A stretch of DNA of 64,000 nucleotides from Acidimicrobiia bacterium (GCA_035304485.1 DATGPZ010000082.1:570-64569); one strand, 5' to 3'; shown: positions 1 to 64,000, numbered from the stretch's first letter. Numbers and translations are program-made. The notes: generated by a model not told the origin, from the letters alone.

Positions 1-2
1 TC

Positions 3-155
3 GGTGAGGCGGGCACGATCGGATCCGCCCAGACGATCGTCAACGCGGTGGTGGACGCTCTCAGACCGCTGGGTGTGAAGCACGTAGACATGCCGCTGCG
101 TCCCAAACGGGTGTGGGAGGCGATCCAGGCCGCGCGAGCAGGGAGTGACAGCTGA
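3..155 (+). CDS. coxL: Partial CDS (3' end): molybdopterin-binding large subunit of an aerobic CO dehydrogenase / xanthine dehydrogenase family enzyme (CoxL-like)
   Basis: Frame-3 translation GEAGTIGSAQTIVNAVVDALRPLGVKHVDMPLRPKRVWEAIQAARAGSDS* resembles the conserved C-terminus of CoxL/XdhA large subunits. The stop overlaps the start of the next gene (coxM) as TGATG. Confidence 0.55.
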   Translation, partial: GEAGTIGSAQTIVNAVVDALRPLGVKHVDMPLRPKRVWEAIQAARAGSDS

Positions 156-1000
156 TGTATCCGAGAAAGTTCGACTATGTCGCCGCCACCAGCCTCGACG
201 AGGCGGTGTCCGCCCTGGCGAGCAGCGAGTTCGGCAAGGTGATGTCGGGTGGGATGTCGCTGCTCCCGATGATGAAGCTGCGGCTCCTGTCGCCGGAGAC
301 AGTGGTCGACATCGGCAGGATCCCCGGTCTCGACCAGATCAGCGATCGGGGGGACCACGTGGCGATCGGGGCGCTGGTCCGTCATGCCGAGGTCGCCGCA
401 TCCGACCTGCCCCGTGCCCTGACCGATGCCGCTGCCTGGACGGGCGACGTCCAGGTCAGAAACCGTGGCACGACCTGTGGAGCGGTCGCTCACAGCGACA
501 TCGCTGCGGACCAACCCGCCGCCGTGCTGGCGCTGGGGGCGACGATGGTGGCACAGGGACCCAACGGGACTCGGGAGATCGCCGCCGAGGACTTCTTCGT
601 CGACGCCATGACGTCGGCTCTGGAGCCCGAAGAGATCCTGACCGAGATCCGGATCCCCAAGGTGGGCGGCGCCACGGCTTACGACAAGCTCGGCCGACGC
701 GGCGGGCACACCGACTATGCGGTGGCCGGGGCGGCGGCCTGGGTCCAGAAGGACAACGGCTCGGTCTCTGCCTGTCGGGTGGCTCTCACTGGCGTCGGCA
801 CGAAAGCGACCCTGGCGCACGGTGTGGCCGAGGCTCTCGTCGGCACCGACGGGTCGGAGCAGGCCGTGAAGGAGGCGGCGAGCCGGGCCACTGAAGGGGT
901 GACGGTCCTGGAGGACTTGTACGGCTCGGAGGAGTACAAGGCCCACCTGGCCGAGGTCTTCACTCGCCGCGCCCTCACCCAAGCCCTCGCCCAACTGTGA
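155..1000 (+). CDS. coxM: FAD-binding medium subunit of CO dehydrogenase / xanthine dehydrogenase family (CoxM)
   Basis: 281 aa. FAD-binding PCMH-type domain with a CO dehydrogenase flavoprotein C-terminal domain. Start overlaps the coxL stop. Confidence 0.8.
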   Translation: MYPRKFDYVAATSLDEAVSALASSEFGKVMSGGMSLLPMMKLRLLSPETVVDIGRIPGLDQISDRGDHVAIGALVRHAEVAASDLPRALTDAAAWTGDVQVRNRGTTCGAVAHSDIAADQPAAVLALGATMVAQGPNGTREIAAEDFFVDAMTSALEPEEILTEIRIPKVGGATAYDKLGRRGGHTDYAVAGAAAWVQKDNGSVSACRVALTGVGTKATLAHGVAEALVGTDGSEQAVKEAASRATEGVTVLEDLYGSEEYKAHLAEVFTRRALTQALAQL

Positions 1001-1005
1001 GGCAT

Positions 1006-1062
1006 TCTTAAGACCGAAACGGGGCTTAAAACGCCCCGTTTCGGTCGAGAGAATCACACCGC
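1006..1062. repeat. Left terminal inverted repeat of the DUF559 cassette (contains an internal perfect hairpin)
   Basis: ttcttaagaccgaaacggggcttaaaacgccccgtttcggtcgagagaatcac. Its reverse complement recurs at about 2040-2096 with only a few indels/mismatches. The internal hairpin is aaacggggc-ttaaaa-gccccgttt. Confidence 0.6.
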
Positions 1063-1995
1063 AACGAAAGCACCCCGGCGGACCAGACGATTGCGGGCCC
1101 GGTGGATCCGGTCGACCACCACATCGGGCATCGTCCATATCTCGTAGTCCCAGACGACGACCACGGTGTATCCCGCCGCCTCGAGACGGGCGATGCGTTC
1201 GGCGTCCGCCTGTCGATGCGCCCAGGACGTGTGGTATCGCTCGCTGTGGATCTCGACGATGAGCGGGAGGTGGAGGTCGCAGTAGTCGACCCGCCCGATC
1301 CAGGAGGGTCCGTAGATATCGACCTGGCGTCGCAGGGTGGTGATGCCCCCGTCGGCGGCGATGATCTCGAATCGTCGCTCATTGTTGCTCTGGGGTGTCG
1401 GACTGTCATCATCGCGGTCCTCGAGGGCTCTGCGCATGAGACGGAGCCCGTTGCGGCCCTGTCGTGACATCTCCCAAGTGAAGTCCCATGCCTCGGCAAC
1501 GGTCAGGTCCCGATTGGCGAGGAAGTGGTCGAGGACCTGGAGGCCCTTCTGAGGTCCCTCGGATCCAAAGACGGTCAATGTGGTCAGGGCCGGAGCGGTG
1601 ACCGGGATGTCGAAGAGATGGGTCCGCTGTTCTGGAGGGATCCGGGTGAGATGGTGTACCCGGGCGGCCGCCGGGTCGGTGCGTTTGAGAGGCCGGCTCA
1701 CCGAGACATGGACGGGTTCCGGTCGAACGTGTTTCACACCCCACAGGGCAGCCGCGGTCAGATGTGACGCCATGGCGTCGTAGCCGACATCGAGGATCCC
1801 GGCCATCACCGTCTGCCACGGTGACGCTTCCGAGCCTCCAATTCGCAGGACTCTGGGCGTCAGGAACGTCAGGCGGCCGGAGCGGACGAGACGGCGGAGG
1901 GCCTTGCGGTCGTATCCGGCCTCCCGGGTCTGGCGACGGCTGATGAGCCCGTGCTGGCGTGCGGTGATCTCACGGATGGCGTTGAAGTCCGGCAT
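1054..1995 (-). CDS. DUF559 domain protein (Vsr/PD-(D/E)xK-like endonuclease-related)
   Basis: The 572-aa ORF in the track is over-extended. A typical DUF559 protein (313 aa) starts at MPDFNAIREITARQHGLISRRQ and has the conserved C-terminal block RVDYCDLHLPLIVEIHSERYHTSWAHRQADAERIARLEAAGYTVVVVWDYE. It sits between coxM and coxD on the opposite strand. Confidence 0.7.
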   Translation of the reverse strand: MPDFNAIREITARQHGLISRRQTREAGYDRKALRRLVRSGRLTFLTPRVLRIGGSEASPWQTVMAGILDVGYDAMASHLTAAALWGVKHVRPEPVHVSVSRPLKRTDPAAARVHHLTRIPPEQRTHLFDIPVTAPALTTLTVFGSEGPQKGLQVLDHFLANRDLTVAEAWDFTWEMSRQGRNGLRLMRRALEDRDDDSPTPQSNNERRFEIIAADGGITTLRRQVDIYGPSWIGRVDYCDLHLPLIVEIHSERYHTSWAHRQADAERIARLEAAGYTVVVVWDYEIWTMPDVVVDRIHRARNRLVRRGAFVAV

Positions 1996-2039
1996 ACAGG
2001 GCAACCTGTCACAGCCGGATGGCGGTGGGAAGGGGGTCG

Positions 2040-2096
2040 TGATTCTCCGCGTCAGAACGGGGCGTTTCGCGCCCCGTTCTGGTCTTAAGAACGCCA
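2040..2096. repeat. Right terminal inverted repeat of the DUF559 cassette
   Basis: gtgattctccgcgtcagaacggggcgtttcgcgccccgttctggtcttaagaa is the reverse complement of the left repeat, including the outer arms cttaagac and gagaatcac. Confidence 0.6.
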
Positions 2097-2109
2097 CTAG
2101 AGTGAGCGT

Positions 2110-2976
2110 GTGCGGTCGGTTGATGACGTCGTGGCAGCGTTCGAGGAACGCGGATACGTCGCCGACCGGAGCCTGGCGGTTTCGGTGCATCTCGCCCTGG
2201 AACTCGAGCGGCCCCTGTTCCTCGAGGGAGAGGCGGGAGTCGGAAAGACCGAGGTCGCCAAGGTCCTGGCGTCGATCTTCGACGAGCCCTTGATCCGGCT
2301 GCAGTGCTACGAGGGCCTGGACGTCAATCACGCGTTGTACGAATGGGACTACGCCCGCCAGATGCTGGCGATCCGTCTCATCGAGGCGGGGGGCGAGCAC
2401 AGCCACGCCGACGTCTCCGACATCATGTCGCGCGACTACCTGATCGCCCGTCCACTTCTCCAAGCCGTGGAACAGGCGGCGGGCGGTCGCCGGCCCGTGC
2501 TGCTGATCGATGAGCTGGATCGGGCGGACGAGGAGTTCGAGGCGTTCCTCCTCGAGTTGCTGTCCGACTTCCAAGTCACGATCCCCGAGGTAGGAACGAT
2601 CGCGGCCGAACGGCCTCCGATCGTCGTGATCACCTCCAATCGGACACGTGAGATCCACGACGCCCTCAAGCGTCGCTGCATTTACCAGTGGATCGACTAC
2701 CCCGACGTCGATCGGGAGGTGGCGATCGTCCGTCGGCGGATCCCCGATCTCGACGAGAAACTCGCCCGCCATCTGGCCGAGGCCATGAAGGACCTGCGGT
2801 CACTCGACCTGTTCAAGCCTCCGGGCGTGGCGGAGACACTCGATTGGGCACGGGCACTGCAGATTCTCGGAGCCGACGAACTTACCGACGAGGTGACCGA
2901 GGACACCCTGGGTGTGGTCTTGAAGTACCGCGAGGATGTCGAGACCGTCAAAGCGCATCGGGCTGCCTCGCTCTGA
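2110..2976 (+). CDS. coxD: MoxR-family AAA+ ATPase (CoxD-type CO dehydrogenase maturation factor)
   Basis: 288 aa. Walker A GEAGVGKT, Walker B LLIDELDRADEE, and a MoxR C-terminal region. GTG start. Confidence 0.8.
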   Translation: MRSVDDVVAAFEERGYVADRSLAVSVHLALELERPLFLEGEAGVGKTEVAKVLASIFDEPLIRLQCYEGLDVNHALYEWDYARQMLAIRLIEAGGEHSHADVSDIMSRDYLIARPLLQAVEQAAGGRRPVLLIDELDRADEEFEAFLLELLSDFQVTIPEVGTIAAERPPIVVITSNRTREIHDALKRRCIYQWIDYPDVDREVAIVRRRIPDLDEKLARHLAEAMKDLRSLDLFKPPGVAETLDWARALQILGADELTDEVTEDTLGVVLKYREDVETVKAHRAASL

Positions 2977-3099
2977 AGGGCACGAGTCCCCACGGGCGTG
3001 TACTCTCGGCAGAGGGTATGTGGACAACAGGATGCTCGGGGCGTGGACCTCCGATAGGGGCAGTACACCTGCCAGCCACTCGAAGGAGGAAACCCGACC

Positions 3100-4182
3100 G
3101 TGATCGACCCGATCGCCAAACTGCACAGCCCCACGGGCTCCCTCGTCAGCCTCTATGTGAACCGCCGGGCCCAGGCCACCCGCGCAGCCCTCACCCAACT
3201 CTTGAAGAGCCTCTCGCAGGCAAACGGCAACAAGTACCTCCGGCGTGACGCCGATCGCATCTTGCAGCTGGCCGACACCATCGAATCGGACCCTGCGCCT
3301 GCGGCTGCGGTCTTCGCGTCCCATCGAGACGGAATCTTCGAGTTCCTCCCTCTCACCCACGAGGTGGAAGACATCGCCACGGTCGGCCCGCGTCCTCATC
3401 TGCGTCCCCTTCGGTCGCAGCCTCGACCGATGCGGGTCGGGGTCATCGTGGCGGACACAGCTCGGGCCAGGACGTTTGCTATGTCGGGGGGCGTCCTGCA
3501 CGAGTACGGCGAAGAGTTGGTCGCTGAGCGCGGAAAGGAGAACTACGGGGGCTTTTCCGGCTACGAGGAGCAACGGAACCGGGCCCGGGCCGTCGAGCTG
3601 TCGGCCAACCTGTGGCGCCAGGCGGGTCGGCGCCTGCTCGAAGCGCATCGAGACCAGCCGTTGGAGCTCTTGGTCATCGCCGGCCACGACGAGGACTTCG
3701 ATTCGATCGCGGTCGAACTGCACCCCTACCTCCGTCAGCTTCCCCAGGAACGCCTCGTCTTCGACACCGGTGCTTTCAACCAGTCCAGCCTGGCGGAGGG
3801 CGTGGCGGCAGCGGTGGAGAGGGAGCGCCGCAGGCTCTCCGAGGAGCTCTTGGATCGGCTGCTGGCCGAGGCCGGTCGGGGCGGATCCGCCGTCACGGGA
3901 TTGGCGCCCGTGCTCGAGGCATGCAACGCCCACGCCGTCGAGCAACTCGTGGTGGCGGGTCCTTTCGTCAAACCCGGTGTGATGTGCGACGGCTGCGGCT
4001 GGCTCGCCCGGGATGGCGAGACCTGTCCCCTGTGTGAAACGCCTACCTTTCCGATCGATGATGTCGTGTCGGCAGCCATGGATGCGACGGTCGAAGCGGG
4101 GGGAAGGTCCGAAATCGTCCGGGTCGCTAGCCCCCTGGACGCGGACGGAGTCGGGGCCTTCCTTCGCTTCCGTGTTCGCTGA
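3100..4182 (+). CDS. Conserved hypothetical protein; possible eRF1/Pelota-like (baeRF-type) fold with a C-terminal CxxC...CxxC zinc ribbon
   Basis: 360 aa, good coding signal, located between coxD and coxE. C-terminal motif CDGCGWLARDGETCPLC. No confident family assignment from sequence alone. Confidence 0.5.
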   Translation: MIDPIAKLHSPTGSLVSLYVNRRAQATRAALTQLLKSLSQANGNKYLRRDADRILQLADTIESDPAPAAAVFASHRDGIFEFLPLTHEVEDIATVGPRPHLRPLRSQPRPMRVGVIVADTARARTFAMSGGVLHEYGEELVAERGKENYGGFSGYEEQRNRARAVELSANLWRQAGRRLLEAHRDQPLELLVIAGHDEDFDSIAVELHPYLRQLPQERLVFDTGAFNQSSLAEGVAAAVERERRRLSEELLDRLLAEAGRGGSAVTGLAPVLEACNAHAVEQLVVAGPFVKPGVMCDGCGWLARDGETCPLCETPTFPIDDVVSAAMDATVEAGGRSEIVRVASPLDADGVGAFLRFRVR

Positions 4183-4214
4183 ACATCGGTACCGGTTCGC
4201 AGTAGGGGTATGAC

Positions 4215-5324
4215 GTGGCGGGGGCGCTGATTCGGTTCGGGCGTCGTCTGCGGGATGAGGGCATCCCCGTAGGGCCCACCATCGCCGACGATCTGGCGAG
4301 TGCAGTCGACGTCGTCGGCCTGGCATCTGCTGAAGACACCTATCACGCTTTTCGGTCGATATGTGTGTCCAACGTGGATCAGATCCCGACGTTCGATCGC
4401 GTGTTCACCGAAGTGTTCGGGTGGTCGGGGCCTCCCCCCGGCCTCAGCTCGCTGGAAGAGCGCCGCCGGAGTTGGTCGATCGAGAGCGACGAAGGCGGAG
4501 AAGGCGACGGGTCGGAGCCCGAGGAGGAGACGGCTGTCGTGGGTGCCTCCTGGAACGAGCGGCTGGCCGACAAAGACTTCGCCGAGCTCACTCCAGAAGA
4601 AGAAGCTGCGGTTCGGGCCATGATCGCGACCATGATCTGGCGGCCGGCCGACACCCGATCCCGACGTCGCCGGCCCGCCTCGACGGGGGACCGCCCCGAC
4701 CCTCGGCGCACATTGCGGCGGTTGGTGGGAACCGAAGGGGACCTCCTGCTCCCCGCTTACACGGAAAGAAGGATCCGCCGCCGCCCCCTGCTGTTCATCG
4801 CCGACGTTTCCGGCTCGATGGAGCGGTACTCGGAGATGCTGCTCTACTTCGCGCATGCCGCTCGCGGTCGTTTGGGGCGACTGGAGGCGTTCGTCTTCTC
4901 GACCCGCCTGACCCGGATCACACGGCAGTTGGATCGACGCAGCCCGTCCGAGGCCATCGCTAGGGTGGCCGACGCGGTCCACGACTGGTCGGGAGGCACC
5001 CGTATCGGCCAAGCGTTGGCGGAGTTCAACCGGAGGTGGGCCCGGCGAGTGACGACCGGTGGCCCGATCGTCTTGATCGTGTCGGATGGATGGGACCGAG
5101 GTGACCCGGATCTGCTGGCCGAGGAGATGGCCAGGCTCTCGCGGTCGGTCCACCGGGTGGTCTGGCTCAACCCTCTCGCTTCTCGTCCTGGCTTCGCCCC
5201 CGAGACCCGCGGCATGCAGGCTGCCATGCCCTACGTCGATGACCTGCTGGCGGCGGGACGTCTCAGCGATCTCGCTTCCGTCATCGACCTCCTAGAGTCG
5301 GTTCCAGCGAGGAGAGCCAGATGA
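4215..5324 (+). CDS. coxE: VWA-domain protein CoxE (partner of the MoxR ATPase in Mo-Cu cofactor maturation)
   Basis: 369 aa. vWA MIDAS motif DVSGSM, and a CoxE-like N-terminal region. Confidence 0.8.
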
Positions 5325-5629
5325 GAGACGCATTGGCCATACGTCGAGAATGGAAGGAGAACGGCCTCGATGTCGCTTCCGCCACCGTCGTCCGGGTGGC
5401 CGGCCCTGCCCCGCGGCCGGTGGGCTCGCGTATGTTGATCTCGTCGGCGGGAGACATCGAGGGCAGTGTGTCCGGCGGATGCGTGGAGAACGACGTGTTC
5501 CTCCACGCTCAGGAGGTGTTGGCGAGTGGGGAGCCCCGACTCGTCACCTACGGGATATCCGACGACGACGCATTCGAGGTAGGACTCGCTTGCGGCGGCA
5601 CCATCCAGGTGTTCGTAGAGAAATGGTGA
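5321..5629 (+). CDS. xdhC: XdhC/CoxI N-terminal domain ORF (molybdenum cofactor insertion chaperone, N-domain only)
   Basis: 102 aa containing the canonical XdhC_CoxI motifs SGGCVE and [10 protein letters not shown]. It stops 7 nt after the ATG of the following XdhC C-domain ORF, which is in the -1 frame. Confidence 0.6.
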
Positions 5630-6399
5630 CAGAGCCGACGGAGGCCCTGGAGCGGATCCTCGCCGAAGAGGAGTACGGCGCTCAGCTGACCGTCCTGACC
5701 GGACCGGACGCCGGTGCCGTGGCGGTTCTCGACGCTGGTGGCGAAGTGCTCGCCGGTTCGGTCCCCGAGAGCATCCAGGAACCTCTCGTCGCCGATGCCC
5801 TCACCCTGATGGATCGCGAGATGCCGCTGACCGTCTCGTACGGTGAGGTCGATGTGTTCGTGGAGCCTTTGGTTCCCCGCCCCCGATTGGTCATCTTCGG
5901 TGCCGTCCACATCGCTCAGGCCCTGGCCCAGCACGCCTCCTTGCTCGGCTACCACGTCACCGTCTCGGACGCCAGATCGGCGTTCACGACCGAGGAGCGG
6001 TTCCCGGATGTGGACCACCTGGCGGTCGGGTGGCCCGATCAGGTCATCGACCAGATCGTCCTCGATCGGAGGACCTCGATCGTCGTGTTGAGTCACGACG
6101 CCCGTTTCGAGAATCCGCTGTGGCCGCTGATCTTGGAGAGCGACGTCCGCTACATCGGCGCGATGGGCAGCCGGCGAACGGCCGAGCGGCGGCGTGAGCG
6201 ACTACTCGAGGCCGGGTTCGACGCTTCTGCCGTCGACCGGATCCATGGGCCGATCGGTCTCGACATCGGAGCCGAGTCACCGGGGGAGGTCGCGGTGGCG
6301 ATCCTGGCGGAGATGATCTCCGAACACCGCCGACCCCACGAGCCGCTGGAACTCAAAGGCGAGGTGCGTCCCTTGGTCCCAGCTCATCGCGCCGGTTAG
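5623..6399 (+). CDS. xdhC: XdhC C-terminal Rossmann-like domain ORF, preceded by a degenerate second CoxI-like segment
   Basis: MVTEPTE... contains [35 protein letters not shown], typical of the XdhC_C NAD-binding-like domain. Split from the N-domain ORF by a frame change. Confidence 0.6.
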
Positions 6400-6447
6400 C
6401 GTTCACGGTTTCCCCATGATTCGTCTCGTGCACCCGGAGATGCCCGT

Positions 6448-7074
6448 ATGAACATCGCCGCCCTGGTTCTGGCTGCGGGTGGTTCATCGCGGTTGGGGCG
6501 TCCCAAGCAGCTCGAACCGTGGGGCGACACCACGCTTCTCGGACATGTCGTTCGCCAGGTGCGCGACTTTCCCGTCGAAGAGGTGTGGGTGGTTCTGGGC
6601 GCCGAAGCCGATCGAATCCTCGACACCGTGGATCTGGAGGGCTGCGGCGTCATCGAGAACCCCGAGTGGGAGGAGGGGATCGCTTCCTCCCTCCGGGTCG
6701 GGCTCGATGCCCTCACCCAGACCAGCCGGGCGGAAGCGGCCCTCGTGGTCATCGGGGACCAGCCGGACATCGATCGAGGGGTGGTGCAACACCTCGTCGA
6801 GACCTTCTCACGTAGCCCGCGTCCGGTCGCCATCCCGAAGTACCGTTACACGTGGGGGAACCCGGTGATCGTGGACCGGTCGCTGTGGCCACGGCTGATG
6901 AGTCTGGAGGGCGACGACGGAGCAAAGCGATTGTTCAAGGCGCACCCGGAATGGGTCGAGGAGGTATGGACGGATCACCTTCCGCCGCGGGACGTCGACA
7001 CCGAAGCCGACGTCGAAGAACTGCGGCCGAGACGGCTGGGTACCGCTACGGACGGGGGAGAAGAGCGGCGGTAG
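6448..7074 (+). CDS. mocA: MobA-like NTP transferase (molybdenum cofactor cytidylyltransferase, MocA-like)
   Basis: 208 aa. N-terminal LVLAAGGSSRLGRPKQL nucleotide-binding motif. In a cox/xdh cluster context. Confidence 0.75.
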   Translation: MNIAALVLAAGGSSRLGRPKQLEPWGDTTLLGHVVRQVRDFPVEEVWVVLGAEADRILDTVDLEGCGVIENPEWEEGIASSLRVGLDALTQTSRAEAALVVIGDQPDIDRGVVQHLVETFSRSPRPVAIPKYRYTWGNPVIVDRSLWPRLMSLEGDDGAKRLFKAHPEWVEEVWTDHLPPRDVDTEADVEELRPRRLGTATDGGEERR

Positions 7075-7114
7075 AGTGCTCGGGCCGCCACGGATTAGGA
7101 GCTATCGCGGAGTC

Positions 7115-7519
7115 ATGGCAAGGATCGATGAAATACGGTCGATGTCGCACAAGGAGGCGACACGGCTACGCAAGGCAGGGGTTCGAACGACGGAGGCGCT
7201 GCTCAAGAGGGCGGCGACGCGCTCCGGTCGCGCGGAGCTCTCGAAGGCCACCGATCTGCCGACCTCGGATCTCCTGAAATGGGCCAACGTGGCCGATCTG
7301 ATGCGGATCAAGGGCATCGGTGGTGAATATGCGGAGCTCTTGGGTCTGTGCGGCGTGAATACGATCAAAGAGTTGCGTCGCCGCAACGGCGTTGCCCTGA
7401 CTGCCAAGATCATGTCGGTCAACGGCCGCAAGGACCTGGTCCGGCGGCTCCCCACCGAGTCGATGGTGGAGACCTGGATCCAGCGCGCCTCCGAGCTGGA
7501 ACAGATCGTCAAGCACTGA
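7115..7519 (+). CDS. DUF4332-like helix-hairpin-helix protein
   Basis: Probable start MARIDEIRS. Contains MRIKGIGGEYAELLGLCGVNTIKEL. The stop codon is immediately followed by a GTCGGAAGTCGG heptamer tract. Confidence 0.55.
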   Translation: MARIDEIRSMSHKEATRLRKAGVRTTEALLKRAATRSGRAELSKATDLPTSDLLKWANVADLMRIKGIGGEYAELLGLCGVNTIKELRRRNGVALTAKIMSVNGRKDLVRRLPTESMVETWIQRASELEQIVKH

Positions 7520-7990
7520 GTCGGAAGTCGGTTTGCGTGGTGGAGGGGGTCGGTTGCCTGTCCGCGGGTGGTGACGGTTTCGGGGACCGGGCGGTTGGAT
7601 GGCCCCGCTGACTGGTCAGCTCACTTGGGGTAGCCGTGGGGGGTGTGGGGGCGTACCCCCACATGGTCAGCACTGTCGGAAGTCGGTTTGCGTGGTGGAG
7701 GGGGTCGGTTGCCTGTCCGCGGGTGGTGACGGTTTCGCGGACCGGGCGGTTGGATGGCCCCGTTGACTGGTCAGCTCGGTTGGGGTAGCCGTGGGGGTGT
7801 GGGGGAGTACCCCCACATGGTCAGCACTGCGGAGGTCGGTCTGCGTGGCGGAGGGGGTCCGTCGCCCCGCTCGCCTGGTTCGTGAGATTGCGGGAGGTCC
7901 GGTCGAGGGTTCGAGAAGGCCCGGTCGGCTCATCAGCTCGAGGCGGGTAGCTGAGGGGGAGTTGGGGAGTGCCGGCAGATGATCAGCACC
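7520..7990. repeat. Tandem repeat of about 150-bp units (two near-identical copies plus a degenerate third), MIRU/VNTR-like
   Basis: Unit = gtcggaagtcggtttgcgtggtggagggggtcggttgcctgtccgcgggtggtgacggtttcg...gtgggggcgtacccccacatggtcagcact, repeated at 7520 and 7670 with about 5 mismatches. The third copy (about 7820-7990) is about 60% similar. Each unit carries the hairpin gtggggg-ngta-cccccac. Confidence 0.85.
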
Positions 7991-8007
7991 GTGGAGATGG
8001 AAAGGGA

Positions 8008-8040
8008 CTGTGTGGAGGAGGGTCCCTCCACACAGTCCCT
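8008..8040. terminator. Perfect 13-bp-arm inverted repeat, likely a bidirectional terminator
   Basis: gactgtgtggagg-agggtcc-ctccacacagtc directly downstream of the HbhA-like gene stop (minus strand) and closing the convergent intergenic region. Confidence 0.45.
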
Positions 8041-8048
8041 TTCGGATT

Positions 8049-8585
8049 TCAGGAAGCCTTGGACTCCGTCGAGGAGGCCTTGGTCTCCGCCGGCTTCTTG
8101 GCGGCAGGCTTCTTGGCGGCCGACTTCTTCGCGGTGGCAGCCTTCTGAGTGGTCGCCTTGGCCGTGCCGGCCTTCTTGGCGGCAGGCTTCTTCGCAGCCG
8201 GCTTCGTTGCCGTGTCGGCATCGGCGGCCTTCTCGGTGGCGCCGTTCTCGGAAGCACCGTTCTCGGCGGCGCCTTCCGGTCGGAAGGAGGCTCGCCACGT
8301 GGTCAGCATGTCCTCGAGCTGGTCCCGCAGCTTCCCGACCTGCTCACGGGCCTGGTCGAAGTCGACCTTGGCCGTGATCTCGTCGACCACCTTGCGATCC
8401 GACAGCTTCTCGACAGCCTGTTCGCCTTCGGTGGCGAACTCTTCGAGTAGCTCCTTGGCTCGCCGGGTGACATCGTCCGAGCGGTTCTCGAGTTCCGCTC
8501 GCAGCTTCTCGAGGCGGGCGTTGACGGCCTTGGCGGCGACGATCGGCGCCCCGACGGCCGCGTAGACGGCATTCTTGGTCTTCAT
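8049..8585 (-). CDS. hbhA: Heparin-binding hemagglutinin-like protein (coiled-coil N-domain with a Lys/Ala-rich AKK repeat tail)
   Basis: 178 aa. C-terminal KPAAKKPAAKKAGTAKATTQKAATAKKSAAKKPAAKKPAETK repeats, and an N-terminal amphipathic helix region as in mycobacterial HbhA. Upstream XRE regulator, as in the hbhA locus. Confidence 0.55.
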   Translation of the reverse strand: MKTKNAVYAAVGAPIVAAKAVNARLEKLRAELENRSDDVTRRAKELLEEFATEGEQAVEKLSDRKVVDEITAKVDFDQAREQVGKLRDQLEDMLTTWRASFRPEGAAENGASENGATEKAADADTATKPAAKKPAAKKAGTAKATTQKAATAKKSAAKKPAAKKPAETKASSTESKAS

Positions 8586-8956
8586 GGTGACTCCTCCTGA
8601 GTGGGGTCGTCTTCGTTTCCAGAGGTCTCGATGAGCGTGCGGTACAGATCCAGAAGCACCTGTTTGTGGCGGGGGCTGAGGAGACGATCCGCTTCGATCG
8701 CCTCCACCACGGTGGGAGGGCTCCCGCCTTCCTCGATCAGGCCGGCCCGTGAATACATGGTCTCGGCCGAGATCGAGAGCGCTCGCGACAACTGCTTCAA
8801 AATATGTGCCGACGGGCGGCGAATCCCGCGTTCGATCTGACTCAGGTAGGGATTGGAGATCCCTGCCCGATCTGCCAACCGACGCAGCGACAGGTTCGCC
8901 CGCTGACGCTGCTGGCGGATGAAGTCGCCGAGATCAGTCGCCTGCTCGTCGTTCAC
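8582..8956 (-). CDS. XRE-family helix-turn-helix transcriptional regulator
   Basis: 124 aa. HTH LSLRRLADRAGISNPYLSQIERGIRRPS. Overlaps the hbhA-like start (ATGA). Confidence 0.75.
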   Translation of the reverse strand: MNDEQATDLGDFIRQQRQRANLSLRRLADRAGISNPYLSQIERGIRRPSAHILKQLSRALSISAETMYSRAGLIEEGGSPPTVVEAIEADRLLSPRHKQVLLDLYRTLIETSGNEDDPTQEESP

Positions 8957-9091
8957 ACCTTCAGGATACCGGAAGCTGCTAACTAATGCAAGCAGGATGT
9001 CTGCTCACAGCAACCTGAGGGAGGACGTCACCGACCTCGGTTGTGATCTGACGGGCGCGCAGGGCAAACTGCAGGTGACGAAAGGCCACAG

Positions 9092-10105
9092 ATGATCATC
9101 GTCATGAACAATTCTGCCACCGACGCCGAGGTCAAGGCGGTCGTGGAGCGACTCCAGTCGATCGGGTGCGAGGCCCATGTCTCGGTCGGTCAATATCGCA
9201 CGGTGATAGGCGCCCTGGGCGACCGCGAAGCCATCCGCCAGCTGCCCTGGGAGGCGATGGCCGGTGTGGAGAAGGCGGTTCCCGTCATGAAGCCGTTCAA
9301 GTTCGTCTCTCGGGAATTCCAGGCGGAGGACACCGTCATCGAGGTCCGCAATGCCGTGCTCGGCGGGGGCGGTTTCACCGCTATCGCCGGACCCTGTGCC
9401 GTGGAGAGCCGAGACCAACTGTTCCGCACGGCCGAGGCGGTGAAGAAGGCCGGCGCCACCATTCTGCGGGGCGACGCCTTCAAGCCACGTACCTCGCCGT
9501 ACTCGTTCCAAGGAATGGGCGAGGAAGGGCTCGAGCTGTTGGCGGCCGCCCGGGAGGAGTTCGACATGCCTTTCGTCGCCGAGGTCCTCGACCCCAGGGA
9601 CGTCGGCCTGGTCTCGTCCTACGCCGACATCCTGCGGATAGGCACCCGCAACATGGCCAACTTCACCCTTCTCACCGAGGTCGGGCGCCAGGACAAGCCG
9701 GTCCTTCTGAAGCGGGGCTTCACTGCCACCATCGAGGAGTGGTTGAACGCCGCCGAATACGTGTACAAGGAGGGCAACCAGCAGATCATCATGTCCGAGA
9801 GGGGTATTCGCACCTTCGAGACGGCTGCCCGCAACACGCTGGACATCACGGCCGTCCCCCTCTTGAAGGGCATGTCGCATCTGCCGGTCATCGTCGATCC
9901 TTCCCACTCCGGAGGCAAGCGTGAGCTGGTCTCCCCGCTCGCCCGGGCCGCGGTGGCGGTCGGCGCCGACGGGATCATGGTGGATGTGCACCCGACACCC
10001 GATACCGCTCTCGTCGATGGCGCCCAGGCGCTCCTCCCCTCCGAGTTCGTCGAGCTGATGCAGGTCGTCCGATCGATCTCGGAGATCGTCTCGGGAACGA
10101 ATTGA
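9092..10105 (+). CDS. 3-deoxy-7-phosphoheptulonate (DAHP) synthase, type I-beta, with N-terminal ferredoxin-like/ACT-type regulatory domain
   Basis: 337 aa. KDO8PS/DAHPS-family catalytic core (AGPCAVES, KPRTSPYSFQG, DPSH) preceded by an approximately 70-aa regulatory domain. Confidence 0.8.
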   Translation: MIIVMNNSATDAEVKAVVERLQSIGCEAHVSVGQYRTVIGALGDREAIRQLPWEAMAGVEKAVPVMKPFKFVSREFQAEDTVIEVRNAVLGGGGFTAIAGPCAVESRDQLFRTAEAVKKAGATILRGDAFKPRTSPYSFQGMGEEGLELLAAAREEFDMPFVAEVLDPRDVGLVSSYADILRIGTRNMANFTLLTEVGRQDKPVLLKRGFTATIEEWLNAAEYVYKEGNQQIIMSERGIRTFETAARNTLDITAVPLLKGMSHLPVIVDPSHSGGKRELVSPLARAAVAVGADGIMVDVHPTPDTALVDGAQALLPSEFVELMQVVRSISEIVSGTN

Positions 10106-11121
10106 GGGCGACCATCCTCGGCACCGGCCTGATCGGTGCCTCCGTCGGAGCCGGTCTGCGTGAAGCGGGCTGGAAAGTGACCGGTTGGGATCCCGAGCCC
10201 TCGCACCTACGGGAAGCGAGCGAGATGGGAGCGGTGGACGAGATCCTGACCGACTTTCCCGAACGGATCAGCGGCGAGGATCTGGTGGTGTTGGCCGGTC
10301 CGGTCAGGGCCATCCTCGCCTCGCTGGGAGAAATCGAGACCGATGCGCTCGTCACCGACGTCGCCTCGGTCAAGACGTCGGTCGTCTCGGCTTCCCGCCG
10401 GCCCGCCCGCTTCGTGGGTGGTCACCCGATGGCCGGCAGGGAGAGCTCAGGCCCGGGTGCGGCCAGTGCTGCCATGTTCAGGGGGGCGACATGGATCCTG
10501 ACCACGGACGGCGCCTCACCCGATGATCTCGCTACGTTGGAAGAAGTCGTGACGGCTCTGGGGGCGGTCCCGGTCCGCATGACCGCCCAAGCCCACGACG
10601 CGGCCGTGGCGGCCGTCAGCCACGTTCCTCAGGTGGTCGCCTCGGCGCTCGTCAATCTCGTCGCTCGGGAGGACACGGCTCTCTCCCTGGCGGCGGGCGG
10701 CTTTCGGGATCTGACTCGAATCGCACTCTCGGAACCGGCGTGGTGGAGCGACGTCCTGGCCGCCAACCGGGACTCCGTGGCCGGCCTGGTGCGGCGGCTC
10801 ACCGATGAGCTGACCGAATGGGCCGAGAAGATCGAGCGAGGTGATACCGAAGCCATCGCCTCGGGTCTGGAAGCTGCCCGAAGCACCCGGCGGAGCCTGG
10901 CACCGCCCGTGGCCGCCGTCCAGGTCGTACTCGAAGACCGACCGGGCGAGCTGGCGGGAGTCGGCATGGCGCTGGCGGAATCGGGCGTCGACATCCGCGA
11001 TCTCCAACTGCGACACGCCACCCGCGGGGGCGGCGGGGTGTTGACGCTGTCGGTGCGACCCGGTCAGGAGGAAGCACTCACTGAGGCCCTGGCCGAGCGC
11101 GGTTTCCGGCTCGTCGGGTGA
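10102..11121 (+). CDS. tyrA: Prephenate dehydrogenase with C-terminal ACT domain
   Basis: 339 aa. N-terminal Rossmann ILGTGLIGASVG, TyrA core, and a C-terminal ACT-like domain. ATGA-coupled to the DAHP synthase. Confidence 0.75.
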   Translation: MRATILGTGLIGASVGAGLREAGWKVTGWDPEPSHLREASEMGAVDEILTDFPERISGEDLVVLAGPVRAILASLGEIETDALVTDVASVKTSVVSASRRPARFVGGHPMAGRESSGPGAASAAMFRGATWILTTDGASPDDLATLEEVVTALGAVPVRMTAQAHDAAVAAVSHVPQVVASALVNLVAREDTALSLAAGGFRDLTRIALSEPAWWSDVLAANRDSVAGLVRRLTDELTEWAEKIERGDTEAIASGLEAARSTRRSLAPPVAAVQVVLEDRPGELAGVGMALAESGVDIRDLQLRHATRGGGGVLTLSVRPGQEEALTEALAERGFRLVG

Positions 11122-12312
11122 TCAGACCGCGGTATCGAGCAGCCGGTGCAGTGTGGCGGTCGCGGCTTTCAAGCCGACCTCGAGGGCACGTTCGTTGAAC
11201 ACGAAGCCGGCGGAGTGGAGGTCGCAGAACCCCGTGTCGGGAGCGGATCCGAGCCGCAGGAGAGCCCCCGGCACCACCTCCAGGTAGCGGGAGAAGTCCT
11301 CGGCGCCCATGCTGACGTCGGTGGTGGTGACCGCTTCGGGACCCAGGTTGTCCACTATCGCCTTGCGGGCCACGTCGATCAGACCCGGGTCGTTCACCAC
11401 GGGGGGTATACCCGGCTGGTGGGTCACGGTGACTTTGGCGCCGGTGGGGGCGACGATCTGCTCGGCCAGGTTCTCCAAGAGGAACGGAATCTCCTCCCAC
11501 AGGCCGCGGTCAAGGGTACGAATCGTTCCTCCCAGTTCGAGCCGGGTGGGTATCACGTTGTCGGCCGTCCCGCCTTCGATGCGCCCGAATACCACCACCA
11601 GCGGCCGGCGAGCATCGACCACGCGATCCAGCAAGGTCGGTAGCTCGGTCACCACCTTCCCCGCCGCATAGACGAGGTCGGCCGTCTGATGGGGCCGGGC
11701 CGTGTGGCCCCCCGGCCCTTCCAGGCGAATGTGGAATCGGTCGGCGGATCCGGTGATGGCGCCCGTCCGGAGGCCGACGGTCCCGGACCGCAGGCCAGGG
11801 TCGACATGGAAGGCGAGAATCGATTCCAGTTCTTCGACCACTCCCTCTTGGACCAGCGTCAGCGCCCCTCCAGGGAACGACTCTTCACCGGGCTGGAAGA
11901 TGACCCTCACCCGACCCGGCAGATCGAGCTGGGCGAGGATCAATGCCACACCGGCAGCGATGGCGGTGTGGGCGTCGTGACCGCAGGCGTGCATGACTCC
12001 CGGGATCTGAGAGGCATGCGGGTTGTCGGGCGGCTCGGCGATCGGCAGCGCGTCGAGATCTGCCCGAAAGCCCACGGCTCGGCGTCCCGTCCCGATATCG
12101 ACCGTGAGACCGGTCCCCGACGGACGAACCGTCGGTTCCAGGCCCCGATCGGAGAGCAGGGTGGCCACCCGCTGGGTGGTGGCGAACTCATTGAACGACA
12201 GCTCGGGGTTCCGGTGGATGGCGCGCCTCAACTCCACGACGGTGGGGAGCACCGTGGCGACCAGCCCCCGCAGCGTCTCTGCGGTGACCATGCCTCGACC
12301 AGGATAGTTCAC
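11122..12312 (-). CDS. M20-family amidohydrolase (N-acyl-amino-acid amidohydrolase / hippurate hydrolase-like)
   Basis: 396 aa. Metal-binding motifs HACGHD and GGTADNVIP typical of M20D peptidases. Confidence 0.75.
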   Translation of the reverse strand: MNYPGRGMVTAETLRGLVATVLPTVVELRRAIHRNPELSFNEFATTQRVATLLSDRGLEPTVRPSGTGLTVDIGTGRRAVGFRADLDALPIAEPPDNPHASQIPGVMHACGHDAHTAIAAGVALILAQLDLPGRVRVIFQPGEESFPGGALTLVQEGVVEELESILAFHVDPGLRSGTVGLRTGAITGSADRFHIRLEGPGGHTARPHQTADLVYAAGKVVTELPTLLDRVVDARRPLVVVFGRIEGGTADNVIPTRLELGGTIRTLDRGLWEEIPFLLENLAEQIVAPTGAKVTVTHQPGIPPVVNDPGLIDVARKAIVDNLGPEAVTTTDVSMGAEDFSRYLEVVPGALLRLGSAPDTGFCDLHSAGFVFNERALEVGLKAATATLHRLLDTAV

Positions 12313-12334
12313 CGGCGGATCCGGGCCGGTCGAG

Positions 12335-15073
12335 TCATGGGTAGAAGAGGTCCTCGAACACCCTCCTCGCCCGTCGTGTCACCCGTCGGTATTCCTCTCG
12401 CAGGTCGCCGCGTCGCTCGTAGCCGAGCGAAAGGGCCAGGCGCCATTCATCGGCGGGATCCCGGGGCAGGGCGTCGATGCGTCTGCCGGCTTGGAGGTAG
12501 AGACGATTGCGCACGTGGGTGCAGAACACGTACGCCTCTCGCAGGGTGGCGGCGTCCTCGGAGGTGACGATCTCGAGCCGCTCCAGGGAGTCGAGGCCTT
12601 CGAGCGTAGAAGTCCGGCGCACTTCCGGGAAGCGGCCTCCGTGTTCGAGCTGCAGGAGTTGGACGAGGAACTCCACGTCGACCAACCCTCCGGGTCCGAG
12701 TTTCAGATGGAAGTCCGGGTCTTCACCGATCGGGATCCGTTGCTTTTCGATGCGGGCCTTCATCTGGCGGATCTCGGTCGCGGTGGCGGAGGTGAACTCG
12801 CGTTCCCACAGGACTCGGGAAACTAGATCCATGAACCGCTGACCGAGGGCCGGATCACCGCCCCCGGGACGGGCCTTGATCAGCGCCTGGAACTCCCAGG
12901 TCTCGGCCCACCTCTCGTAATAGGCGGCAAACGACTCCAAGGACCTCACCAATGGCCCCGACCGGCCCTCGGGTCGCAGATCGGCGTCGAGCTCCCAGGC
13001 GACGCCGTCGGCGGCCGGATCGGTCAGCAGCCGTCGGAGCTGAGTTGCACGAGCGGTCGCCGCCGAGCTCTCGAGTCGCCCGTCGTGGACGTACATGAGG
13101 TCGAGGTCGGAGGCGTACGACATCTCCATCCCACCCCAGCCGCCCATGGCGATGACGGCGAAGCCGTCCCTGCCGATGAGGTCCACCGCGGCGGCGACGG
13201 CCGCATCCGCGGCCGCCGTCAGATCGGCCATCGTCCTCTCGACATCGGCCATACCCAGCAGATCGCGGGCTGCCACCCGGATGAACTGGCGCCGGGCGAA
13301 GCGTCGCAAGGTGCCGAGGTGCTCGGATTCGGGCCGGGCGGCCAGACGTTGCCGCAACCGGCGTTCCAGTTCGTCCTTAGGACGGAGGTCGGTCAGCTTC
13401 CTGTCGTCGTCGAGGTCCGGCACGAACTCCGGGATGCGGTCGAGATAGCGCCCTAGGAGCCGACTCGAGCCCAGCAGCAGCGCGAGACGCTGCCCCACCA
13501 CCGGGCGGTCGTGGAGGGTGGTGATCAGTTCGGCGTGGTCGGGCATGTTGGCGGCGAGAAGGCGCAACTGGTCCAACCCCAGGTCAGGGTCCGGGGCGTC
13601 GGCCAGCCAGTCGAGGATCAGGGGGAGCATCTGCTGCATGAGCCGGCTCCGACGCGAAAGTCCCGAAGTCAGCGATTCGAAGGTGCGGACCGCCCGGGCG
13701 ACGTCTCGGAACCCGAGGGCCTGTAGTCGCAACTCGGCGCCTTCCCGGCTGAGCCCGGTCGTGGGCGTGGCGGCGAAAGCCTCCAGCAGCGGTCGGAAGT
13801 AGAGCGCCTCGTGGATCCTCCGCACCCGAGAGCGATGGGTCACCAAATCCTGTTCGAAGGACTCCCGGGCGGTGCTGCCCGCCGTGTCCCGATAGCCCAT
13901 CGCCCGAGCCAGGCGGTCTCTTTCCTCGGCGTCGGTGGGAAGTATCTGCGTGGGCCGCAGCTCCCACAGCTGTAGGCGATGCTCCAGTGCCCGGAGCCAG
14001 CGGTAGGACTCCGCGAGCACGACGGCGTCGTCGGGGTCGACGTAACCACCGTCCGCCAACGCCTCCAGCAACCCCAGCGTGCCCGTCTGTCGCAGATCCT
14101 CATCGAACCGTCCGTGGACCAGTTGGAGCATCTGCACGGCGAATTCGATGTCGCGAATTCCGCCGGGAGATCGCTTGATGTCGCCGGGATCGGCTCCGGC
14201 TTCCACCCGAGCCTTGAGGATGCGGATGCTGCGTACCGTGTCGGGATTCAGGGTTTCGGGCCACAGAACCTCTTCCACCAGCTCCTGGAAGTGCTCGCCG
14301 ACCCCGCGATCGCCTGCCGCCCACCTGGCCTTCAGCAGGGCCTGGAACTCCCAGGGTTCCGCCCAACGCTCGTAGTAGGAGCGGTAGGCCTCGATCGATC
14401 GGGCGAGTGGACCGCGGCTCCCCTCGGGTCGCAGATCGGGATCGGCTCGCAACACGGCACCGTCGGGGCCGTTGGAGAGTTTACGGAGCAGCGAGGCGGC
14501 GGTGCGGGTGGCCAGCGCTGCCTCGGCCGACCCGCCCTCGAACGCGAACAAGAGGTCGATGTCGGACCAGTAGTTGAGCTCGGTTCCGCCCCACTTGCCC
14601 ATGGCGATCACGGCCAGAGGCGGCCCGCCGACCGGAGACTCCTCGGCCAGGGCCCGTTCGACCACCCGATCGGCCATCTCGGAGAGCAGACGCGTTCCTT
14701 CTGTCACATCGATGACACCGGCACCGTCGTCGCCTGCTACCTGGATCAACGTCGACCGTGCGAGCGACAGCAGGTCCTCATCGGCTCCGAACAGCCACTG
14801 CGGGTGGCGAACGAGCTGCCGCATGAGCTCCTTGCTCAGACCGGCCAGGTGCGCCACACGGCGAGTGGCGACCTCGTCGGCGAGCAGGTCGATGTCGTCG
14901 GGCAGAGCCTCCACGTAGTCGAGAAGACGGTGGATGGCACCGTCCGGGTCGGGGCCGCTCCACACGATCGCCAGCGGCTCGGCTGCGCGCGGATCCGACT
15001 CCCAACCGGTCGAAGCCAGGCGGAGCCGCACATCGCTTCCGAAGGGGGGCAGCCGGTTCATCGAGTCAAACAT
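12335..15073 (-). CDS. glnE: Bifunctional glutamine synthetase adenylyltransferase/adenylyl-removing enzyme
   Basis: 912 aa. Two tandem nucleotidyltransferase (GlnE) domains, each with the GGxGRxEL-type motif (MGGWGGMEMSYASDLD and MGKWGGTELNYWSDID). Confidence 0.85.
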   Translation of the reverse strand: MFDSMNRLPPFGSDVRLRLASTGWESDPRAAEPLAIVWSGPDPDGAIHRLLDYVEALPDDIDLLADEVATRRVAHLAGLSKELMRQLVRHPQWLFGADEDLLSLARSTLIQVAGDDGAGVIDVTEGTRLLSEMADRVVERALAEESPVGGPPLAVIAMGKWGGTELNYWSDIDLLFAFEGGSAEAALATRTAASLLRKLSNGPDGAVLRADPDLRPEGSRGPLARSIEAYRSYYERWAEPWEFQALLKARWAAGDRGVGEHFQELVEEVLWPETLNPDTVRSIRILKARVEAGADPGDIKRSPGGIRDIEFAVQMLQLVHGRFDEDLRQTGTLGLLEALADGGYVDPDDAVVLAESYRWLRALEHRLQLWELRPTQILPTDAEERDRLARAMGYRDTAGSTARESFEQDLVTHRSRVRRIHEALYFRPLLEAFAATPTTGLSREGAELRLQALGFRDVARAVRTFESLTSGLSRRSRLMQQMLPLILDWLADAPDPDLGLDQLRLLAANMPDHAELITTLHDRPVVGQRLALLLGSSRLLGRYLDRIPEFVPDLDDDRKLTDLRPKDELERRLRQRLAARPESEHLGTLRRFARRQFIRVAARDLLGMADVERTMADLTAAADAAVAAAVDLIGRDGFAVIAMGGWGGMEMSYASDLDLMYVHDGRLESSAATARATQLRRLLTDPAADGVAWELDADLRPEGRSGPLVRSLESFAAYYERWAETWEFQALIKARPGGGDPALGQRFMDLVSRVLWEREFTSATATEIRQMKARIEKQRIPIGEDPDFHLKLGPGGLVDVEFLVQLLQLEHGGRFPEVRRTSTLEGLDSLERLEIVTSEDAATLREAYVFCTHVRNRLYLQAGRRIDALPRDPADEWRLALSLGYERRGDLREEYRRVTRRARRVFEDLFYP

Positions 15074-15161
15074 AGAGTGCCGCGGGTCTGGTGGCGGAAG
15101 ATCCCCTGCCGGAAGAGGTCTGGGCGATGGAGCAGGTCGGCGGCGCCTCTAACCTTCCCTC

Positions 15162-16817
15162 ATGGCACTGCGGGTGGCCGGCGCTCAGCTCAACCCCATC
15201 GTGGGGGACATCTCCGGGAACGAGGACAAGGTCACCGAGGCCATGGCGTGGGCCGAGGAAGAAGGCGCCGACGTTCTTCTCCTACCGGAGCTGGCGATAA
15301 CCGGGTATCCGCCTGAAGACCTGGTCCTGAGGAGAGAATTCGTCGACGCATCGGTGGCGGCGATCGAGCGGCTGGCCGCCCGTTCCGGGCGTGTCACCAC
15401 CGTGGTCGGATACGTCGATCGAGCCCAGCCTGCCCATCGAGGCGCAGCCGACGCGGCTCCTCGCTCGTTGGCGAACGCCGCCGCGGTGATGACGGGAGGA
15501 CGGCTCCTCGGGAGCTACCACAAGGTGTTGCTCCCCAATTACGGAGTCTTCGACGAGGACCGCTACTTCGTCCCCGGAGCGGATCCCGGCCGGGTCTGGG
15601 AGATCGGGGGAGTGACCGCCGGCGTGTCGGTGTGCGAAGACATCTGGTTGGTCGATGGCCCGCCACATCGACAGGCGCAGGCAGGCGCCCAGGTCCTCCT
15701 CAACATCAACGCCTCGCCCTTCCACCGCGGAAAGGCAGCGGAACGCGAACAGATGCTGTCAGAAAGAGCCAAGCGGGCAGGTGCCCCGGTCGTCTATCTC
15801 AACATGGTCGGCGGCCAGGACGAATTGGTGTTCGACGGAGCGAGCGTGGTGATGGCCGCCGATGGGACCCTTCTGCATCGATCCCCGCAGTTCGAGGAGG
15901 ATCGCTTCCTGGTCGAGGTGCCGCTCGACGGTGAAGGTCAGCGGATCGGGAAGCTGGCACCCCTCCTCGAACCCAGTGAGGAGATCTATGCCGCCGTCAG
16001 CACCGGACTGAGGGACTACATCGCCAAGAACGGCTTCGAGTCGGTGATCCTCGGCCTCTCGGGCGGAATCGACTCGGCCATGGTGGCGGTCATCGCTGCG
16101 GATGCTCTCGGCCCCGAGCGGGTGTGGGGGGTATCGATGCCGTCCCGGTTCAGCTCACCTGGGTCGATCGAGGACGCGCGGAAGCTGGCGGAGAATCTGG
16201 GGATCCGGTTCGACGTGGTGGGGATGGACGAGATCTTCGGGACCCACCTGTCCGCCCTGGAACCCCTGTTCGGTGATCGGCCGTTCGGGGTGGCCGAAGA
16301 GAATCTCCAGGCGCGGATTCGGGGAGCCATCCTCATGGCGTTGTCCAACGAGTTCGGCCCAATGGTGCTGGCCACCGGCAACAAGTCCGAGATGGCGGTC
16401 GGATACTCGACCATCTACGGCGACATGGTGGGCGGCTTCGCTCCGATCAAGGACGTGTTCAAGACGACGCTCTACGAACTCGCCGAGTGGCGGAACCGCC
16501 ACGAGGAGGTGGTGCCGCGGGCGACGATCGAGAAGCCGCCGTCGGCAGAGCTCCGGCCCGATCAGACCGATCAAGATTCCCTTCCTCCGTACGCATTGCT
16601 GGACGAGGTCCTCGACCGCTATATCGAGAGGGACATGGGCGCCGACGAGATCATCGCCGACGGATTCGATGCCGGCGTGGTCCACGAGGTGCTGCGCATG
16701 GTGGACCGAGCTGAGTACAAGCGCCGGCAGGCGGCGCCGGGAGTGAAGATCACGGTGAAAGCGTTCGGAAAGGACCGTCGCTTGCCGATAACCAACCGAT
16801 TCCGGAGTCAGTCATGA
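15162..16817 (+). CDS. nadE: Glutamine-dependent NAD+ synthetase (CN-hydrolase + NAD synthetase domains)
   Basis: 551 aa. N-terminal nitrilase-family domain and C-terminal ATP-PPase SGGIDS motif. Confidence 0.85.
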   Translation: MALRVAGAQLNPIVGDISGNEDKVTEAMAWAEEEGADVLLLPELAITGYPPEDLVLRREFVDASVAAIERLAARSGRVTTVVGYVDRAQPAHRGAADAAPRSLANAAAVMTGGRLLGSYHKVLLPNYGVFDEDRYFVPGADPGRVWEIGGVTAGVSVCEDIWLVDGPPHRQAQAGAQVLLNINASPFHRGKAAEREQMLSERAKRAGAPVVYLNMVGGQDELVFDGASVVMAADGTLLHRSPQFEEDRFLVEVPLDGEGQRIGKLAPLLEPSEEIYAAVSTGLRDYIAKNGFESVILGLSGGIDSAMVAVIAADALGPERVWGVSMPSRFSSPGSIEDARKLAENLGIRFDVVGMDEIFGTHLSALEPLFGDRPFGVAEENLQARIRGAILMALSNEFGPMVLATGNKSEMAVGYSTIYGDMVGGFAPIKDVFKTTLYELAEWRNRHEEVVPRATIEKPPSAELRPDQTDQDSLPPYALLDEVLDRYIERDMGADEIIADGFDAGVVHEVLRMVDRAEYKRRQAAPGVKITVKAFGKDRRLPITNRFRSQS

Positions 16818-17605
16818 AACCCATCGTTCTGGTCGACGGGCATCGGGACGCTCAGGTCCCCGCCACCGATTCCTCGGTTCTGCGAGGTGACGGCTGTTTC
16901 GAGGCCATACGCTCCTACGGTGGACGCCTCTTCCGCCTGGATCCCCACCTCGACCGCCTCGAGAGGAGTGCGGCCGCACTGGATCTGCCGATGCCGGATC
17001 GCGGTCGGATCGCCGCATGGGCAGAGGAAGTGGCAGCCGAGAGTGGCGATTCGGTGGTGCGGGTGGTCATCACCCGGGGCGGTGCGATCCCCGGGGCACC
17101 GGGCGATGGCCGATGCGTCGTGATAGCCCACGATGCGTCACCGGTGGGCCCGGTCACACTGTGGCCCGTGCGGGCTCCCTGGCACCCGGCCGGACGGGAA
17201 TGGGAACTCGCAGGTGCCAAGACCATCTCCTATGCCGCGAATCTGGCCGCCGGCCGTCGGGCTCAGAAGCACGGCGCCGACGATGCCCTGCTGCTGTCAG
17301 ACGACGGGACCGTGCTCGAGGGTCCTACGTTCGCCGTGGCATGGTGCCGCGACGGAGAGGTGATGACCCCGCCGCTTTCGCTCGGCATCCTCGACTCGAT
17401 CACCCGCCGGGCGGTGCTCGAGGTGTGGCCCGACGTGATCGAGAAGACCGACGTCCTCGAGGCCGTGCTGGAGGCAGATGAGGTGTTCGTGATGTCGACG
17501 GTCAAGGAGGTGTCTCCTGTCGTCGCCATCGGCGACAAGCGGTTCGAGCCCGGGCCGGTCACCCGGGAGGTCCATCAGCGATTCAGAGCGCTGGTAGGGC
17601 AGTGA
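16814..17605 (+). CDS. Class IV aminotransferase (branched-chain amino acid aminotransferase / aminodeoxychorismate lyase family)
   Basis: 263 aa. PLP fold-type IV family similarity. ATGA-coupled to nadE. Confidence 0.65.
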   Translation: MKPIVLVDGHRDAQVPATDSSVLRGDGCFEAIRSYGGRLFRLDPHLDRLERSAAALDLPMPDRGRIAAWAEEVAAESGDSVVRVVITRGGAIPGAPGDGRCVVIAHDASPVGPVTLWPVRAPWHPAGREWELAGAKTISYAANLAAGRRAQKHGADDALLLSDDGTVLEGPTFAVAWCRDGEVMTPPLSLGILDSITRRAVLEVWPDVIEKTDVLEAVLEADEVFVMSTVKEVSPVVAIGDKRFEPGPVTREVHQRFRALVGQ

Positions 17606-18918
17606 GGCCGGGGGATCCACCCCAGCCAGGCGACGAGTGTCTCGGCGGCCTCGGCCCGGGTCAGTTGGGCTGAATCGTTCGGTAGGTCCAGGCACAGAGC
17701 GGCGCCGTCGAGACGCGAGAAGACCTCGACAGCGGATTCAGCGGAGGCGTCGTCACCGGATCGGAGCGACGCCAGCATCCGAACCAGGTCCAGCTCGGTG
17801 AGCTCGTCACACGCCGGCTCGCAGTTCGGGTCGCCGCCCACCACCGCCTGGAGCCAGGTAGCAACGACCTGTCCGGTGGCGGGATCATCTGGGCAGGCGC
17901 CGATTCCCTCTCCGCACCAAACCGGAGCGCCCCGGGTGAGCAGCAGGTCGAGGGGGCGGACGGCATCGCTGGTCTCGACGTCGATGAAGGCACCCTCGAA
18001 GGTGGGATGGACCTGCTCGGCTGCTTCGAGGCTGGCACGCGGGTCCACCGACGTACCGGAAGGGTCGCGTAGTTCGAAATGCAGGTGATGTTCCGTGGTC
18101 TCGGCGTTGCCCGAGTCACCGTTCCATCCGATCACCTCGCCGGCTTTCACACGGTCGCCTTCCCTGAGATCGGGACGGATCCCGATACCGCTGCCGTCGT
18201 CGGTCCCGGCCGTGTCGTTGTTGAGATGGATGTAGAGCGTGGACCATCCGTCGTCGTGGCCGATGTGGACTCGATACCCGGAGATCCCGGTGTCTCCAGC
18301 GATCCGGGTGACGGTTCCGTCGGCCGCCGCCACCACGGGCTGCAGATGGGGAGCCGCGATGTCGTTTCCGAGGTGCAGGCGTCGCCCACCGTCCCGGGCG
18401 GCGCCGAAGGGTGATCCGATGTAGCCCTGTCCGGCGAGTGGAAACACGAGCGGATAGACGAAGGGTGTGTCGCACGGAGGCTCCGCCGGGGCCGTAGTGG
18501 TCGTGGTGGCCTCTTCGGTGGTGGGAGGGGCGGTCGTGGTGGGAACGCTGGTGGACGGAGTCGCTGCCTCGGTGGTGGAGGTGGTGCCCGTGGAGTCGGG
18601 CGTGGTCTGAGGTTCGGTCGATTCGGTGGGCGCTGTGGTCGTCGAGGTGGGAGCAGGGGTGGTGGTCGAGGGTGGGTCGGAGGCGACCGTGGTAGAAGAC
18701 GAAGACGTCGTGGGGGTCGTCGTCGATGTGGTGCTCGACGTGGTGGTCGACGTCGTGGTCGATGTGCTCGACGTGGTGGTGTCGGCGAAGAGGTCGTCGA
18801 TGGTGACCGGGGGACACATGGTCGACTCGGAGCCCCCGGCAGGTGCGATCGCCCACCCGCCGAGAAGCAGGAGGGTCACCACCGATACGACTGCGAGACC
18901 GTTTACCCTTTCCCCCAT
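17575..18918 (-). CDS. Secreted M23-family metallopeptidase with Ser/Thr-rich linker
   Basis: 447 aa. N-terminal signal/TM, a long T/S/P low-complexity linker, and M23 motifs HLGNDIAAP and HLHFEL. Confidence 0.75.
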   Translation of the reverse strand: MGERVNGLAVVSVVTLLLLGGWAIAPAGGSESTMCPPVTIDDLFADTTTSSTSTTTSTTTSSTTSTTTPTTSSSSTTVASDPPSTTTPAPTSTTTAPTESTEPQTTPDSTGTTSTTEAATPSTSVPTTTAPPTTEEATTTTTAPAEPPCDTPFVYPLVFPLAGQGYIGSPFGAARDGGRRLHLGNDIAAPHLQPVVAAADGTVTRIAGDTGISGYRVHIGHDDGWSTLYIHLNNDTAGTDDGSGIGIRPDLREGDRVKAGEVIGWNGDSGNAETTEHHLHFELRDPSGTSVDPRASLEAAEQVHPTFEGAFIDVETSDAVRPLDLLLTRGAPVWCGEGIGACPDDPATGQVVATWLQAVVGGDPNCEPACDELTELDLVRMLASLRSGDDASAESAVEVFSRLDGAALCLDLPNDSAQLTRAEAAETLVAWLGWIPRPHCPTSALNR

Positions 18919-19014
18919 GCCGGTGCCAGGCTACCCGACCACGGCCGAAACTGTCATCGCGGGAACCAAAGCGACGATGACCGGCGTTGAGGGGACAAGA
19001 GGAGACAAGATCGC

Positions 19015-19527
19015 ATGAAAAGGACAATCGTCACCGCCACTCTCCTGATGGGAGTTGTTCTGGTGTTGGGGGCGTGCGATTCCGACGAGGCCCAGATCAC
19101 CACCACGACGCTCGACGCTTCGCTGTTGACCACGACCACCACTGTCCCTGACCAGTCCAGCGAGACCACTCAGGCGCCCGGCACCACCCAGCCTCCGGCC
19201 GATCAGATCGAGAGCTGGGAAGTGATCAATCGCACCTCCGATGAGGAAGGCGAGACCCTCTACATCCTCGTGCCTCCCGGCAACTACTCCGACGTCAGCA
19301 TCGAGAACTTCCTCGGCACCCTCCTGGAGGAGGAGGCAGCCGTCGCGGGGGTCGAGGTGTTCGACGATCGAGCGGCTCTAGACGCAGCCCTGATCGATGA
19401 GAGCGAACGCACCGACGAACAGACCGCCCTCATCGACGAGCACCACCTGGTGAGTCTGAGGGAGGGACGTCAGGTCGATTTCCAGGGGCCGATGTCGGAC
19501 TACTCGGACTTCGTCCTCGGCTCCTGA
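19015..19527 (+). CDS. Hypothetical lipoprotein
   Basis: 170 aa. Signal peptide with lipobox LGAC, and a Thr-rich acidic mature region. Confidence 0.55.
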   Translation: MKRTIVTATLLMGVVLVLGACDSDEAQITTTTLDASLLTTTTTVPDQSSETTQAPGTTQPPADQIESWEVINRTSDEEGETLYILVPPGNYSDVSIENFLGTLLEEEAAVAGVEVFDDRAALDAALIDESERTDEQTALIDEHHLVSLREGRQVDFQGPMSDYSDFVLGS

Positions 19528-19529
19528 GC

Positions 19530-20936
19530 TCAGAGAACGAGGCTGGCGACGAGGAGAAAGCCTCCGAAGCCCATCACGTCGGTGACGAACGTGAGAAAGA
19601 TCGAGGAGGCGAGTGCCGGATCCAGCCCCAACCTGCGCAGCAGCAGCGGTATGGCCGCGCCGACCGTGGTGGCGACCGACAGGCTCGCCATGACCGCCAG
19701 CCCGATCGCCAACGCGATTCGGAGCGTGGATATGCCCTTTCCGTCCAGCACTTCGGATGCCACCAGCAGGTAGGTCACGAGCCCCGCAGCCAGTGATACC
19801 CCCAGCCCGACGAGCAGTCCGATTCTGAGTTGACGGCCGAGGATGGCGATGATCCTCGACACAGGAACGTCGTCGGAGGCGAGGGAGCGGATCACGACCG
19901 CCAGGCTCTGGGTTCCGGCGTTGCCTCCCAAGAGCGCCACCACTGGCATCAAGGCGGCCAGCACCGGGATTCGGGTGATGATCCCGGTTTGCTGTTCGAT
20001 CACCAGCGCCACCGCGAGGCCCAGGAGCAGGTTTATCAACAGCCAGGGGAGGCGCATCCGGGCCGACCGAAGCACGTTCGAGTAGACGTTCTCCTCCGCG
20101 CCGGCGCCGACTGCGGTGGCGAAGTCCTCCGACGCCTCCTCCTGAACGGCTTCCAGCACGGCGTCGGTGGTCACCATCCCCAGCAGCCGCCCGTCGTCGT
20201 CGGTGACCGGGACCCCGAAGAGGTGGTATCGCTGCACCAGCTCGGCCACTTCCTCCCGGTCGGCGAAAGCGGTCACCGAGACCGGATCGGCCACCATCGC
20301 CTCGTCGAGACCCGAACCGGGCCGCTCGAACACGAGGTCCCGGAAGGAGATGACGCCTTTGAGCCTGTGATCGTCGTCGATCACGTACACGTATGACAGG
20401 TCATCCAGCTCGTCGTTGAGGACCCGAATGCGCTCGATCGCCTCTCCCACCGTCAGACCGATGGGAAGGACGGCGACGTCCTGGCTCATCAGCCCACCGG
20501 CGGAGTCGGGGGGATAGACGAGGAGGCGACGGACCGCGTCTGCCTCCTCGGAGCTCATGGCTCCGAGAACGACCTCGGCTGCATCCTCGGGGAGCTCGCC
20601 GATCAAGTCGGCGGCGTCCTCGGGGTCCATGCTGTCGAGGGCCGATGCGGCCGTTTCGACTGGAAGCTCGACGAGGATGTCGGCTGCCAGCTCGGGTGAG
20701 ATCTCTTCCAAGATCACGGCCGCGTCACCCGGCTCCATGTCTCCGAGGAGTTCCACGGCCGCTTCCTCGGACAGCTCCTCCAACACGTCGGCGGCGTCGC
20801 CAGGGACCGACTCGACCAGGGCTTCCCATTCGGCCGGGCGCGTCTCGAGGTATTCCTCGACCTCTTCCCGGTCGACGCGTGCTGCTCGCAGCAAGGCGCG
20901 GGCGAGACGGCGCGGGCTCTGGAGCCGGAGCTTCAT
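19530..20936 (-). CDS. mgtE: Magnesium transporter MgtE
   Basis: 468 aa. MgtE N-domain, tandem CBS domains, and the C-terminal MgtE membrane domain. Confidence 0.85.
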   Translation of the reverse strand: MKLRLQSPRRLARALLRAARVDREEVEEYLETRPAEWEALVESVPGDAADVLEELSEEAAVELLGDMEPGDAAVILEEISPELAADILVELPVETAASALDSMDPEDAADLIGELPEDAAEVVLGAMSSEEADAVRRLLVYPPDSAGGLMSQDVAVLPIGLTVGEAIERIRVLNDELDDLSYVYVIDDDHRLKGVISFRDLVFERPGSGLDEAMVADPVSVTAFADREEVAELVQRYHLFGVPVTDDDGRLLGMVTTDAVLEAVQEEASEDFATAVGAGAEENVYSNVLRSARMRLPWLLINLLLGLAVALVIEQQTGIITRIPVLAALMPVVALLGGNAGTQSLAVVIRSLASDDVPVSRIIAILGRQLRIGLLVGLGVSLAAGLVTYLLVASEVLDGKGISTLRIALAIGLAVMASLSVATTVGAAIPLLLRRLGLDPALASSIFLTFVTDVMGFGGFLLVASLVL

Positions 20937-21063
20937 AGGTGGGTCAGATTAAGGGCAAGCGCGTGCGGAGACGCGTCAGGCTCGGCACCGTCCGTGCGGC
21001 ACCGATCACGGTCCGATGTGGATCGTCCCTAGCCGCCCGCGCGCCGGTGGGGCAGAGCGAACT

Positions 21064-21540
21064 TCATTCGCGATAGGGCTCGACTGCCTTTATCTCTACC
21101 GCGAACTCACCACCGGGTGCTTTGTAGGTGACCTTGTCGCCCACCCGCTTGCCCATCAGCGCCGATCCCAGTGGGCCGTCCGGTGAGGCCAGGAGCAATC
21201 CCGGCACCTTGTTCTCCACCGTGGCCACGAAGTACTGCAATTCGTCACCGTCGTCGTCCACCACGGTGACCACACTGCCGATCTGGACTGTGCCGTCGTC
21301 GGTCGCTTCACGGACCTCTGCTCGCTGCAGGAGAGCTTCGATCTGGCGAATACGAGCCTCCATGAGACCCTGGTCGTTCTTGGCGGCGTCGTAATCGGCG
21401 TTCTCGCGCAGGTCGCCATGGGACCGCGCCTCGGCGATGCGGGCTTCGATCTCCGCTCGACCCTCGGTCTTGAGATGCTCGAGCTCACGGGTGAGTTTCT
21501 CGTGAGCTTCGGGAGTAAGCCAGGTGGTCTCTTCCTTCAT
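21064..21540 (-). CDS. greA: Transcription elongation factor GreA
   Basis: 158 aa. GreA coiled-coil N-domain and FKBP-like C-domain. Confidence 0.9.
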   Translation of the reverse strand: MKEETTWLTPEAHEKLTRELEHLKTEGRAEIEARIAEARSHGDLRENADYDAAKNDQGLMEARIRQIEALLQRAEVREATDDGTVQIGSVVTVVDDDGDELQYFVATVENKVPGLLLASPDGPLGSALMGKRVGDKVTYKAPGGEFAVEIKAVEPYRE

Positions 21541-21616
21541 GAGCGCGAAACGTTAGAGCTGCGCAGGCCCTACGGCTACTTCATCGGGCCGGGGTCAGAG
21601 GCGATACCGTGGAGAC

Positions 21617-22642
21617 ATGGAAGAGATCCGCCTCACGGCGTTCAGTCACGGCGCTGGTTGAGCCTGCAAGCTCGGCAGCGCCGAGCTGGCACAGGTTCTG
21701 TCGCCGTTGAAAACCCACCCCGCTGTGACCCATCCCGATCTGGTGGTCGGCCTGGGCACGGCTGACGATGCCGGAGTCTTCTTGGTCCCCGGCTCGCCCG
21801 AGCGCGCCCTCGTCCAGACGGTGGATTTCTTCACGCCGATCGTGGACGACCCGGGTGATTGGGGGCGGATCGCGGCTGCCAACGCTCTCTCGGACGTCTA
21901 TGCGATGGGGGGTTCACCTCTGACCGCCCTCCAGCTCCTGGGCTGGCCGCGAGACACGATTCCTTTCGAAGTGGCGACGCAGGTGTTGCGAGGTGGCGCC
22001 GACAAGATGGTCGAGGCCGGGTGCGTGATAGTGGGTGGCCATTCCATCGACGATGCCGAGCCGACCTTTGGCTTCGCCGTGACGGGGATGGTGGCGGTGT
22101 CGGAGGTGGTGACGAATGCAGGGGCGCGACCGGGCGACTCGCTGGTGCTGACCAAGCCTCTCGGGTCGGGCGTGGTCGCCACCGCCCACAAAGCCGGCCG
22201 ATGTCCCCCGGACGTTCTCGAGGAGATGGTCGACGTGATGGCGCGACTCAACCGGGTCGCCGGTGAAGCTCTTGCCTCTCATGGCGCCCACGCAGCCACC
22301 GACGTGACCGGCTTCGGACTGCTGGGCCACCTGTTGGAGATGGTCGACGCCTCGGGTGTGGGCGCCGAGGTCCAAACAGAGGCTGTCCCGGTCGTGGAAG
22401 GCGTTCGTGGGCTCTGGGAGGAGGGGTTCTACCCAGGAGGTAGCCGCCGCAACCTGGAGGCGATCCGAGCCCGGGTGGGAGGTGAGTCTCCGGTTCTCCC
22501 GTTGCTGGCCGACGCCCAAACATCCGGGGGCCTCCTGGTCGCTCTGCCTCCCGATCGGGTGGAGGGGTATGTCGAGGCGGTCCCCGGCGCCACGGTCATC
22601 GGTCGCGTCACGGATCGGCCGGGAACGCTGGACCTCACTTGA
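21617..22642 (+). CDS. selD: Selenide, water dikinase (selenophosphate synthetase) with in-frame UGA selenocysteine codon at 21659-21661
   Basis: The track ORF starts at TTG 21707 and lacks the catalytic N-terminus. Extending upstream in frame to ATG 21617 gives [28 protein letters not shown], which aligns to the E. coli SelD N-terminus ([18 protein letters not shown]) with the UGA at the Cys/Sec17 position. A hairpin agctcggc-agc-gccgagct lies about 6 nt downstream of the UGA. Confidence 0.8.
21662..21690 (+). other. Candidate SECIS-like stem-loop immediately 3' of the selD UGA
   Basis: Perfect 8-bp stem agctcggc/gccgagct starting about 6 nt after the UGA. Confidence 0.45.
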
Positions 22643-22694
22643 CTCCAGCCCCCGGTTGTCAGGAGACAGCGCCTACGTAGTTACCGTGACGGTC

Positions 22695-23120
22695 ATGGAG
22701 CCCCGCGAGCGTCTCCGTCACATCGCCAACGCGCTATCGATCCCCTCGGTCCAGCGTCACATCTTCTTGTGTGCCGGCCAGAGCACGCCGAAGTGTGCGC
22801 CGCGCGAAATCACGGACGAAGTGTGGGCGCATCTCAAGAGCCGGCTCAAGCGACTGGGGCTGGCGACGGCGCCGCCCCGCTGGCGTGACAACCAATCACT
22901 CGAGGCGGATCCGGAACCGCGGGGCGAAGGGCGGGTGCTGCGGAGCAAGGTCGACTGTCTTCGGATATGCGAGTCCGGGCCGATCTGTGTCGTCTATCCG
23001 GAAGGTACCTGGTACTTCGGGGTGACCGTCGAGGTCATGGACCGGATCATCGACGAGCATCTGATCGGAGGCCGACCCGTCACCGACCACGTCTTTGCCA
23101 CAGGAGGCCTGGGATGGTGA
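22695..23120 (+). CDS. Thioredoxin-like [2Fe-2S] ferredoxin family protein
   Basis: 141 aa from MEPRERL. Motifs [13 protein letters not shown] and [20 protein letters not shown] match TRX-like ferredoxins. The longer track ORF is over-extended. Confidence 0.6.
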
Positions 23121-24019
23121 AGTGGCTCCGGCGTGGGCTCGTGGCCTGGGTGTTGGCGCGCTTGTTGGGACCTGCCGTCACCCCGAGTTTCCGACCCGGC
23201 CAGGAGCATCCCTGGCGAGTGCCGGGGCGCACGGTGTTCGTGGGAGACAACGAGTTCCTCGTGCGCGAAGTGGGCGACCCCGAGGCTCCGCCCATCGTTC
23301 TCCTCCACGGTTTGGCGGGGTCCTCGCTGGCCGAGTGGTACCGCGTGGGGCGTCTGCTGGCCACGACCCACCGGGTCGTGATCGTCGACAATCGGAGCCA
23401 CGGGCTCTCACCGCAGAGTCGCGGACGGTTCGAAGTCGAGGACGTGGCGGACGAAGTGGCGGCGATCCTGGACATCCTCGAGGTGGGTCCGGCCACCGTC
23501 GTCGGGTACTCGATGGGCGGCACCATCGCCCAGGCCCTGGCCTACCGCCATCCCGGGCGAGTCAAAGCCCTGGTCCTCATCGCCACGTTCGCCGGCCATC
23601 CGCGCCTGCATCGACTGTTCCGGGTGGCGGGACTGATGCTGGCTCGCGGGTGGGAGCGGCTCACGGGGACGGGCACACCCGAAGTCCGATTCGCCTACCT
23701 GCTCGGTACTGGCGCGGTGGACCGAGAGCACGCTCGCTGGTTGTGGGAAGAGACCCATCGCCGGGACCCGGATGCCGGTGCCCAAGCCGCTTTCGCCATG
23801 ATGCGGTTCGATGGTCGAGAGTGGCTGGGGCGGTTGAAGCTTCCGGTCACGGTCGTGATCCCCTCCCGCGACCAGCTGGTTCCGCCGCTGTGGCAGTACC
23901 GGCTGGCGGGTGAGTTGGCCGACGCCGAGGTCGTCGAGGTGACGGGGGCGCGACATGAGCTGCCCTGGACCCACCCCGAGCTGGTGGCCGAAGTGATCGA
24001 ACGCGCGGCGAAGGTCTGA
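23117..24019 (+). CDS. Alpha/beta-fold hydrolase
   Basis: Start MVKWLRRG. Nucleophile elbow GYSMGG, HGLAGS oxyanion-region motif. ATGGTGA-coupled to the ferredoxin gene. Confidence 0.65.
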
Positions 24020-24025
24020 TCGGTT

Positions 24026-26512
24026 TCAGCCGGTCGGATCGAGAATCAGCGTGGCGTCGGCGTCGAAGCCGGCGGGGTCGAAAGGCAGGGGTCGGGTCCG
24101 GCCCGCTACCCAGTCCTCGTTCATGTCGAAGTAGTTGCGGTGGAAGACGTGGCCGGACTGTCCGGTGGTGTGTACACCGACCGAGTTCGCCAGGTCCGAG
24201 AGGTCGATGACCATTCGCATCGACGGGAGCGAGGCGACCTCGTAGCCCTCCGAGGCGATCCAGCCGCTGGCATTCACGATCGACGACCCACCGCTCACAT
24301 CGGGGGTGGCGGAGCGATTGAAGAGGCGCTCGATCGGAGCGATTCCCGACTGTCCGAGGGTCTGGTTCTCGAAGTCGGCACGGTGGAGATCGCCCCATCT
24401 CCACGAATCGGGGTCATCTCCCAACGCTTCGAGTAGCTCCGCCTGAGCGGCCGAGGCGGCGCGGTGGAGGATGTCGTCGCGGGTCTCGGGTTCCTCGGTG
24501 CCAGTGTCGTCCCACCAGGCCGCTTGCGGATCGTCGAGCAGGCGGCGCACGATCTCGAAGTAGCGGCTGTTGCCACCGGCGGCGTGGTCCTCAGGGAGTT
24601 CCTCGAACGTCGAACCCAGGAGATGTCTCCACACGGCGGCATACGCGGCCGCTCCGGGGCTGTCGGCGTCCATCTGATATGGCCGCTCGCTCGCTTGCCA
24701 CGCCGTCAGGACACTCATCAGGTCATCCAGGGCGGGGTCGTCGACGTGGTCGAGGAGGGCCGGGACCACGAAGGTTGCAGAGGCGTCGTGGTTGTCCATT
24801 TGGATACGCGACATGTCATCGACCGTGAGGTCGTCGCCGGCCTCGGACAGCAAGTCGGCGATTCGTTTCGCCCGGTAGCCGTAGTCGTGGTCTACCCCGA
24901 TGAACACCGGGTAGTCGTCGCCAACTACCGGTTGGTTGGCGGTCACGATCATCCCCGAAGGAGGATCCAGCACGGATGGGAGGTCCTCGAACGGGACCAG
25001 GCCCGTCCATTCGTGGTCGGAGGTCCAACCCGGCACCGGATAGCGTCCATCTCCGGATCGGCGGATCGGTATCTCGCCAGTGGCCTGATATCCGATGTGG
25101 CCGTCGACGTCGGCGTAGACCAGGTTCTGAGGTGCTATGTCGAAGAGGGAGGCGGCCTCCCGGAACTCCTCCCAGTCGGAGGCGAGGTTGATCTGGAGCA
25201 AGGCCTGGAAGAGCGTGGCAGGTTCCAGGGCCTGCCACGCGAGGGCCACCTCGTAGTCGGAATCGTCGGGAGACAGGTCCTCTTCGATCCCGTCGACGGT
25301 TCCGAAGCGACCCGAGATGATCGGGCCGTGTCGGGTAGTGCGGACCTCGATATCGACATCGGCACCACCCGCGACGGCGATGGTCTCGGTCCGGATCTCC
25401 ATTTCCTCCCATTCGTCGTCGACCATGTACCGGTCGCCGTCGACCCGTTCGACGAACAGGTCCATCGTGTCTGGTCCCTCGTTGGTGACTCCCCAGGCGA
25501 TGCGTTCGTTGTGGCCGATCACCACGCCCGGAGCACCCGGAAAGGTGAACCCCGTCACGCGGAACGGGCAGTCCTCGCTGACCTCCTCGCACCACAGGGT
25601 CGCCTGATACCAGATCGACGGCAGCTGTATTCCCAGATGAGGATCGTCGGCCAGGATCGGGGCACCGGTGGCGGTCCGAGAACCCGCCACCACCCAGCTG
25701 TTGGACCCGATCCCCTCGAAAGGCCCGCCCAGCGGTCCGACCACCGAGGCGTTGGAGGCCGCCCGCGCCAGAGCCTCGTGTGCGGCAGCAGGCAGCGTCG
25801 GCCCCGTTCGTTGCGCGGTCAGATGATCCCCGACGATCGGCGGATGGTCGGTTCGGTGTGGGGGATACAGGTCCTCGGCCATGGCCTCGCCCAGTTCGGA
25901 AGCGACGGCGGTGCGGGCGATCTCCTCCTCCAGATTGGAACGCAGGTCCCAGGCCATCACGTGGGCCCATGTCAGCGAATCGACCGGATCCCACGGTTCC
26001 GGGCGGTATCCCCGGTTCTGGATTCCCAATACCCCGTACTCGAAGGACAAGGCGGTGCCTCCGGGACGTTCCGCCAAGTAGGCATTCACTCCCGCGGCGT
26101 ATGCGTCGAGGACCTCCCGTGTCTCTTCCGGCATGGTGTCGTAGGCGGCCTGGGCGGCGTGCTCGAATCCGAGGGTTCGGAGAAAGATGTCGGTCTCCAC
26201 CTGCCCGGAGCCGAACATCTCGGAGAGCCTGCCGGCGCCGATGTGCCGCCAGGTGTCCATCTGCCAGAACCGGTCCTGGGCGTGCACGTAGCCCTGGGCC
26301 ATGAAGAGGTCGGCGGTGTTGGAAGCAGTGATGTGAGGGATGCCGGCCCGATCCCGCATGACCGTCACGGGGCTCTGTAGTCCGGGAACCTCGATCTCGC
26401 CGTCGACCACGGGAAACGACCGCCGAACCATCCAGGTGCCGACCCCGATTCCGATCAGGATCAGCACCAGCAGCGTGACGACGAGACCACGGAGTATGCG
26501 CATCGGAGCCAC
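24026..26512 (-). CDS. Penicillin acylase family protein (Ntn-hydrolase, penicillin amidase-like)
   Basis: 828 aa. N-terminal TM/signal. Conserved penicillin amidase blocks (FMAQGYVHAQDRFWQMD, SNSWVVAG). Confidence 0.8.
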   Translation of the reverse strand: MAPMRILRGLVVTLLVLILIGIGVGTWMVRRSFPVVDGEIEVPGLQSPVTVMRDRAGIPHITASNTADLFMAQGYVHAQDRFWQMDTWRHIGAGRLSEMFGSGQVETDIFLRTLGFEHAAQAAYDTMPEETREVLDAYAAGVNAYLAERPGGTALSFEYGVLGIQNRGYRPEPWDPVDSLTWAHVMAWDLRSNLEEEIARTAVASELGEAMAEDLYPPHRTDHPPIVGDHLTAQRTGPTLPAAAHEALARAASNASVVGPLGGPFEGIGSNSWVVAGSRTATGAPILADDPHLGIQLPSIWYQATLWCEEVSEDCPFRVTGFTFPGAPGVVIGHNERIAWGVTNEGPDTMDLFVERVDGDRYMVDDEWEEMEIRTETIAVAGGADVDIEVRTTRHGPIISGRFGTVDGIEEDLSPDDSDYEVALAWQALEPATLFQALLQINLASDWEEFREAASLFDIAPQNLVYADVDGHIGYQATGEIPIRRSGDGRYPVPGWTSDHEWTGLVPFEDLPSVLDPPSGMIVTANQPVVGDDYPVFIGVDHDYGYRAKRIADLLSEAGDDLTVDDMSRIQMDNHDASATFVVPALLDHVDDPALDDLMSVLTAWQASERPYQMDADSPGAAAYAAVWRHLLGSTFEELPEDHAAGGNSRYFEIVRRLLDDPQAAWWDDTGTEEPETRDDILHRAASAAQAELLEALGDDPDSWRWGDLHRADFENQTLGQSGIAPIERLFNRSATPDVSGGSSIVNASGWIASEGYEVASLPSMRMVIDLSDLANSVGVHTTGQSGHVFHRNYFDMNEDWVAGRTRPLPFDPAGFDADATLILDPTG

Positions 26513-26588
26513 AATCTAGACATCCCGCCGGGAACCGCACCTGCGTCGCGACTTGTCCTAAGGGCGGCCCCCGGGCGATAGTTGAACG

Positions 26589-26765
26589 ATGTCGGGCCTC
26601 CTCCCCGTCGTGTCGGCGCACTTGGGCGGGATCGACGAGATCGCCGTCTTCGTAGTCCCGGCTGCGCTCGTGATCATGTTCATGCGACGGCAAGAGCGCC
26701 GGGCTCGTGAGAGACAGGCGGCGGAAGCCGCCCACGACGTCGAGAGGCCTGCCAGCGACCACTAA
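26589..26765 (+). CDS. Possible small (58 aa) single-pass membrane protein
   Basis: ATG-initiated ORF MSGLLPVVSAHLGGIDEIAVFVVPAALVIMFMRRQERRAR... in the penicillin acylase / membrane protein intergenic region. Below the ORF-track size cutoff. No homology evidence. Confidence 0.25.
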   Translation: MSGLLPVVSAHLGGIDEIAVFVVPAALVIMFMRRQERRARERQAAEAAHDVERPASDH

Positions 26766-26777
26766 GCTCCTGACCCG

Positions 26778-28010
26778 ATGAGTGATCAGCTCACCGCAGC
26801 CGCTCAGGCGATGAACGTCCCCGAGCCCATCGTCGAACGCTCGGCCCGCGCCAGGGCCGAGGCGAGCGGTTCTAGCTATGAAGAGGTTCTCGCCGCCTGG
26901 GCTGGGGGTCAGGCCGTGGCCGCCTCGGCACCCGCTCCGGTCGCCGAGGAGGCTCCACCTCCTACCTCCGAACCCGAGCCGGAAGCACCGGCCGAACAGG
27001 CCCCGGCCGCTCCGGCGGCGCCGGAAGCACAGCCGGCTCCGATTCCCGTCGCGGCCGCCGTGGAGGTCGCCGAGGAAGAGGAGGAAGACGTCGAGCCGCT
27101 CCCGCTCGGTGTCCGCGTCTCCCTGGCGGGCAAGATCGGTGCCTGGACCGGGGCCGTCCTGGGCCTCCTCGGATTCGTGCTGGCCTCGACGTGGCTCCTG
27201 GGAGCCGCCTCTGTCGCCGGCGAGGAAGGTGCCTACGGGCCTGCGGTCGAGGTGACCACCTCTCGCGTCTTCCTCGGGGTGGCGTTGCTCTCCATCGTGT
27301 TCGGTGTCGTCGTCGCCAGCTTCAGCCGGGCCGCCGCCGCTTGGCTTCGGCCAGGTGCTCGCCTGGAGGGGCGGTTCACCGCGACGGTCGTTCTGGGAGC
27401 CGTGCTCGGCCTGGTACTCGGCATCGTCGCCGGCGCGGTCATGACCTCGGCTTTCGGCGAACCGCTCGAGGGCAGCGAGGGCATGGCACTGATGCGAGTG
27501 ATCCCGAGCATCTTCGTGGTCCTGATCGGGGGCGCCTTGTTGGGGTGGGTGACCGCCGCCCTGGTCCAGGTGATCGGTGTTCCGGCGGGCATCGACGAGG
27601 AGTCCGCCGCCGAAGTCGCCGATGTCCGGGGGCGTCTCGCCGCGGCCGTCAGTATCCCGGTGGTCGCGATCCTCATCCTGGCGACCCTGGTCCTGCCTCT
27701 CGGCATCGTGTTCATCCGCTCGAACGAGATGACAGGCGGAGCTGCCGCTCTCCTCGCGGTCTTTGCCGCTGGATCCATCCTCGGGGTGGCTTCTCTCTCC
27801 GCCAGCCGTCCGACCATGAAGGTCGGTTTGGGTGAGTTCTTGGTGGCGGCGGCAGGCATCGCCACGGTGGTCTTGATCATCTTCGCGGTCGTCCAGACTC
27901 AAGCCGGGCCCTCCGAGGAGGAAGCCGAGGGGGAGGCCACCGAGACCACGGTGACCGAAGAGGGCGCCACCGACGACACCGAGGCCGTGCTTCGGTACCA
28001 CTTCGCCTGA
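26778..28010 (+). CDS. Hypothetical polytopic membrane protein with Pro/Ala-rich linker
   Basis: 410 aa. Soluble N-terminal segment, PAPEAQPAP low-complexity linker, then 6 or more predicted TM helices. Adjacent to the caa3 oxidase operon. Confidence 0.5.
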   Translation: MSDQLTAAAQAMNVPEPIVERSARARAEASGSSYEEVLAAWAGGQAVAASAPAPVAEEAPPPTSEPEPEAPAEQAPAAPAAPEAQPAPIPVAAAVEVAEEEEEDVEPLPLGVRVSLAGKIGAWTGAVLGLLGFVLASTWLLGAASVAGEEGAYGPAVEVTTSRVFLGVALLSIVFGVVVASFSRAAAAWLRPGARLEGRFTATVVLGAVLGLVLGIVAGAVMTSAFGEPLEGSEGMALMRVIPSIFVVLIGGALLGWVTAALVQVIGVPAGIDEESAAEVADVRGRLAAAVSIPVVAILILATLVLPLGIVFIRSNEMTGGAAALLAVFAAGSILGVASLSASRPTMKVGLGEFLVAAAGIATVVLIIFAVVQTQAGPSEEEAEGEATETTVTEEGATDDTEAVLRYHFA

Positions 28011-28209
28011 GCCGGCTCCTTCGAGACGATCGTCGGCCACCCAGCACATCGACGGGGCGTCGAATGGTCGGCGATGCGCCGGGATTCCCGAACGGATTCG
28101 AGGACGGGCCCTTTCCAGGCGCAGGGAGACGACCTCTCCCGTCGAGGATGGTCGATCTGGTGGGCTCTCGGTCCTGGGTCCCCGACCCTCGTGCCGGCCG
28201 GTGGCCGGG

Positions 28210-28524
28210 TCAGGCTGCCCGGATGACGATGATTCCCATCGCCGCCAGCACCACGCCGTAGAGGAACAGCGCCATGACGAATCCGGCGCCGAAGAAGCGG
28301 TTGAGCAGGGGCCGTTCGAAGCGTAGGTGCATGTACCAGCCCACCACGATCACGAACTTGAGGAGGGCGAGGATGATGAGGAGAACGACGTTGATGGTTC
28401 CCAGCTCCAGCGCCTCGTCGATGTAGAAGAGAGCGACCTCGATGGCCGTGAGCACCGCCAGGAGACCGGCGATCTTCCAGTACTGGCCGATGGTTGGATG
28501 CTGATGTTCGGTGTGCTCAGCCAT
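28210..28524 (-). CDS. ctaF: Cytochrome c oxidase subunit IV (caa3-type, CtaF-like)
   Basis: 104 aa, 3 TM helices. Position is downstream of ctaE. Confidence 0.6.
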   Translation of the reverse strand: MAEHTEHQHPTIGQYWKIAGLLAVLTAIEVALFYIDEALELGTINVVLLIILALLKFVIVVGWYMHLRFERPLLNRFFGAGFVMALFLYGVVLAAMGIIVIRAA

Positions 28525-28562
28525 GGCAGCTCACTCCCGACTCCTCGATACCGACTTGCGAC

Positions 28563-29186
28563 TCACCCGAGCCTCGCCGCATCGATCAGATAGACGACCG
28601 TGAAGATGACGATCCAGATGATGTCGACGAAGTGCCAGTAGAGACCGACCATCTCGAGGTTCATTCCCCGCTTCTCGGAGAGGCTCCCCTTGAAACGGGA
28701 GATGCCCCACAGAGAGAGGAGCATGACGATCCCCACGGCGACGTGGAAGCCGTGGAAGCCGGTGAGCATGTAGAACGCCGAGGTCACCGGGTTGGTGGTC
28801 AGCTTCATGTCGTAGTGGGTGATGAACTCCGTGAACTCGAAGACCTGGCCCGCCAGGAACACCGAGCCCAGGGCGGCAGTGGCGAATATCCACGTCCGGG
28901 CTTGCGCCTGGTCGTCCCTGGAGAGGGCGTTGTGGGCCAGCACCATCGTCAGTGAGCTCATCAGCAACACGAACGAGCTCACCGAGGTGAAGGGGATGTC
29001 GTAGATCTCCGCCGGGTAGATCGAGAACCCGGGTCGGTAGGTGTAGAGCAGGTAGTTGGTGATCAGGGCTCCGAAGAAGAGGAACTCGGAGCTGAGGAAG
29101 ACCCACATGCCCAGCTTGCGGTTGTCGACCCCGGTCGATTCGTGCTCGGCGTGTGCCACGGTGCCCTCGTGGGCCAGGTCGGCCAT
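28563..29186 (-). CDS. ctaE: Cytochrome c oxidase subunit III
   Basis: 207 aa. Conserved COX3 blocks (GFHGFHV, YWHFVD). Confidence 0.85.
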   Translation of the reverse strand: MADLAHEGTVAHAEHESTGVDNRKLGMWVFLSSEFLFFGALITNYLLYTYRPGFSIYPAEIYDIPFTSVSSFVLLMSSLTMVLAHNALSRDDQAQARTWIFATAALGSVFLAGQVFEFTEFITHYDMKLTTNPVTSAFYMLTGFHGFHVAVGIVMLLSLWGISRFKGSLSEKRGMNLEMVGLYWHFVDIIWIVIFTVVYLIDAARLG

Positions 29187-31252
29187 CAGTGCTCCTCCTC
29201 AGGGGCGTCGACTACGGAGGCGAGCTCGGCCTCCTCCTCGGGCTCCTCGTGATGAGGGTGCTCGTCCTCCACCGGCTCCACGCCCCAGCCGATGAAGGCG
29301 ATCAGCATCAGCAGGGCACCTGCCGCCATCAGGGCCTTGCCCCAGGCCTGGACGTGGTAGATGGTTCCCCAGCCGATCAAGGGCGTTGCCATGCCTACCA
29401 GGAAGGGGAAGTACGACGGGTTGGGCAGGTGGACCGGCTCCGGCGGGTTGGTCCCGGTCTCTTCGAGCTCGGCGATCAAGCGGTCGGCATCTTCCCGCCT
29501 AACTGCCCGGCCCTCGTCGTCCTCGGCGTACTTGCGACGCCAGAAGTCGTCGAGTGACTCGATGACCGGGTTGACGCCGAAGTTGTATTCGGGGGTCGGG
29601 TTGGGAGTCGTCCACTCGACCGTGCGTGCGTCCCAGGGATCCAGGCCCGATGGCTCACCGTGAGTCTTGGAACGCCACCAGTTGTACATGAAGACCAGGA
29701 TCGACAGGGCGATGAGGAAGGCACCCACTGTCTCGACTTGGTTCCAGAGCTCCAAGCCCGCCTCTTCCGGGTACTTCCAAGTCCGCCGGACCATCCCCTG
29801 GAGGCCGAGCCAGTGCATCGGCCCGAAAGTGAGGTTCATTCCGATGAACATCAGCCAGAAGTGGATCTTTCCGAGCCGCTCGTTCATCAGGCGCCCGCGG
29901 AGCTTCGGGTACCAGAAGTAGAGGCCGGAGAAGAGTCCGAAGATGGCGCCGCCGAAGAGGACGTAGTGGAAGTGCGCCACGATGTAGTAGGTGTCGGTCT
30001 GCTGCCAGTCCGAGGGGACGATCGAGTGGGTCACGCCGGACAGACCGCCGATCACGAACAACGCCACGAAACCGACCGAGAACAGCATCGCGGTGTTGAA
30101 CTTGATCTTTCCCATCCACATAGTGCCGAGCCAGTTGAAGATCTTGATCCCCGTCGGTACGGCGATCGTCATGGTGGAGAGGCCGAAGGCTGCCTGGGCG
30201 ACAGGGCTGATGCCCGAGGCGAACATGTGGTGGGCCCACACGCCGAAACCGAGGAAGGCGATGGCGGCTCCGGCGAAGACGACGGCCGAGTAGCCGAACA
30301 GCGGCTTGCGGCTGAACACCGGGATGACCTCAGACACGATGCCCATTGCCGGGAGGATCAGGATGTAGACCTCGGGGTGGCCGAACAGCCAGAACATGTG
30401 CTGCCACAGGATGGGGTCACCCCCCGCCGACGCTTGGAAGAACACGGTTCCGAACTGGCGGTCGAAGGTGGCCATGAAGAGGGCCACGGCGATGATCGGC
30501 AGCGAGAAGAGCATCAGGAAGGCCACGATCGTCGTCATCCACGAGAACACCGGGGCCCGCAGGAGTCGCATGCCCTTGGCCCGCATGTTGAAGAAGGTGA
30601 CGATGAAGTTGACGGACGAGATGAGCGACGCCAACCCCAGGATCTGGAGGCCTATCGCCCAGTAGTCCATGGCAGTGCCGGCCGAGTAGAACGGACCGGC
30701 ATGGGGTTGGTATCCGAACCACCCACCGTTCGGCGAGTCGGCGAGGAAGTTGAATCCGCCCGGGCCTCCGTTCACGGGGATGTTCCCGGTGGCGAGGCCG
30801 TCGGGCGAGATCGGCGCGAGGGCGTTGCCGAAGATGAAGGTCGAGTAGAGGAAGATGCCTCCGAAGAAGAAGATCCACCAGGAGAGGGCGTTCAGACGGG
30901 GGAAGGCCACGTCCCGGGCACCCAACTGCAGGGGCAGCAGGTAGTTGAAGAACGCCGCACTCACCGGCATCACGAAGAGGAAGATCATCGTGGTGCCGTG
31001 CATCGTGAAAAGCGAGTTGTAGGCGCCGGCCGTCAGGAACTCCGATTCGGCCTGGGCGAGGTGGACCCGCAGCAACAGGGCCTCGATGCCGCCGAGGAGG
31101 AAGAAGAAGAAGGCGGCGTAGCCGTACATGATGCCGATCCGCTTGTGATCGACTGTCGTGATCCACGACCACAGGCCCCGCTCGCCGCGGGGTTTCCGGT
31201 AGATGGTCGTGACCGGTCGTTCGGCAACCAGTCGTTCGGCAACCTCAGTCAT
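29186..31252 (-). CDS. ctaD: Cytochrome c oxidase subunit I with approximately 110-aa C-terminal extension (2 extra TM helices plus acidic tail)
   Basis: 688 aa. Heme-copper oxidase subunit I core (WFFGHPEVY, HHMF), followed by an additional hydrophobic segment and a His/Glu-rich tail. Confidence 0.85.
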   Translation of the reverse strand: MTEVAERLVAERPVTTIYRKPRGERGLWSWITTVDHKRIGIMYGYAAFFFFLLGGIEALLLRVHLAQAESEFLTAGAYNSLFTMHGTTMIFLFVMPVSAAFFNYLLPLQLGARDVAFPRLNALSWWIFFFGGIFLYSTFIFGNALAPISPDGLATGNIPVNGGPGGFNFLADSPNGGWFGYQPHAGPFYSAGTAMDYWAIGLQILGLASLISSVNFIVTFFNMRAKGMRLLRAPVFSWMTTIVAFLMLFSLPIIAVALFMATFDRQFGTVFFQASAGGDPILWQHMFWLFGHPEVYILILPAMGIVSEVIPVFSRKPLFGYSAVVFAGAAIAFLGFGVWAHHMFASGISPVAQAAFGLSTMTIAVPTGIKIFNWLGTMWMGKIKFNTAMLFSVGFVALFVIGGLSGVTHSIVPSDWQQTDTYYIVAHFHYVLFGGAIFGLFSGLYFWYPKLRGRLMNERLGKIHFWLMFIGMNLTFGPMHWLGLQGMVRRTWKYPEEAGLELWNQVETVGAFLIALSILVFMYNWWRSKTHGEPSGLDPWDARTVEWTTPNPTPEYNFGVNPVIESLDDFWRRKYAEDDEGRAVRREDADRLIAELEETGTNPPEPVHLPNPSYFPFLVGMATPLIGWGTIYHVQAWGKALMAAGALLMLIAFIGWGVEPVEDEHPHHEEPEEEAELASVVDAPEEEH

Positions 31253-31295
31253 GACCTGTTCCCTCCGCTGGAGTCGCCCCTATTCGCCCCGGGAC

Positions 31296-31323
31296 GAACT
31301 TCCGACTTCCGACTTCCGACTTC
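31296..31323 (-). repeat. (GTCGGAA)4 heptamer tract in the ctaC-ctaD intercistronic spacer
   Basis: Plus strand ttccgac x4 ends directly at the ctaC stop codon (minus-strand reading: TGA GTCGGAA GTCGGAA GTCGGAA GTCGGAA). About 45 nt upstream of the ctaD RBS GGAGGG. Confidence 0.9.
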
Positions 31324-31327
31324 CGAC

Positions 31328-32416
31328 TCATTGGTTGCTCCTCAACCAAGCCACCAGTGCGTCGATATCCGACTCCGTCAGACCCAGATCCGGCATGAAG
31401 CTCCCCGGCTTGACGCTCGGCGGATCGGCCAGCCAGCGCTTCAGAGCTTCCTCGAAGTCCTCGCCTTGAGTCGGCAGGACGGCGCCGGCGAAGCGGGTCC
31501 GGTACTCGTCGCCGAAGTGGGTGAGGTTGGGGCCGTTGAACATGTCGCGCTCGACCACGTTGTCCTGGTCGTCGCCCGGCAGATCGAGGGCGTGACACTG
31601 CACGCACTGGCCCTGTTGGAACACCTGGAGGCCATCGAATTCCGGAGTCCCTTCTTCCGGCAACGGCGCCGGCTCGAGTTGCCGGGCGATCCAGGCCTCG
31701 AATTCGGCCCGGTCGACCGCCTCGACTTGCGCCCGCATGAGTGAGTGGGACAGGCCGCAGAACTCGGCACAGTGGGCGTGATAGGTCCCGGGCTGGTCTG
31801 CCTGGAGGCGAAGAACGGTCTCCTGGCCCGGGATCAAGTAGCGCTTGCCGTTGAGCTTCGGCACCCAGAAGTTGTGCACGACGTCTTCGGAGGAGAGCAC
31901 GGCACACACCTCTTCGTCGGCTGGGATCACCATGGTGTTCGCCGTTTCGATCTCACGACCTTCCGGGATGCCTTCGAGGTTGGCGTAACGGAACTCGAAC
32001 CACCACTGGTGCCCGATCACCTCCACCCGCATGGCGTCGGGGTCGCATTCCGTGAGGTCGAAGACCGTCTGCACGGTGGGGACGGCGATAGTGGCGAGGA
32101 CGAGAGCCGGAACCACGGTCCAGATCACCTCGAGCTTGGCGTTTCCGTGGATCTGGCGAGGCTCTTTTCGCCCCGGGCGGTCCCGGAACAGGATGGCGGC
32201 GACGATGATCGCCGCCTGCACGAAGATGAACACTCCGGCCGCAATCCAGAAGACAGGCCAGAAGAGGTCGTCGATCGCCCGGGCGAACGGCCCTTGAGGG
32301 TCGAGCGAGTCGAGAGGAGCATTCTCGACCGTCGGCTCGATGAACTGACAGGCCGACACCGCCAACAGCAGGGCGGAGAGACCGATGAGGCGGAGGAATC
32401 TAGCTGGTGATCCCAT
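31328..32416 (-). CDS. ctaC: Cytochrome c oxidase subunit II with fused C-terminal cytochrome c domain (caa3-type)
   Basis: 362 aa. CuA site HAHCAEFCGLSH. C-terminal heme c motif CVQCH. Confidence 0.85.
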   Translation of the reverse strand: MGSPARFLRLIGLSALLLAVSACQFIEPTVENAPLDSLDPQGPFARAIDDLFWPVFWIAAGVFIFVQAAIIVAAILFRDRPGRKEPRQIHGNAKLEVIWTVVPALVLATIAVPTVQTVFDLTECDPDAMRVEVIGHQWWFEFRYANLEGIPEGREIETANTMVIPADEEVCAVLSSEDVVHNFWVPKLNGKRYLIPGQETVLRLQADQPGTYHAHCAEFCGLSHSLMRAQVEAVDRAEFEAWIARQLEPAPLPEEGTPEFDGLQVFQQGQCVQCHALDLPGDDQDNVVERDMFNGPNLTHFGDEYRTRFAGAVLPTQGEDFEEALKRWLADPPSVKPGSFMPDLGLTESDIDALVAWLRSNQ

Positions 32417-32459
32417 CGGGCCGCATCATACGGTGCGGCGATTGCAGGACCAACCTAGG

Positions 32460-33296
32460 TCAGCTGGTCAGGGCGCCGAGTGATTCTTCGAGCTCGACAG
32501 GGTCGAGGGTTCCTTCGTAGCGGGCCGTGATCACGCCGTCAGCGTCGGTCACGAAAACCCATGGCTCGGAAGGGAGTCCCCAGGCGTTCACCGCCTCGAC
32601 AGGGATCAGCTCCTCGAACGATTGGGCGTCGAGGTTCTCGTAGACCTCCACGTGGATGAAATCCACATCTGGATACGCCGGGGCGAGCTCCTTTACGTTG
32701 TCGAGCACGGGGCCACAGGTTTGGGAAGTGCAAAAGGCGGGGGTGGCGAAAACGACCACCGTCGGTCGGTCGTCGGTCAGAGCCTCGTCGAGCGACAGAC
32801 GGTAGAGCTCGGGATCCGGCTCGGGGTCCGTCGTGATCTCGGACAGCTCGAACTCGTCGGCGGTTCGGGTGGCAACGGCGGGGCCTTTCTCGCCTACCTG
32901 GGGCATCGGAGTGTCTTCGACCACCGTCAGCGGAACCGGTTCGGTGGGCGAAAAGCCTTCGGCCGCCACCGACACGGTCCAGTTGCCGGCCTCCGGCAGG
33001 TCCACATCGACCCGGTACAGGCCCCGCTGGTCGGGGATGGCCCATACGAATTCGAGGCCAACCTCTTTCTCGTCGCCGCTGGGCGAGGTGAAGGTGGCGC
33101 TGGCTTCGATTTCGGGGTCGGCCAGGAACGCCTGGGTATCCGGATCGACGATTCCCAACAGGACCCGCTGGTTGCCCACCGCCAGCGAGGCGGGAGCACT
33201 GGCGACGAGGGCGATGGGCTGGGTGCCGCCCGAGCAAGCCGCCAGCACGGCGAGTAGGAGGACGAGTGAGACGAGGGCGCTCCAGCGACGGACCAT
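32460..33296 (-). CDS. Thioredoxin-fold lipoprotein (TlpA/SCO-like), candidate cytochrome oxidase assembly factor
   Basis: Probable start MVRRW with lipobox LAAC. N-terminal beta-rich domain, and a C-terminal thioredoxin-like domain with FCTSQTC. Divergent from ctaB and upstream of ctaC. Confidence 0.5.
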   Translation of the reverse strand: MVRRWSALVSLVLLLAVLAACSGGTQPIALVASAPASLAVGNQRVLLGIVDPDTQAFLADPEIEASATFTSPSGDEKEVGLEFVWAIPDQRGLYRVDVDLPEAGNWTVSVAAEGFSPTEPVPLTVVEDTPMPQVGEKGPAVATRTADEFELSEITTDPEPDPELYRLSLDEALTDDRPTVVVFATPAFCTSQTCGPVLDNVKELAPAYPDVDFIHVEVYENLDAQSFEELIPVEAVNAWGLPSEPWVFVTDADGVITARYEGTLDPVELEESLGALTS

Positions 33297-33328
33297 GTCG
33301 AGGTCGAGTCTGGCGCTTGTGACAGATT

Positions 33329-34312
33329 GTGCCAACAGAGCCAGGTGCCGGATCATCATCTTTCGGCCGCCGGCGCGAATGTGAGGTATTCCCTTCTGCC
33401 GGTAGCCTTGGTCCTACCGTGGAAGCTCCGGTCGTCGTCGTCGATCCTGTGGTTCGCAGGGGTGTGGTCTCCTCCTATCTGGCCCTGACCAAACCTCGGA
33501 TCATCGAACTGCTCCTCATCACCACCGTCCCATCGATGGTCCTCGCCGCCGGTGGATGGCCGGGATGGTGGCCGGTGGTCGCCACCCTCGTTGGTGGCAG
33601 CCTCTCGGCAGGGGGCGCCAACGCCATCAACAACTGGTTCGACCGAGACATCGACGAGATCATGCGGCGTACCCGTCGCCGTCCTCTGCCCCGACACCGA
33701 ATCACCCCCGAGGCGGCGCTCGTCTTCGGCATCGGATTGGGAGTGGCCGGGTTCGTGTGGCTGTGGGCTTTCACGAATCTCCTGGCGGCGGTTCTTTCGA
33801 CCGCCGCGCTGCTGTTCTACGTGTTCGTCTACACCATGGGTCTGAAGCGGCGTTCGAGTCAGAACATCGTGATCGGGGGAGCGGCCGGTGCCGTGCCCGC
33901 CCTGGTGGGCTGGGCCGTCGTCACCGGCGAGCTCGCCCTGCCGGCCTGGATCCTCTTCGCTCTCGTGTTCTACTGGACCCCGCCTCACTTCTGGGCGCTG
34001 GCGTTGCGGTATCGGGACGATTACGAAGCGGCCGGCGTGCCGATGCTCCCGGTCGTCAAAGGAGTCGAGGCGACCGTCAATTCGATACTGATGTACTCGG
34101 GAACGATGGTCCTGGTGTCGTTGATGCTGGTTCCCGCGGCGGGCATGGGATGGGCCTACCTGGCCGCGGCGGTGGCTGCCGGAGCCTGGTTCATGTGGGG
34201 AGCCTGGCGGGTGCGGGTGGATCCCTCGCGAGCGATGCGGCTCTTCACCGATTCCACCGTCTATCTGACCATCGTCTTCGGCGCGGTCGTCCTGGACGTG
34301 TTCCTGCGATGA
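33329..34312 (+). CDS. ctaB: Protoheme IX farnesyltransferase (heme O synthase)
   Basis: 327 aa. UbiA-family motifs NNWFDRDID. The N-terminal 30 aa may be over-called. Confidence 0.8.
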   Translation: MPTEPGAGSSSFGRRRECEVFPSAGSLGPTVEAPVVVVDPVVRRGVVSSYLALTKPRIIELLLITTVPSMVLAAGGWPGWWPVVATLVGGSLSAGGANAINNWFDRDIDEIMRRTRRRPLPRHRITPEAALVFGIGLGVAGFVWLWAFTNLLAAVLSTAALLFYVFVYTMGLKRRSSQNIVIGGAAGAVPALVGWAVVTGELALPAWILFALVFYWTPPHFWALALRYRDDYEAAGVPMLPVVKGVEATVNSILMYSGTMVLVSLMLVPAAGMGWAYLAAAVAAGAWFMWGAWRVRVDPSRAMRLFTDSTVYLTIVFGAVVLDVFLR

Positions 34313-34407
34313 TCGACGGCGCCGTCATCTTCTTCGTATGGCTCTTCCCGACAGCGGTGGTCAGCTACCTGGTGTGGAGGGCAGTGCGAGCGCGGAGTGA
34401 TCGGTGA
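34309..34407 (+). CDS. Possible 32-aa single-TM peptide translationally coupled between ctaB and lgt
   Basis: MIDGAVIFFVWLFPTAVVSYLVWRAVRARSDR. ATGA overlap with the ctaB stop, and GTGATG overlap with the lgt start. Confidence 0.3.
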   Translation: MIDGAVIFFVWLFPTAVVSYLVWRAVRARSDR

Positions 34408-35306
34408 TGTTCGCCCACATCTCCTACCCGCCGATCCCCCTCTTCGAGGTGGGCCCATTGACGATGTCGCTCCATGGCGTGTTCGCCGCCATCGGCTTCC
34501 TGGTCGGTGCCTGGCTCGCCACCAAGGAGGTGCGCCGTCTCGGTCTCGACGCCGAAGCGTATCAATCGGCCCTCACGTGGGGTCTGATCGGGGCCCTGAT
34601 CGGTGCTCGCTATTTCACGACGCCGGCCGCGCTCCTCGACGGGGTTCCACTGGCCCAGGCTCTGAATCCCCTCCAGGGGAACTTCTCGATAATGGGCGGG
34701 TTCGCCGGTGGCATCATCGGCGGCCTGCTGCGGATGCGGAAGCTGGACCTACCGGTCCTCCCCACCCTGGACGCATCGACTTTCGGCCTGGCGATAGGCA
34801 CGGTCGTCGGCAGGATCGGAGATCTCGCCATCGTCGAGCATCTGGGCCGTCCCACCACGGCGCCGTGGGGTTACGGAATCAAACCCGGTTACGACGTCGC
34901 GCCCCAGCACGATCTCCTCGAGTGCACCGCCGATCAGGCGTTGGCCAACGGCTTGTGTCCCGTTCCCGATTTCGCCGCCGCCGGAGCCGTCGAGCCCGGT
35001 GCCGCCGGTATCTATCACCACGTCGCCGCCTACGACATGCTCGGCGCGGCCCTTCTCCTCGGGCTGCTCTATCTGTTGACCCGTCGATTCCAGCTGCCAC
35101 CGGGACGTCTCTTCTTCCTCTGGGTGGCCTGGTACGGGTTCCAGCGATTCCTCCTCGACTCCCTGCGCTTCGGTCTGGGGGACGCCACCGTCGGCCCGTT
35201 CACCTGGAACCAGGTTTCGGGACTGGCGGCTGGCATCGGTGGCCTGGTTCTCGCTTGGTGGATCGGACGCCGCCAGAGGGAGCCCGCCACCATGCCGGAC
35301 GCCTGA
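34404..35306 (+). CDS. lgt: Prolipoprotein diacylglyceryl transferase
   Basis: 300 aa. Lgt signature GGxxGGxxG-like IMGGFAGGIIGG. Polytopic. Confidence 0.75.
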   Translation: MMFAHISYPPIPLFEVGPLTMSLHGVFAAIGFLVGAWLATKEVRRLGLDAEAYQSALTWGLIGALIGARYFTTPAALLDGVPLAQALNPLQGNFSIMGGFAGGIIGGLLRMRKLDLPVLPTLDASTFGLAIGTVVGRIGDLAIVEHLGRPTTAPWGYGIKPGYDVAPQHDLLECTADQALANGLCPVPDFAAAGAVEPGAAGIYHHVAAYDMLGAALLLGLLYLLTRRFQLPPGRLFFLWVAWYGFQRFLLDSLRFGLGDATVGPFTWNQVSGLAAGIGGLVLAWWIGRRQREPATMPDA

Positions 35307-35435
35307 GTGTTGCCAGGACCGTCGCCGTCGATTACTGTGCCCTTCCACATGTCAGCTCGTCGTTTCTTCGGCTATCTCGTCTTTACCGGGTCCGGACCCG
35401 GGTTGACGTGATGGCCTGACGAAACGAGACCACCA

Positions 35436-35470
35436 CCGACCCGGAGCCGGACGCTCCGGGTTTTTTCATT
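35436..35470 (+). terminator. Rho-independent terminator-like hairpin plus U-tract in the lgt/DAHP synthase spacer
   Basis: cccggag-ccggacg-ctccggg followed by tttttt, 30 nt upstream of the DAHPS-CM start codon. Could terminate lgt or act as an attenuator for the aro gene. Confidence 0.4.
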
Positions 35471-35499
35471 CCCGGGGCGTCTTCTCCCAGGAGAAACCA

Positions 35500-36564
35500 A
35501 TGGAACGCAAAGCCCACAAGACCCCCGGCCGTCCTCCCACCATCGTCTCGGTGGGGAAGGTGAGAATCGGACACGACCCGTTCGTCGTCATCGCCGGTCC
35601 GTGCGCCATCGAGTCGGCTGAACAGATCCATGAAGTCGCCGAGGCCGCCGCCGAGGGCGGCGCCTCGATCCTGCGCGGCGGCGCTTGGAAGTCGACTTCG
35701 TCCCCCTACGACTTCCGCGGCATGGGTCAGGAGGCGGTCGACCAGCTGGCGGCGGCGGGCGAGGAGGTCGGCCTTCCCACCGTGACCCAGGTGCTCGAGG
35801 CCTCCCACGTCGAGATCGCCGCCGAGAAGATCGACATGCTCGAGATCGCTTCCGGGAACATGCAGGACTTCGAGCTGTTGCGCCAGGCCGGTCGGAGCGG
35901 CCGTCCGGTTCTGCTGCGGCGCGGGCCCTCGGCGACGCTCGACGAATGGCTGTGGGCGGCGGAGTACCTCTTGGCCGAGGGGAACGATCAGGTCGTCCTG
36001 GTCGAAAGAGGGATTCGCACCTTCGGCGCCGCCGGGGCAGACACCCTCGACATCGGAGCGGTTCCCTCGATGAAGGAGACCACCCACCTGCCCGTGATGG
36101 TCGATCCTTCTCACAGCGCCGGGGGCGCTCGGCGAGTTCGACCTCTGGCGCTCGCAGCCCAGGGCGTTGGTGCCGACGGCGTCATCCTGGAGGTCCATCC
36201 CGATCCTGAGGTGGCTCGGGTCTCGCTGAACCAGATCGGTCTCGGTGAGTTCGAGGACCTGATGACAGCCCTCGGAATCTCTCGTGTCCGTCGTCACATC
36301 GACCAGATCGATCGTCAGATCGTCCGGTTGCTGGCTCGGCGACAGGAGCTGGCCCTGGAGATCGGCCGGGTCAAATTGACGCGCAACCTCCCTGTCTACA
36401 TCCCCGACCGTGAGAGTGAGCTCCTGGCAGTCGTGCGCGACGAGGCGGAGCATCTCGGGGTGGCCGTGGAGCACATCGAGGAGCTCTTCAACCTGGTGTT
36501 GGCCGAGTCGAAGCGTCTACAGCACGAGATGCGACAGATGGAGGCAGCGGCTCCGGCGAGTTGA
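35500..36564 (+). CDS. Bifunctional DAHP synthase (type I-beta) / chorismate mutase (C-terminal AroQ domain)
   Basis: 354 aa. DAHPS/KDO8PS core (AGPCAIES, KSTSSPYDFRG, DPSH), plus a C-terminal AroQ-type chorismate mutase helix RRHIDQIDRQIVRLLARRQELALEIGRVK. Confidence 0.8.
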   Translation: MERKAHKTPGRPPTIVSVGKVRIGHDPFVVIAGPCAIESAEQIHEVAEAAAEGGASILRGGAWKSTSSPYDFRGMGQEAVDQLAAAGEEVGLPTVTQVLEASHVEIAAEKIDMLEIASGNMQDFELLRQAGRSGRPVLLRRGPSATLDEWLWAAEYLLAEGNDQVVLVERGIRTFGAAGADTLDIGAVPSMKETTHLPVMVDPSHSAGGARRVRPLALAAQGVGADGVILEVHPDPEVARVSLNQIGLGEFEDLMTALGISRVRRHIDQIDRQIVRLLARRQELALEIGRVKLTRNLPVYIPDRESELLAVVRDEAEHLGVAVEHIEELFNLVLAESKRLQHEMRQMEAAAPAS

Positions 36565-36606
36565 CGAGTTCGAGCAGAGGGAACTGGAGCTGCTTTCCTC
36601 TACGGG

Positions 36607-37386
36607 ATGACTGACCGACCGGTACGCATCGCCGTCCAACTGCAACCCCAGCATGCCGACTACCGGGCCCTCCGCCAGGCCGTCGACCGGGCAGAGGAGC
36701 TGGGTGTCGATGCCGTGTTCACCTGGGACCACTTCTTTCCGTTGAGAGGAGATCCGGAAGGGAAGCACTTCGAGTGTTGGACGATGTTGGCGGCGTGGGC
36801 CCAGCAGACAGAACGGGTCGAGATCGGCGCCCTCGTGACCTGCAACTCCTACCGAAACCCCGATCTCTTGGCCGACATGGCCAGGACGGTGGACCACATC
36901 TCGGAGGGTCGCTTGATCTTCGGAATCGGCGCCGGATGGTTCGAGAAGGACTACGAGGAGTACGGGTACGACTTCGGCACCCCGAAGAGCCGTCTCGACG
37001 ACCTGGAGGCCGCCCTTCCTCGGATCGAGCGGCGTTGGTCGAAGCTCAATCCGCCTCCGACTCGCGACATCCCGGTCATGATCGGAGGTGGGGGCGAGAA
37101 GCGGACCCTTCGACTGGTGGCCCAGTACGCCGACATCTGGCACGGATTCGGCACTCCGGAGACGATCGCCCACAAGCACGCCGTGCTGGACGGCCATTGT
37201 GAGGCGATCGGTCGAGATCCCGACGAGATCGAACGTTCGGCGGGTGCCCGCCCTCACGATGTCGAGACCGGTGACGCCTACTACGAAGTAGGAACCCGCC
37301 TCCTCACTCTGGGCTTCTCGGGACCCGAGTACGACCTCGACCCGGTGGCGGACTGGGTCGCCTGGCGGGACGAACGCAATCGCTGA
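36607..37386 (+). CDS. LLM-class F420-dependent oxidoreductase
   Basis: 259 aa. Luciferase-like TIM barrel family similarity (short F420-dependent subgroup). Confidence 0.65.
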   Translation: MTDRPVRIAVQLQPQHADYRALRQAVDRAEELGVDAVFTWDHFFPLRGDPEGKHFECWTMLAAWAQQTERVEIGALVTCNSYRNPDLLADMARTVDHISEGRLIFGIGAGWFEKDYEEYGYDFGTPKSRLDDLEAALPRIERRWSKLNPPPTRDIPVMIGGGGEKRTLRLVAQYADIWHGFGTPETIAHKHAVLDGHCEAIGRDPDEIERSAGARPHDVETGDAYYEVGTRLLTLGFSGPEYDLDPVADWVAWRDERNR

Positions 37387-37403
37387 CCAGAGGTAGAACC
37401 GGC

Positions 37404-38018
37404 CTACGAGCTGGTGGTGGGCCGGTCGGTCCTCAGGAGGTCACCCGCCGCCGCCAGGATCTCATGGAGGGCGAGCTGTCGGGTCATGCCCGGCTCGCCC
37501 ACCACCACTTGGAGACCGTAGGCGTCGGCCAAGGCGATGATCGTCCTCGCCACCAGATCAACGGGTAGCGCGGGGGAGAAGACCCCAGCGTCCATCCCGG
37601 CCTCGATGATCGAGGAGTAGATCTCGACCTGACGTTCGTGCAGCGTGGATGAGAGCTCCCGATACGTCTCGATGAAGCTCGGCTCCCCGGCGAACTGGTA
37701 CATGATGATCGAATCGACGTCGTCCGGCCCGGTGGGCAGGTCCTGCAGCACGGCGTCGGTGAGGCGAGTCCAGGGATCCCGGCTGCCTTCGAGGACCCGA
37801 GGTGCTTCGGTGAGATAGAGCTGGGCCTGACGTTCGTAGACGTCGACGAGGAGCTCCTTGAGGTCGGGGTAGTAGTAGCTGACGGCGGGCCCGGTCATTC
37901 CCGCCTCCTCGGCGACGTCCTTGAGTCGCAATGCTCCCAGACCCCGGGTGGCGATCGCTCGTTGAGCCGCCTCCATCAGTTCGCGACGGCGCTTTTCCTG
38001 CTTCTTTGGGCGGGCCAA
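37404..38018 (-). CDS. TetR/AcrR-family transcriptional regulator
   Basis: 204 aa. N-terminal HTH LRLKDVAEEAGMTGPAVSYYY. Divergent from the SAHH-like operon. Confidence 0.8.
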   Translation of the reverse strand: MARPKKQEKRRRELMEAAQRAIATRGLGALRLKDVAEEAGMTGPAVSYYYPDLKELLVDVYERQAQLYLTEAPRVLEGSRDPWTRLTDAVLQDLPTGPDDVDSIIMYQFAGEPSFIETYRELSSTLHERQVEIYSSIIEAGMDAGVFSPALPVDLVARTIIALADAYGLQVVVGEPGMTRQLALHEILAAAGDLLRTDRPTTSS

Positions 38019-38125
38019 GGTCTCCTCTCAGAACGGGCGGCACCCTCCGTGGCCGGCTGGAGCATCTATTGGGGCGGCCCGCATAGTTTTTTGTGCAGCA
38101 TAAAGAATCATGCCAGGCTACGGCA

Positions 38126-39385
38126 ATGGAATCGGCAGCAGACCGCTCCCGGATCTTGGATCCCTCGCTCCATCCGGAGGGATCTCTGGCCATCGCCTGG
38201 GCCCGGCGGCATTCTCCCGTTCTCACGGGTCTGGTGGCTTCCACGTTCGAAGACGGTTCCCTGGAAGGAGTACGGGTGGCGGTGGTCGTCCACCTGGAGG
38301 CGAAGACGGCCCTCCTCGCCAGTGTGCTGGCCGATGCCGGAGCCGAGGTGGTGGTGGCCGGCAGCAACCCCCATTCCACGCGGGACGAGATCGCGGCGGC
38401 GCTCGTAGAACGAGGAATCGAAGTCCATGCCACCCGGGGCAGCGACTACGGAACCTGGGAGAAGGATTTACTGGCGGTCGCCGATCGCGAACCGATGTAC
38501 ATCGTCGACGACGGTGCCGAGCTCACGATCCGGATCGCCCGGCAGCGTCCCGACCTCTACCGCCGCCTCCGGGGGGTATCCGAGGAGACCACCACCGGCG
38601 TGGAGCGGCTGCGTCGCCTGGAAGCCGAAGGCAATCTCCCCTTCCCGGCGATGGCGGCCAACGACGCCGCTTGCAAGCACCTCTTCGACAACCGCTATGG
38701 AACCGGGCAATCCACCGTCCAGGCGGTGCTCCAACTCACCAACTTCGTCATGGCCGGCAAAGAAGTGGCGGTCGTCGGTTATGGCTGGGTGGGTCGAGGA
38801 ATCGCGACATACGTGCGAGCCATGGGCGGTCGCGTGTCGGTGATCGAGGTCGACCCGGTGAAGGGACTGGAGGCGCTCATGGAGGGCCATGAAGTCGGAT
38901 CGGCGGCTTCGGTCCTCCCCACGGCCGACATCGTCATCACCGCCACGGGCGGCATGCGTGCGATCGGAATGCGTGACTTTCCCCACCTCAAGCCCAACGT
39001 GGTGCTGGCCAATGCCGGTCATCACGATCTCGAGATAGACGTGGCCGCCCTGGAAGAGCAAGCGGGCGCGCCGCGCCAGGTGAGGCCCGGTGTCGATCGC
39101 TACGAGTGGAACGGAAAACCGATCAACGTCCTGTCGAAGGGTGCTCTGGTCAACATCGCCGGAGGCCTCGGGCACCCCATCGAGATCATGGACCTGTCCT
39201 TCTCCGTGCAGGGTCTCTCCCTCCACGAACTCGTCGTCAACGACCTCGATCCGGGAGTCCACATTCTGCCCAAACCTCTCGATGACGCCATCGCCCGGGC
39301 TCGCCTGGAGGCGGAAGGCGTCCACCTCGACTCACTCTCCTCCGAGCAAGTCGACGACATGGGCGACTGGATCGGAGGACGCTGA
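38126..39385 (+). CDS. Adenosylhomocysteinase-like protein A (divergent SAHH paralog)
   Basis: SAHH family blocks are conserved (ISEETTTGV, PAMAANDAACKHLFDNRYG, GYGWVGRGIA, HHDLEID, GHP), but the canonical STQDH block is STRDE. Start taken at MESAADR. Confidence 0.75.
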   Translation: MESAADRSRILDPSLHPEGSLAIAWARRHSPVLTGLVASTFEDGSLEGVRVAVVVHLEAKTALLASVLADAGAEVVVAGSNPHSTRDEIAAALVERGIEVHATRGSDYGTWEKDLLAVADREPMYIVDDGAELTIRIARQRPDLYRRLRGVSEETTTGVERLRRLEAEGNLPFPAMAANDAACKHLFDNRYGTGQSTVQAVLQLTNFVMAGKEVAVVGYGWVGRGIATYVRAMGGRVSVIEVDPVKGLEALMEGHEVGSAASVLPTADIVITATGGMRAIGMRDFPHLKPNVVLANAGHHDLEIDVAALEEQAGAPRQVRPGVDRYEWNGKPINVLSKGALVNIAGGLGHPIEIMDLSFSVQGLSLHELVVNDLDPGVHILPKPLDDAIARARLEAEGVHLDSLSSEQVDDMGDWIGGR

Positions 39386-40656
39386 TGGCCGATCGGACTT
39401 CCGACATCGTCGACCCGTCCTTGGCGGAGGCCGGTCGTTCCCGAATCGACTGGGCGGCCGATTTCATGCCTGCCCTAGCCGCCGTCTCGGCCGACCCGTC
39501 GGCGGAGGTCCTGCGGGGGCGCCGGGTCGGGGTGGTGCTCACGCTCGAGCCCAAGACTGCGAACCTGGCCCTGGCACTCCATCGCTCTGGCGCCGAAGTC
39601 TCGGTCTTCTGTTCGGGCACACACACTTCCGACGACGTCGCAGCGGCGCTCGACCGCGCCGGCGTCGCGACCTTCGCTCGCTCTGACGCCGATGCAGCGG
39701 TGGACCAGAGACTCCTCGATCGGTTCCTCGATCAACGCATCGAGTTCCTCATCGATGACGGGGCCGCCACCGCTCGACACATGCATACCCACCGCCGCGA
39801 TGCTCTGGAGTCCTTGGTGGGCATCGCCGAAGAGACCACCAGCGGTGTTCGTCCCTTGCGAGTCATGGCCGACGAGGGTGCTCTGGCAGTACCCGCGATC
39901 GCCGTGAACGACGCTGCCTGCAAGCAGTTGTTCGACAACGTCTACGGGACTGGCCAGTCGGTCGTCATGACGCTCCTCGACCTCACCAACACCCAGCTGC
40001 AGGGAAAGCTGGTGGTGGTCGTGGGTTACGGGTACGTCGGCAGGGGGATCGCCGACACAGCTCACGCCCTGGGGGCTCGGGTCGTGGTCACGGAGGTCGA
40101 CCCGGTTCGGGCCCTCCAGGCCCTGCACGACGGCTATCGAGTCGAGACCCTCGAGGCCGCCTCCCGAGAGGGGGACGTCTTCTTCACGGCGACGGGTATC
40201 GGGTACAGCCTCACCGGCGACCACATCCGGTCGATGAAAGACGGAGCCATGGTGGCCGTCGGCGGAGCGGGACCTCCCGAGGTGTCACTCGACGGAGGAA
40301 ATCCCGTTGTCAGGGGAGGGTTCGCCCGCTCTCAGGTGCGCGTCCTACAGGTCGCTTCCGACCGGGAGGTGCACCTCATCGCGGACGGCGAGTGCTGCAA
40401 CGTCGCCGCTGCCGAGGGGAATCCGATCGAGATCATGGATCTCTCCCTGGCCGTCCAGTTTCGAGCAGTCGTCTACCTGGCTCAGCACGCTGCCGGCATG
40501 GCGCCTGGGGTCTACCCGGTGCCGCCCGAGGTCGACGACCAAGTCGCTCGTGCCGTTCTCGGAGCCCGGGGGATCGAGATCGATGTTCCGACGGCCGCGC
40601 AGATTTCTCACGCAACCAACTGGAACGAGTCCATCGACGAGAAGGAAGCCAATTGA
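39385..40656 (+). CDS. Adenosylhomocysteinase-like protein B (second divergent SAHH paralog)
   Basis: 423 aa. Same SAHH blocks (AEETTSGV, AVNDAACKQLFDNVYG, GYGYVGRGIA). STQDH is replaced by TSDDV. TGATG-coupled to paralog A. Confidence 0.75.
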   Translation: MADRTSDIVDPSLAEAGRSRIDWAADFMPALAAVSADPSAEVLRGRRVGVVLTLEPKTANLALALHRSGAEVSVFCSGTHTSDDVAAALDRAGVATFARSDADAAVDQRLLDRFLDQRIEFLIDDGAATARHMHTHRRDALESLVGIAEETTSGVRPLRVMADEGALAVPAIAVNDAACKQLFDNVYGTGQSVVMTLLDLTNTQLQGKLVVVVGYGYVGRGIADTAHALGARVVVTEVDPVRALQALHDGYRVETLEAASREGDVFFTATGIGYSLTGDHIRSMKDGAMVAVGGAGPPEVSLDGGNPVVRGGFARSQVRVLQVASDREVHLIADGECCNVAAAEGNPIEIMDLSLAVQFRAVVYLAQHAAGMAPGVYPVPPEVDDQVARAVLGARGIEIDVPTAAQISHATNWNESIDEKEAN

Positions 40657-42005
40657 CCAACACCATCGCTCGCGGCCTTCGCCTCCTGGCTCTGGTCGCT
40701 TCTATCGCCGTCCTGGCCGCTTGTGGATCGGCCGAGGAAGGATCCAACAGCACGGCATCGAACGGAGCCGATGACCAGACCGCCACCACTCCGGCCGGTG
40801 GTTCGGGTGAGTCGGTGACGCTCGAGGTCTGGAGCTGGTTGCCGAACGACCACGAGAACGGACCCGACACATATGCCCAGATCTTCGACGCCTTCGAGGA
40901 GGCGAATCCGGGTGTGACCATCGAGCTCACCGCCTCTCCCTACACGACCTTCTGGGACTCGTGGCGGAACGCCTCGATCGCCCAGGTGGGCCCGGACGTC
41001 ATCTCCATGTACGGCGGTGCCACCGCCGGCGGCTATGCGTCCTCGCTGGTCCCGCTCCAGGACCTGCTCTCGCCGGAAACCGCCGAGAATCTCCGGTTCA
41101 TCGACTCGACCGTGAGCCCGGACGGGAATCTCTACGTCGCTCCCGCCGGCTCTTACGCCTACTACCTCCTCTACAACGCCCAGATGCTTTCCGACGCCGG
41201 ACTCGACCCGGACCAGGCATTCGCTACTTGGGACGATCTGCTGGCGACGTGTGAGGCTCTCTCGGCTCAGGGAACAACCCCCTTCGCCTCGGGGTGGAGC
41301 GACGGGTACGAGCTCGAGGGATACATGTACATCTTCATGACCCAGTTGCTGGACGACGAGGGCTTCGAATCCTTCGTCACCGGCCAGCTCCCGCTCACCG
41401 ATGAGCGATTCGCAGAAGGCATGAACCACATCGTCGAGATGAACGAAGCCGGCTGCTTCTCGGAGGAGAGCCTCGGTATGACGATGTACTACGACGCATT
41501 CGACGAGGTCATCGCCGGCGAGGCGGTCGCCTTCCCGGCCGGCGGCGGCGACACGGCCGTGTCGGCCGAGGAGAACAACGGCGAGGGCAGCATGGTGGTG
41601 GCCCCGTTCCCGATGGTTCCCGGTTCTCCCCACGAACGCATCTCGGATGCCGGTCCCAACCAGGGATGGTCGGTGACCAACTGGGCGGTCGACCAGGACC
41701 TGGCGGTCGCCCTGATCGAGCACATCCTCTCGCCGGAGTCCCAGCAGTTGCTGTGGGAGAACACCGACCTTCCGCCAAACCGCTCCGATCTGGCGGTCGA
41801 ATCAGACCACCCGCTCTTCGACGACTACCTGGGAATCATCGAGCACCCCACCAACCGGACGACGTTCATGGCCTTCACCGATGCCGCTCTGGCGATCTTC
41901 CAGAGGGAGGCCAGCAACCTGATCGCCGGACGGACGAGCGTCGAAGCCATCCTGGAAGAGGCCGATGCCGCCCAGCAGCGGGCACTGAGCGAACTCGGTC
42001 AGTAG
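40653..42005 (+). CDS. ABC transporter substrate-binding lipoprotein (family 1, sugar/nucleoside-type)
   Basis: TTG start with RBS gaaggaag. Lipobox LAAC. SBP_bac_1-like. The 537-aa track ORF is over-extended upstream. Confidence 0.7.
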   Translation: MTNTIARGLRLLALVASIAVLAACGSAEEGSNSTASNGADDQTATTPAGGSGESVTLEVWSWLPNDHENGPDTYAQIFDAFEEANPGVTIELTASPYTTFWDSWRNASIAQVGPDVISMYGGATAGGYASSLVPLQDLLSPETAENLRFIDSTVSPDGNLYVAPAGSYAYYLLYNAQMLSDAGLDPDQAFATWDDLLATCEALSAQGTTPFASGWSDGYELEGYMYIFMTQLLDDEGFESFVTGQLPLTDERFAEGMNHIVEMNEAGCFSEESLGMTMYYDAFDEVIAGEAVAFPAGGGDTAVSAEENNGEGSMVVAPFPMVPGSPHERISDAGPNQGWSVTNWAVDQDLAVALIEHILSPESQQLLWENTDLPPNRSDLAVESDHPLFDDYLGIIEHPTNRTTFMAFTDAALAIFQREASNLIAGRTSVEAILEEADAAQQRALSELGQ

Positions 42006-42024
42006 CGCCCGGAGGCTGAACGGG

Positions 42025-42912
42025 GTGCGCTGGGGAAGGGACAGAGCAGAACCGGCACGGTCGGCCCTCTTGGTGGGGCCGGCCGTGCTCCTCGTTGCCG
42101 CCATCCTCTACGGCCCCACCTTGTATGTCGGCTTCCAGTCGTTCTTCGACTGGCGACCCAACTCTCCAAGCCCTTTCGTGGGTCTGGACAATTACCTGAC
42201 GGTCCTGGGATCGGATTCCTTCCAGACCGTCATGTGGAACCAGTTCGTCCTCATCCTGGGGCTTCCGCTGTGGGTCATCGTGCCCCTGATGATCACGTTC
42301 CTGCTCCACAAGGATGTCAAGGCTCCCGGTCTGTGGCGGACCATCTACTTCGTGCCCGCGGTGCTCTCCCCGGCTCTGGTCGGCATCCTGTTCCGCGCTC
42401 TCCTCGGGTCGGACGGAGTCGTCAATGCCGGGTTGCGGAAGATAGGGCTCGACTGGCTGGCACTCGGCTGGTTGACCGAGCCTCATCTGGTCAAACCGGT
42501 CATCATCGTTCTCATCCTCTGGGCCCAGGTCGGAGTCGGGGTGGTGATCTTCAGCGCCGCCCTCAGCGCCGTCCCCGAGGAGCTCTTCGAGGCGGCCGAA
42601 CTCGACGGTGCCGGTTGGTGGACCCGGCTCACACGGATTGCGGTCCCATCGATCAAGGACGCCATCTGGTTGTGGGTGGGATTCCAGGTGATCGCCATCT
42701 TCCTCTTCATGTTCGGCTGGGTCTACGTCCTCACCGGAGGTGGGCCCGGCCTGGCCTCCACCACCATCGATTTCCTCGTGTATCAGGAGGTGTTCCGGTT
42801 CGGCTTCTTCCCGACGGCCGCCGCCATGTCGATGTTGATGGTGCTGGTCCTCCTGGCACTGTTCGGGGTCCCGGCAGCCTTGGTCCGGCGCCGCATGCGG
42901 GGGACGTCGTGA
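42025..42912 (+). CDS. ABC transporter permease (MalF/UgpA-like)
   Basis: 295 aa, 6 TM, EAA-like loop. Confidence 0.75.
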   Translation: MRWGRDRAEPARSALLVGPAVLLVAAILYGPTLYVGFQSFFDWRPNSPSPFVGLDNYLTVLGSDSFQTVMWNQFVLILGLPLWVIVPLMITFLLHKDVKAPGLWRTIYFVPAVLSPALVGILFRALLGSDGVVNAGLRKIGLDWLALGWLTEPHLVKPVIIVLILWAQVGVGVVIFSAALSAVPEELFEAAELDGAGWWTRLTRIAVPSIKDAIWLWVGFQVIAIFLFMFGWVYVLTGGGPGLASTTIDFLVYQEVFRFGFFPTAAAMSMLMVLVLLALFGVPAALVRRRMRGTS

Positions 42913-43733
42913 CCCGGAAGATGCGAGTGACGCTGAGGACCTCGGTGGCGGCTCTGCTCGCCATCCCCTTCCTCGTCCCGTTCTTCTTCCTGATCACGAT
43001 GTCGATCCGGACGGAAGCCGACTACCGGGCCGATCCGGTCGGATTGCCGACCACCTTCACATGGGACCACCTGACCGACGCCTGGGAGCGAGCCGATCTG
43101 GGTAGTGGGCTCGTCAACTCGCTGATCACCTCCGCCGTCGGTGTGGTGGTGGCATGTCTCGTCAGCATGGCGGCGGCGTACTGGTTTTCGATCCACCGGA
43201 CTCGCCGCGCGGACCGGCTCCGCTGGGCGATCGTCGTGGGCTACGCCTTCCCGGCGGTCATATGGCTGATCCCACTCTTCGTGATCGCTGCTCGCAACGG
43301 GCTCACCAACAACTTGATCGTCCTGGGTCTCGTGTATGGGGCATCGAACATCCCGTTCGGCGTGTACATGATCCACTCCTTCTATCGCCAGGTCCTCCGG
43401 AGCGAGATCATGGACGCGGCGGCTCTCGACGGGGCGGGGACCCTCCAGACCTTTCGCTGGATCGCTCTGCCCCTTGCACGTCCGGCGGTGGCCGCGCTGG
43501 CGGCGCTGGTGTTCGTGTGGTCGTTCGGCGACCTCTTGTTCGCGGTCACCTTTCTGCAGGACTCCTCGAAGTGGACCATCCCCATCGCAGCCGCCACTCT
43601 CGTCAGCCGCCAGACCATCACCCCTCAGGGTCAAGCGGCCGCTGCCCTGGTGGCATTGGCGCCGAGCTTGGTGGTCGTTCTCGTCGCCCAACGGGCATTG
43701 GTCCGTGGGTTCGGCGGAGGGAGTGCGGACTGA
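42909..43733 (+). CDS. ABC transporter permease (MalG/UgpE-like)
   Basis: GTG start overlapping the upstream stop. EAA motif EIMDAAALDGAG. Confidence 0.75.
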   Translation: MTRKMRVTLRTSVAALLAIPFLVPFFFLITMSIRTEADYRADPVGLPTTFTWDHLTDAWERADLGSGLVNSLITSAVGVVVACLVSMAAAYWFSIHRTRRADRLRWAIVVGYAFPAVIWLIPLFVIAARNGLTNNLIVLGLVYGASNIPFGVYMIHSFYRQVLRSEIMDAAALDGAGTLQTFRWIALPLARPAVAALAALVFVWSFGDLLFAVTFLQDSSKWTIPIAAATLVSRQTITPQGQAAAALVALAPSLVVVLVAQRALVRGFGGGSAD

Positions 43734-45025
43734 TGGCCGTTCAGCTCATCAGTGCCGACGTGGTGGTGCCTGTCGCCGGCCCGGCGATCGACGGCGGCGC
43801 CGTGGCGATCGAGGGCGGTCGGGTGGTCGAGGTTGGGACCCGTCGCCGACTTCGGACCGAATTCCCGGAGGCAGAGGAACGTCACCACCGGGGCGTCGTC
43901 ACACCCGGTCTCGTCAATGCCCATACTCACCTGCAGTTCACCTCCTTCGCCGAGATCGGTCGCCAGATCCACGACGGGTTCGAGGAATGGTCGGTCGTCT
44001 TCGATCGCAAGTACGGGCAGAGGGCGCCCCGTGAGGACTGGTACGGAGCCGTGCTCGCAGGAGCTCGCCTCGCTCTGGCGACCGGAACCACGACGGTGGC
44101 GGAGATAAGCACCGACTTCGAGGCCGTTCCGGCAGTGAGAGAAGCTGGCCTGGGTGGAGTCGTATATCTCGAGGCCCTCGGCCACACCTGGGACGCCTGG
44201 GAAGGAGGGGAGCGGGCCCGCTATCTGGCTGCCCTCGAGGATGCCCTCTCGATCCAGGACGACCGCGTCCGGATCGGGGTCTCCCCGCACGCTCCCTACT
44301 CGCTCGACACCGACGTGCTCACCGATATGGCTGCCATTGCCCGCGACCGGGGCATGCGAGTCCACACCCATCTGGGCGAGTCCGCATACGAGGACGAATA
44401 CTGCATGTTCGCCACGGGGCCTCTCGCCGACTTCGTGCGGGGATTCGGTCGAGGATTCCAGATCGTCGTCGAGGGCGGATGTGGTGTCGGCACGGTCGAG
44501 TTCAGCCACCGGATCGGTCTGCTGGGGCCCGACACCCACGTCGCCCACGGCATCTATCTGGACGAGCCGGGACGTGCCCTGCTGCGCGAACTCGACATCC
44601 CCGTCGCCCTGTGTCCCCGCTCGAACGAGGTGATCGGCCTGAAGGAGCCGCCGGTGGCTGCGTATCTGCGAGAGGGCAATCCGGTGGCGGTCGGCACGGA
44701 TTCGCTCGCCTCGTCCCCGTCTCTCGATCTCCTCGAGGACGTAACCGTGCTGTATCGGCTCGCCCAGGAGCAGGGATATGACGAGCCAGACCTGGCAGAG
44801 CGTCTATTTCGGGCTGCCACCCGTGGGGGCGCGTACGCCCTCGGCCTGGACCATCCCGAAGGCGTCGGTGCTCTCGCCCCCGGCCGGCAGGCCGACATCG
44901 CCGTCTTCGATATGGCAGTGACCGCCGACCACGCCCTGGAGGCGTTGGTACGGGAAGGCGCCGGTCGATGCGTCGCCACCTATGTGGGTGGAGAGGCGAT
45001 GACGGTTTCGACCGAATCGAGCTGA
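43733..45025 (+). CDS. Amidohydrolase-superfamily deaminase (MtaD / guanine deaminase / chlorohydrolase subgroup)
   Basis: Start MAVQLISADVVVP (TGATG coupling). Metal ligands VNAHTHLQF and HTHLGES. GTDSLASSPSLD matches the MtaD-type GTDG..SN..LD block. Confidence 0.75.
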   Translation: MAVQLISADVVVPVAGPAIDGGAVAIEGGRVVEVGTRRRLRTEFPEAEERHHRGVVTPGLVNAHTHLQFTSFAEIGRQIHDGFEEWSVVFDRKYGQRAPREDWYGAVLAGARLALATGTTTVAEISTDFEAVPAVREAGLGGVVYLEALGHTWDAWEGGERARYLAALEDALSIQDDRVRIGVSPHAPYSLDTDVLTDMAAIARDRGMRVHTHLGESAYEDEYCMFATGPLADFVRGFGRGFQIVVEGGCGVGTVEFSHRIGLLGPDTHVAHGIYLDEPGRALLRELDIPVALCPRSNEVIGLKEPPVAAYLREGNPVAVGTDSLASSPSLDLLEDVTVLYRLAQEQGYDEPDLAERLFRAATRGGAYALGLDHPEGVGALAPGRQADIAVFDMAVTADHALEALVREGAGRCVATYVGGEAMTVSTESS

Positions 45026-45047
45026 GCGAATCCGACGCTCGACGACC

Positions 45048-45410
45048 TCACCGGCCTGATTCGTCGTCGCCGGAGCCTCGTCCGCCTGGACGGATCCGGC
45101 TGGACAGTTCGTCGTAGTTCGTGGACGGGTGGAACTCCAGTCCTGCCCGAAACGACGCCCGGCCGATCAGATGGGCGCCGACGGGAGCCGTCATGAACTG
45201 GAAGACGATCACCAGCAACAGCTTGACGACCGCACCGGTGGCCGGGATGGCGATGGCGGCTCCGATCAGGGTCAACGCCAGACCGAGGGTCGTGGCTTTG
45301 GTGGCGGCATGCATTCGCGACAGCACGTCCCCGAAGCGGTTGATCCCGAGGGCCGCGATGGCCGCCAGCATGGCGCCTACCACGATCGATATCGAGGCGA
45401 GGGCCTCCAT
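45048..45410 (-). CDS. mrpG: Na+/H+ antiporter Mrp subunit G
   Basis: 120 aa. MnhG-like. Last gene of the mrp operon. Confidence 0.7.
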   Translation of the reverse strand: MEALASISIVVGAMLAAIAALGINRFGDVLSRMHAATKATTLGLALTLIGAAIAIPATGAVVKLLLVIVFQFMTAPVGAHLIGRASFRAGLEFHPSTNYDELSSRIRPGGRGSGDDESGR

Positions 45411-45676
45411 CAGGCCCCCCGCCGTTCGATGTACTTGGCGACGAGTGACGTTCCGGTGAACCCCAGGAGAGCCGTCACCACCATCGCGTCGAGGAACGTG
45501 TCTTGACCGGTTCGTGCCGCGAGGACGGCGAGGCTCAGCACGATCATGATCAGAAGAGCATCCAGTGCCACGATCCGGTCGGCCAGAGAACCGCCCCGCA
45601 CCAACCGGAGGAGACAGAGGGCCGCTGCGAGGCCCAGCAGGCCCAGGGCAACAGTGGTGGCGAACTCCAGCATCAA
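45410..45676 (-). CDS. mrpF: Mrp antiporter subunit F
   Basis: 88 aa. MnhF-like, 3 TM. Confidence 0.7.
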   Translation of the reverse strand: MMLEFATTVALGLLGLAAALCLLRLVRGGSLADRIVALDALLIMIVLSLAVLAARTGQDTFLDAMVVTALLGFTGTSLVAKYIERRGA

Positions 45677-46170
45677 CTGCCTCCCCTGGGAGTGCGTTCC
45701 GGAAACGCGGCCATGGCCAGTCTCTCGAGGTGGAGCAGTTCTTCCCGGCCTGCCTCGACCGATTCGAGATGGAGGACGTGGACCACGAGCGTCATCGTCT
45801 CCTCGATCACCTCGAGGGTCAGGGTGCCCGGAGTGAGGGAATCCATGTTGGCGACGAGTGAGGCGATTCGCGGCGACCGGGTCGTGAGCGGAACCGCGAT
45901 GACGGCCGCGTTGATGTGATCACGCGGGGTCAGGACCTCCCAGGCGAGAACCGCCGTCGCCTCGACGAGTTTCTTGACGAAGTGACCCACCAGCCGGAGG
46001 AACGCGATCGGACGAAACCCGTGGCTGACTTCGGGAGGATGGCTGGGTATCAGGAAAGTGGCGAGAGAGCCCGCCAGGATTCCGCCCGCCAGATTGGCCC
46101 AGCTGAAGTCCTCCCAGAGAGCCATCCACACCAGGGTGAGCCAGGTGATAGTGAGCGCCGTCCTTCTCAT
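45673..46170 (-). CDS. mrpE: Mrp antiporter subunit E
   Basis: 165 aa. MnhE-like. Confidence 0.7.
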   Translation of the reverse strand: MRRTALTITWLTLVWMALWEDFSWANLAGGILAGSLATFLIPSHPPEVSHGFRPIAFLRLVGHFVKKLVEATAVLAWEVLTPRDHINAAVIAVPLTTRSPRIASLVANMDSLTPGTLTLEVIEETMTLVVHVLHLESVEAGREELLHLERLAMAAFPERTPRGGS

Positions 46171-47660
46171 GCTCCCAACACCGCTTCGATGTACTTGGTG
46201 GAGTCCGCCATGACAGCCGCGGCGGTCTGGCCGAGGTCGTAGAGGGGCGTGGCGAACACGACGAAGGCCAGACCGGCGGCGACCAGGACGGCGGTCGACC
46301 CGACCATCAGGGCCGACAATCCGGTTTCGGGATCGTTTTGCCCGGCAGATTCAGGTACCGGATCGATCGGTGCCCCCCAAAAGGCCCCGGCCCAGATCTT
46401 GGTCATCGAGAAGAGCGTGAGAATGCTCACGGCTAGAGAGACCGCCACGGTGACATTCGCACCCGCCGCCAGCCCGCTCTGCACTAGTGACAGCTTGGCC
46501 ACGAACCCCGACATCGGGGGGACGCCGGCGAGGCTCAGGGCAGGAATGAGAAACAACGCTGCGATGAACGGACTGGAGTGCTGAAGTCCGCCCAGCCTCC
46601 TCAACTCGCCTGTGCCCGCTCGTTCCTCGATCAGGCCACCTACCAGGAACAAGGTCGTCTTCACGACGATGTGATGGACGACGTAGAAGACGGTGGCGGC
46701 CAGCCCCGCGGTCGTGAAGAGCCCAAGGCCGAAGATCATGTAGCCGATCTGACTGACGATGTGGAAGCTCAGGATTCGCTTGACATCGTTCTGGGCGATG
46801 GCTCCCAACACGCCCACCGCCATCGTGAGAGAGGCCACCACCAGGAGGAGGCTCGAACTCTCGTCGCTTCCGAAGAGCAGTGTCTGGGAGCGGATGATGG
46901 CGTAGACCCCGACCTTGGTGAGGAGACCGGCGAAGATGGCGGTGATCGGGGCGGCTGCGGTCGGATACGAATCGGGTAGCCAGAAGAAGAGGGGGAAGAT
47001 CGCGGCCTTGATTCCGAATACGACGAGGAAGAGGAGGCCGAGGGCGGAGCGAAGGCCCGGGTCGATCTCCGGCAACCTGACGGCGAGATCCGCCATGTTG
47101 ACCGATCCGGTGGCGGCGTAGACGAGACCCACCGCCGTGATGAACAGGGTCGAGGCGAGGAGGCTGATGACGACGTAGGTCGTGCCATGTCGTACCTGAG
47201 CTCGAGACCCTCCGAGCGTGATCAGCACGTAGCTGGCGACCAGCGTGACTTCGAAAGCCACGAACAGGTTGAAGAGGTCACCGGTCGTGAAGCACGCGGA
47301 CACGCCGGCCGCCAAGACCATGTACACCGGATGGAAGAACAGTTCCGTGTCGTTGGTCCGTGGACTCCCCGTCGCGTAGAGCAAGACCGCCAGGAGCATC
47401 GTGGATGAAACGGTCAGCATGATGGCCGAGAACAGGTCGACGACGAGCGTGATCCCGAGAGGGCTCTCCCAACCGCCGACCTCGACGACCACGAGCGCGC
47501 CGTCGCGGGTGGCCATCAACAGAGCCACCGAAACGGCCAGGGTCGCGGTCAGGGCGGTGATTCCCACAACACGCCGCAGACGCGTGAACCGCCCTAGGCC
47601 CAATGAGATGGCGGCGGCCGCCAGCGGAAGGACGATCGGGACCAGGGGACTGATCGTCAT
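46167..47660 (-). CDS. mrpD: Mrp antiporter subunit D (NuoN/NuoM-like)
   Basis: 497 aa. Proton-conducting membrane transporter family. Confidence 0.85.
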   Translation of the reverse strand: MTISPLVPIVLPLAAAAISLGLGRFTRLRRVVGITALTATLAVSVALLMATRDGALVVVEVGGWESPLGITLVVDLFSAIMLTVSSTMLLAVLLYATGSPRTNDTELFFHPVYMVLAAGVSACFTTGDLFNLFVAFEVTLVASYVLITLGGSRAQVRHGTTYVVISLLASTLFITAVGLVYAATGSVNMADLAVRLPEIDPGLRSALGLLFLVVFGIKAAIFPLFFWLPDSYPTAAAPITAIFAGLLTKVGVYAIIRSQTLLFGSDESSSLLLVVASLTMAVGVLGAIAQNDVKRILSFHIVSQIGYMIFGLGLFTTAGLAATVFYVVHHIVVKTTLFLVGGLIEERAGTGELRRLGGLQHSSPFIAALFLIPALSLAGVPPMSGFVAKLSLVQSGLAAGANVTVAVSLAVSILTLFSMTKIWAGAFWGAPIDPVPESAGQNDPETGLSALMVGSTAVLVAAGLAFVVFATPLYDLGQTAAAVMADSTKYIEAVLGA

Positions 47661-48085
47661 TCCGCTGGCTCCTGCGCTTCAGCCTCCATCCGCTCTCGCT
47701 TCTCCCTGGCCTCTTCACTTCGGGCGAAGCGGGCGACGGCAGCGGCGATCCGGCGGTCTTCGACGTCGTCTTCGACTTCGTCGGATCGGTTGAGAAGCCA
47801 ACTGCGATATGCGAGAGCCAGAAGAAAGGCGTTCACCCCAAACGTGATCACGATGGCGGTCAGGGCGAGGGCCTGTGGCAGGGGGTCTGCCACAGCCGAT
47901 GGCTCGTCGAGTCCCACGATCGGCGGTCGTCCGGCCCGTCCGCCCGCCATCAGCAACAGGAGGTTGGCTCCATGCCCGAGCACGGCGAGTCCGAGAACGA
48001 TCCGGCTCAGATTGCGCTGCAGGAGCAGATACGTTCCGGCTCCGTACAGCACCGCGATGGTGACGGCCATGGCAACGACGATCAT
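47657..48085 (-). CDS. mrpC: Mrp antiporter subunit C (NuoK-like)
   Basis: Start MIVVAMAV. 142 aa, 3 TM. The longer track ORF is over-extended. Confidence 0.7.
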   Translation of the reverse strand: MIVVAMAVTIAVLYGAGTYLLLQRNLSRIVLGLAVLGHGANLLLLMAGGRAGRPPIVGLDEPSAVADPLPQALALTAIVITFGVNAFLLALAYRSWLLNRSDEVEDDVEDRRIAAAVARFARSEEAREKRERMEAEAQEPAE

Positions 48086-48513
48086 TCCGTCGGGTCCTGT
48101 TCTCCGAGGGCGACGACCAGGGCCGTCGAGAGACCGACCACCACCAAGAAAACCCCGATATCGAACGGAAGGGCGCTGGTGGCCTTGACCTGTCCGAGCA
48201 CAGGCAGTTCCAACGTCAGCTTCGCCCCGTCGAGAAAGGTCTCTCCCCACACCCATCCCAGGAGCCCGGTAGTGATCGCCAGGGCCAGGCCGGTTCCCAT
48301 CAGCGCCTCTGATGGGAGTGCGACTACCTCCACGATCCCGGTCTTGCCTCGAGCCACGAAGCGCAGAGTCACGGCTATTCCCACTACGAGGCCGGCGACG
48401 AAGCCGCCGCCGGGTGCGTTGTGTCCCGTAAAGAGGAGGAACAGGGCGAAGACCAGGGCGGTTCGTGCGATGAGGTCGACGATGATGTCGAGGATGAGGG
48501 AACGGTGGATCAT
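48082..48513 (-). CDS. mrpB: Mrp antiporter subunit B
   Basis: MIHRSLILDIIVDL..., 143 aa, the C-terminal portion of the 650-aa track ORF. ATGA-coupled to mrpA. Confidence 0.65.
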   Translation of the reverse strand: MIHRSLILDIIVDLIARTALVFALFLLFTGHNAPGGGFVAGLVVGIAVTLRFVARGKTGIVEVVALPSEALMGTGLALAITTGLLGWVWGETFLDGAKLTLELPVLGQVKATSALPFDIGVFLVVVGLSTALVVALGEQDPTE

Positions 48514-50828
48514 CGATCGTCTTCCGTCATCTCGGGCGACAGGAGCCGATCGCCGTCGTCGCGACCGGCTCGAATCAAGGCGACCGCTCCCAGCGCTACC
48601 ACCGTCAGCACCGTGATTTCTCCGAGAGTGTCGAACCCTCGGAAGTCGGTGAGGATCACATTGACGACGTTGCGCCCCCCACCCTCCGGTTCGGCCAGTG
48701 TCATGTAGCGCCCGATGAGGGGCGAGTCCACCCGGCCGGCTGCCGCCCAGAATCCGAATGCTCCTGCCGTCAGCCCGGTCAACACTGAGATGATCAGCCG
48801 GTTGACCTGGCGCAGCTTCCATTCGATGTTCTCGAATTGGTCGGGCAGATGGCGCAGGACCATGACGAACAGGGCGAGCGTCAGAGTTTCGATCAGGAGC
48901 TGGGTCAGAGCGAGATCGGGTGCTCCCTGGATGACGAACAGAACCGCCACTCCGTATCCGACGGCTCCGAGAGAGAGTACGGCCGCCAATCGCCGCTGGA
49001 CCACGGTGGTCCAGAGTGCGGCGACGATCACAAGTGTCGCAGTCAAGGCCTGCCAGGGGGATTCCGTCAGTACCACGATGTCGGGTGTGAACCAGTGGCG
49101 GATCAGGACCGCACCGGGGACGACGATCGCCGTCGTGATGATCACACCGAGGTAGATCGGGAGAGAGCCATTCTGCACGACACCCGTGACGCGGTCGGCC
49201 AGGCGGTTGAGGTTCTTGATGGACGCCGAGTACACGGCGGTGGCCTCCGGGAGCCGGCGCGTGAGCCGATGCAAGGTCCTGAGAGGTCTTTTCCAGACCA
49301 GCAGACCTGCGCCGATGGCCAGGGCCGACAAGAGAAGGGGCATCCCGAATCCATGCCAAAGGGCGAGGTGTTCTTCGGAGGCTCCGGTAGCGACCGCTTC
49401 CGCCGCCGCTCCCACCAATCCGTCCTCGAGGGCTGGAAAGAGGCCACCCACGAGTGAGACGAGAGCGAGTAGGGCCGGAGCCAGGAGGAATGGCCACGTC
49501 GGATGCGGCACTTCCTTCCCAACGGTTTCGTCGGCGGGATCGGTGCCGTAGCTTCCGAAGGCGCCGAAGAAGTAGCGGAGGCCATATGCCGTTGTGAGGA
49601 TGGAGCCGAGGACCACGCCGGCGGTCGCTCCTCCTGAGACATGGAGGAGCGATTCGAGAGCGCTCTCCTTGGCCACGAAGCCCAGCAGTGGTGGCAGGCC
49701 GATCATCGAAGCCGTCACCACTGCTGCGACGCCAGCAGTGGCGGGCAGGCGGCGGCCCAGTCCATCCAGCCGCCGTATGTCGCGGGTGTGAGCCTGGTGG
49801 TCCACGATTCCGACCGTCATGAACAGAGCGGCTTTGAAGACGGCGTGGGCGAGGATCATCGCCATCCCAGCGAACGTGACGGCGGGAATGCCGAACCCCA
49901 CCAGAACCATGATGAATCCCAGTTGGGATACGGTTCCCTGAGCGAGGATCAGCTTCAGGTCGTGTTGAGACAGAGCTCTCCAACCGCCGACGAGCATCGT
50001 CACGAGCCCCACCGTCACCACGACTGGCCGCCACCAGAAGAACGCCGGAGCGAATGCGAAGGCGAGCCGGGCTACCAGGTAGATGCCCGCTTTCACCATC
50101 GTGGCGGAATGGAGATAGGCGCTCACGGGTGTCGGCGCCGACATGGCTCCCGGCAGCCAGAAATGGAAAGGGAACTGGGCCGACTTGGTGAAGGCACCGA
50201 GCAGGATGAGGCCGAGGCCTGCTCCGACTGCCGTGTTCACAGGAGGGTCCGCCACGATGGCGGACATCGAGTATGACCCGGCCTCCTGGGCGACGAGGAC
50301 GATCCCGGCCAGCATGGCCAGGCCGCCGCCGGCGGTGACGAGCAGAGCTTGGAGTGCTCCCGACCGAGCGCCGGCGGATCGGTCTTCGAAACCGATGAGC
50401 AGGTAGGAGGTGATGGAAGTGAGCTCCCAGAACGAGAAGAGGACCAGGAGGTTGTCGGCCACCACCAACCCGAACATCGAGCCGGCGAATCCCACCAAGT
50501 AGGCGGTGAAGCGGCCGAGATCGTCACGCTCTGCGAAATACCGCCACCCGTAGACGAAGATGGCGCAGCCGATGGCTCCGACCAGGAGCACCATCAGGGC
50601 TCCCAGTCCATCGAGGCGCAGGGAAAGATCCACGCCGAGGTCGGGTACCCACGAGATCTCGGTGGTGGAGACGCGGCCTTCCAACACCGCACCCACACCC
50701 ATCAGCAGCCATACGAGGGATGCCAGCGGTGCCAGGGCACCAACCAACATCACCCGACGCCCGAGGCGCTGTCCCAGAATGGCGGCAGCCGCCGCCACCA
50801 ATACATGGACGGTCAGAACTCCGATCAC
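48510..50828 (-). CDS. mrpA: Mrp antiporter subunit A (NuoL-like)
   Basis: 772 aa. NuoL/MnhA family with C-terminal MrpB-like extension. Confidence 0.85.
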   Translation of the reverse strand: MIGVLTVHVLVAAAAAILGQRLGRRVMLVGALAPLASLVWLLMGVGAVLEGRVSTTEISWVPDLGVDLSLRLDGLGALMVLLVGAIGCAIFVYGWRYFAERDDLGRFTAYLVGFAGSMFGLVVADNLLVLFSFWELTSITSYLLIGFEDRSAGARSGALQALLVTAGGGLAMLAGIVLVAQEAGSYSMSAIVADPPVNTAVGAGLGLILLGAFTKSAQFPFHFWLPGAMSAPTPVSAYLHSATMVKAGIYLVARLAFAFAPAFFWWRPVVVTVGLVTMLVGGWRALSQHDLKLILAQGTVSQLGFIMVLVGFGIPAVTFAGMAMILAHAVFKAALFMTVGIVDHQAHTRDIRRLDGLGRRLPATAGVAAVVTASMIGLPPLLGFVAKESALESLLHVSGGATAGVVLGSILTTAYGLRYFFGAFGSYGTDPADETVGKEVPHPTWPFLLAPALLALVSLVGGLFPALEDGLVGAAAEAVATGASEEHLALWHGFGMPLLLSALAIGAGLLVWKRPLRTLHRLTRRLPEATAVYSASIKNLNRLADRVTGVVQNGSLPIYLGVIITTAIVVPGAVLIRHWFTPDIVVLTESPWQALTATLVIVAALWTTVVQRRLAAVLSLGAVGYGVAVLFVIQGAPDLALTQLLIETLTLALFVMVLRHLPDQFENIEWKLRQVNRLIISVLTGLTAGAFGFWAAAGRVDSPLIGRYMTLAEPEGGGRNVVNVILTDFRGFDTLGEITVLTVVALGAVALIRAGRDDGDRLLSPEMTEDDR

Positions 50829-50946
50829 GGGTGGCGGGTCGGTAGATCGGGTCCTGTCACTACGGTGCTCCTCGGTCTGCGCCCACCATCTGTTCTGGTG
50901 CGCCCTGACGGATTATGGCGATGTGGTCGGGGTCCCCCAAGTCGAT

Positions 50947-52083
50947 CTACAACCCTGTCAGTGTGTCGTCGATCAACATGTCGACGACCCGCTCGAGGGC
51001 CTCTCGCTGGGATGCACCTGCGTCCAACGCCTGCCGATAGGTGTCCAGTTGACGTTGGGCGGAGGTGCCCTCCTTGGCGATGGTCCTTATGTGGTTGAGC
51101 TCTTCGGTGATCCCGAGTCGGCGGGCGTCCACCTCCGTCAACGCGAGCAGTTCCTCCACCAAGTCACGGAACTCGACCAGCTCCCCGCGCCCGTAGTCCA
51201 TCAGGGTTCCCTGCACCCCGTAGCGTTGCGCTCGCCACATGTTCTCGGAGATGAGCATGGGGGCGTAGGTGCGCCAGCGCTTGTTCTCGGTACGGAGCCG
51301 AAACAACATCTCCAAGAGTGACAGATAGAGAGCGGCCACCGCGATGGCGTCGATGAGGCGAGTGCACACGTCGGCGGCCCGCATCTCGAGCGTTGGATAT
51401 TTGTCAGAGGGGCGGATGTCCCACCACAGTTTCGAGGCGTCCTCGATGATGCCTGCCCTGACCAGAACCGCCACGTGCCGTTCGTACTCCGACCAAGAAC
51501 TGAACTCTTCCGGAATCCCCGTCCGCGGCATGGTCTGGAAGACGGAAAGCCGGTAGCACTTCAGACCGGTCTCGCGGCCGGTCCAGAAGGGCGAGGAGGT
51601 GGAGAGGGCGAGTATGTGGGGCAGGAAATAGCGGACCTGGTTCATCAGATCGATTCGGAGGTCCGGATCGTCGATTCCCACATGGACATGCATGCCACAT
51701 ATGACCAGACGCCGGGCGACCTGCTGGAAGTCCGAAGCCAAGCGGTCGTAGCGGGCGTCCTCCGTGTGTTCCTGATCCCACCACTGGGCGAACGGGTGGG
51801 TCGAGGAGGCCAGGATCGCGGCGCCGAATCGGGATACGACGTCCGATAGATCCCGACGCAACCGTGCCAGATCCTCGTGAGCCTCCCGAAGCGTCCGGCT
51901 CTTGCGGGTGCCCACTTCGATCTGGGCCTTCAGGAACTCGGGGCCCACCTGGGGTCCGAGAACCTCGCGAAGCCCTTCCCAGAGCTCAGGATCGGGATGG
52001 ACCACGAGCTCTCGGGTCTCGCGGTCCACGAGGAGATACTCCTCCTCGATCCCGATCGTGAAAGGTGGTCGTGTAACCGCCAA
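50947..52083 (-). CDS. ybdK: Carboxylate-amine ligase, glutamate-cysteine ligase family 2 (YbdK-like)
   Basis: 378 aa. GCS2 family N-terminal IGIEEEYLLVD. Confidence 0.8.
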   Translation of the reverse strand: MAVTRPPFTIGIEEEYLLVDRETRELVVHPDPELWEGLREVLGPQVGPEFLKAQIEVGTRKSRTLREAHEDLARLRRDLSDVVSRFGAAILASSTHPFAQWWDQEHTEDARYDRLASDFQQVARRLVICGMHVHVGIDDPDLRIDLMNQVRYFLPHILALSTSSPFWTGRETGLKCYRLSVFQTMPRTGIPEEFSSWSEYERHVAVLVRAGIIEDASKLWWDIRPSDKYPTLEMRAADVCTRLIDAIAVAALYLSLLEMLFRLRTENKRWRTYAPMLISENMWRAQRYGVQGTLMDYGRGELVEFRDLVEELLALTEVDARRLGITEELNHIRTIAKEGTSAQRQLDTYRQALDAGASQREALERVVDMLIDDTLTGL

Positions 52084-52110
52084 CTCGCCTCCTCCGGAAC
52101 CGCATCCACC

Positions 52111-52710
52111 CTACCGGGAGTCGAGTACCTCCCGTCGCCGCTGCTCGACCTCGTCTCGCACCCAGCAGTCAGCGTGGTGGTCATTGACCAGACCCATCGC
52201 CTGCATGAACGCGTATGCCGTCGTGGGTCCGACGAAGGTCCATCCCCGCCGCTTCAAGTCGCTCGCCAGCGCGATCGAACCGGCCGTCGTGGCCGGAACC
52301 ACCTCGGGCAGGCCCCGAAACTCGGCGAAGCGACTGAAGTAGGTGAACAGCGAGCCGGTTTCCGCTCTGAGTTCCTGGGCCCGGGCGGCGTTGTTGATGG
52401 CCGAGCGGATCTTTCCCTCGTGGCGGACGATGCCGGCATCGTCGAGGAGGCGGGCCACGTCGGCATCGTCGAAGCGGGCCACCTCGTCCAGGTCGAAGCC
52501 TGCGAAGGCCTCGCGGAAGGCGGGCCGTTTTCGCAGGATCGTCAACCAGGACAGACCCGCCTGAAACCCTTCCAGGCACAGCTTCTCGAAGAGCCGGTGG
52601 TCTTCGGTGACCGGAAACCCCCACTCGGTGTCGTGGTAGTCCCGGTAGAGGGCCGGTTCGGCTCCCCAGGCGCATCTCTCGTGTCCGTCCTCGCCGCGGA
52701 TCGTCCGGTG
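52111..52710 (-). CDS. tag: DNA-3-methyladenine glycosylase I
   Basis: Start MHRTIRGEDGHERCAWG. Tag zinc-binding and HhH family similarity. The track ORF is over-extended by 31 aa. Confidence 0.75.
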   Translation of the reverse strand, partial: HRTIRGEDGHERCAWGAEPALYRDYHDTEWGFPVTEDHRLFEKLCLEGFQAGLSWLTILRKRPAFREAFAGFDLDEVARFDDADVARLLDDAGIVRHEGKIRSAINNAARAQELRAETGSLFTYFSRFAEFRGLPEVVPATTAGSIALASDLKRRGWTFVGPTTAYAFMQAMGLVNDHHADCWVRDEVEQRRREVLDSR

Positions 52711-52778
52711 CATCGACGGCAGTATGCCAACTCTGATTCGATCCGACGGAGGCAGCGGTTGCGTACGGTGTACTGGAC

Positions 52779-54290
52779 ATGGAGAAGAGAACCCGCGCAG
52801 CAACGGCCGGCTCGCTGGCCGCGATGGCTGCCTTCGGAGCGAGTGAGCTGACGGCCGGGCTGCTCGGATCGGTGCCGTCGTTGGTCGAGTCCATCGGTGA
52901 TGTGATCGTCGATACCGTCCCGACGCCCATCAAAGACTGGGCGATAGCGGTGTTCGGGGTATACGACAAGCTCGCGCTCATCATCGGGATCATCGCGGTG
53001 GGCCTCCTGGTGGGGGCGGTGGTTGGGCTTCTCGCTGCCGGCAAGCGATGGGTGGGTCCCTTCGTGTTCGTCGTCTTCGGCGTAGCAGGGGTGGTCGCGG
53101 CGGTGTCCCAAGGCGAGTCGCTGTTGGGCTCAGTAGTCGGCGCGGCGGTGGCGGTGGCGGTCGGTGTGGTCGTGCTCGACTTCCTCCTCGAGCGCGCCGA
53201 GAGGCCTTCGCCCGAGATGGACGAGTCGCGGCGGAGGTTCCTCGTGACAGCAGGAGCGACGGTGGTGGTGGTCGCTCTCGCCGCCGGCACCGGTCGCATG
53301 CTGATCGGTCGGAGTCGTCGCCTGGCGGCACGCCGGGGAGCGGTGGACCTGCCGTCTCCTGTCGAGGCCGCCCCTGCGCCGGCTCCGGAGATGCAGATGG
53401 ACGTCGAAGGGCTGAGCTCGCTCGTCACCTCCAACTCGGACTTCTACCGAATCGACACCGCCCTTTCGATACCCCAGGTGGATATCGAGACGTGGACCTT
53501 GAAGATCACAGGAATGGTGGACCGGCCATACGAGATGGACTTCGAGGAGCTCCTGGCGATGGACATGGTCGAGCGCTACGTGACTCTCTCCTGCGTCTCC
53601 AACCGAGTGGGCGGGGATCTGGTGGGCAACGCCAAGTGGCTAGGGGTCCCACTGTCGGCGGTGCTCGATCGAGCAGGTGTGATCCCGGGAGCGAGCCAGG
53701 TCGTGGGCCGCGCCGTCGACGGCTTCACCGTCGGCTTTCCCACCCAAGCCGTGTACGACGGACGGGAGGCGCTGGTCGCGGTGGGGATGAACGGAGAGCC
53801 CCTCCCGGCCGAGCACGGCTTTCCGGCCAGGCTGGTCGTGGCCGGGCTGTACGGATACGTGTCAGCCACGAAATGGCTGGCCGAGATCGAGCTGACCACA
53901 TGGGACGACTTCGATGCCTATTGGGTCCCGAGAGGATGGTCGAAGGTCGGTCCGGTGAAGACCCAGTCGCGCATCGACACTCCGCGGTCGGGCGAACAGA
54001 TCGGCACCGAGCCGCGTGCCATCGCCGGGGTGGCATGGGCGCCGAACGTGGGCATCGAGCGTGTCGAGGTCCAGATCGACGACCAGGCCTGGGTGGAAGC
54101 GGAACTGGCGGAGTCCCTGGCCGATGACTCGTGGCGCCAGTGGAAGCTGGATTGGGCTCCTACGGCGGGACAGCACAGGATCCGAGTTCGGGCCACCGAC
54201 AAGTCCGGGTACACACAGACGGACCAGATGGCGCCGCCTGCGCCCGATGGAGCGACCGGCTGGCACACCATCCGTGTAACCGTCACCTGA
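52779..54290 (+). CDS. Membrane-anchored molybdopterin-dependent oxidoreductase (sulfite oxidase family, with C-terminal Ig-like domain)
   Basis: 503 aa. 3-4 N-terminal TM helices, then the SO-family Moco domain (VTLSCVSNRVGG with the conserved Cys). The stop is followed immediately by a GTCGGAA tract. Confidence 0.75.
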   Translation: MEKRTRAATAGSLAAMAAFGASELTAGLLGSVPSLVESIGDVIVDTVPTPIKDWAIAVFGVYDKLALIIGIIAVGLLVGAVVGLLAAGKRWVGPFVFVVFGVAGVVAAVSQGESLLGSVVGAAVAVAVGVVVLDFLLERAERPSPEMDESRRRFLVTAGATVVVVALAAGTGRMLIGRSRRLAARRGAVDLPSPVEAAPAPAPEMQMDVEGLSSLVTSNSDFYRIDTALSIPQVDIETWTLKITGMVDRPYEMDFEELLAMDMVERYVTLSCVSNRVGGDLVGNAKWLGVPLSAVLDRAGVIPGASQVVGRAVDGFTVGFPTQAVYDGREALVAVGMNGEPLPAEHGFPARLVVAGLYGYVSATKWLAEIELTTWDDFDAYWVPRGWSKVGPVKTQSRIDTPRSGEQIGTEPRAIAGVAWAPNVGIERVEVQIDDQAWVEAELAESLADDSWRQWKLDWAPTAGQHRIRVRATDKSGYTQTDQMAPPAPDGATGWHTIRVTVT

Positions 54291-54331
54291 GTCGGAAGTC
54301 GGACTGAGTCGGAAGTCGGAAGTCGGAAGTC
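54291..54331 (+). repeat. (GTCGGAA)n heptamer tract (2 + 4 copies) starting at the stop codon of the Mo-oxidoreductase gene
   Basis: tga gtcggaa gtcggac tga gtcggaa gtcggaa gtcggaa gtcggaa. Confidence 0.9.
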
Positions 54332-54335
54332 GGAA

Positions 54336-54721
54336 GACGCGTCTCACGTTCGAGTTCGTCGCGCGGTCCACCTTCGTCGGCGGGCGCGTCGGCGGTCCCG
54401 GTCATCACATGAGAGCGTTCCAAGCCGTCCTTGTCGCCCCGACGCGTCGACATCCAGCCGCAACACACAATGACCTCGCAATCCGTCCGATGGCGTCGAC
54501 GCGTCGACGGATCGGAGTGAGGCGTGCTGGTCTGCTCGCGGGACGAAGGGTCGGCCGATGCGTCGGTGATCCCGGCCATCACATGAGAGCGTTCCAAGCC
54601 GTCCTTGTCGCCCCGACGTGTCGCCGTCCAGCCGCAGCACACAATGATCTCGCGATCCGTCCGATGGCGTCGACGCGTCGACGGATCGGAGTGAAGCGTG
54701 CTGGTCTGCTCGCGGGCCGAT
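54336..54721. repeat. Two tandem copies of an approximately 181-bp unit, each carrying the 16-bp palindrome CGTCGACGCGTCGACG
   Basis: catcacatgagagcgttccaagccgtccttgtcgccccgacg...tccgatggcgtcgacgcgtcgacggatcggagtga[ag]gcgtgctggtctgctcgcggg occurs at about 54406 and about 54587 with about 93% identity. Confidence 0.85.
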
Positions 54722-54748
54722 TCCGACTTCCGACTTCCGTCTTCCGAC
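54722..54748 (-). repeat. (GTCGGAA)4 heptamer tract in inverted orientation, starting at the stop codon of the minus-strand gene 54749..55723
   Basis: Plus strand ttccgac ttccgac ttccgtc ttccgac tta. Read on the minus strand this is TAA GTCGGAA GACGGAA GTCGGAA GTCGGAA. Confidence 0.9.
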
Positions 54749-55723
54749 TTATTCGGCGTCTTGGGCGGAGACGGCCCAGGCGATGCCTTCGCTCGGGGAT
54801 TCGATCGCAACTCGCAACCACCATCCGATCTCGGGGCTGCCGTCGTGCCACAGGTACCAGCCGAGATCGTGGACGGCGTCACCGAGCCGATCCGGATCCG
54901 GCGGCCATTCCTCCCCGCCCAACTCGGTTGCCAGCCACCAAGCCGAGAAGCGTCCGGCGGCTCCTCCCCGGCGGCGTCCATGTGCCCCGCCGGAGGCTGC
55001 CGCCCAGGCGATCCAGGCCAGGGCTGTAGCCGGATCCACCCGCCTCAATGCGGCCCTTCGCAGCCCAAGTGCAGCCACCGCCCGCGACGCGTCACCCTCC
55101 ACGCATGTCGCCACGGAGCGTCCGTTGGACGAGTCGACCCAGTGTTCCGTGACCGCCTGCAGCGCCCGGATTCCGTCGGGGTCGTCGACGGGGGGACCGG
55201 GCTCGGGCAGCTCCTCGAAACTCCACTCCGGGAAGGGCGGGGTGGGCTCCTCCACTCGATCCGAGTGATAGATCGGAAATGTATATCGGGACTCCCAGTC
55301 GAGGAGCCGGAGGGGCAACTCCATGATCATCGAGTCGACGGATGCTCCCTCCAGGTCTTCGCCTCTCACCACCCTCTCATGAGCCACGAAGGCGCGTTCG
55401 GGGCCATCTTCCAGATGGGCGTCCAAATCGTCCCACGTGAGTCTGCCGGCGACCACCTCTGGCAGTGGCCCGAGGGTGAAGCGGGTGGGCCCCTCGGTGA
55501 CGGCCGGCCCGGCCGACTCCGGCGGACCGTCCAGCGCCAGGCGGTAGCGGATGTACTCGGGGATCGCCCAGAGTTGCTTGCCGCGCTCTACCGCTTCCTC
55601 ACACAGCAGGCGAACGGTGCGCATCGTCTGCCAATCCCGTCCCTGGACGAGGCCGTCCACGATCCTGACCAACTCGTCGGTGTCAGAACCCTCGATGGCT
55701 CTCCGGATCCTCTCGTCGGTCAT
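54749..55723 (-). CDS. Conserved hypothetical protein (Trp-rich C-terminus)
   Basis: 324 aa with consistent coding signal. No recognisable domain. ATGA-coupled to the downstream sulfurtransferase. Confidence 0.5.
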   Translation of the reverse strand: MTDERIRRAIEGSDTDELVRIVDGLVQGRDWQTMRTVRLLCEEAVERGKQLWAIPEYIRYRLALDGPPESAGPAVTEGPTRFTLGPLPEVVAGRLTWDDLDAHLEDGPERAFVAHERVVRGEDLEGASVDSMIMELPLRLLDWESRYTFPIYHSDRVEEPTPPFPEWSFEELPEPGPPVDDPDGIRALQAVTEHWVDSSNGRSVATCVEGDASRAVAALGLRRAALRRVDPATALAWIAWAAASGGAHGRRRGGAAGRFSAWWLATELGGEEWPPDPDRLGDAVHDLGWYLWHDGSPEIGWWLRVAIESPSEGIAWAVSAQDAE

Positions 55724-56544
55724 CGCGGGTCGGGGCCTGTGACCACGGGGAGCTCGGTGCGCGACCAGTCGGAGAACGAGCCCGGGTAGAGCCGAGGTCG
55801 TGGAAGCCCGGCGATCTCCATGGCGAGGGCGACATGGCAGGCCGTCACGCCGCTTCCACAGGAGACGATCACCGGCCGACGGTCCGCTCCCAAGGCGGAG
55901 AGCTGGTCCCGGAGTGTGGGTGCGGCCTTGAATCGCCCGTTGACGTCGAGGCTCTCCTCCCAGGGGTAGTTCACTGCGCCCGGAATATGACCTGCCTTGG
56001 GGTCGACGGGTTCGGTTTCGCCTCGATAGCGGTCGGGTGATCGAGCGTCCAGGAGGAGGTGGCTCCTCTCGTGTCTCACGAGCTCACGGTCCACTACGCC
56101 GGTGAAACCACGGGACGGCGCGGGATAGTGGGCGGGAATCGGTGCCTGCTCTCCCGATTCGACGCGGAAGCCGGCGTCGACCCATGCGTTCCATCCGCCG
56201 TCCAGGACCGCGACGTGGCCACGGTGGCCGATCGCCTCGAGCATCCACCAGAGGCGAGCCGCCACCCCGCCGCCGGTGTCGTCGTATACGACGACGTCGT
56301 CCCCTGGACGCAGACCGAACCCACCGAGTGTGGAGGCGAAATCGGCTGGGTCGGGGAGGGGATGACGTCCCGGCCCGGTGCCTGTGAGATCACGTTCCAC
56401 GTCCACGAACAAGGCACCTGGGATGTGTGCCTCCAGATAGCGCTTACGACCCGCCTCCGGATCGGTCAGGTCCCAACGGAGGTCGAACAGCGCTACTCGA
56501 CCGAGACTCTCGAGAAGCCGTGGGGCGTCGATCAGCGGACTCAC
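55720..56544 (-). CDS. Tandem-rhodanese sulfurtransferase (thiosulfate/3-mercaptopyruvate sulfurtransferase)
   Basis: 274 aa. Active-site loop CGSGVTACH. Confidence 0.8.
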   Translation of the reverse strand: MSPLIDAPRLLESLGRVALFDLRWDLTDPEAGRKRYLEAHIPGALFVDVERDLTGTGPGRHPLPDPADFASTLGGFGLRPGDDVVVYDDTGGGVAARLWWMLEAIGHRGHVAVLDGGWNAWVDAGFRVESGEQAPIPAHYPAPSRGFTGVVDRELVRHERSHLLLDARSPDRYRGETEPVDPKAGHIPGAVNYPWEESLDVNGRFKAAPTLRDQLSALGADRRPVIVSCGSGVTACHVALAMEIAGLPRPRLYPGSFSDWSRTELPVVTGPDPR

Positions 56545-56765
56545 GACCCTCCCTTGCGGAACACGAGGTTGAGAATGATCGAGATCACGATCGACACGAT
56601 GATCATCGATGTGATCGGGAAGTAGAAAGAGGTGCGCTCGCCCTCGTGGCGGATGTCACCGGGCAGATTCCCGAACCACGAGAGCAGCCACGGAGCGAAT
56701 CGCAGGATGGCTCCGAGGGCCACGACCGCGGCACCGATCCACATGAGGAGGGTTCCAGTTCTCAC
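56541..56765 (-). CDS. DUF2905-family small membrane protein
   Basis: 74 aa, two TM, FYFPITSMIIVSIVISIILNL. Confidence 0.55.
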   Translation of the reverse strand: MRTGTLLMWIGAAVVALGAILRFAPWLLSWFGNLPGDIRHEGERTSFYFPITSMIIVSIVISIILNLVFRKGGS

Positions 56766-56830
56766 GTCGACCTCGACCCGTCGAGACTCTCCATGCCCGG
56801 GATGGTAGAGAGGGGCTGGGCCCTCCTACA

Positions 56831-57676
56831 GTGAGCGGGGTGAAGCTCCATCTCATCGACGGCACCTTCGAACTGTTTCGGGCGTTCTACGGGCGCAAGG
56901 ACACCCGGCTTTCCCCCGACGGCATGGACGTGAACGCCACCCACGGGGTCCTGACCACCGCCATGAACCTGCTCCAGGAGCCGGGAGTCACCCACCTGGC
57001 AGCTGCCTTCGACACCATCATCGAATCTTTCCGAAACGACCTGTTCGCCGGCTACAAAACGGGCGAGGGCGTCGATCCGGCGCTCTTGGCCCAGTTTCCG
57101 CTTGCCGAGGAGGTGCTTGACGCCGCCGGGGTGACCGTGTGGGGAATGGTCGAATACGAGGCCGATGATGCCATCGCCACCGCCGCCGCTCGTTGGGTCG
57201 ACGAGGTCGATCAGGTCGTCATCTGCTCGCCCGACAAGGACCTCATGCAATGTGTCGTGTCCGATCGGATCGTGGTGTGGGACCGGATGCGGGATCGGTG
57301 GTTCGACGAGGCCGCCGTCGAGGAGAAGTTCGGGGTTCCGCCCGCTTCGATCCCCGACTACCTCGCACTCGTCGGCGACACCGCCGACGGGGTTCCAGGG
57401 CTGCCCGGGTGGGGTGCAAAGTCCACGGCCGCGGTACTCAGGCGCTGGGGTTCGATCGAGGAAATACCAGACGATCCGTCCGACTGGGAGGTGACCGTGC
57501 GGGGGGCCGAGAAGCTAGCCGCGGTCTTGGCAGAAAACCGGGAAGCCGCGCTCCTGTTCAAAGACCTGACCACCCTGAGACGCGACGTCCCCCTCGAGGA
57601 GTCTCTAGACGATCTGGAATGGCGAGGGGCAAGCGAGCCCGCGTTCTCCCAGATCTGTGAGCGTCTCGGATTCTGA
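56831..57676 (+). CDS. 5'-3' exonuclease (FEN/Pol I N-terminal domain family)
   Basis: 281 aa. MSGVKLHLIDGTFELFRAFY, acidic catalytic residues, H3TH motif. Confidence 0.75.
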   Translation: MSGVKLHLIDGTFELFRAFYGRKDTRLSPDGMDVNATHGVLTTAMNLLQEPGVTHLAAAFDTIIESFRNDLFAGYKTGEGVDPALLAQFPLAEEVLDAAGVTVWGMVEYEADDAIATAAARWVDEVDQVVICSPDKDLMQCVVSDRIVVWDRMRDRWFDEAAVEEKFGVPPASIPDYLALVGDTADGVPGLPGWGAKSTAAVLRRWGSIEEIPDDPSDWEVTVRGAEKLAAVLAENREAALLFKDLTTLRRDVPLEESLDDLEWRGASEPAFSQICERLGF

Positions 57677-57685
57677 GGTTCAACG

Positions 57686-58414
57686 GTGGGGGAGGTAGCA
57701 CTTCGTTTCTATGCCGAGCTCAACGATCTCGTCCCGCGCCCTCGCCTGACCCGGTCCTTCGTCGGCTCACCGAGCGTGAAGGATCTCATCGAGGCTGCCG
57801 GAGTTCCCCACACCGAGGTCGACCTCGTATTGGTCGACGGTCAGCCGGTCTCGTTCGACCACCGAGTGACGGATGGGGCGAGGATCGCGGTGTTCCCGGT
57901 CTTCGAGACCTTCGATATAGCCACGGTCACCAAGGTGCGGCCCCGACCGCTCCGATCGATCCGGTTCGTCGCCGACGGTCACCTTGGAAAACTGGCCCGC
58001 TATCTCCGGCTGCTGGGCTTCGACACCGACTACTCGGCGCAACGGGACGACGCCGAACTGGTCGCGATTTCCGTGGGGGAGAGTCGCATTCTCCTGACAC
58101 GGGACAGGGAGCTCCTGAAGCACGGTTCCCTCACCCACGGGCTGCTCGTCCGAGCAACCGATCCGGACGAGCAGCTGGTGGAGATCGTCGCCCGGTTGGA
58201 CCTGAGGCGGGCCATGCGACCCTTCTGCCGATGCATGTCCTGCAACGGCGAGATCGCCACTGCAGCCCGAGACGATGTCGCCGATCTGCTTCCGCCGGCG
58301 GTGCGGGCCGTGCAGGACGAGTTTCGTCGCTGTTCGAGATGTGGCCGGATCTATTGGCGCGGGTCGCACGCTCGCAGGCTGGAAGAGCTGGTGGAACGGG
58401 TCCGCGAGCCCTGA
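57686..58414 (+). CDS. Mut7-C RNase domain protein with N-terminal ubiquitin-like (MoaD/ThiS-like) domain and C-terminal zinc ribbon
   Basis: 242 aa. PIN-like Mut7-C core (DGHLGKLARYLRLLGFD). CxxC...CxxC tail. Confidence 0.65.
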   Translation: MGEVALRFYAELNDLVPRPRLTRSFVGSPSVKDLIEAAGVPHTEVDLVLVDGQPVSFDHRVTDGARIAVFPVFETFDIATVTKVRPRPLRSIRFVADGHLGKLARYLRLLGFDTDYSAQRDDAELVAISVGESRILLTRDRELLKHGSLTHGLLVRATDPDEQLVEIVARLDLRRAMRPFCRCMSCNGEIATAARDDVADLLPPAVRAVQDEFRRCSRCGRIYWRGSHARRLEELVERVREP

Positions 58415-58446
58415 AGATCAGCGCCTGCGACCGGTTCCGGTATGGG

Positions 58447-59874
58447 TCAGAGCCACCTTCGGATCGCAGACGAGGCCGCCAGGTGTCCGCTCATGCCGTG
58501 GGTTCCGCCTCCCGGTGGGGTGGAAGACGAGCACAGGAAGACCCGATCCAGGGGCGTGGTGTATGGATCGAGCCGGTAGGCGGGGCGGAAGACGAGTTGG
58601 CGGACGGTGTGGGCGCCCCCGGTGATGTCGCCTCCGATCAGGTTCGGATTGGCCGCCTCCAGGTCTGCTGGAGTGTGGACCCGCCGGCCGGCGACGACGT
58701 CTGGAAAGCCCGGGGCCATCTCGGTGATCAGCGCTTCGATGCGGTGCACGAAGTCCGTGGTGGAGCCGTTGGGTACATGGGCGTAGGCCCACAGCGTGTG
58801 GTGGCGTCCGTCCGTGCGGGACGAGTCGAAGATGCTCGGCTGGCACACCAAGGTGAAGGGGCGGGCGGCTTCGCGGCCGCTCCATGTGGCGGATTCGGCG
58901 GCGGCGATGGCAGTGGCCGATCCTCCCAGGTGGATCGTCCCTGCCCGGGCCAGGTCGGGGTTCGACCATGGGACCGGCTCCGTGAGGGCGTAGTCGACCT
59001 TGAAGGCGCCAGGACTGGGCCGGAACCGCCGGTAGCGACGCAAGAAGGTCTCGGGCACGCGTCCTTCGAGCAGTCGCGCCAGGGAGGGCGGTGACACGTC
59101 GGCCAGTACGATCCGCGACCGAGGTAGTTCAGCCAGATCTTCGATGCGGCGTCCGGTTTCGATCTTTCCACCCAAGTCCTCGAGGTAGCGCGCCATGGCG
59201 TTGGCCAGCGCTTGGGAACCTCCCCGGACGAACGGCCACCCATACCGGTGCCCCGTGGCCGTGAGGGTGAGGGCGAAGGCGGTGGTGAACGGACGGGTGA
59301 GGGGAAGGAAGGCATGGGCGGCGCAACCCGCCAGGAGGGCGGCGGCCTTCTCGGTCTTCATGCGGGCCGCGGTGGTCGTCATCGGAAGCATCGCTCTCAG
59401 CCCGAACCGGACCAGGTCGACGGGGTGGCGCGGCCACGACAGGATCGGTCCCAGGACGTTTTCTTCGAGGTGCTCCCACCTCTCCACCACCGTTCCCACC
59501 AGGCTGCGGTATCGGTCGGCGTCAGGGCCGAGTCCGTCGGCGGTCGCGTCGACCGAACGATGCAGCAGGCCGGCTTCTGACGGCGAGACGGGATGTGCGA
59601 GCAGGACTTCGGGATGGACCCACTCCACGCCGTACTCCTCCAAGGGAAGCGACCGCATGAAAGGGGACCCCGCGCCGAGCGTGTGGATCGTCGAGCACAG
59701 ATCGTGGGTCAGGCCCGGTAGCGTCAGCTCCGCACTGTGGAGCCCGCCGCCGATCGTGTCGGCCGCTTCGACGATCAGCACCGAGCCACCCTCGCGGGCG
59801 ATGGTGATGGCGGCGGCGAGGCCGTTGGGGCCGGAGCCGATGACCACCGCATCCAGTTCGGTTCCGACGCTCAT
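58447..59874 (-). CDS. FAD/NAD(P)-binding oxidoreductase, phytoene desaturase (CrtI)-like
   Basis: Start MSVGTELDAVVIGSGPNGLAAA (dinucleotide-binding motif). The 520-aa track ORF is over-extended by 45 aa. Confidence 0.7.
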   Translation of the reverse strand: MSVGTELDAVVIGSGPNGLAAAITIAREGGSVLIVEAADTIGGGLHSAELTLPGLTHDLCSTIHTLGAGSPFMRSLPLEEYGVEWVHPEVLLAHPVSPSEAGLLHRSVDATADGLGPDADRYRSLVGTVVERWEHLEENVLGPILSWPRHPVDLVRFGLRAMLPMTTTAARMKTEKAAALLAGCAAHAFLPLTRPFTTAFALTLTATGHRYGWPFVRGGSQALANAMARYLEDLGGKIETGRRIEDLAELPRSRIVLADVSPPSLARLLEGRVPETFLRRYRRFRPSPGAFKVDYALTEPVPWSNPDLARAGTIHLGGSATAIAAAESATWSGREAARPFTLVCQPSIFDSSRTDGRHHTLWAYAHVPNGSTTDFVHRIEALITEMAPGFPDVVAGRRVHTPADLEAANPNLIGGDITGGAHTVRQLVFRPAYRLDPYTTPLDRVFLCSSSTPPGGGTHGMSGHLAASSAIRRWL

Positions 59875-60032
59875 TCCTCCGGCTCCCACACGATGTCCCA
59901 GCGATCGTTGCAATCCGAGCAGCGATACGACAGCACCGTCCCCGGCTCGAGAGGCTCGTCTTCGGGAAGGAACGTGATCAGATGACAGACCCCGCCACAG
60001 TCGACACAAGTGATGGTGTCGGGGGAGTTCAC
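59871..60032 (-). CDS. Possible 53-aa zinc-ribbon protein translationally coupled between nhaA and the CrtI-like gene
   Basis: VNSPDTITCVDCGGVCHLITFLPEDEPLEPGTVLSYRCSDCNDRWDIVWEPEE. GTGA overlap with the nhaA stop and ATGA overlap with the downstream start. Below the ORF-track cutoff. Confidence 0.4.
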   Translation of the reverse strand: MNSPDTITCVDCGGVCHLITFLPEDEPLEPGTVLSYRCSDCNDRWDIVWEPEE

Positions 60033-61411
60033 GAGGAAAGGGCGGCGGACTCTGCGTCGGTCTCCGGAACGGAGTTCTCAGTCGACAAGAGAACCACGGC
60101 GCCGAGGATGGCGGCGATGATGGATCCGGCGAAGATTCCGACCTTGGCGATGTCGCCCAGGCGAGGATCGTCGAACGCCAGAGCTGTCACGAACAAAGCG
60201 ACGGTGAAGCCGATTCCCGCCACCAAGCCCAAGCCGATGATGTGAGGCCAGCGTGTCCCGACTGGCATCCTTCCGATGCGAAGACGAACGGCCAGCCAGG
60301 TGAACAGCGTGATGCCGATCGGCTTTCCGAAGAGGAGGCCCAATCCCACCCCGAGCGATACCGGATGGGTGATGAGGTCGGCGACGTCGGTGCCTGCGAA
60401 GGAGACTCCTGCATTGGCCAGAGCGAATAGCGGAATGACGACGAACGATGACCAGGGCAGCATCTTGTGCTCCAAGCGGGCGAGGGGCGAAACGGACTCG
60501 CGCGAGATCTCGGTGAGCAGCATGGCCTCGTGGTCGGCGTGCTCACGATCTTCGACCGTGTCTCCCAACGGGTACATGTCGAGGATCTGTCGGGCCCTGC
60601 GGTCGAGCTCTTCGGGTGAATACAAGGGGCGAGCTGGAGTGAGCAAGCCCAAGGCGACGCCAGCCAGTGTGGCATGGACTCCAGACTCGAGCAGGGCGAA
60701 CCAGATGGCTATCGCCACCGGCCAGTAGAAGGCCAGGGAGCGGACTCCGACCCTCTGGGCGAGGGTGACCACACCCAGACCGGCCACGGCCCCGATGAGC
60801 CAAACGAAGCTCAGATCGGAGGTGTAGAAGATGGCGATTACGAGGATCGCCCCGACGTCATCGGCGATCGCCAGGGCGAGGATGAACAGCTTCCCCGCCG
60901 CGGGAACCCTCCTGCCGAGCAGGGACAGCACACCGACCGCGAAGGCGATATCGGTGGCCATCGGGATCCCCCAACCACTTCCGGCACCGGGAGTTCCGCT
61001 CGCCAAGGCCACATAGATCGATGCGGGCACGACCATGCCGCCGAGAGCAGCCATCACAGGAAGAGCTGCCACCTTCGGGTCCCGCAGTTCACCCAGCACC
61101 AACTCCCGCTTGATCTCCAGGCCGACGACGAAGAAGAAGATCGCCATCAAGCCATCGTTGACCATGTGACCGAAGGACTCCTCCAGATGGATGGGCCCGA
61201 ACTGAAACTCGACGATCAGCTCTTCGAACAGGTGGAAGTAGCTGTCCGCGTAGGACGAGTTGGCCCATACCAGGGCCACCGCCGCTGCCACCAGGAGCAC
61301 TATGCCTGAGCCGGCCTCGATCTGGGTGAAGCGTTTGAACGGCTGAACGAAGACCCGCGGGACGAACCGGTTCGAGTTCGCCCAGGTCGAGTGACGCTGG
61401 TCGAAGGTCAT
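60029..61411 (-). CDS. nhaA: Na+/H+ antiporter NhaA
   Basis: 460 aa. NhaA family, 12 TM. Confidence 0.85.
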   Translation of the reverse strand: MTFDQRHSTWANSNRFVPRVFVQPFKRFTQIEAGSGIVLLVAAAVALVWANSSYADSYFHLFEELIVEFQFGPIHLEESFGHMVNDGLMAIFFFVVGLEIKRELVLGELRDPKVAALPVMAALGGMVVPASIYVALASGTPGAGSGWGIPMATDIAFAVGVLSLLGRRVPAAGKLFILALAIADDVGAILVIAIFYTSDLSFVWLIGAVAGLGVVTLAQRVGVRSLAFYWPVAIAIWFALLESGVHATLAGVALGLLTPARPLYSPEELDRRARQILDMYPLGDTVEDREHADHEAMLLTEISRESVSPLARLEHKMLPWSSFVVIPLFALANAGVSFAGTDVADLITHPVSLGVGLGLLFGKPIGITLFTWLAVRLRIGRMPVGTRWPHIIGLGLVAGIGFTVALFVTALAFDDPRLGDIAKVGIFAGSIIAAILGAVVLLSTENSVPETDAESAALSS

Positions 61412-61426
61412 GGCGGGGACACGTTA

Positions 61427-62455
<1,029 letters not shown>

Positions 62456-62555
62456 AGTCCCTCCTTGGCTCGGTTTTCTGGACGCTAGCGCCTCGTGGGG
62501 CCCTGACGTTTTCCGACTCGCTGTCCGAACCGTTGGGGCATATGGTCGCCTCAAA

Positions 62556-62987
62556 ATGGCCCAGTCGATCACAGCTTCGAAGCCCGTGGTGAAGCCCCGC
62601 TCGCGGGTGGTGCGGGGAATCTACTTCTGTCTCGGCCTCTTCTGCCTGGCCATGACCTATTTGAGTTGGCTGCCCGGGATCCCCACGTTCGATTTCGTGA
62701 TTCTGGCCGCCTTCTTCTTCGCCCGATCGTCCGACCGGTTCCACGACTGGCTCATCAACCACCGGGTGTTCGGGAAGATGATCGCCGCCTATCGGGGCGC
62801 GGGTCTCACCCGGCGCGTCAAGACCGTGGCTGCGATCGGAATCGTGCTCTCCCTCTCCTTCTCGGGGATCTTCCTCGTGGACAACACCGTGGTGAGGGTG
62901 ATCCTGGTTCTGGTGGGCCTGTATGCCCTGTGGTTCGTGTTCAGCCGGCCCACCCGAGAACCGGACGAAGGCGACCAGCCCATCTGA
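62556..62987 (+). CDS. DUF454 (YbaN-like) inner membrane protein
   Basis: 143 aa from MAQSITASKP, with two hydrophobic hairpins. Confidence 0.55.
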   Translation: MAQSITASKPVVKPRSRVVRGIYFCLGLFCLAMTYLSWLPGIPTFDFVILAAFFFARSSDRFHDWLINHRVFGKMIAAYRGAGLTRRVKTVAAIGIVLSLSFSGIFLVDNTVVRVILVLVGLYALWFVFSRPTREPDEGDQPI

Positions 62988-63085
62988 GGTCGAAACGGCC
63001 TGACTCCCTCGGCGAGGGACCTGTTCCAGCATCGACCGGCCGCCGATGAAGCTGCCGGCCTCGGTCGGCTCTAGCGTGTCCCAGG

Positions 63086-64000
63086 ATGTTTCGCCGGATC
63101 GGATTGGGGACCGTGCTCGCGACGACGATGACGTCGTCGACTTTCGCTCCCGTCATCTTCGCCGTCCTGGCTACTCCGCTCCGAGAAGAGTTCGGCGCCG
63201 CTCGCTGGCAGATCGGCGCCCTGGTGACCGTCGTCACGGCGGTAGGCGCCGTCCTTTCGCCGATGGCGGGAAGCTTCGCCGACCGCTTCGCCCCCAGCCA
63301 GTCGACCGCACTCACCATCAGCGTGGCGGGGATCAGCTACCTGGCGATCAGCCTCGCTCCGAGTTATCTGTGGGTGGCGGCGGCATCGCTGTTGTCCGGC
63401 GTCGCCCAAGCGATGGGAAACCCCTCGACCAACCGGCTCATCATGACCCAGGCGCCGGTCGGCCGTCGGGGATTGCTCACCGGTGTGAAGCAATCGGGCG
63501 TACAGGCGGGAAACGTGATGGGCGGGCTCCTGCTACCGCTGGGGGCGGCCAGCGTCCTGGGCTGGCGCGGGACGGTGGCGATGGTGGTGGTGCTTCCGCT
63601 CCTGGGATTGACACTTCTCGGGCTCCTGATTCGAGGAAGCGAGAAGCCGGGCCGCTCCGAGCCGGCGCCCGCGTCTCGTAGCTCGTCGGTCGTCCTGCGC
63701 TTGGCCCTCTACGGTGCGACCATCGGGGCCACGAACGGAGCTCTCACCACCTACGTGCCTTCGTACTCGCAGGAAACGTTCGGCTTCGACACGACGACGG
63801 GCGGGTTGCTCTTCGCAGTGTGTGGCATCGTCGCATTCGTGACTCGGCTATCTGCCGGACATCTGTCGGAGCGATTCTTCGGACACCATCGCACGCTGAT
63901 GGGCATGGCGATGCTCACGGCGCTGGCGGGTGTGCTCCTGGCTTCCGCCCCCAGCGGAGCTTGGCTCTGGCCGGCGGCGGTGTGCGTAGGACTCGGGCCC
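63086..64000 (+). CDS. MFS transporter (5' partial; continues beyond the window)
   Basis: Open frame from ATG 63086 to the window end. MFRRIGLGTVLATTMTSSTFAPVIF..., with multiple TM helices. Not in the ORF track because no stop is reached. Confidence 0.6.
   Translation, partial: MFRRIGLGTVLATTMTSSTFAPVIFAVLATPLREEFGAARWQIGALVTVVTAVGAVLSPMAGSFADRFAPSQSTALTISVAGISYLAISLAPSYLWVAAASLLSGVAQAMGNPSTNRLIMTQAPVGRRGLLTGVKQSGVQAGNVMGGLLLPLGAASVLGWRGTVAMVVVLPLLGLTLLGLLIRGSEKPGRSEPAPASRSSSVVLRLALYGATIGATNGALTTYVPSYSQETFGFDTTTGGLLFAVCGIVAFVTRLSAGHLSERFFGHHRTLMGMAMLTALAGVLLASAPSGAWLWPAAVCVGLGP

Follow-up and report, generated by a model that had tools for sequence, protein, structure and literature searches.

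An inserted minisatellite with inverted heptamer arms between two convergent genes of an Acidimicrobiia bacterium, and its likeness to rRNA intervening sequences

A spacer of about 460 bp, which separates a molybdopterin oxidoreductase gene on the + strand from a convergent DUF6183 gene on the - strand, was analyzed in a 64,000-nucleotide stretch of DNA from an Acidimicrobiia bacterium (hereafter the window; positions are counted from its first letter). A first-pass annotation had described this spacer as a composite repeat locus, and every element was found where that annotation had placed it. The features of the locus are the following:

52779-54290, + strand: molybdopterin oxidoreductase gene, 503 aa (Pfam PF00174)
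54288-54290, + strand: TGA stop codon of this gene; the left array begins at the very next base
54291-54336 (54290-54336 according to TRF), + strand: left arm of G-rich heptamers, GTCGGAA GTCGGA CTGA (GTCGGAA)x4 G
54337-54375, no strand: single-copy linker from the left arm to the first long unit
54376-54549, no strand: minisatellite unit 1, 174 bp
54486-54516, no strand: GC-rich near-palindrome of unit 1, with a perfect 16-bp core at 54494-54509
54550-54720, no strand: minisatellite unit 2, 171 bp, truncated by the right arm, with 92-93% identity to unit 1
54660-54690, no strand: near-palindrome of unit 2, as in unit 1, with its core at 54668-54683
54721-54748, - strand: right arm, complementary to the left arm (TRF period-7 array at 54717-54750)
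54749-54751, - strand: TAA stop codon of the DUF6183 gene (324 aa, 54749-55723)

The left tract consists of 2+4 heptamer copies (6.3 copies as counted by TRF), split by a 17-nt duplication (CTGAGTCGGAAGTCGGA, present twice) that repeats the stop codon. The right tract (54721-54750) is made of four copies of TTCCGAC with one mismatch; its - strand sequence is GTCGGAA GACGGAA GTCGGAA GTCGGAA, immediately 3' of the DUF6183 TAA. As annotated, the end tracts are reverse complements of each other and each adjoins a stop codon. Taken as inverted arms, they measure 34 nt each, are 91% complementary and stand 385 nt apart. Since G-rich arrays converge from both ends, the transcript of either gene carries a G-rich array right after its stop codon and a C-rich array about 400 nt further on.

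The measured identity of the two long tandem units agrees with the value of about 93% given previously, and each unit contains the perfect 16-bp palindrome CGTCGACGCGTCGACG (at 54494-54509 and 54668-54683) within a longer near-palindrome. The unit length of about 181 bp had to be corrected, the actual period being 174 bp (58 x 3). The number of units at this locus differed among strains, with two units, three units plus a 58-bp sub-repeat, or two units plus the sub-repeat. Unit variants were mosaic among strains while the arms were identical in every strain read, and the palindrome was perfect in nearly all of the unit variants, one of them having one outer-stem change. These changes in copy number may arise via slipped-strand mispairing or unequal recombination, and are probably functionless in themselves.

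Other copies of the 174-bp unit were not detected by blastn in the 64-kb window or in 72,556 plasmids, and no further copy of CGTCGACGCGTCGACG was found in the window when up to two mismatches were allowed. A scan of 185,579 species genomes with a 21-mer of the unit gave 0 matches, and a 21-mer scan of the JGI metagenomes for the hairpin recovered only the orthologous locus plus four unrelated chance matches; these scans of public collections used exact 21-mers, so that diverged copies of the unit would be missed. The locus had been suggested as a possible member of a family of structured intergenic elements. For the unit and its palindrome, the lack of a second copy in the window and, by exact 21-mers, in both collections goes against such a family: the 174-bp repeat is a local minisatellite.

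No coding signal was obtained from the interior. Its open frames give arginine-rich nonsense translations with no Pfam match, and its GC content by codon position is 0.61-0.75 everywhere, vs. about 0.69/0.50/0.82 in real genes; a protein-coding interior was rejected on these grounds. Rfam 15 gave 0 matches in the window at the gathering score (the best sub-threshold results were 15.5 bits vs. 50 required, and 11.7 vs. 196), the same search found no rRNA in the window, and no tRNA or tmRNA is present. The fold of a single 174-bp unit did not surpass those of shuffled sequences (z +0.2 to +0.7); mild significance was reached by the local hairpin only, taken as + strand RNA (54470-54525; -28.5 kcal/mol, z -2.1). 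Differences between the units provided no clean compensatory pairs in this hairpin, and the independent sequences were too few for a covariation model. The structured non-coding RNA suggested previously is not borne out by these results. Additionally, 0 terminator-like sites (GC-rich hairpin plus U tract) were detected in 54000-55000, no canonical promoter was found at the locus, and no regulator gene adjoins the palindrome.

The folding of the arms was also analyzed. The arm duplex reached -58.7/-55.4 kcal/mol vs. -23.7 +/- 4.9 for the controls, with a pairing probability of 0.92, and the fold of the whole spacer had a z of -4.5 on the + strand and -6.4 on the - strand. According to this prediction, the arms form a duplex of about 30 bp and close off the interior.

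In the nearest relatives (L165 and L167; 64% amino-acid identity, about 25 genes in the same order), the two stop codons are only 3 bp apart, and this short spacer sits at the orthologous C-termini. The whole block is a lineage-specific insertion. Its absence from relatives with the same gene order is the one fact that fits a suggestion of the first-pass annotation, a non-autonomous mobile element.

Arms of this kind were also found around genes. (GTCGGAA)4 and (TTCCGAC)4 bracket a PF05635 gene in the Acidimicrobiia loci L169, L172, L173, and L105, and the inverted-flank score had a median of 16 for 20 PF05635 genes vs. 7 for 150 control genes (p = 3e-7). In Azospirillum lipoferum (L190), a true 23S rRNA intervening sequence has the heptamer arms GACAGAG/GACGGAG. 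Outside rRNA, too, there are PF05635 cassettes with the arms seen in the window, at differing sites in conserved operons (acyl-CoA carboxylase, rpsG-fusA, cas6-cas4, and cas10-cmr3). The PF05635 protein is an Avd-like four-helix bundle, pentameric according to the literature. The intervening sequence of Coxiella has 428-444 nt and a terminal stem of 28 bp, is cut by RNase III and contains a strain-variable number of GACAGAT heptamers (PMC4990558).

The window locus shares several traits with the S23p/PF05635 intervening sequences of 23S rRNA (Coxiella burnetii, Leptospira, and A. lipoferum): its size (464 nt here vs. 428-444 nt), terminal inverted repeats with a stem of about 28-34 bp, purine-rich tandem heptamer arms of a related family (GTCGGAA/GACGGAA here vs. 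GACAGAT/GACAGAG/GACGGAG), sporadic presence or absence among relatives, and a repeat number inside the element that varies by strain. By contrast, it lacks a PF05635 ORF, intact or decayed, its site is a spacer between protein-coding genes instead of helix 25 or 45 of the 23S rRNA, and a minisatellite makes up its interior; here, excision by RNase III is predicted by analogy. A six-frame profile search of the interior for PF05635 gave E > 1, the spacer ORFs had no Pfam match, and no nucleotide similarity was found between the interior and the PF05635 cassettes. A decayed PF05635 gene in the interior was rejected on the basis of the profile search and the lack of similarity to the cassettes. 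The locus resembles rRNA intervening sequences minus their gene, and may link heptamer repeats to those elements.

We consider, with a probability of about 0.5, that the spacer is one lineage-specific, ORF-less stem-loop insertion of the intervening-sequence type, whose function we infer from its likeness to known elements. In the PF05635/S23p intervening sequences of 23S rRNA, RNase III cuts at inverted termini that contain heptamers. By analogy, the arm duplex here would be a likely substrate of this enzyme, and a cut at the arms would terminate or process the mRNAs of both genes shortly after the stop codon. We think it more likely that the element is selfish or neutral than that it is dedicated to regulation. 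Closure of the stem during transcription is uncertain with a loop of 385 nt, and no canonical terminator is present at the locus; both points count against the stem-loop insertion.

The heptamer was not restricted to this spacer. The 12-mer GTCGGAAGTCGG had 16 matches in the window with at most one mismatch vs. 1.26 expected, and 0 of 100 shuffles reached 16. Five arrays were found in the window, all of which begin at the base after a stop codon, on the sense strand of that gene and in the same register. Besides the two arms, these are three solo arrays without a partner:

31298-31328, - strand: solo array, (GTCGGAA)x4.4 (TRF), right after the ctaC TGA, within the ctaC-ctaD operon spacer
28525-28562, - strand: degenerate array, TGA followed by GTCGCAA GTCGGTA TCGAGGA GTCGGGA..., with the stop codon directly before it, in a 38-nt operon spacer
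7520-7989, + strand: sister locus, TGA followed by GTCGGAAGTCGG, which opens a 155-bp unit repeated three times

The ctaC array was unchanged across nine strains. At the sister locus, the third 155-bp unit is about 70% identical, and other strains have two units. The spacer studied here had been seen as an elaborated version of the locus at 7520-8048; the two do share a post-stop heptamer and a strain-variable minisatellite (2 or 3 x 155 bp at the sister locus), but their units are unrelated, and neither the 174-bp nor the 155-bp unit recurs by blastn in the window beyond its own locus. The idea of a family of intergenic elements stands for the heptamer tracts, which are dispersed (five in the window, and in many phyla), but not for the 174-bp unit, which had no second copy in the window or, by exact 21-mers, in the public collections.

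Since three of the five window arrays are solo, the heptamer also exists without a partner, and both arms here could be independent. The spacer would then hold two single-stranded 3'-UTR arrays, one per gene, with an unrelated minisatellite between them, and the arrays would act as a protein site, a two-tier G-quadruplex or through Shine-Dalgarno (SD)-like contacts. We regard this explanation as unlikely, although the single post-stop register of all five window arrays, including the solo ones after ctaC and at 7520 and 28562, speaks for it. The data from other phyla, many of which contain (GTCGGAA)3, point in the same direction: 28 of 52 sense arrays started within 15 nt of the upstream stop vs. 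4 of 49 antisense arrays, and about 100 of 123 (GTCGGAA)n arrays had no partner. Among the same 123 arrays, a C-rich partner was downstream in 23 cases and upstream in 5, and where both neighboring genes were called (15 pairs), 11 pairs lay between co-directional genes and 0 between divergent ones; both counts favor the pair as one unit. Convergent pairs are common between co-directional genes too, with no stop codon ahead of the second array, which counts against independent arrays. Moreover, three separate events would be required in an ancestral 3-bp spacer, and quadruplexes from GG runs with 5-nt loops are weak. Bacteroidota have many such arrays and make little use of SD pairing, which is a further point against this explanation.

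SD-like pairing, Rho rut sites and two-tier G-quadruplexes are minor possibilities for the function of the heptamer. The rotation GAAGUCG appears to match positions 1491-1497 of the Escherichia coli 16S rRNA; this match was dropped, since a 7-mer will be expected to match rRNA somewhere by chance alone.

The closest known arrays are those of Xanthomonas (GGGAATC) and Nostoc/Anabaena (GGGGAYT), which abut stop codons on the coding strand, favor about four units and frequently form convergent inverted pairs (Rehm et al., 2015, PMC4692102). The arrays described here are likewise intergenic tandem G/purine-rich heptamers of at least two units, which lie on the coding strand of the ORF before them, near its stop or overlapping it. 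They also form convergent inverted pairs (54291-54336 / 54721-54748; 23 vs. 5 across phyla), prefer about four units and have positions conserved among close relatives. The invariance of the ~4-unit arrays among strains, together with the same preference in Xanthomonas (PMC4692102), favors independent arrays. Unlike those of Xanthomonas and Nostoc, the arrays of the window have an Acidimicrobiia host, and the window pair encloses a 385-bp minisatellite. In addition, the window unit has GG and not GGG or GGGG runs, which makes three-tier quadruplexes impossible; the rotation GGAAGTC also contains GG runs only, and stable G-quadruplexes from G3-4 tracts, as in the Xanthomonas/Nostoc arrays, were rejected for this reason.

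Other repeat systems were compared with the locus. TAACTGA direct repeats of Beggiatoaceae, Cyanobacteria, and Bacteroidetes lie just 5' of start codons and contain stops in all frames (MacGregor, 2015, PMC4679880). As in these repeats and the cyanobacterial STRR heptamers, one genome-specific heptamer occupies many intergenic sites with a patchy distribution over phyla, the same phyla being enriched; unlike TAACTGA, GTCGGAA follows stop codons closely and leaves every frame free of stops. Like actinobacterial MIRU-VNTR, the minisatellites consist of units of about 50-180 bp in tandem, they occupy short intergenic regions abutting stops, and their copy number is polymorphic among strains, which is true of the 174-bp and 155-bp loci. 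MIRU, however, form a family whose related units are dispersed over dozens of loci, whereas each locus here has its own unit, with no second copy found. REP/BIME and CGTC-tagged REPs are GC-rich palindromes downstream of genes and are thought to be RNA hairpins (Di Nocera, 2013, PMC3733652); the window palindromes are also GC-rich and downstream of genes. CGTC-tagged REPs are dispersed and have an unpaired CGTC tag, a stem of 8-9 bp starting with A/T pairs, a loop of 4-5 nt and a CCA tail. This class was rejected for the window palindromes, in which CGTC is inside the stem, the geometry differs, there is no CCA tail, and the only two copies are both in the tandem units. An exact-sequence look-up of the DUF4332 protein gave no record.

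It is decidedly unlikely, in our opinion, that the spacer is a MITE-type non-autonomous DNA transposon inserted at the stop codon, with the arrays as terminal inverted repeats carrying multiple transposase-binding sites. Its inverted termini of fixed polarity (23 vs. 5), its presence here and absence in relatives, and the PF05635 cassettes with the same termini at various sites in conserved operons would all suit such an element. Short-read contigs end inside the arrays, as they do in multi-copy sequence; these breaks are consistent with many genomic copies, arrays of the Xanthomonas/Nostoc type being dispersed in the hundreds, and the heptamer arrays disrupt short-read assemblies. However, the interior has no second copy in the window, the species genomes or the metagenomes (exact 21-mers for the collections), no transposase is associated with it, and PF05635 is not known as a transposase. 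Array length and unit sequence also differ widely from site to site. The flanks, TGA and TTA, give no clean target-site duplication; being stop codons under selection, they are indistinguishable from a decayed TNA duplication.

Still less probable is purely neutral replication slippage, yielding long simple-sequence repeats and a minisatellite with neither element nor function. Heptamers are reported to be the commonest class of long simple-sequence repeat in bacteria, with slippage of the polymerase as the cause given (Mrazek, 2007, as described in papers citing it), and the minisatellite does differ among strains. Control heptamers of the same composition also form arrays in viral contigs, with 2 and 8 matches vs. 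12 for GTCGGAA, an excess that is only modest because the second control is a near relative of the motif. Slippage does not explain why one heptamer recurs at five sites, each time in the same post-stop register, nor the sense bias, the 23:5 polarity of the pairs or the invariance of the arrays across nine strains, nor how a 3-bp spacer gained about 385 bp of new sequence. The least probable explanation, in which the 174-bp units are a structured small RNA or cis-regulatory RNA, or the palindromes are candidate operators for a dimeric DNA-binding or nucleoid protein, draws on the local hairpin and on a 16-bp palindrome kept in nearly every unit variant in all strains, but Rfam gives no match, the whole unit folds no better than shuffles, promoter-like and terminator-like sites are absent, copy number varies freely by strain, the unit is missing in relatives, and the palindrome is otherwise absent from the 64 kb and has no regulator gene as a neighbor.

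The 174-bp and 155-bp minisatellites are usable as strain markers for this Acidimicrobiia lineage. Taking the stem-loop insertion further, we tentatively propose that the heptanucleotide arrays of many genomes may be the arms and solo remnants of widespread, unrecognized stem-loop insertion cassettes related to intervening sequences, and not mere products of slippage. Such cassettes would settle directly after stops and inside operons; gene-bearing members would encode the PF05635 protein, maybe recognizing runs of about 4-5 heptamers, and the window locus would be a member without an ORF, in whose loop a minisatellite has grown. The predominance of heptamers among the long simple-sequence repeats of bacteria, and their clustering at gene ends, have called for an explanation since 2007, and the function and spread of the PF05635 intervening-sequence genes are a second puzzle. 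This locus and the comparisons made from it may tie both puzzles together, inverted heptamer arms being common to true rRNA intervening sequences, PF05635 cassettes in operons and ORF-less inserts.

The spacer at 54288-54751 lies between two converging genes, encoding a molybdopterin oxidoreductase (+) and a DUF6183 protein (-). Its repeat coordinates bear out the organization described in the first-pass annotation, namely a heptamer tract, two long units and an inverted heptamer tract.

Features of the spacer and its flanking genes
52779-54290, + strand: molybdopterin oxidoreductase gene, 503 aa
54291-54336: G-rich heptamer tract (left arm)
54376-54549: long tandem unit 1
54550-54720: long tandem unit 2
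54721-54748: reverse-complement heptamer tract (right arm)
54749-55723, - strand: DUF6183 protein gene, 324 aa

The two units are 92-93% identical to each other, and they recur every 174 bp (58 x 3) instead of the approximately 181 bp first proposed. The perfect 16-bp palindrome reported in both of them was confirmed (CGTCGACGCGTCGACG); it occurs once per unit and is absent elsewhere in the window. The left tract, annotated as (GTCGGAA)6, does contain six heptamers, but they are split 2+4 by CTGA instead of forming an uninterrupted run, because a 17-nt piece with the stop codon was itself duplicated. A GACGGAA unit is present within the right arm.

The 174-bp unit is a local repeat whose copy number is unstable. 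It was not found elsewhere in the 64-kb window, in plasmids, or in 185,579 species genomes searched by exact 21-mer, which diverged copies would escape. In an exact-word scan of the JGI metagenomes, which diverged copies would likewise escape, the sole true match was the orthologous locus, four further matches being unrelated chance occurrences of the palindrome. Copy number differed among conspecific contigs (98.7-99.9% identity). The window, L150, L151 and L158 carry two units, L153 carries two together with a 58-bp sub-repeat, and L152 has three together with that sub-repeat (spacer of 689 nt vs. 458 nt). Long-read MAGs of the species are available for ENA samples ERZ27256727 and ERZ23398518. 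The unit variants were mosaic throughout the strains, and both heptamer arms were unchanged in every strain compared. The interior matched no Pfam domain, its codon-position G+C was not gene-like, and no consensus promoter or terminator was found in the spacer. The minisatellite is most plausibly a by-product of slippage or unequal exchange.

The GTCGGAA heptamer occurs in the window far above chance. Allowing one mismatch at most, GTCGGAAGTCGG had 16 matches against 1.26 expected, a number reached in none of 100 shuffles. All five arrays of the window directly follow a stop codon, with no base between, and read in the sense of that gene and in one register (TGA/GTCG... or TAA/GTCG...).

Heptamer arrays in the window
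7520, + strand: after a DUF4332 gene
28562, - strand: degenerate, in a 38-nt operon spacer
31328, - strand: between ctaC and ctaD
54291, + strand: left arm of the 54288-54751 locus
54748, - strand: right arm of the 54288-54751 locus

The ctaC array was invariant in the nine strains compared. A perfect (GTCGGAA)4 stands inside the operon between cytochrome oxidase subunit I (29186-31252) and subunit II (31328-32416), a caa3-type subunit with a C-terminal cytochrome c domain, so no obvious block to the expression of the downstream gene is imposed. At 28525-28562 (-), a decayed array (GTCGCAA GTCGGTA TCGAGGA GTCGGGA) fills the operon spacer right after the TGA, which suggests that arrays degrade in place. 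Heptamer repeats systematically fragment assemblies. Logan short-read contigs of the same species (the ends of L001-L007; L154, L156 and L187) consistently end within heptamer arrays, with breaks about 43 nt past the stop codon, and most genes of PF05635 (S23p, the 23S rRNA intervening-sequence protein family) in the protein database are on contigs of 0.5-3 kb.

The locus had also been regarded as a more elaborate relative of that at 7520-8048. Both show the same strain-variable behavior, but their units are unrelated. The sister locus consists of a 155-bp sequence in two or three units depending on the strain; every unit begins with GTCGGAAGTCGG and includes a GUGUGGGGG/CCCCCACAU hairpin. Three units were found in the window and L197 (529-nt spacer) and two in L196 and L198 (374 nt), so that 7520-8048 is another minisatellite varying in copy number among strains. 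Downstream of the stop codon of its converging gene lies a long perfect hairpin (approximately 8003-8046).

When one genome per species was scanned, (GTCGGAA)3 was found in at least 120 stretches. The matches listed came from Bacteroidota, Cyanobacteria, Planctomycetota, Verrucomicrobiota, Chloroflexota, Acidobacteriota, Proteobacteria, Patescibacteria and several Acidimicrobiia, at loci with a G+C of 0.29 to 0.72. Among these listed matches, with genes called by a crude ORF caller, 28 of 52 sense arrays began no more than 15 nt from the stop codon upstream (median 13 nt), compared with 4 of 49 antisense arrays (median 115 nt), and divergent intergenic regions were nearly array-free (4). Array pairs among the matches listed ran G-rich then C-rich in 23 cases and in the opposite order in 5. 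When both neighbors were called (n = 15), 11 pairs lay between co-directional genes and none between divergent ones. This fixed polarity and placement indicate that the pair is a unit, not a chance meeting of two gene-specific tails. On viral contigs (L128-L139, IMG/VR) there were 12 (GTCGGAA)3 arrays, vs. 2 and 8 for control heptamers of the same composition; since the controls likewise form arrays, GTCGGAA is not unique but belongs to a wider phenomenon of heptamer arrays. In Nostoc (L029:2420-2436, L069, L113, L121), (GAAGTCG)n arrays are followed by the identical conserved sequence ACAGTTTTGTAACGG, suggesting that the array there is part of a larger repeated element. The proposal of a dispersed intergenic family is thus supported for the heptamers, which recur in the window and in many phyla, but not for the 174-bp units, of which no second copy turned up in the window or in the exact-word scans. 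Heptamers are described as the commonest long simple-sequence repeat reported in bacteria (Mrazek, 2007), and arrays of the Xanthomonas/Nostoc type prefer about four units, 70 of 186 being in convergent inverted pairs (PMC4692102).

The oxidoreductase next in similarity shares only about 65% identity. In two relatives at this distance, the order of about 25 flanking genes is kept and the converging stop codons are just 3 bp apart, at orthologous C-termini. Therefore, the 458-nt block (arms and interior) is a gain in this lineage, and its absence from relatives suggests that it is dispensable and possibly selfish. In one relative, another gene, SpoU, ends in a GTCGGAA-type array, indicating a turnover of array sites among members of the class. 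The SpoU/TrmL-like methyltransferase ORF (L165:20869-21140) runs through the GTCGGAA-type array, which lengthens the C-terminus by about 25 residues, and some 180 nt from it is a heptamer array of unrelated sequence (GTGGTAG). Coding-region ends may occasionally be lengthened or replaced by arrays in this way. Assignment of the organism to the Acidimicrobiia agrees with the source names of the nearest homologues and with the presence of NucS in the neighborhood of the 54288-54751 locus.

The 23S rRNA intervening sequence (IVS) of Coxiella is a selfish element of 428-444 nt with an S23p ORF and, at its 5' end, tandem GACAGAT heptamers in strain-variable number (PMC4990558). PF05635 genes (23S_rRNA_IVP; four-helix-bundle, Avd-like) were found between inverted arrays in the array loci.

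PF05635 genes with inverted arrays
L105:169-887
L085:1850-2360
L169:1380-1960
L172:200-760
L174 and L175
L188-L195

In other Acidimicrobiia, such a gene is inserted between two acyl-CoA carboxylase genes with (GTCGGAA)4 and (TTCCGAC)4 as arms. Another lineage has GTGAGAC arrays as arms at the identical site, and a cassette between rpsG and fusA has TTAGCTC arrays. Eight plasmid-borne PF05635 genes were sampled independently; short tandem repeats, mostly purine-rich and inverted, flank seven of them, at sites that included cas6/cas4 and cas10/cmr3 gaps. One of the eight lay within a true 23S rRNA gene, in Azospirillum, with GACAGAG/GACGGAG heptamers as arms. The median inverted-flank (complementarity) score was 16 for 20 PF05635 genes and 7 for 150 control genes (Mann-Whitney p = 3e-7). 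The flanking repeats are short, mostly 7-nt and purine-rich, with a unit that differs by lineage, and the conserved operons hosting these genes are acyl-CoA carboxylase, rpsG-fusA, cas6-cas4, cas10-cmr3 and parA-parB. A Pseudanabaena plasmid (L189:380-1060, cas6-cas4) carries (AAAGCTA)x17 upstream and (AAAAGCC)x10 downstream of the gene in direct orientation, with inverted TTAGC arrays further upstream; its direct long arrays are an exception to the inverted-arm pattern. GACAGAT, GACAGAG, GACGGAA and GTCGGAA belong to one sequence family.

The arms of the 54288-54751 locus (34 nt, 91% complementary) are predicted to form a duplex with an energy of -58.7 kcal/mol in the + RNA and -55.4 in the - RNA, vs. 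-23.7 +/- 4.9 for random partners, and the arms pair with a probability of 0.92 in the predicted full-spacer ensemble. A transcript from either gene would reach a G-rich arm at once and a C-rich arm about 400 nt on. By analogy with rRNA intervening sequences, the arm duplex of about 30 bp should serve as an RNase III substrate, and this cut would process both convergent messages just past their stop codons, while internal GC-rich hairpins might add exonuclease barriers. An IVS-like stem-loop insertion with a processed arm duplex, and with a minisatellite that arose as a by-product of slippage or unequal exchange, is the reading we favor, with a probability of about 0.5.

That the arms are instead independent single-stranded 3'-UTR arrays is unlikely: arrays without a partner undoubtedly occur, but one event in a 3-bp spacer is a simpler account than three separate ones. 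A MITE moved by a transposase seems improbable, given that neither a second copy of the interior (in the window and in exact-word scans of public collections) nor a clean target duplication at the locus was found. Slippage as the whole cause is about as improbable and leaves array register, sense bias, pair polarity and array stability unexplained. A role of the units as ncRNA, or of the palindrome as a protein-binding site, is the least probable, and the ncRNA first suggested is not supported: the interior had no Rfam match, and the units folded no better than shuffles except for a local hairpin (-28.5 kcal/mol, z -2.1).

The locus is a variant of stop-codon-abutting heptamer arrays and IVS-like stem-loop elements, both kinds already known. 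The searchable literature yielded no report connecting heptamer arrays with PF05635 cassettes, and this link is the part most worth pursuing.
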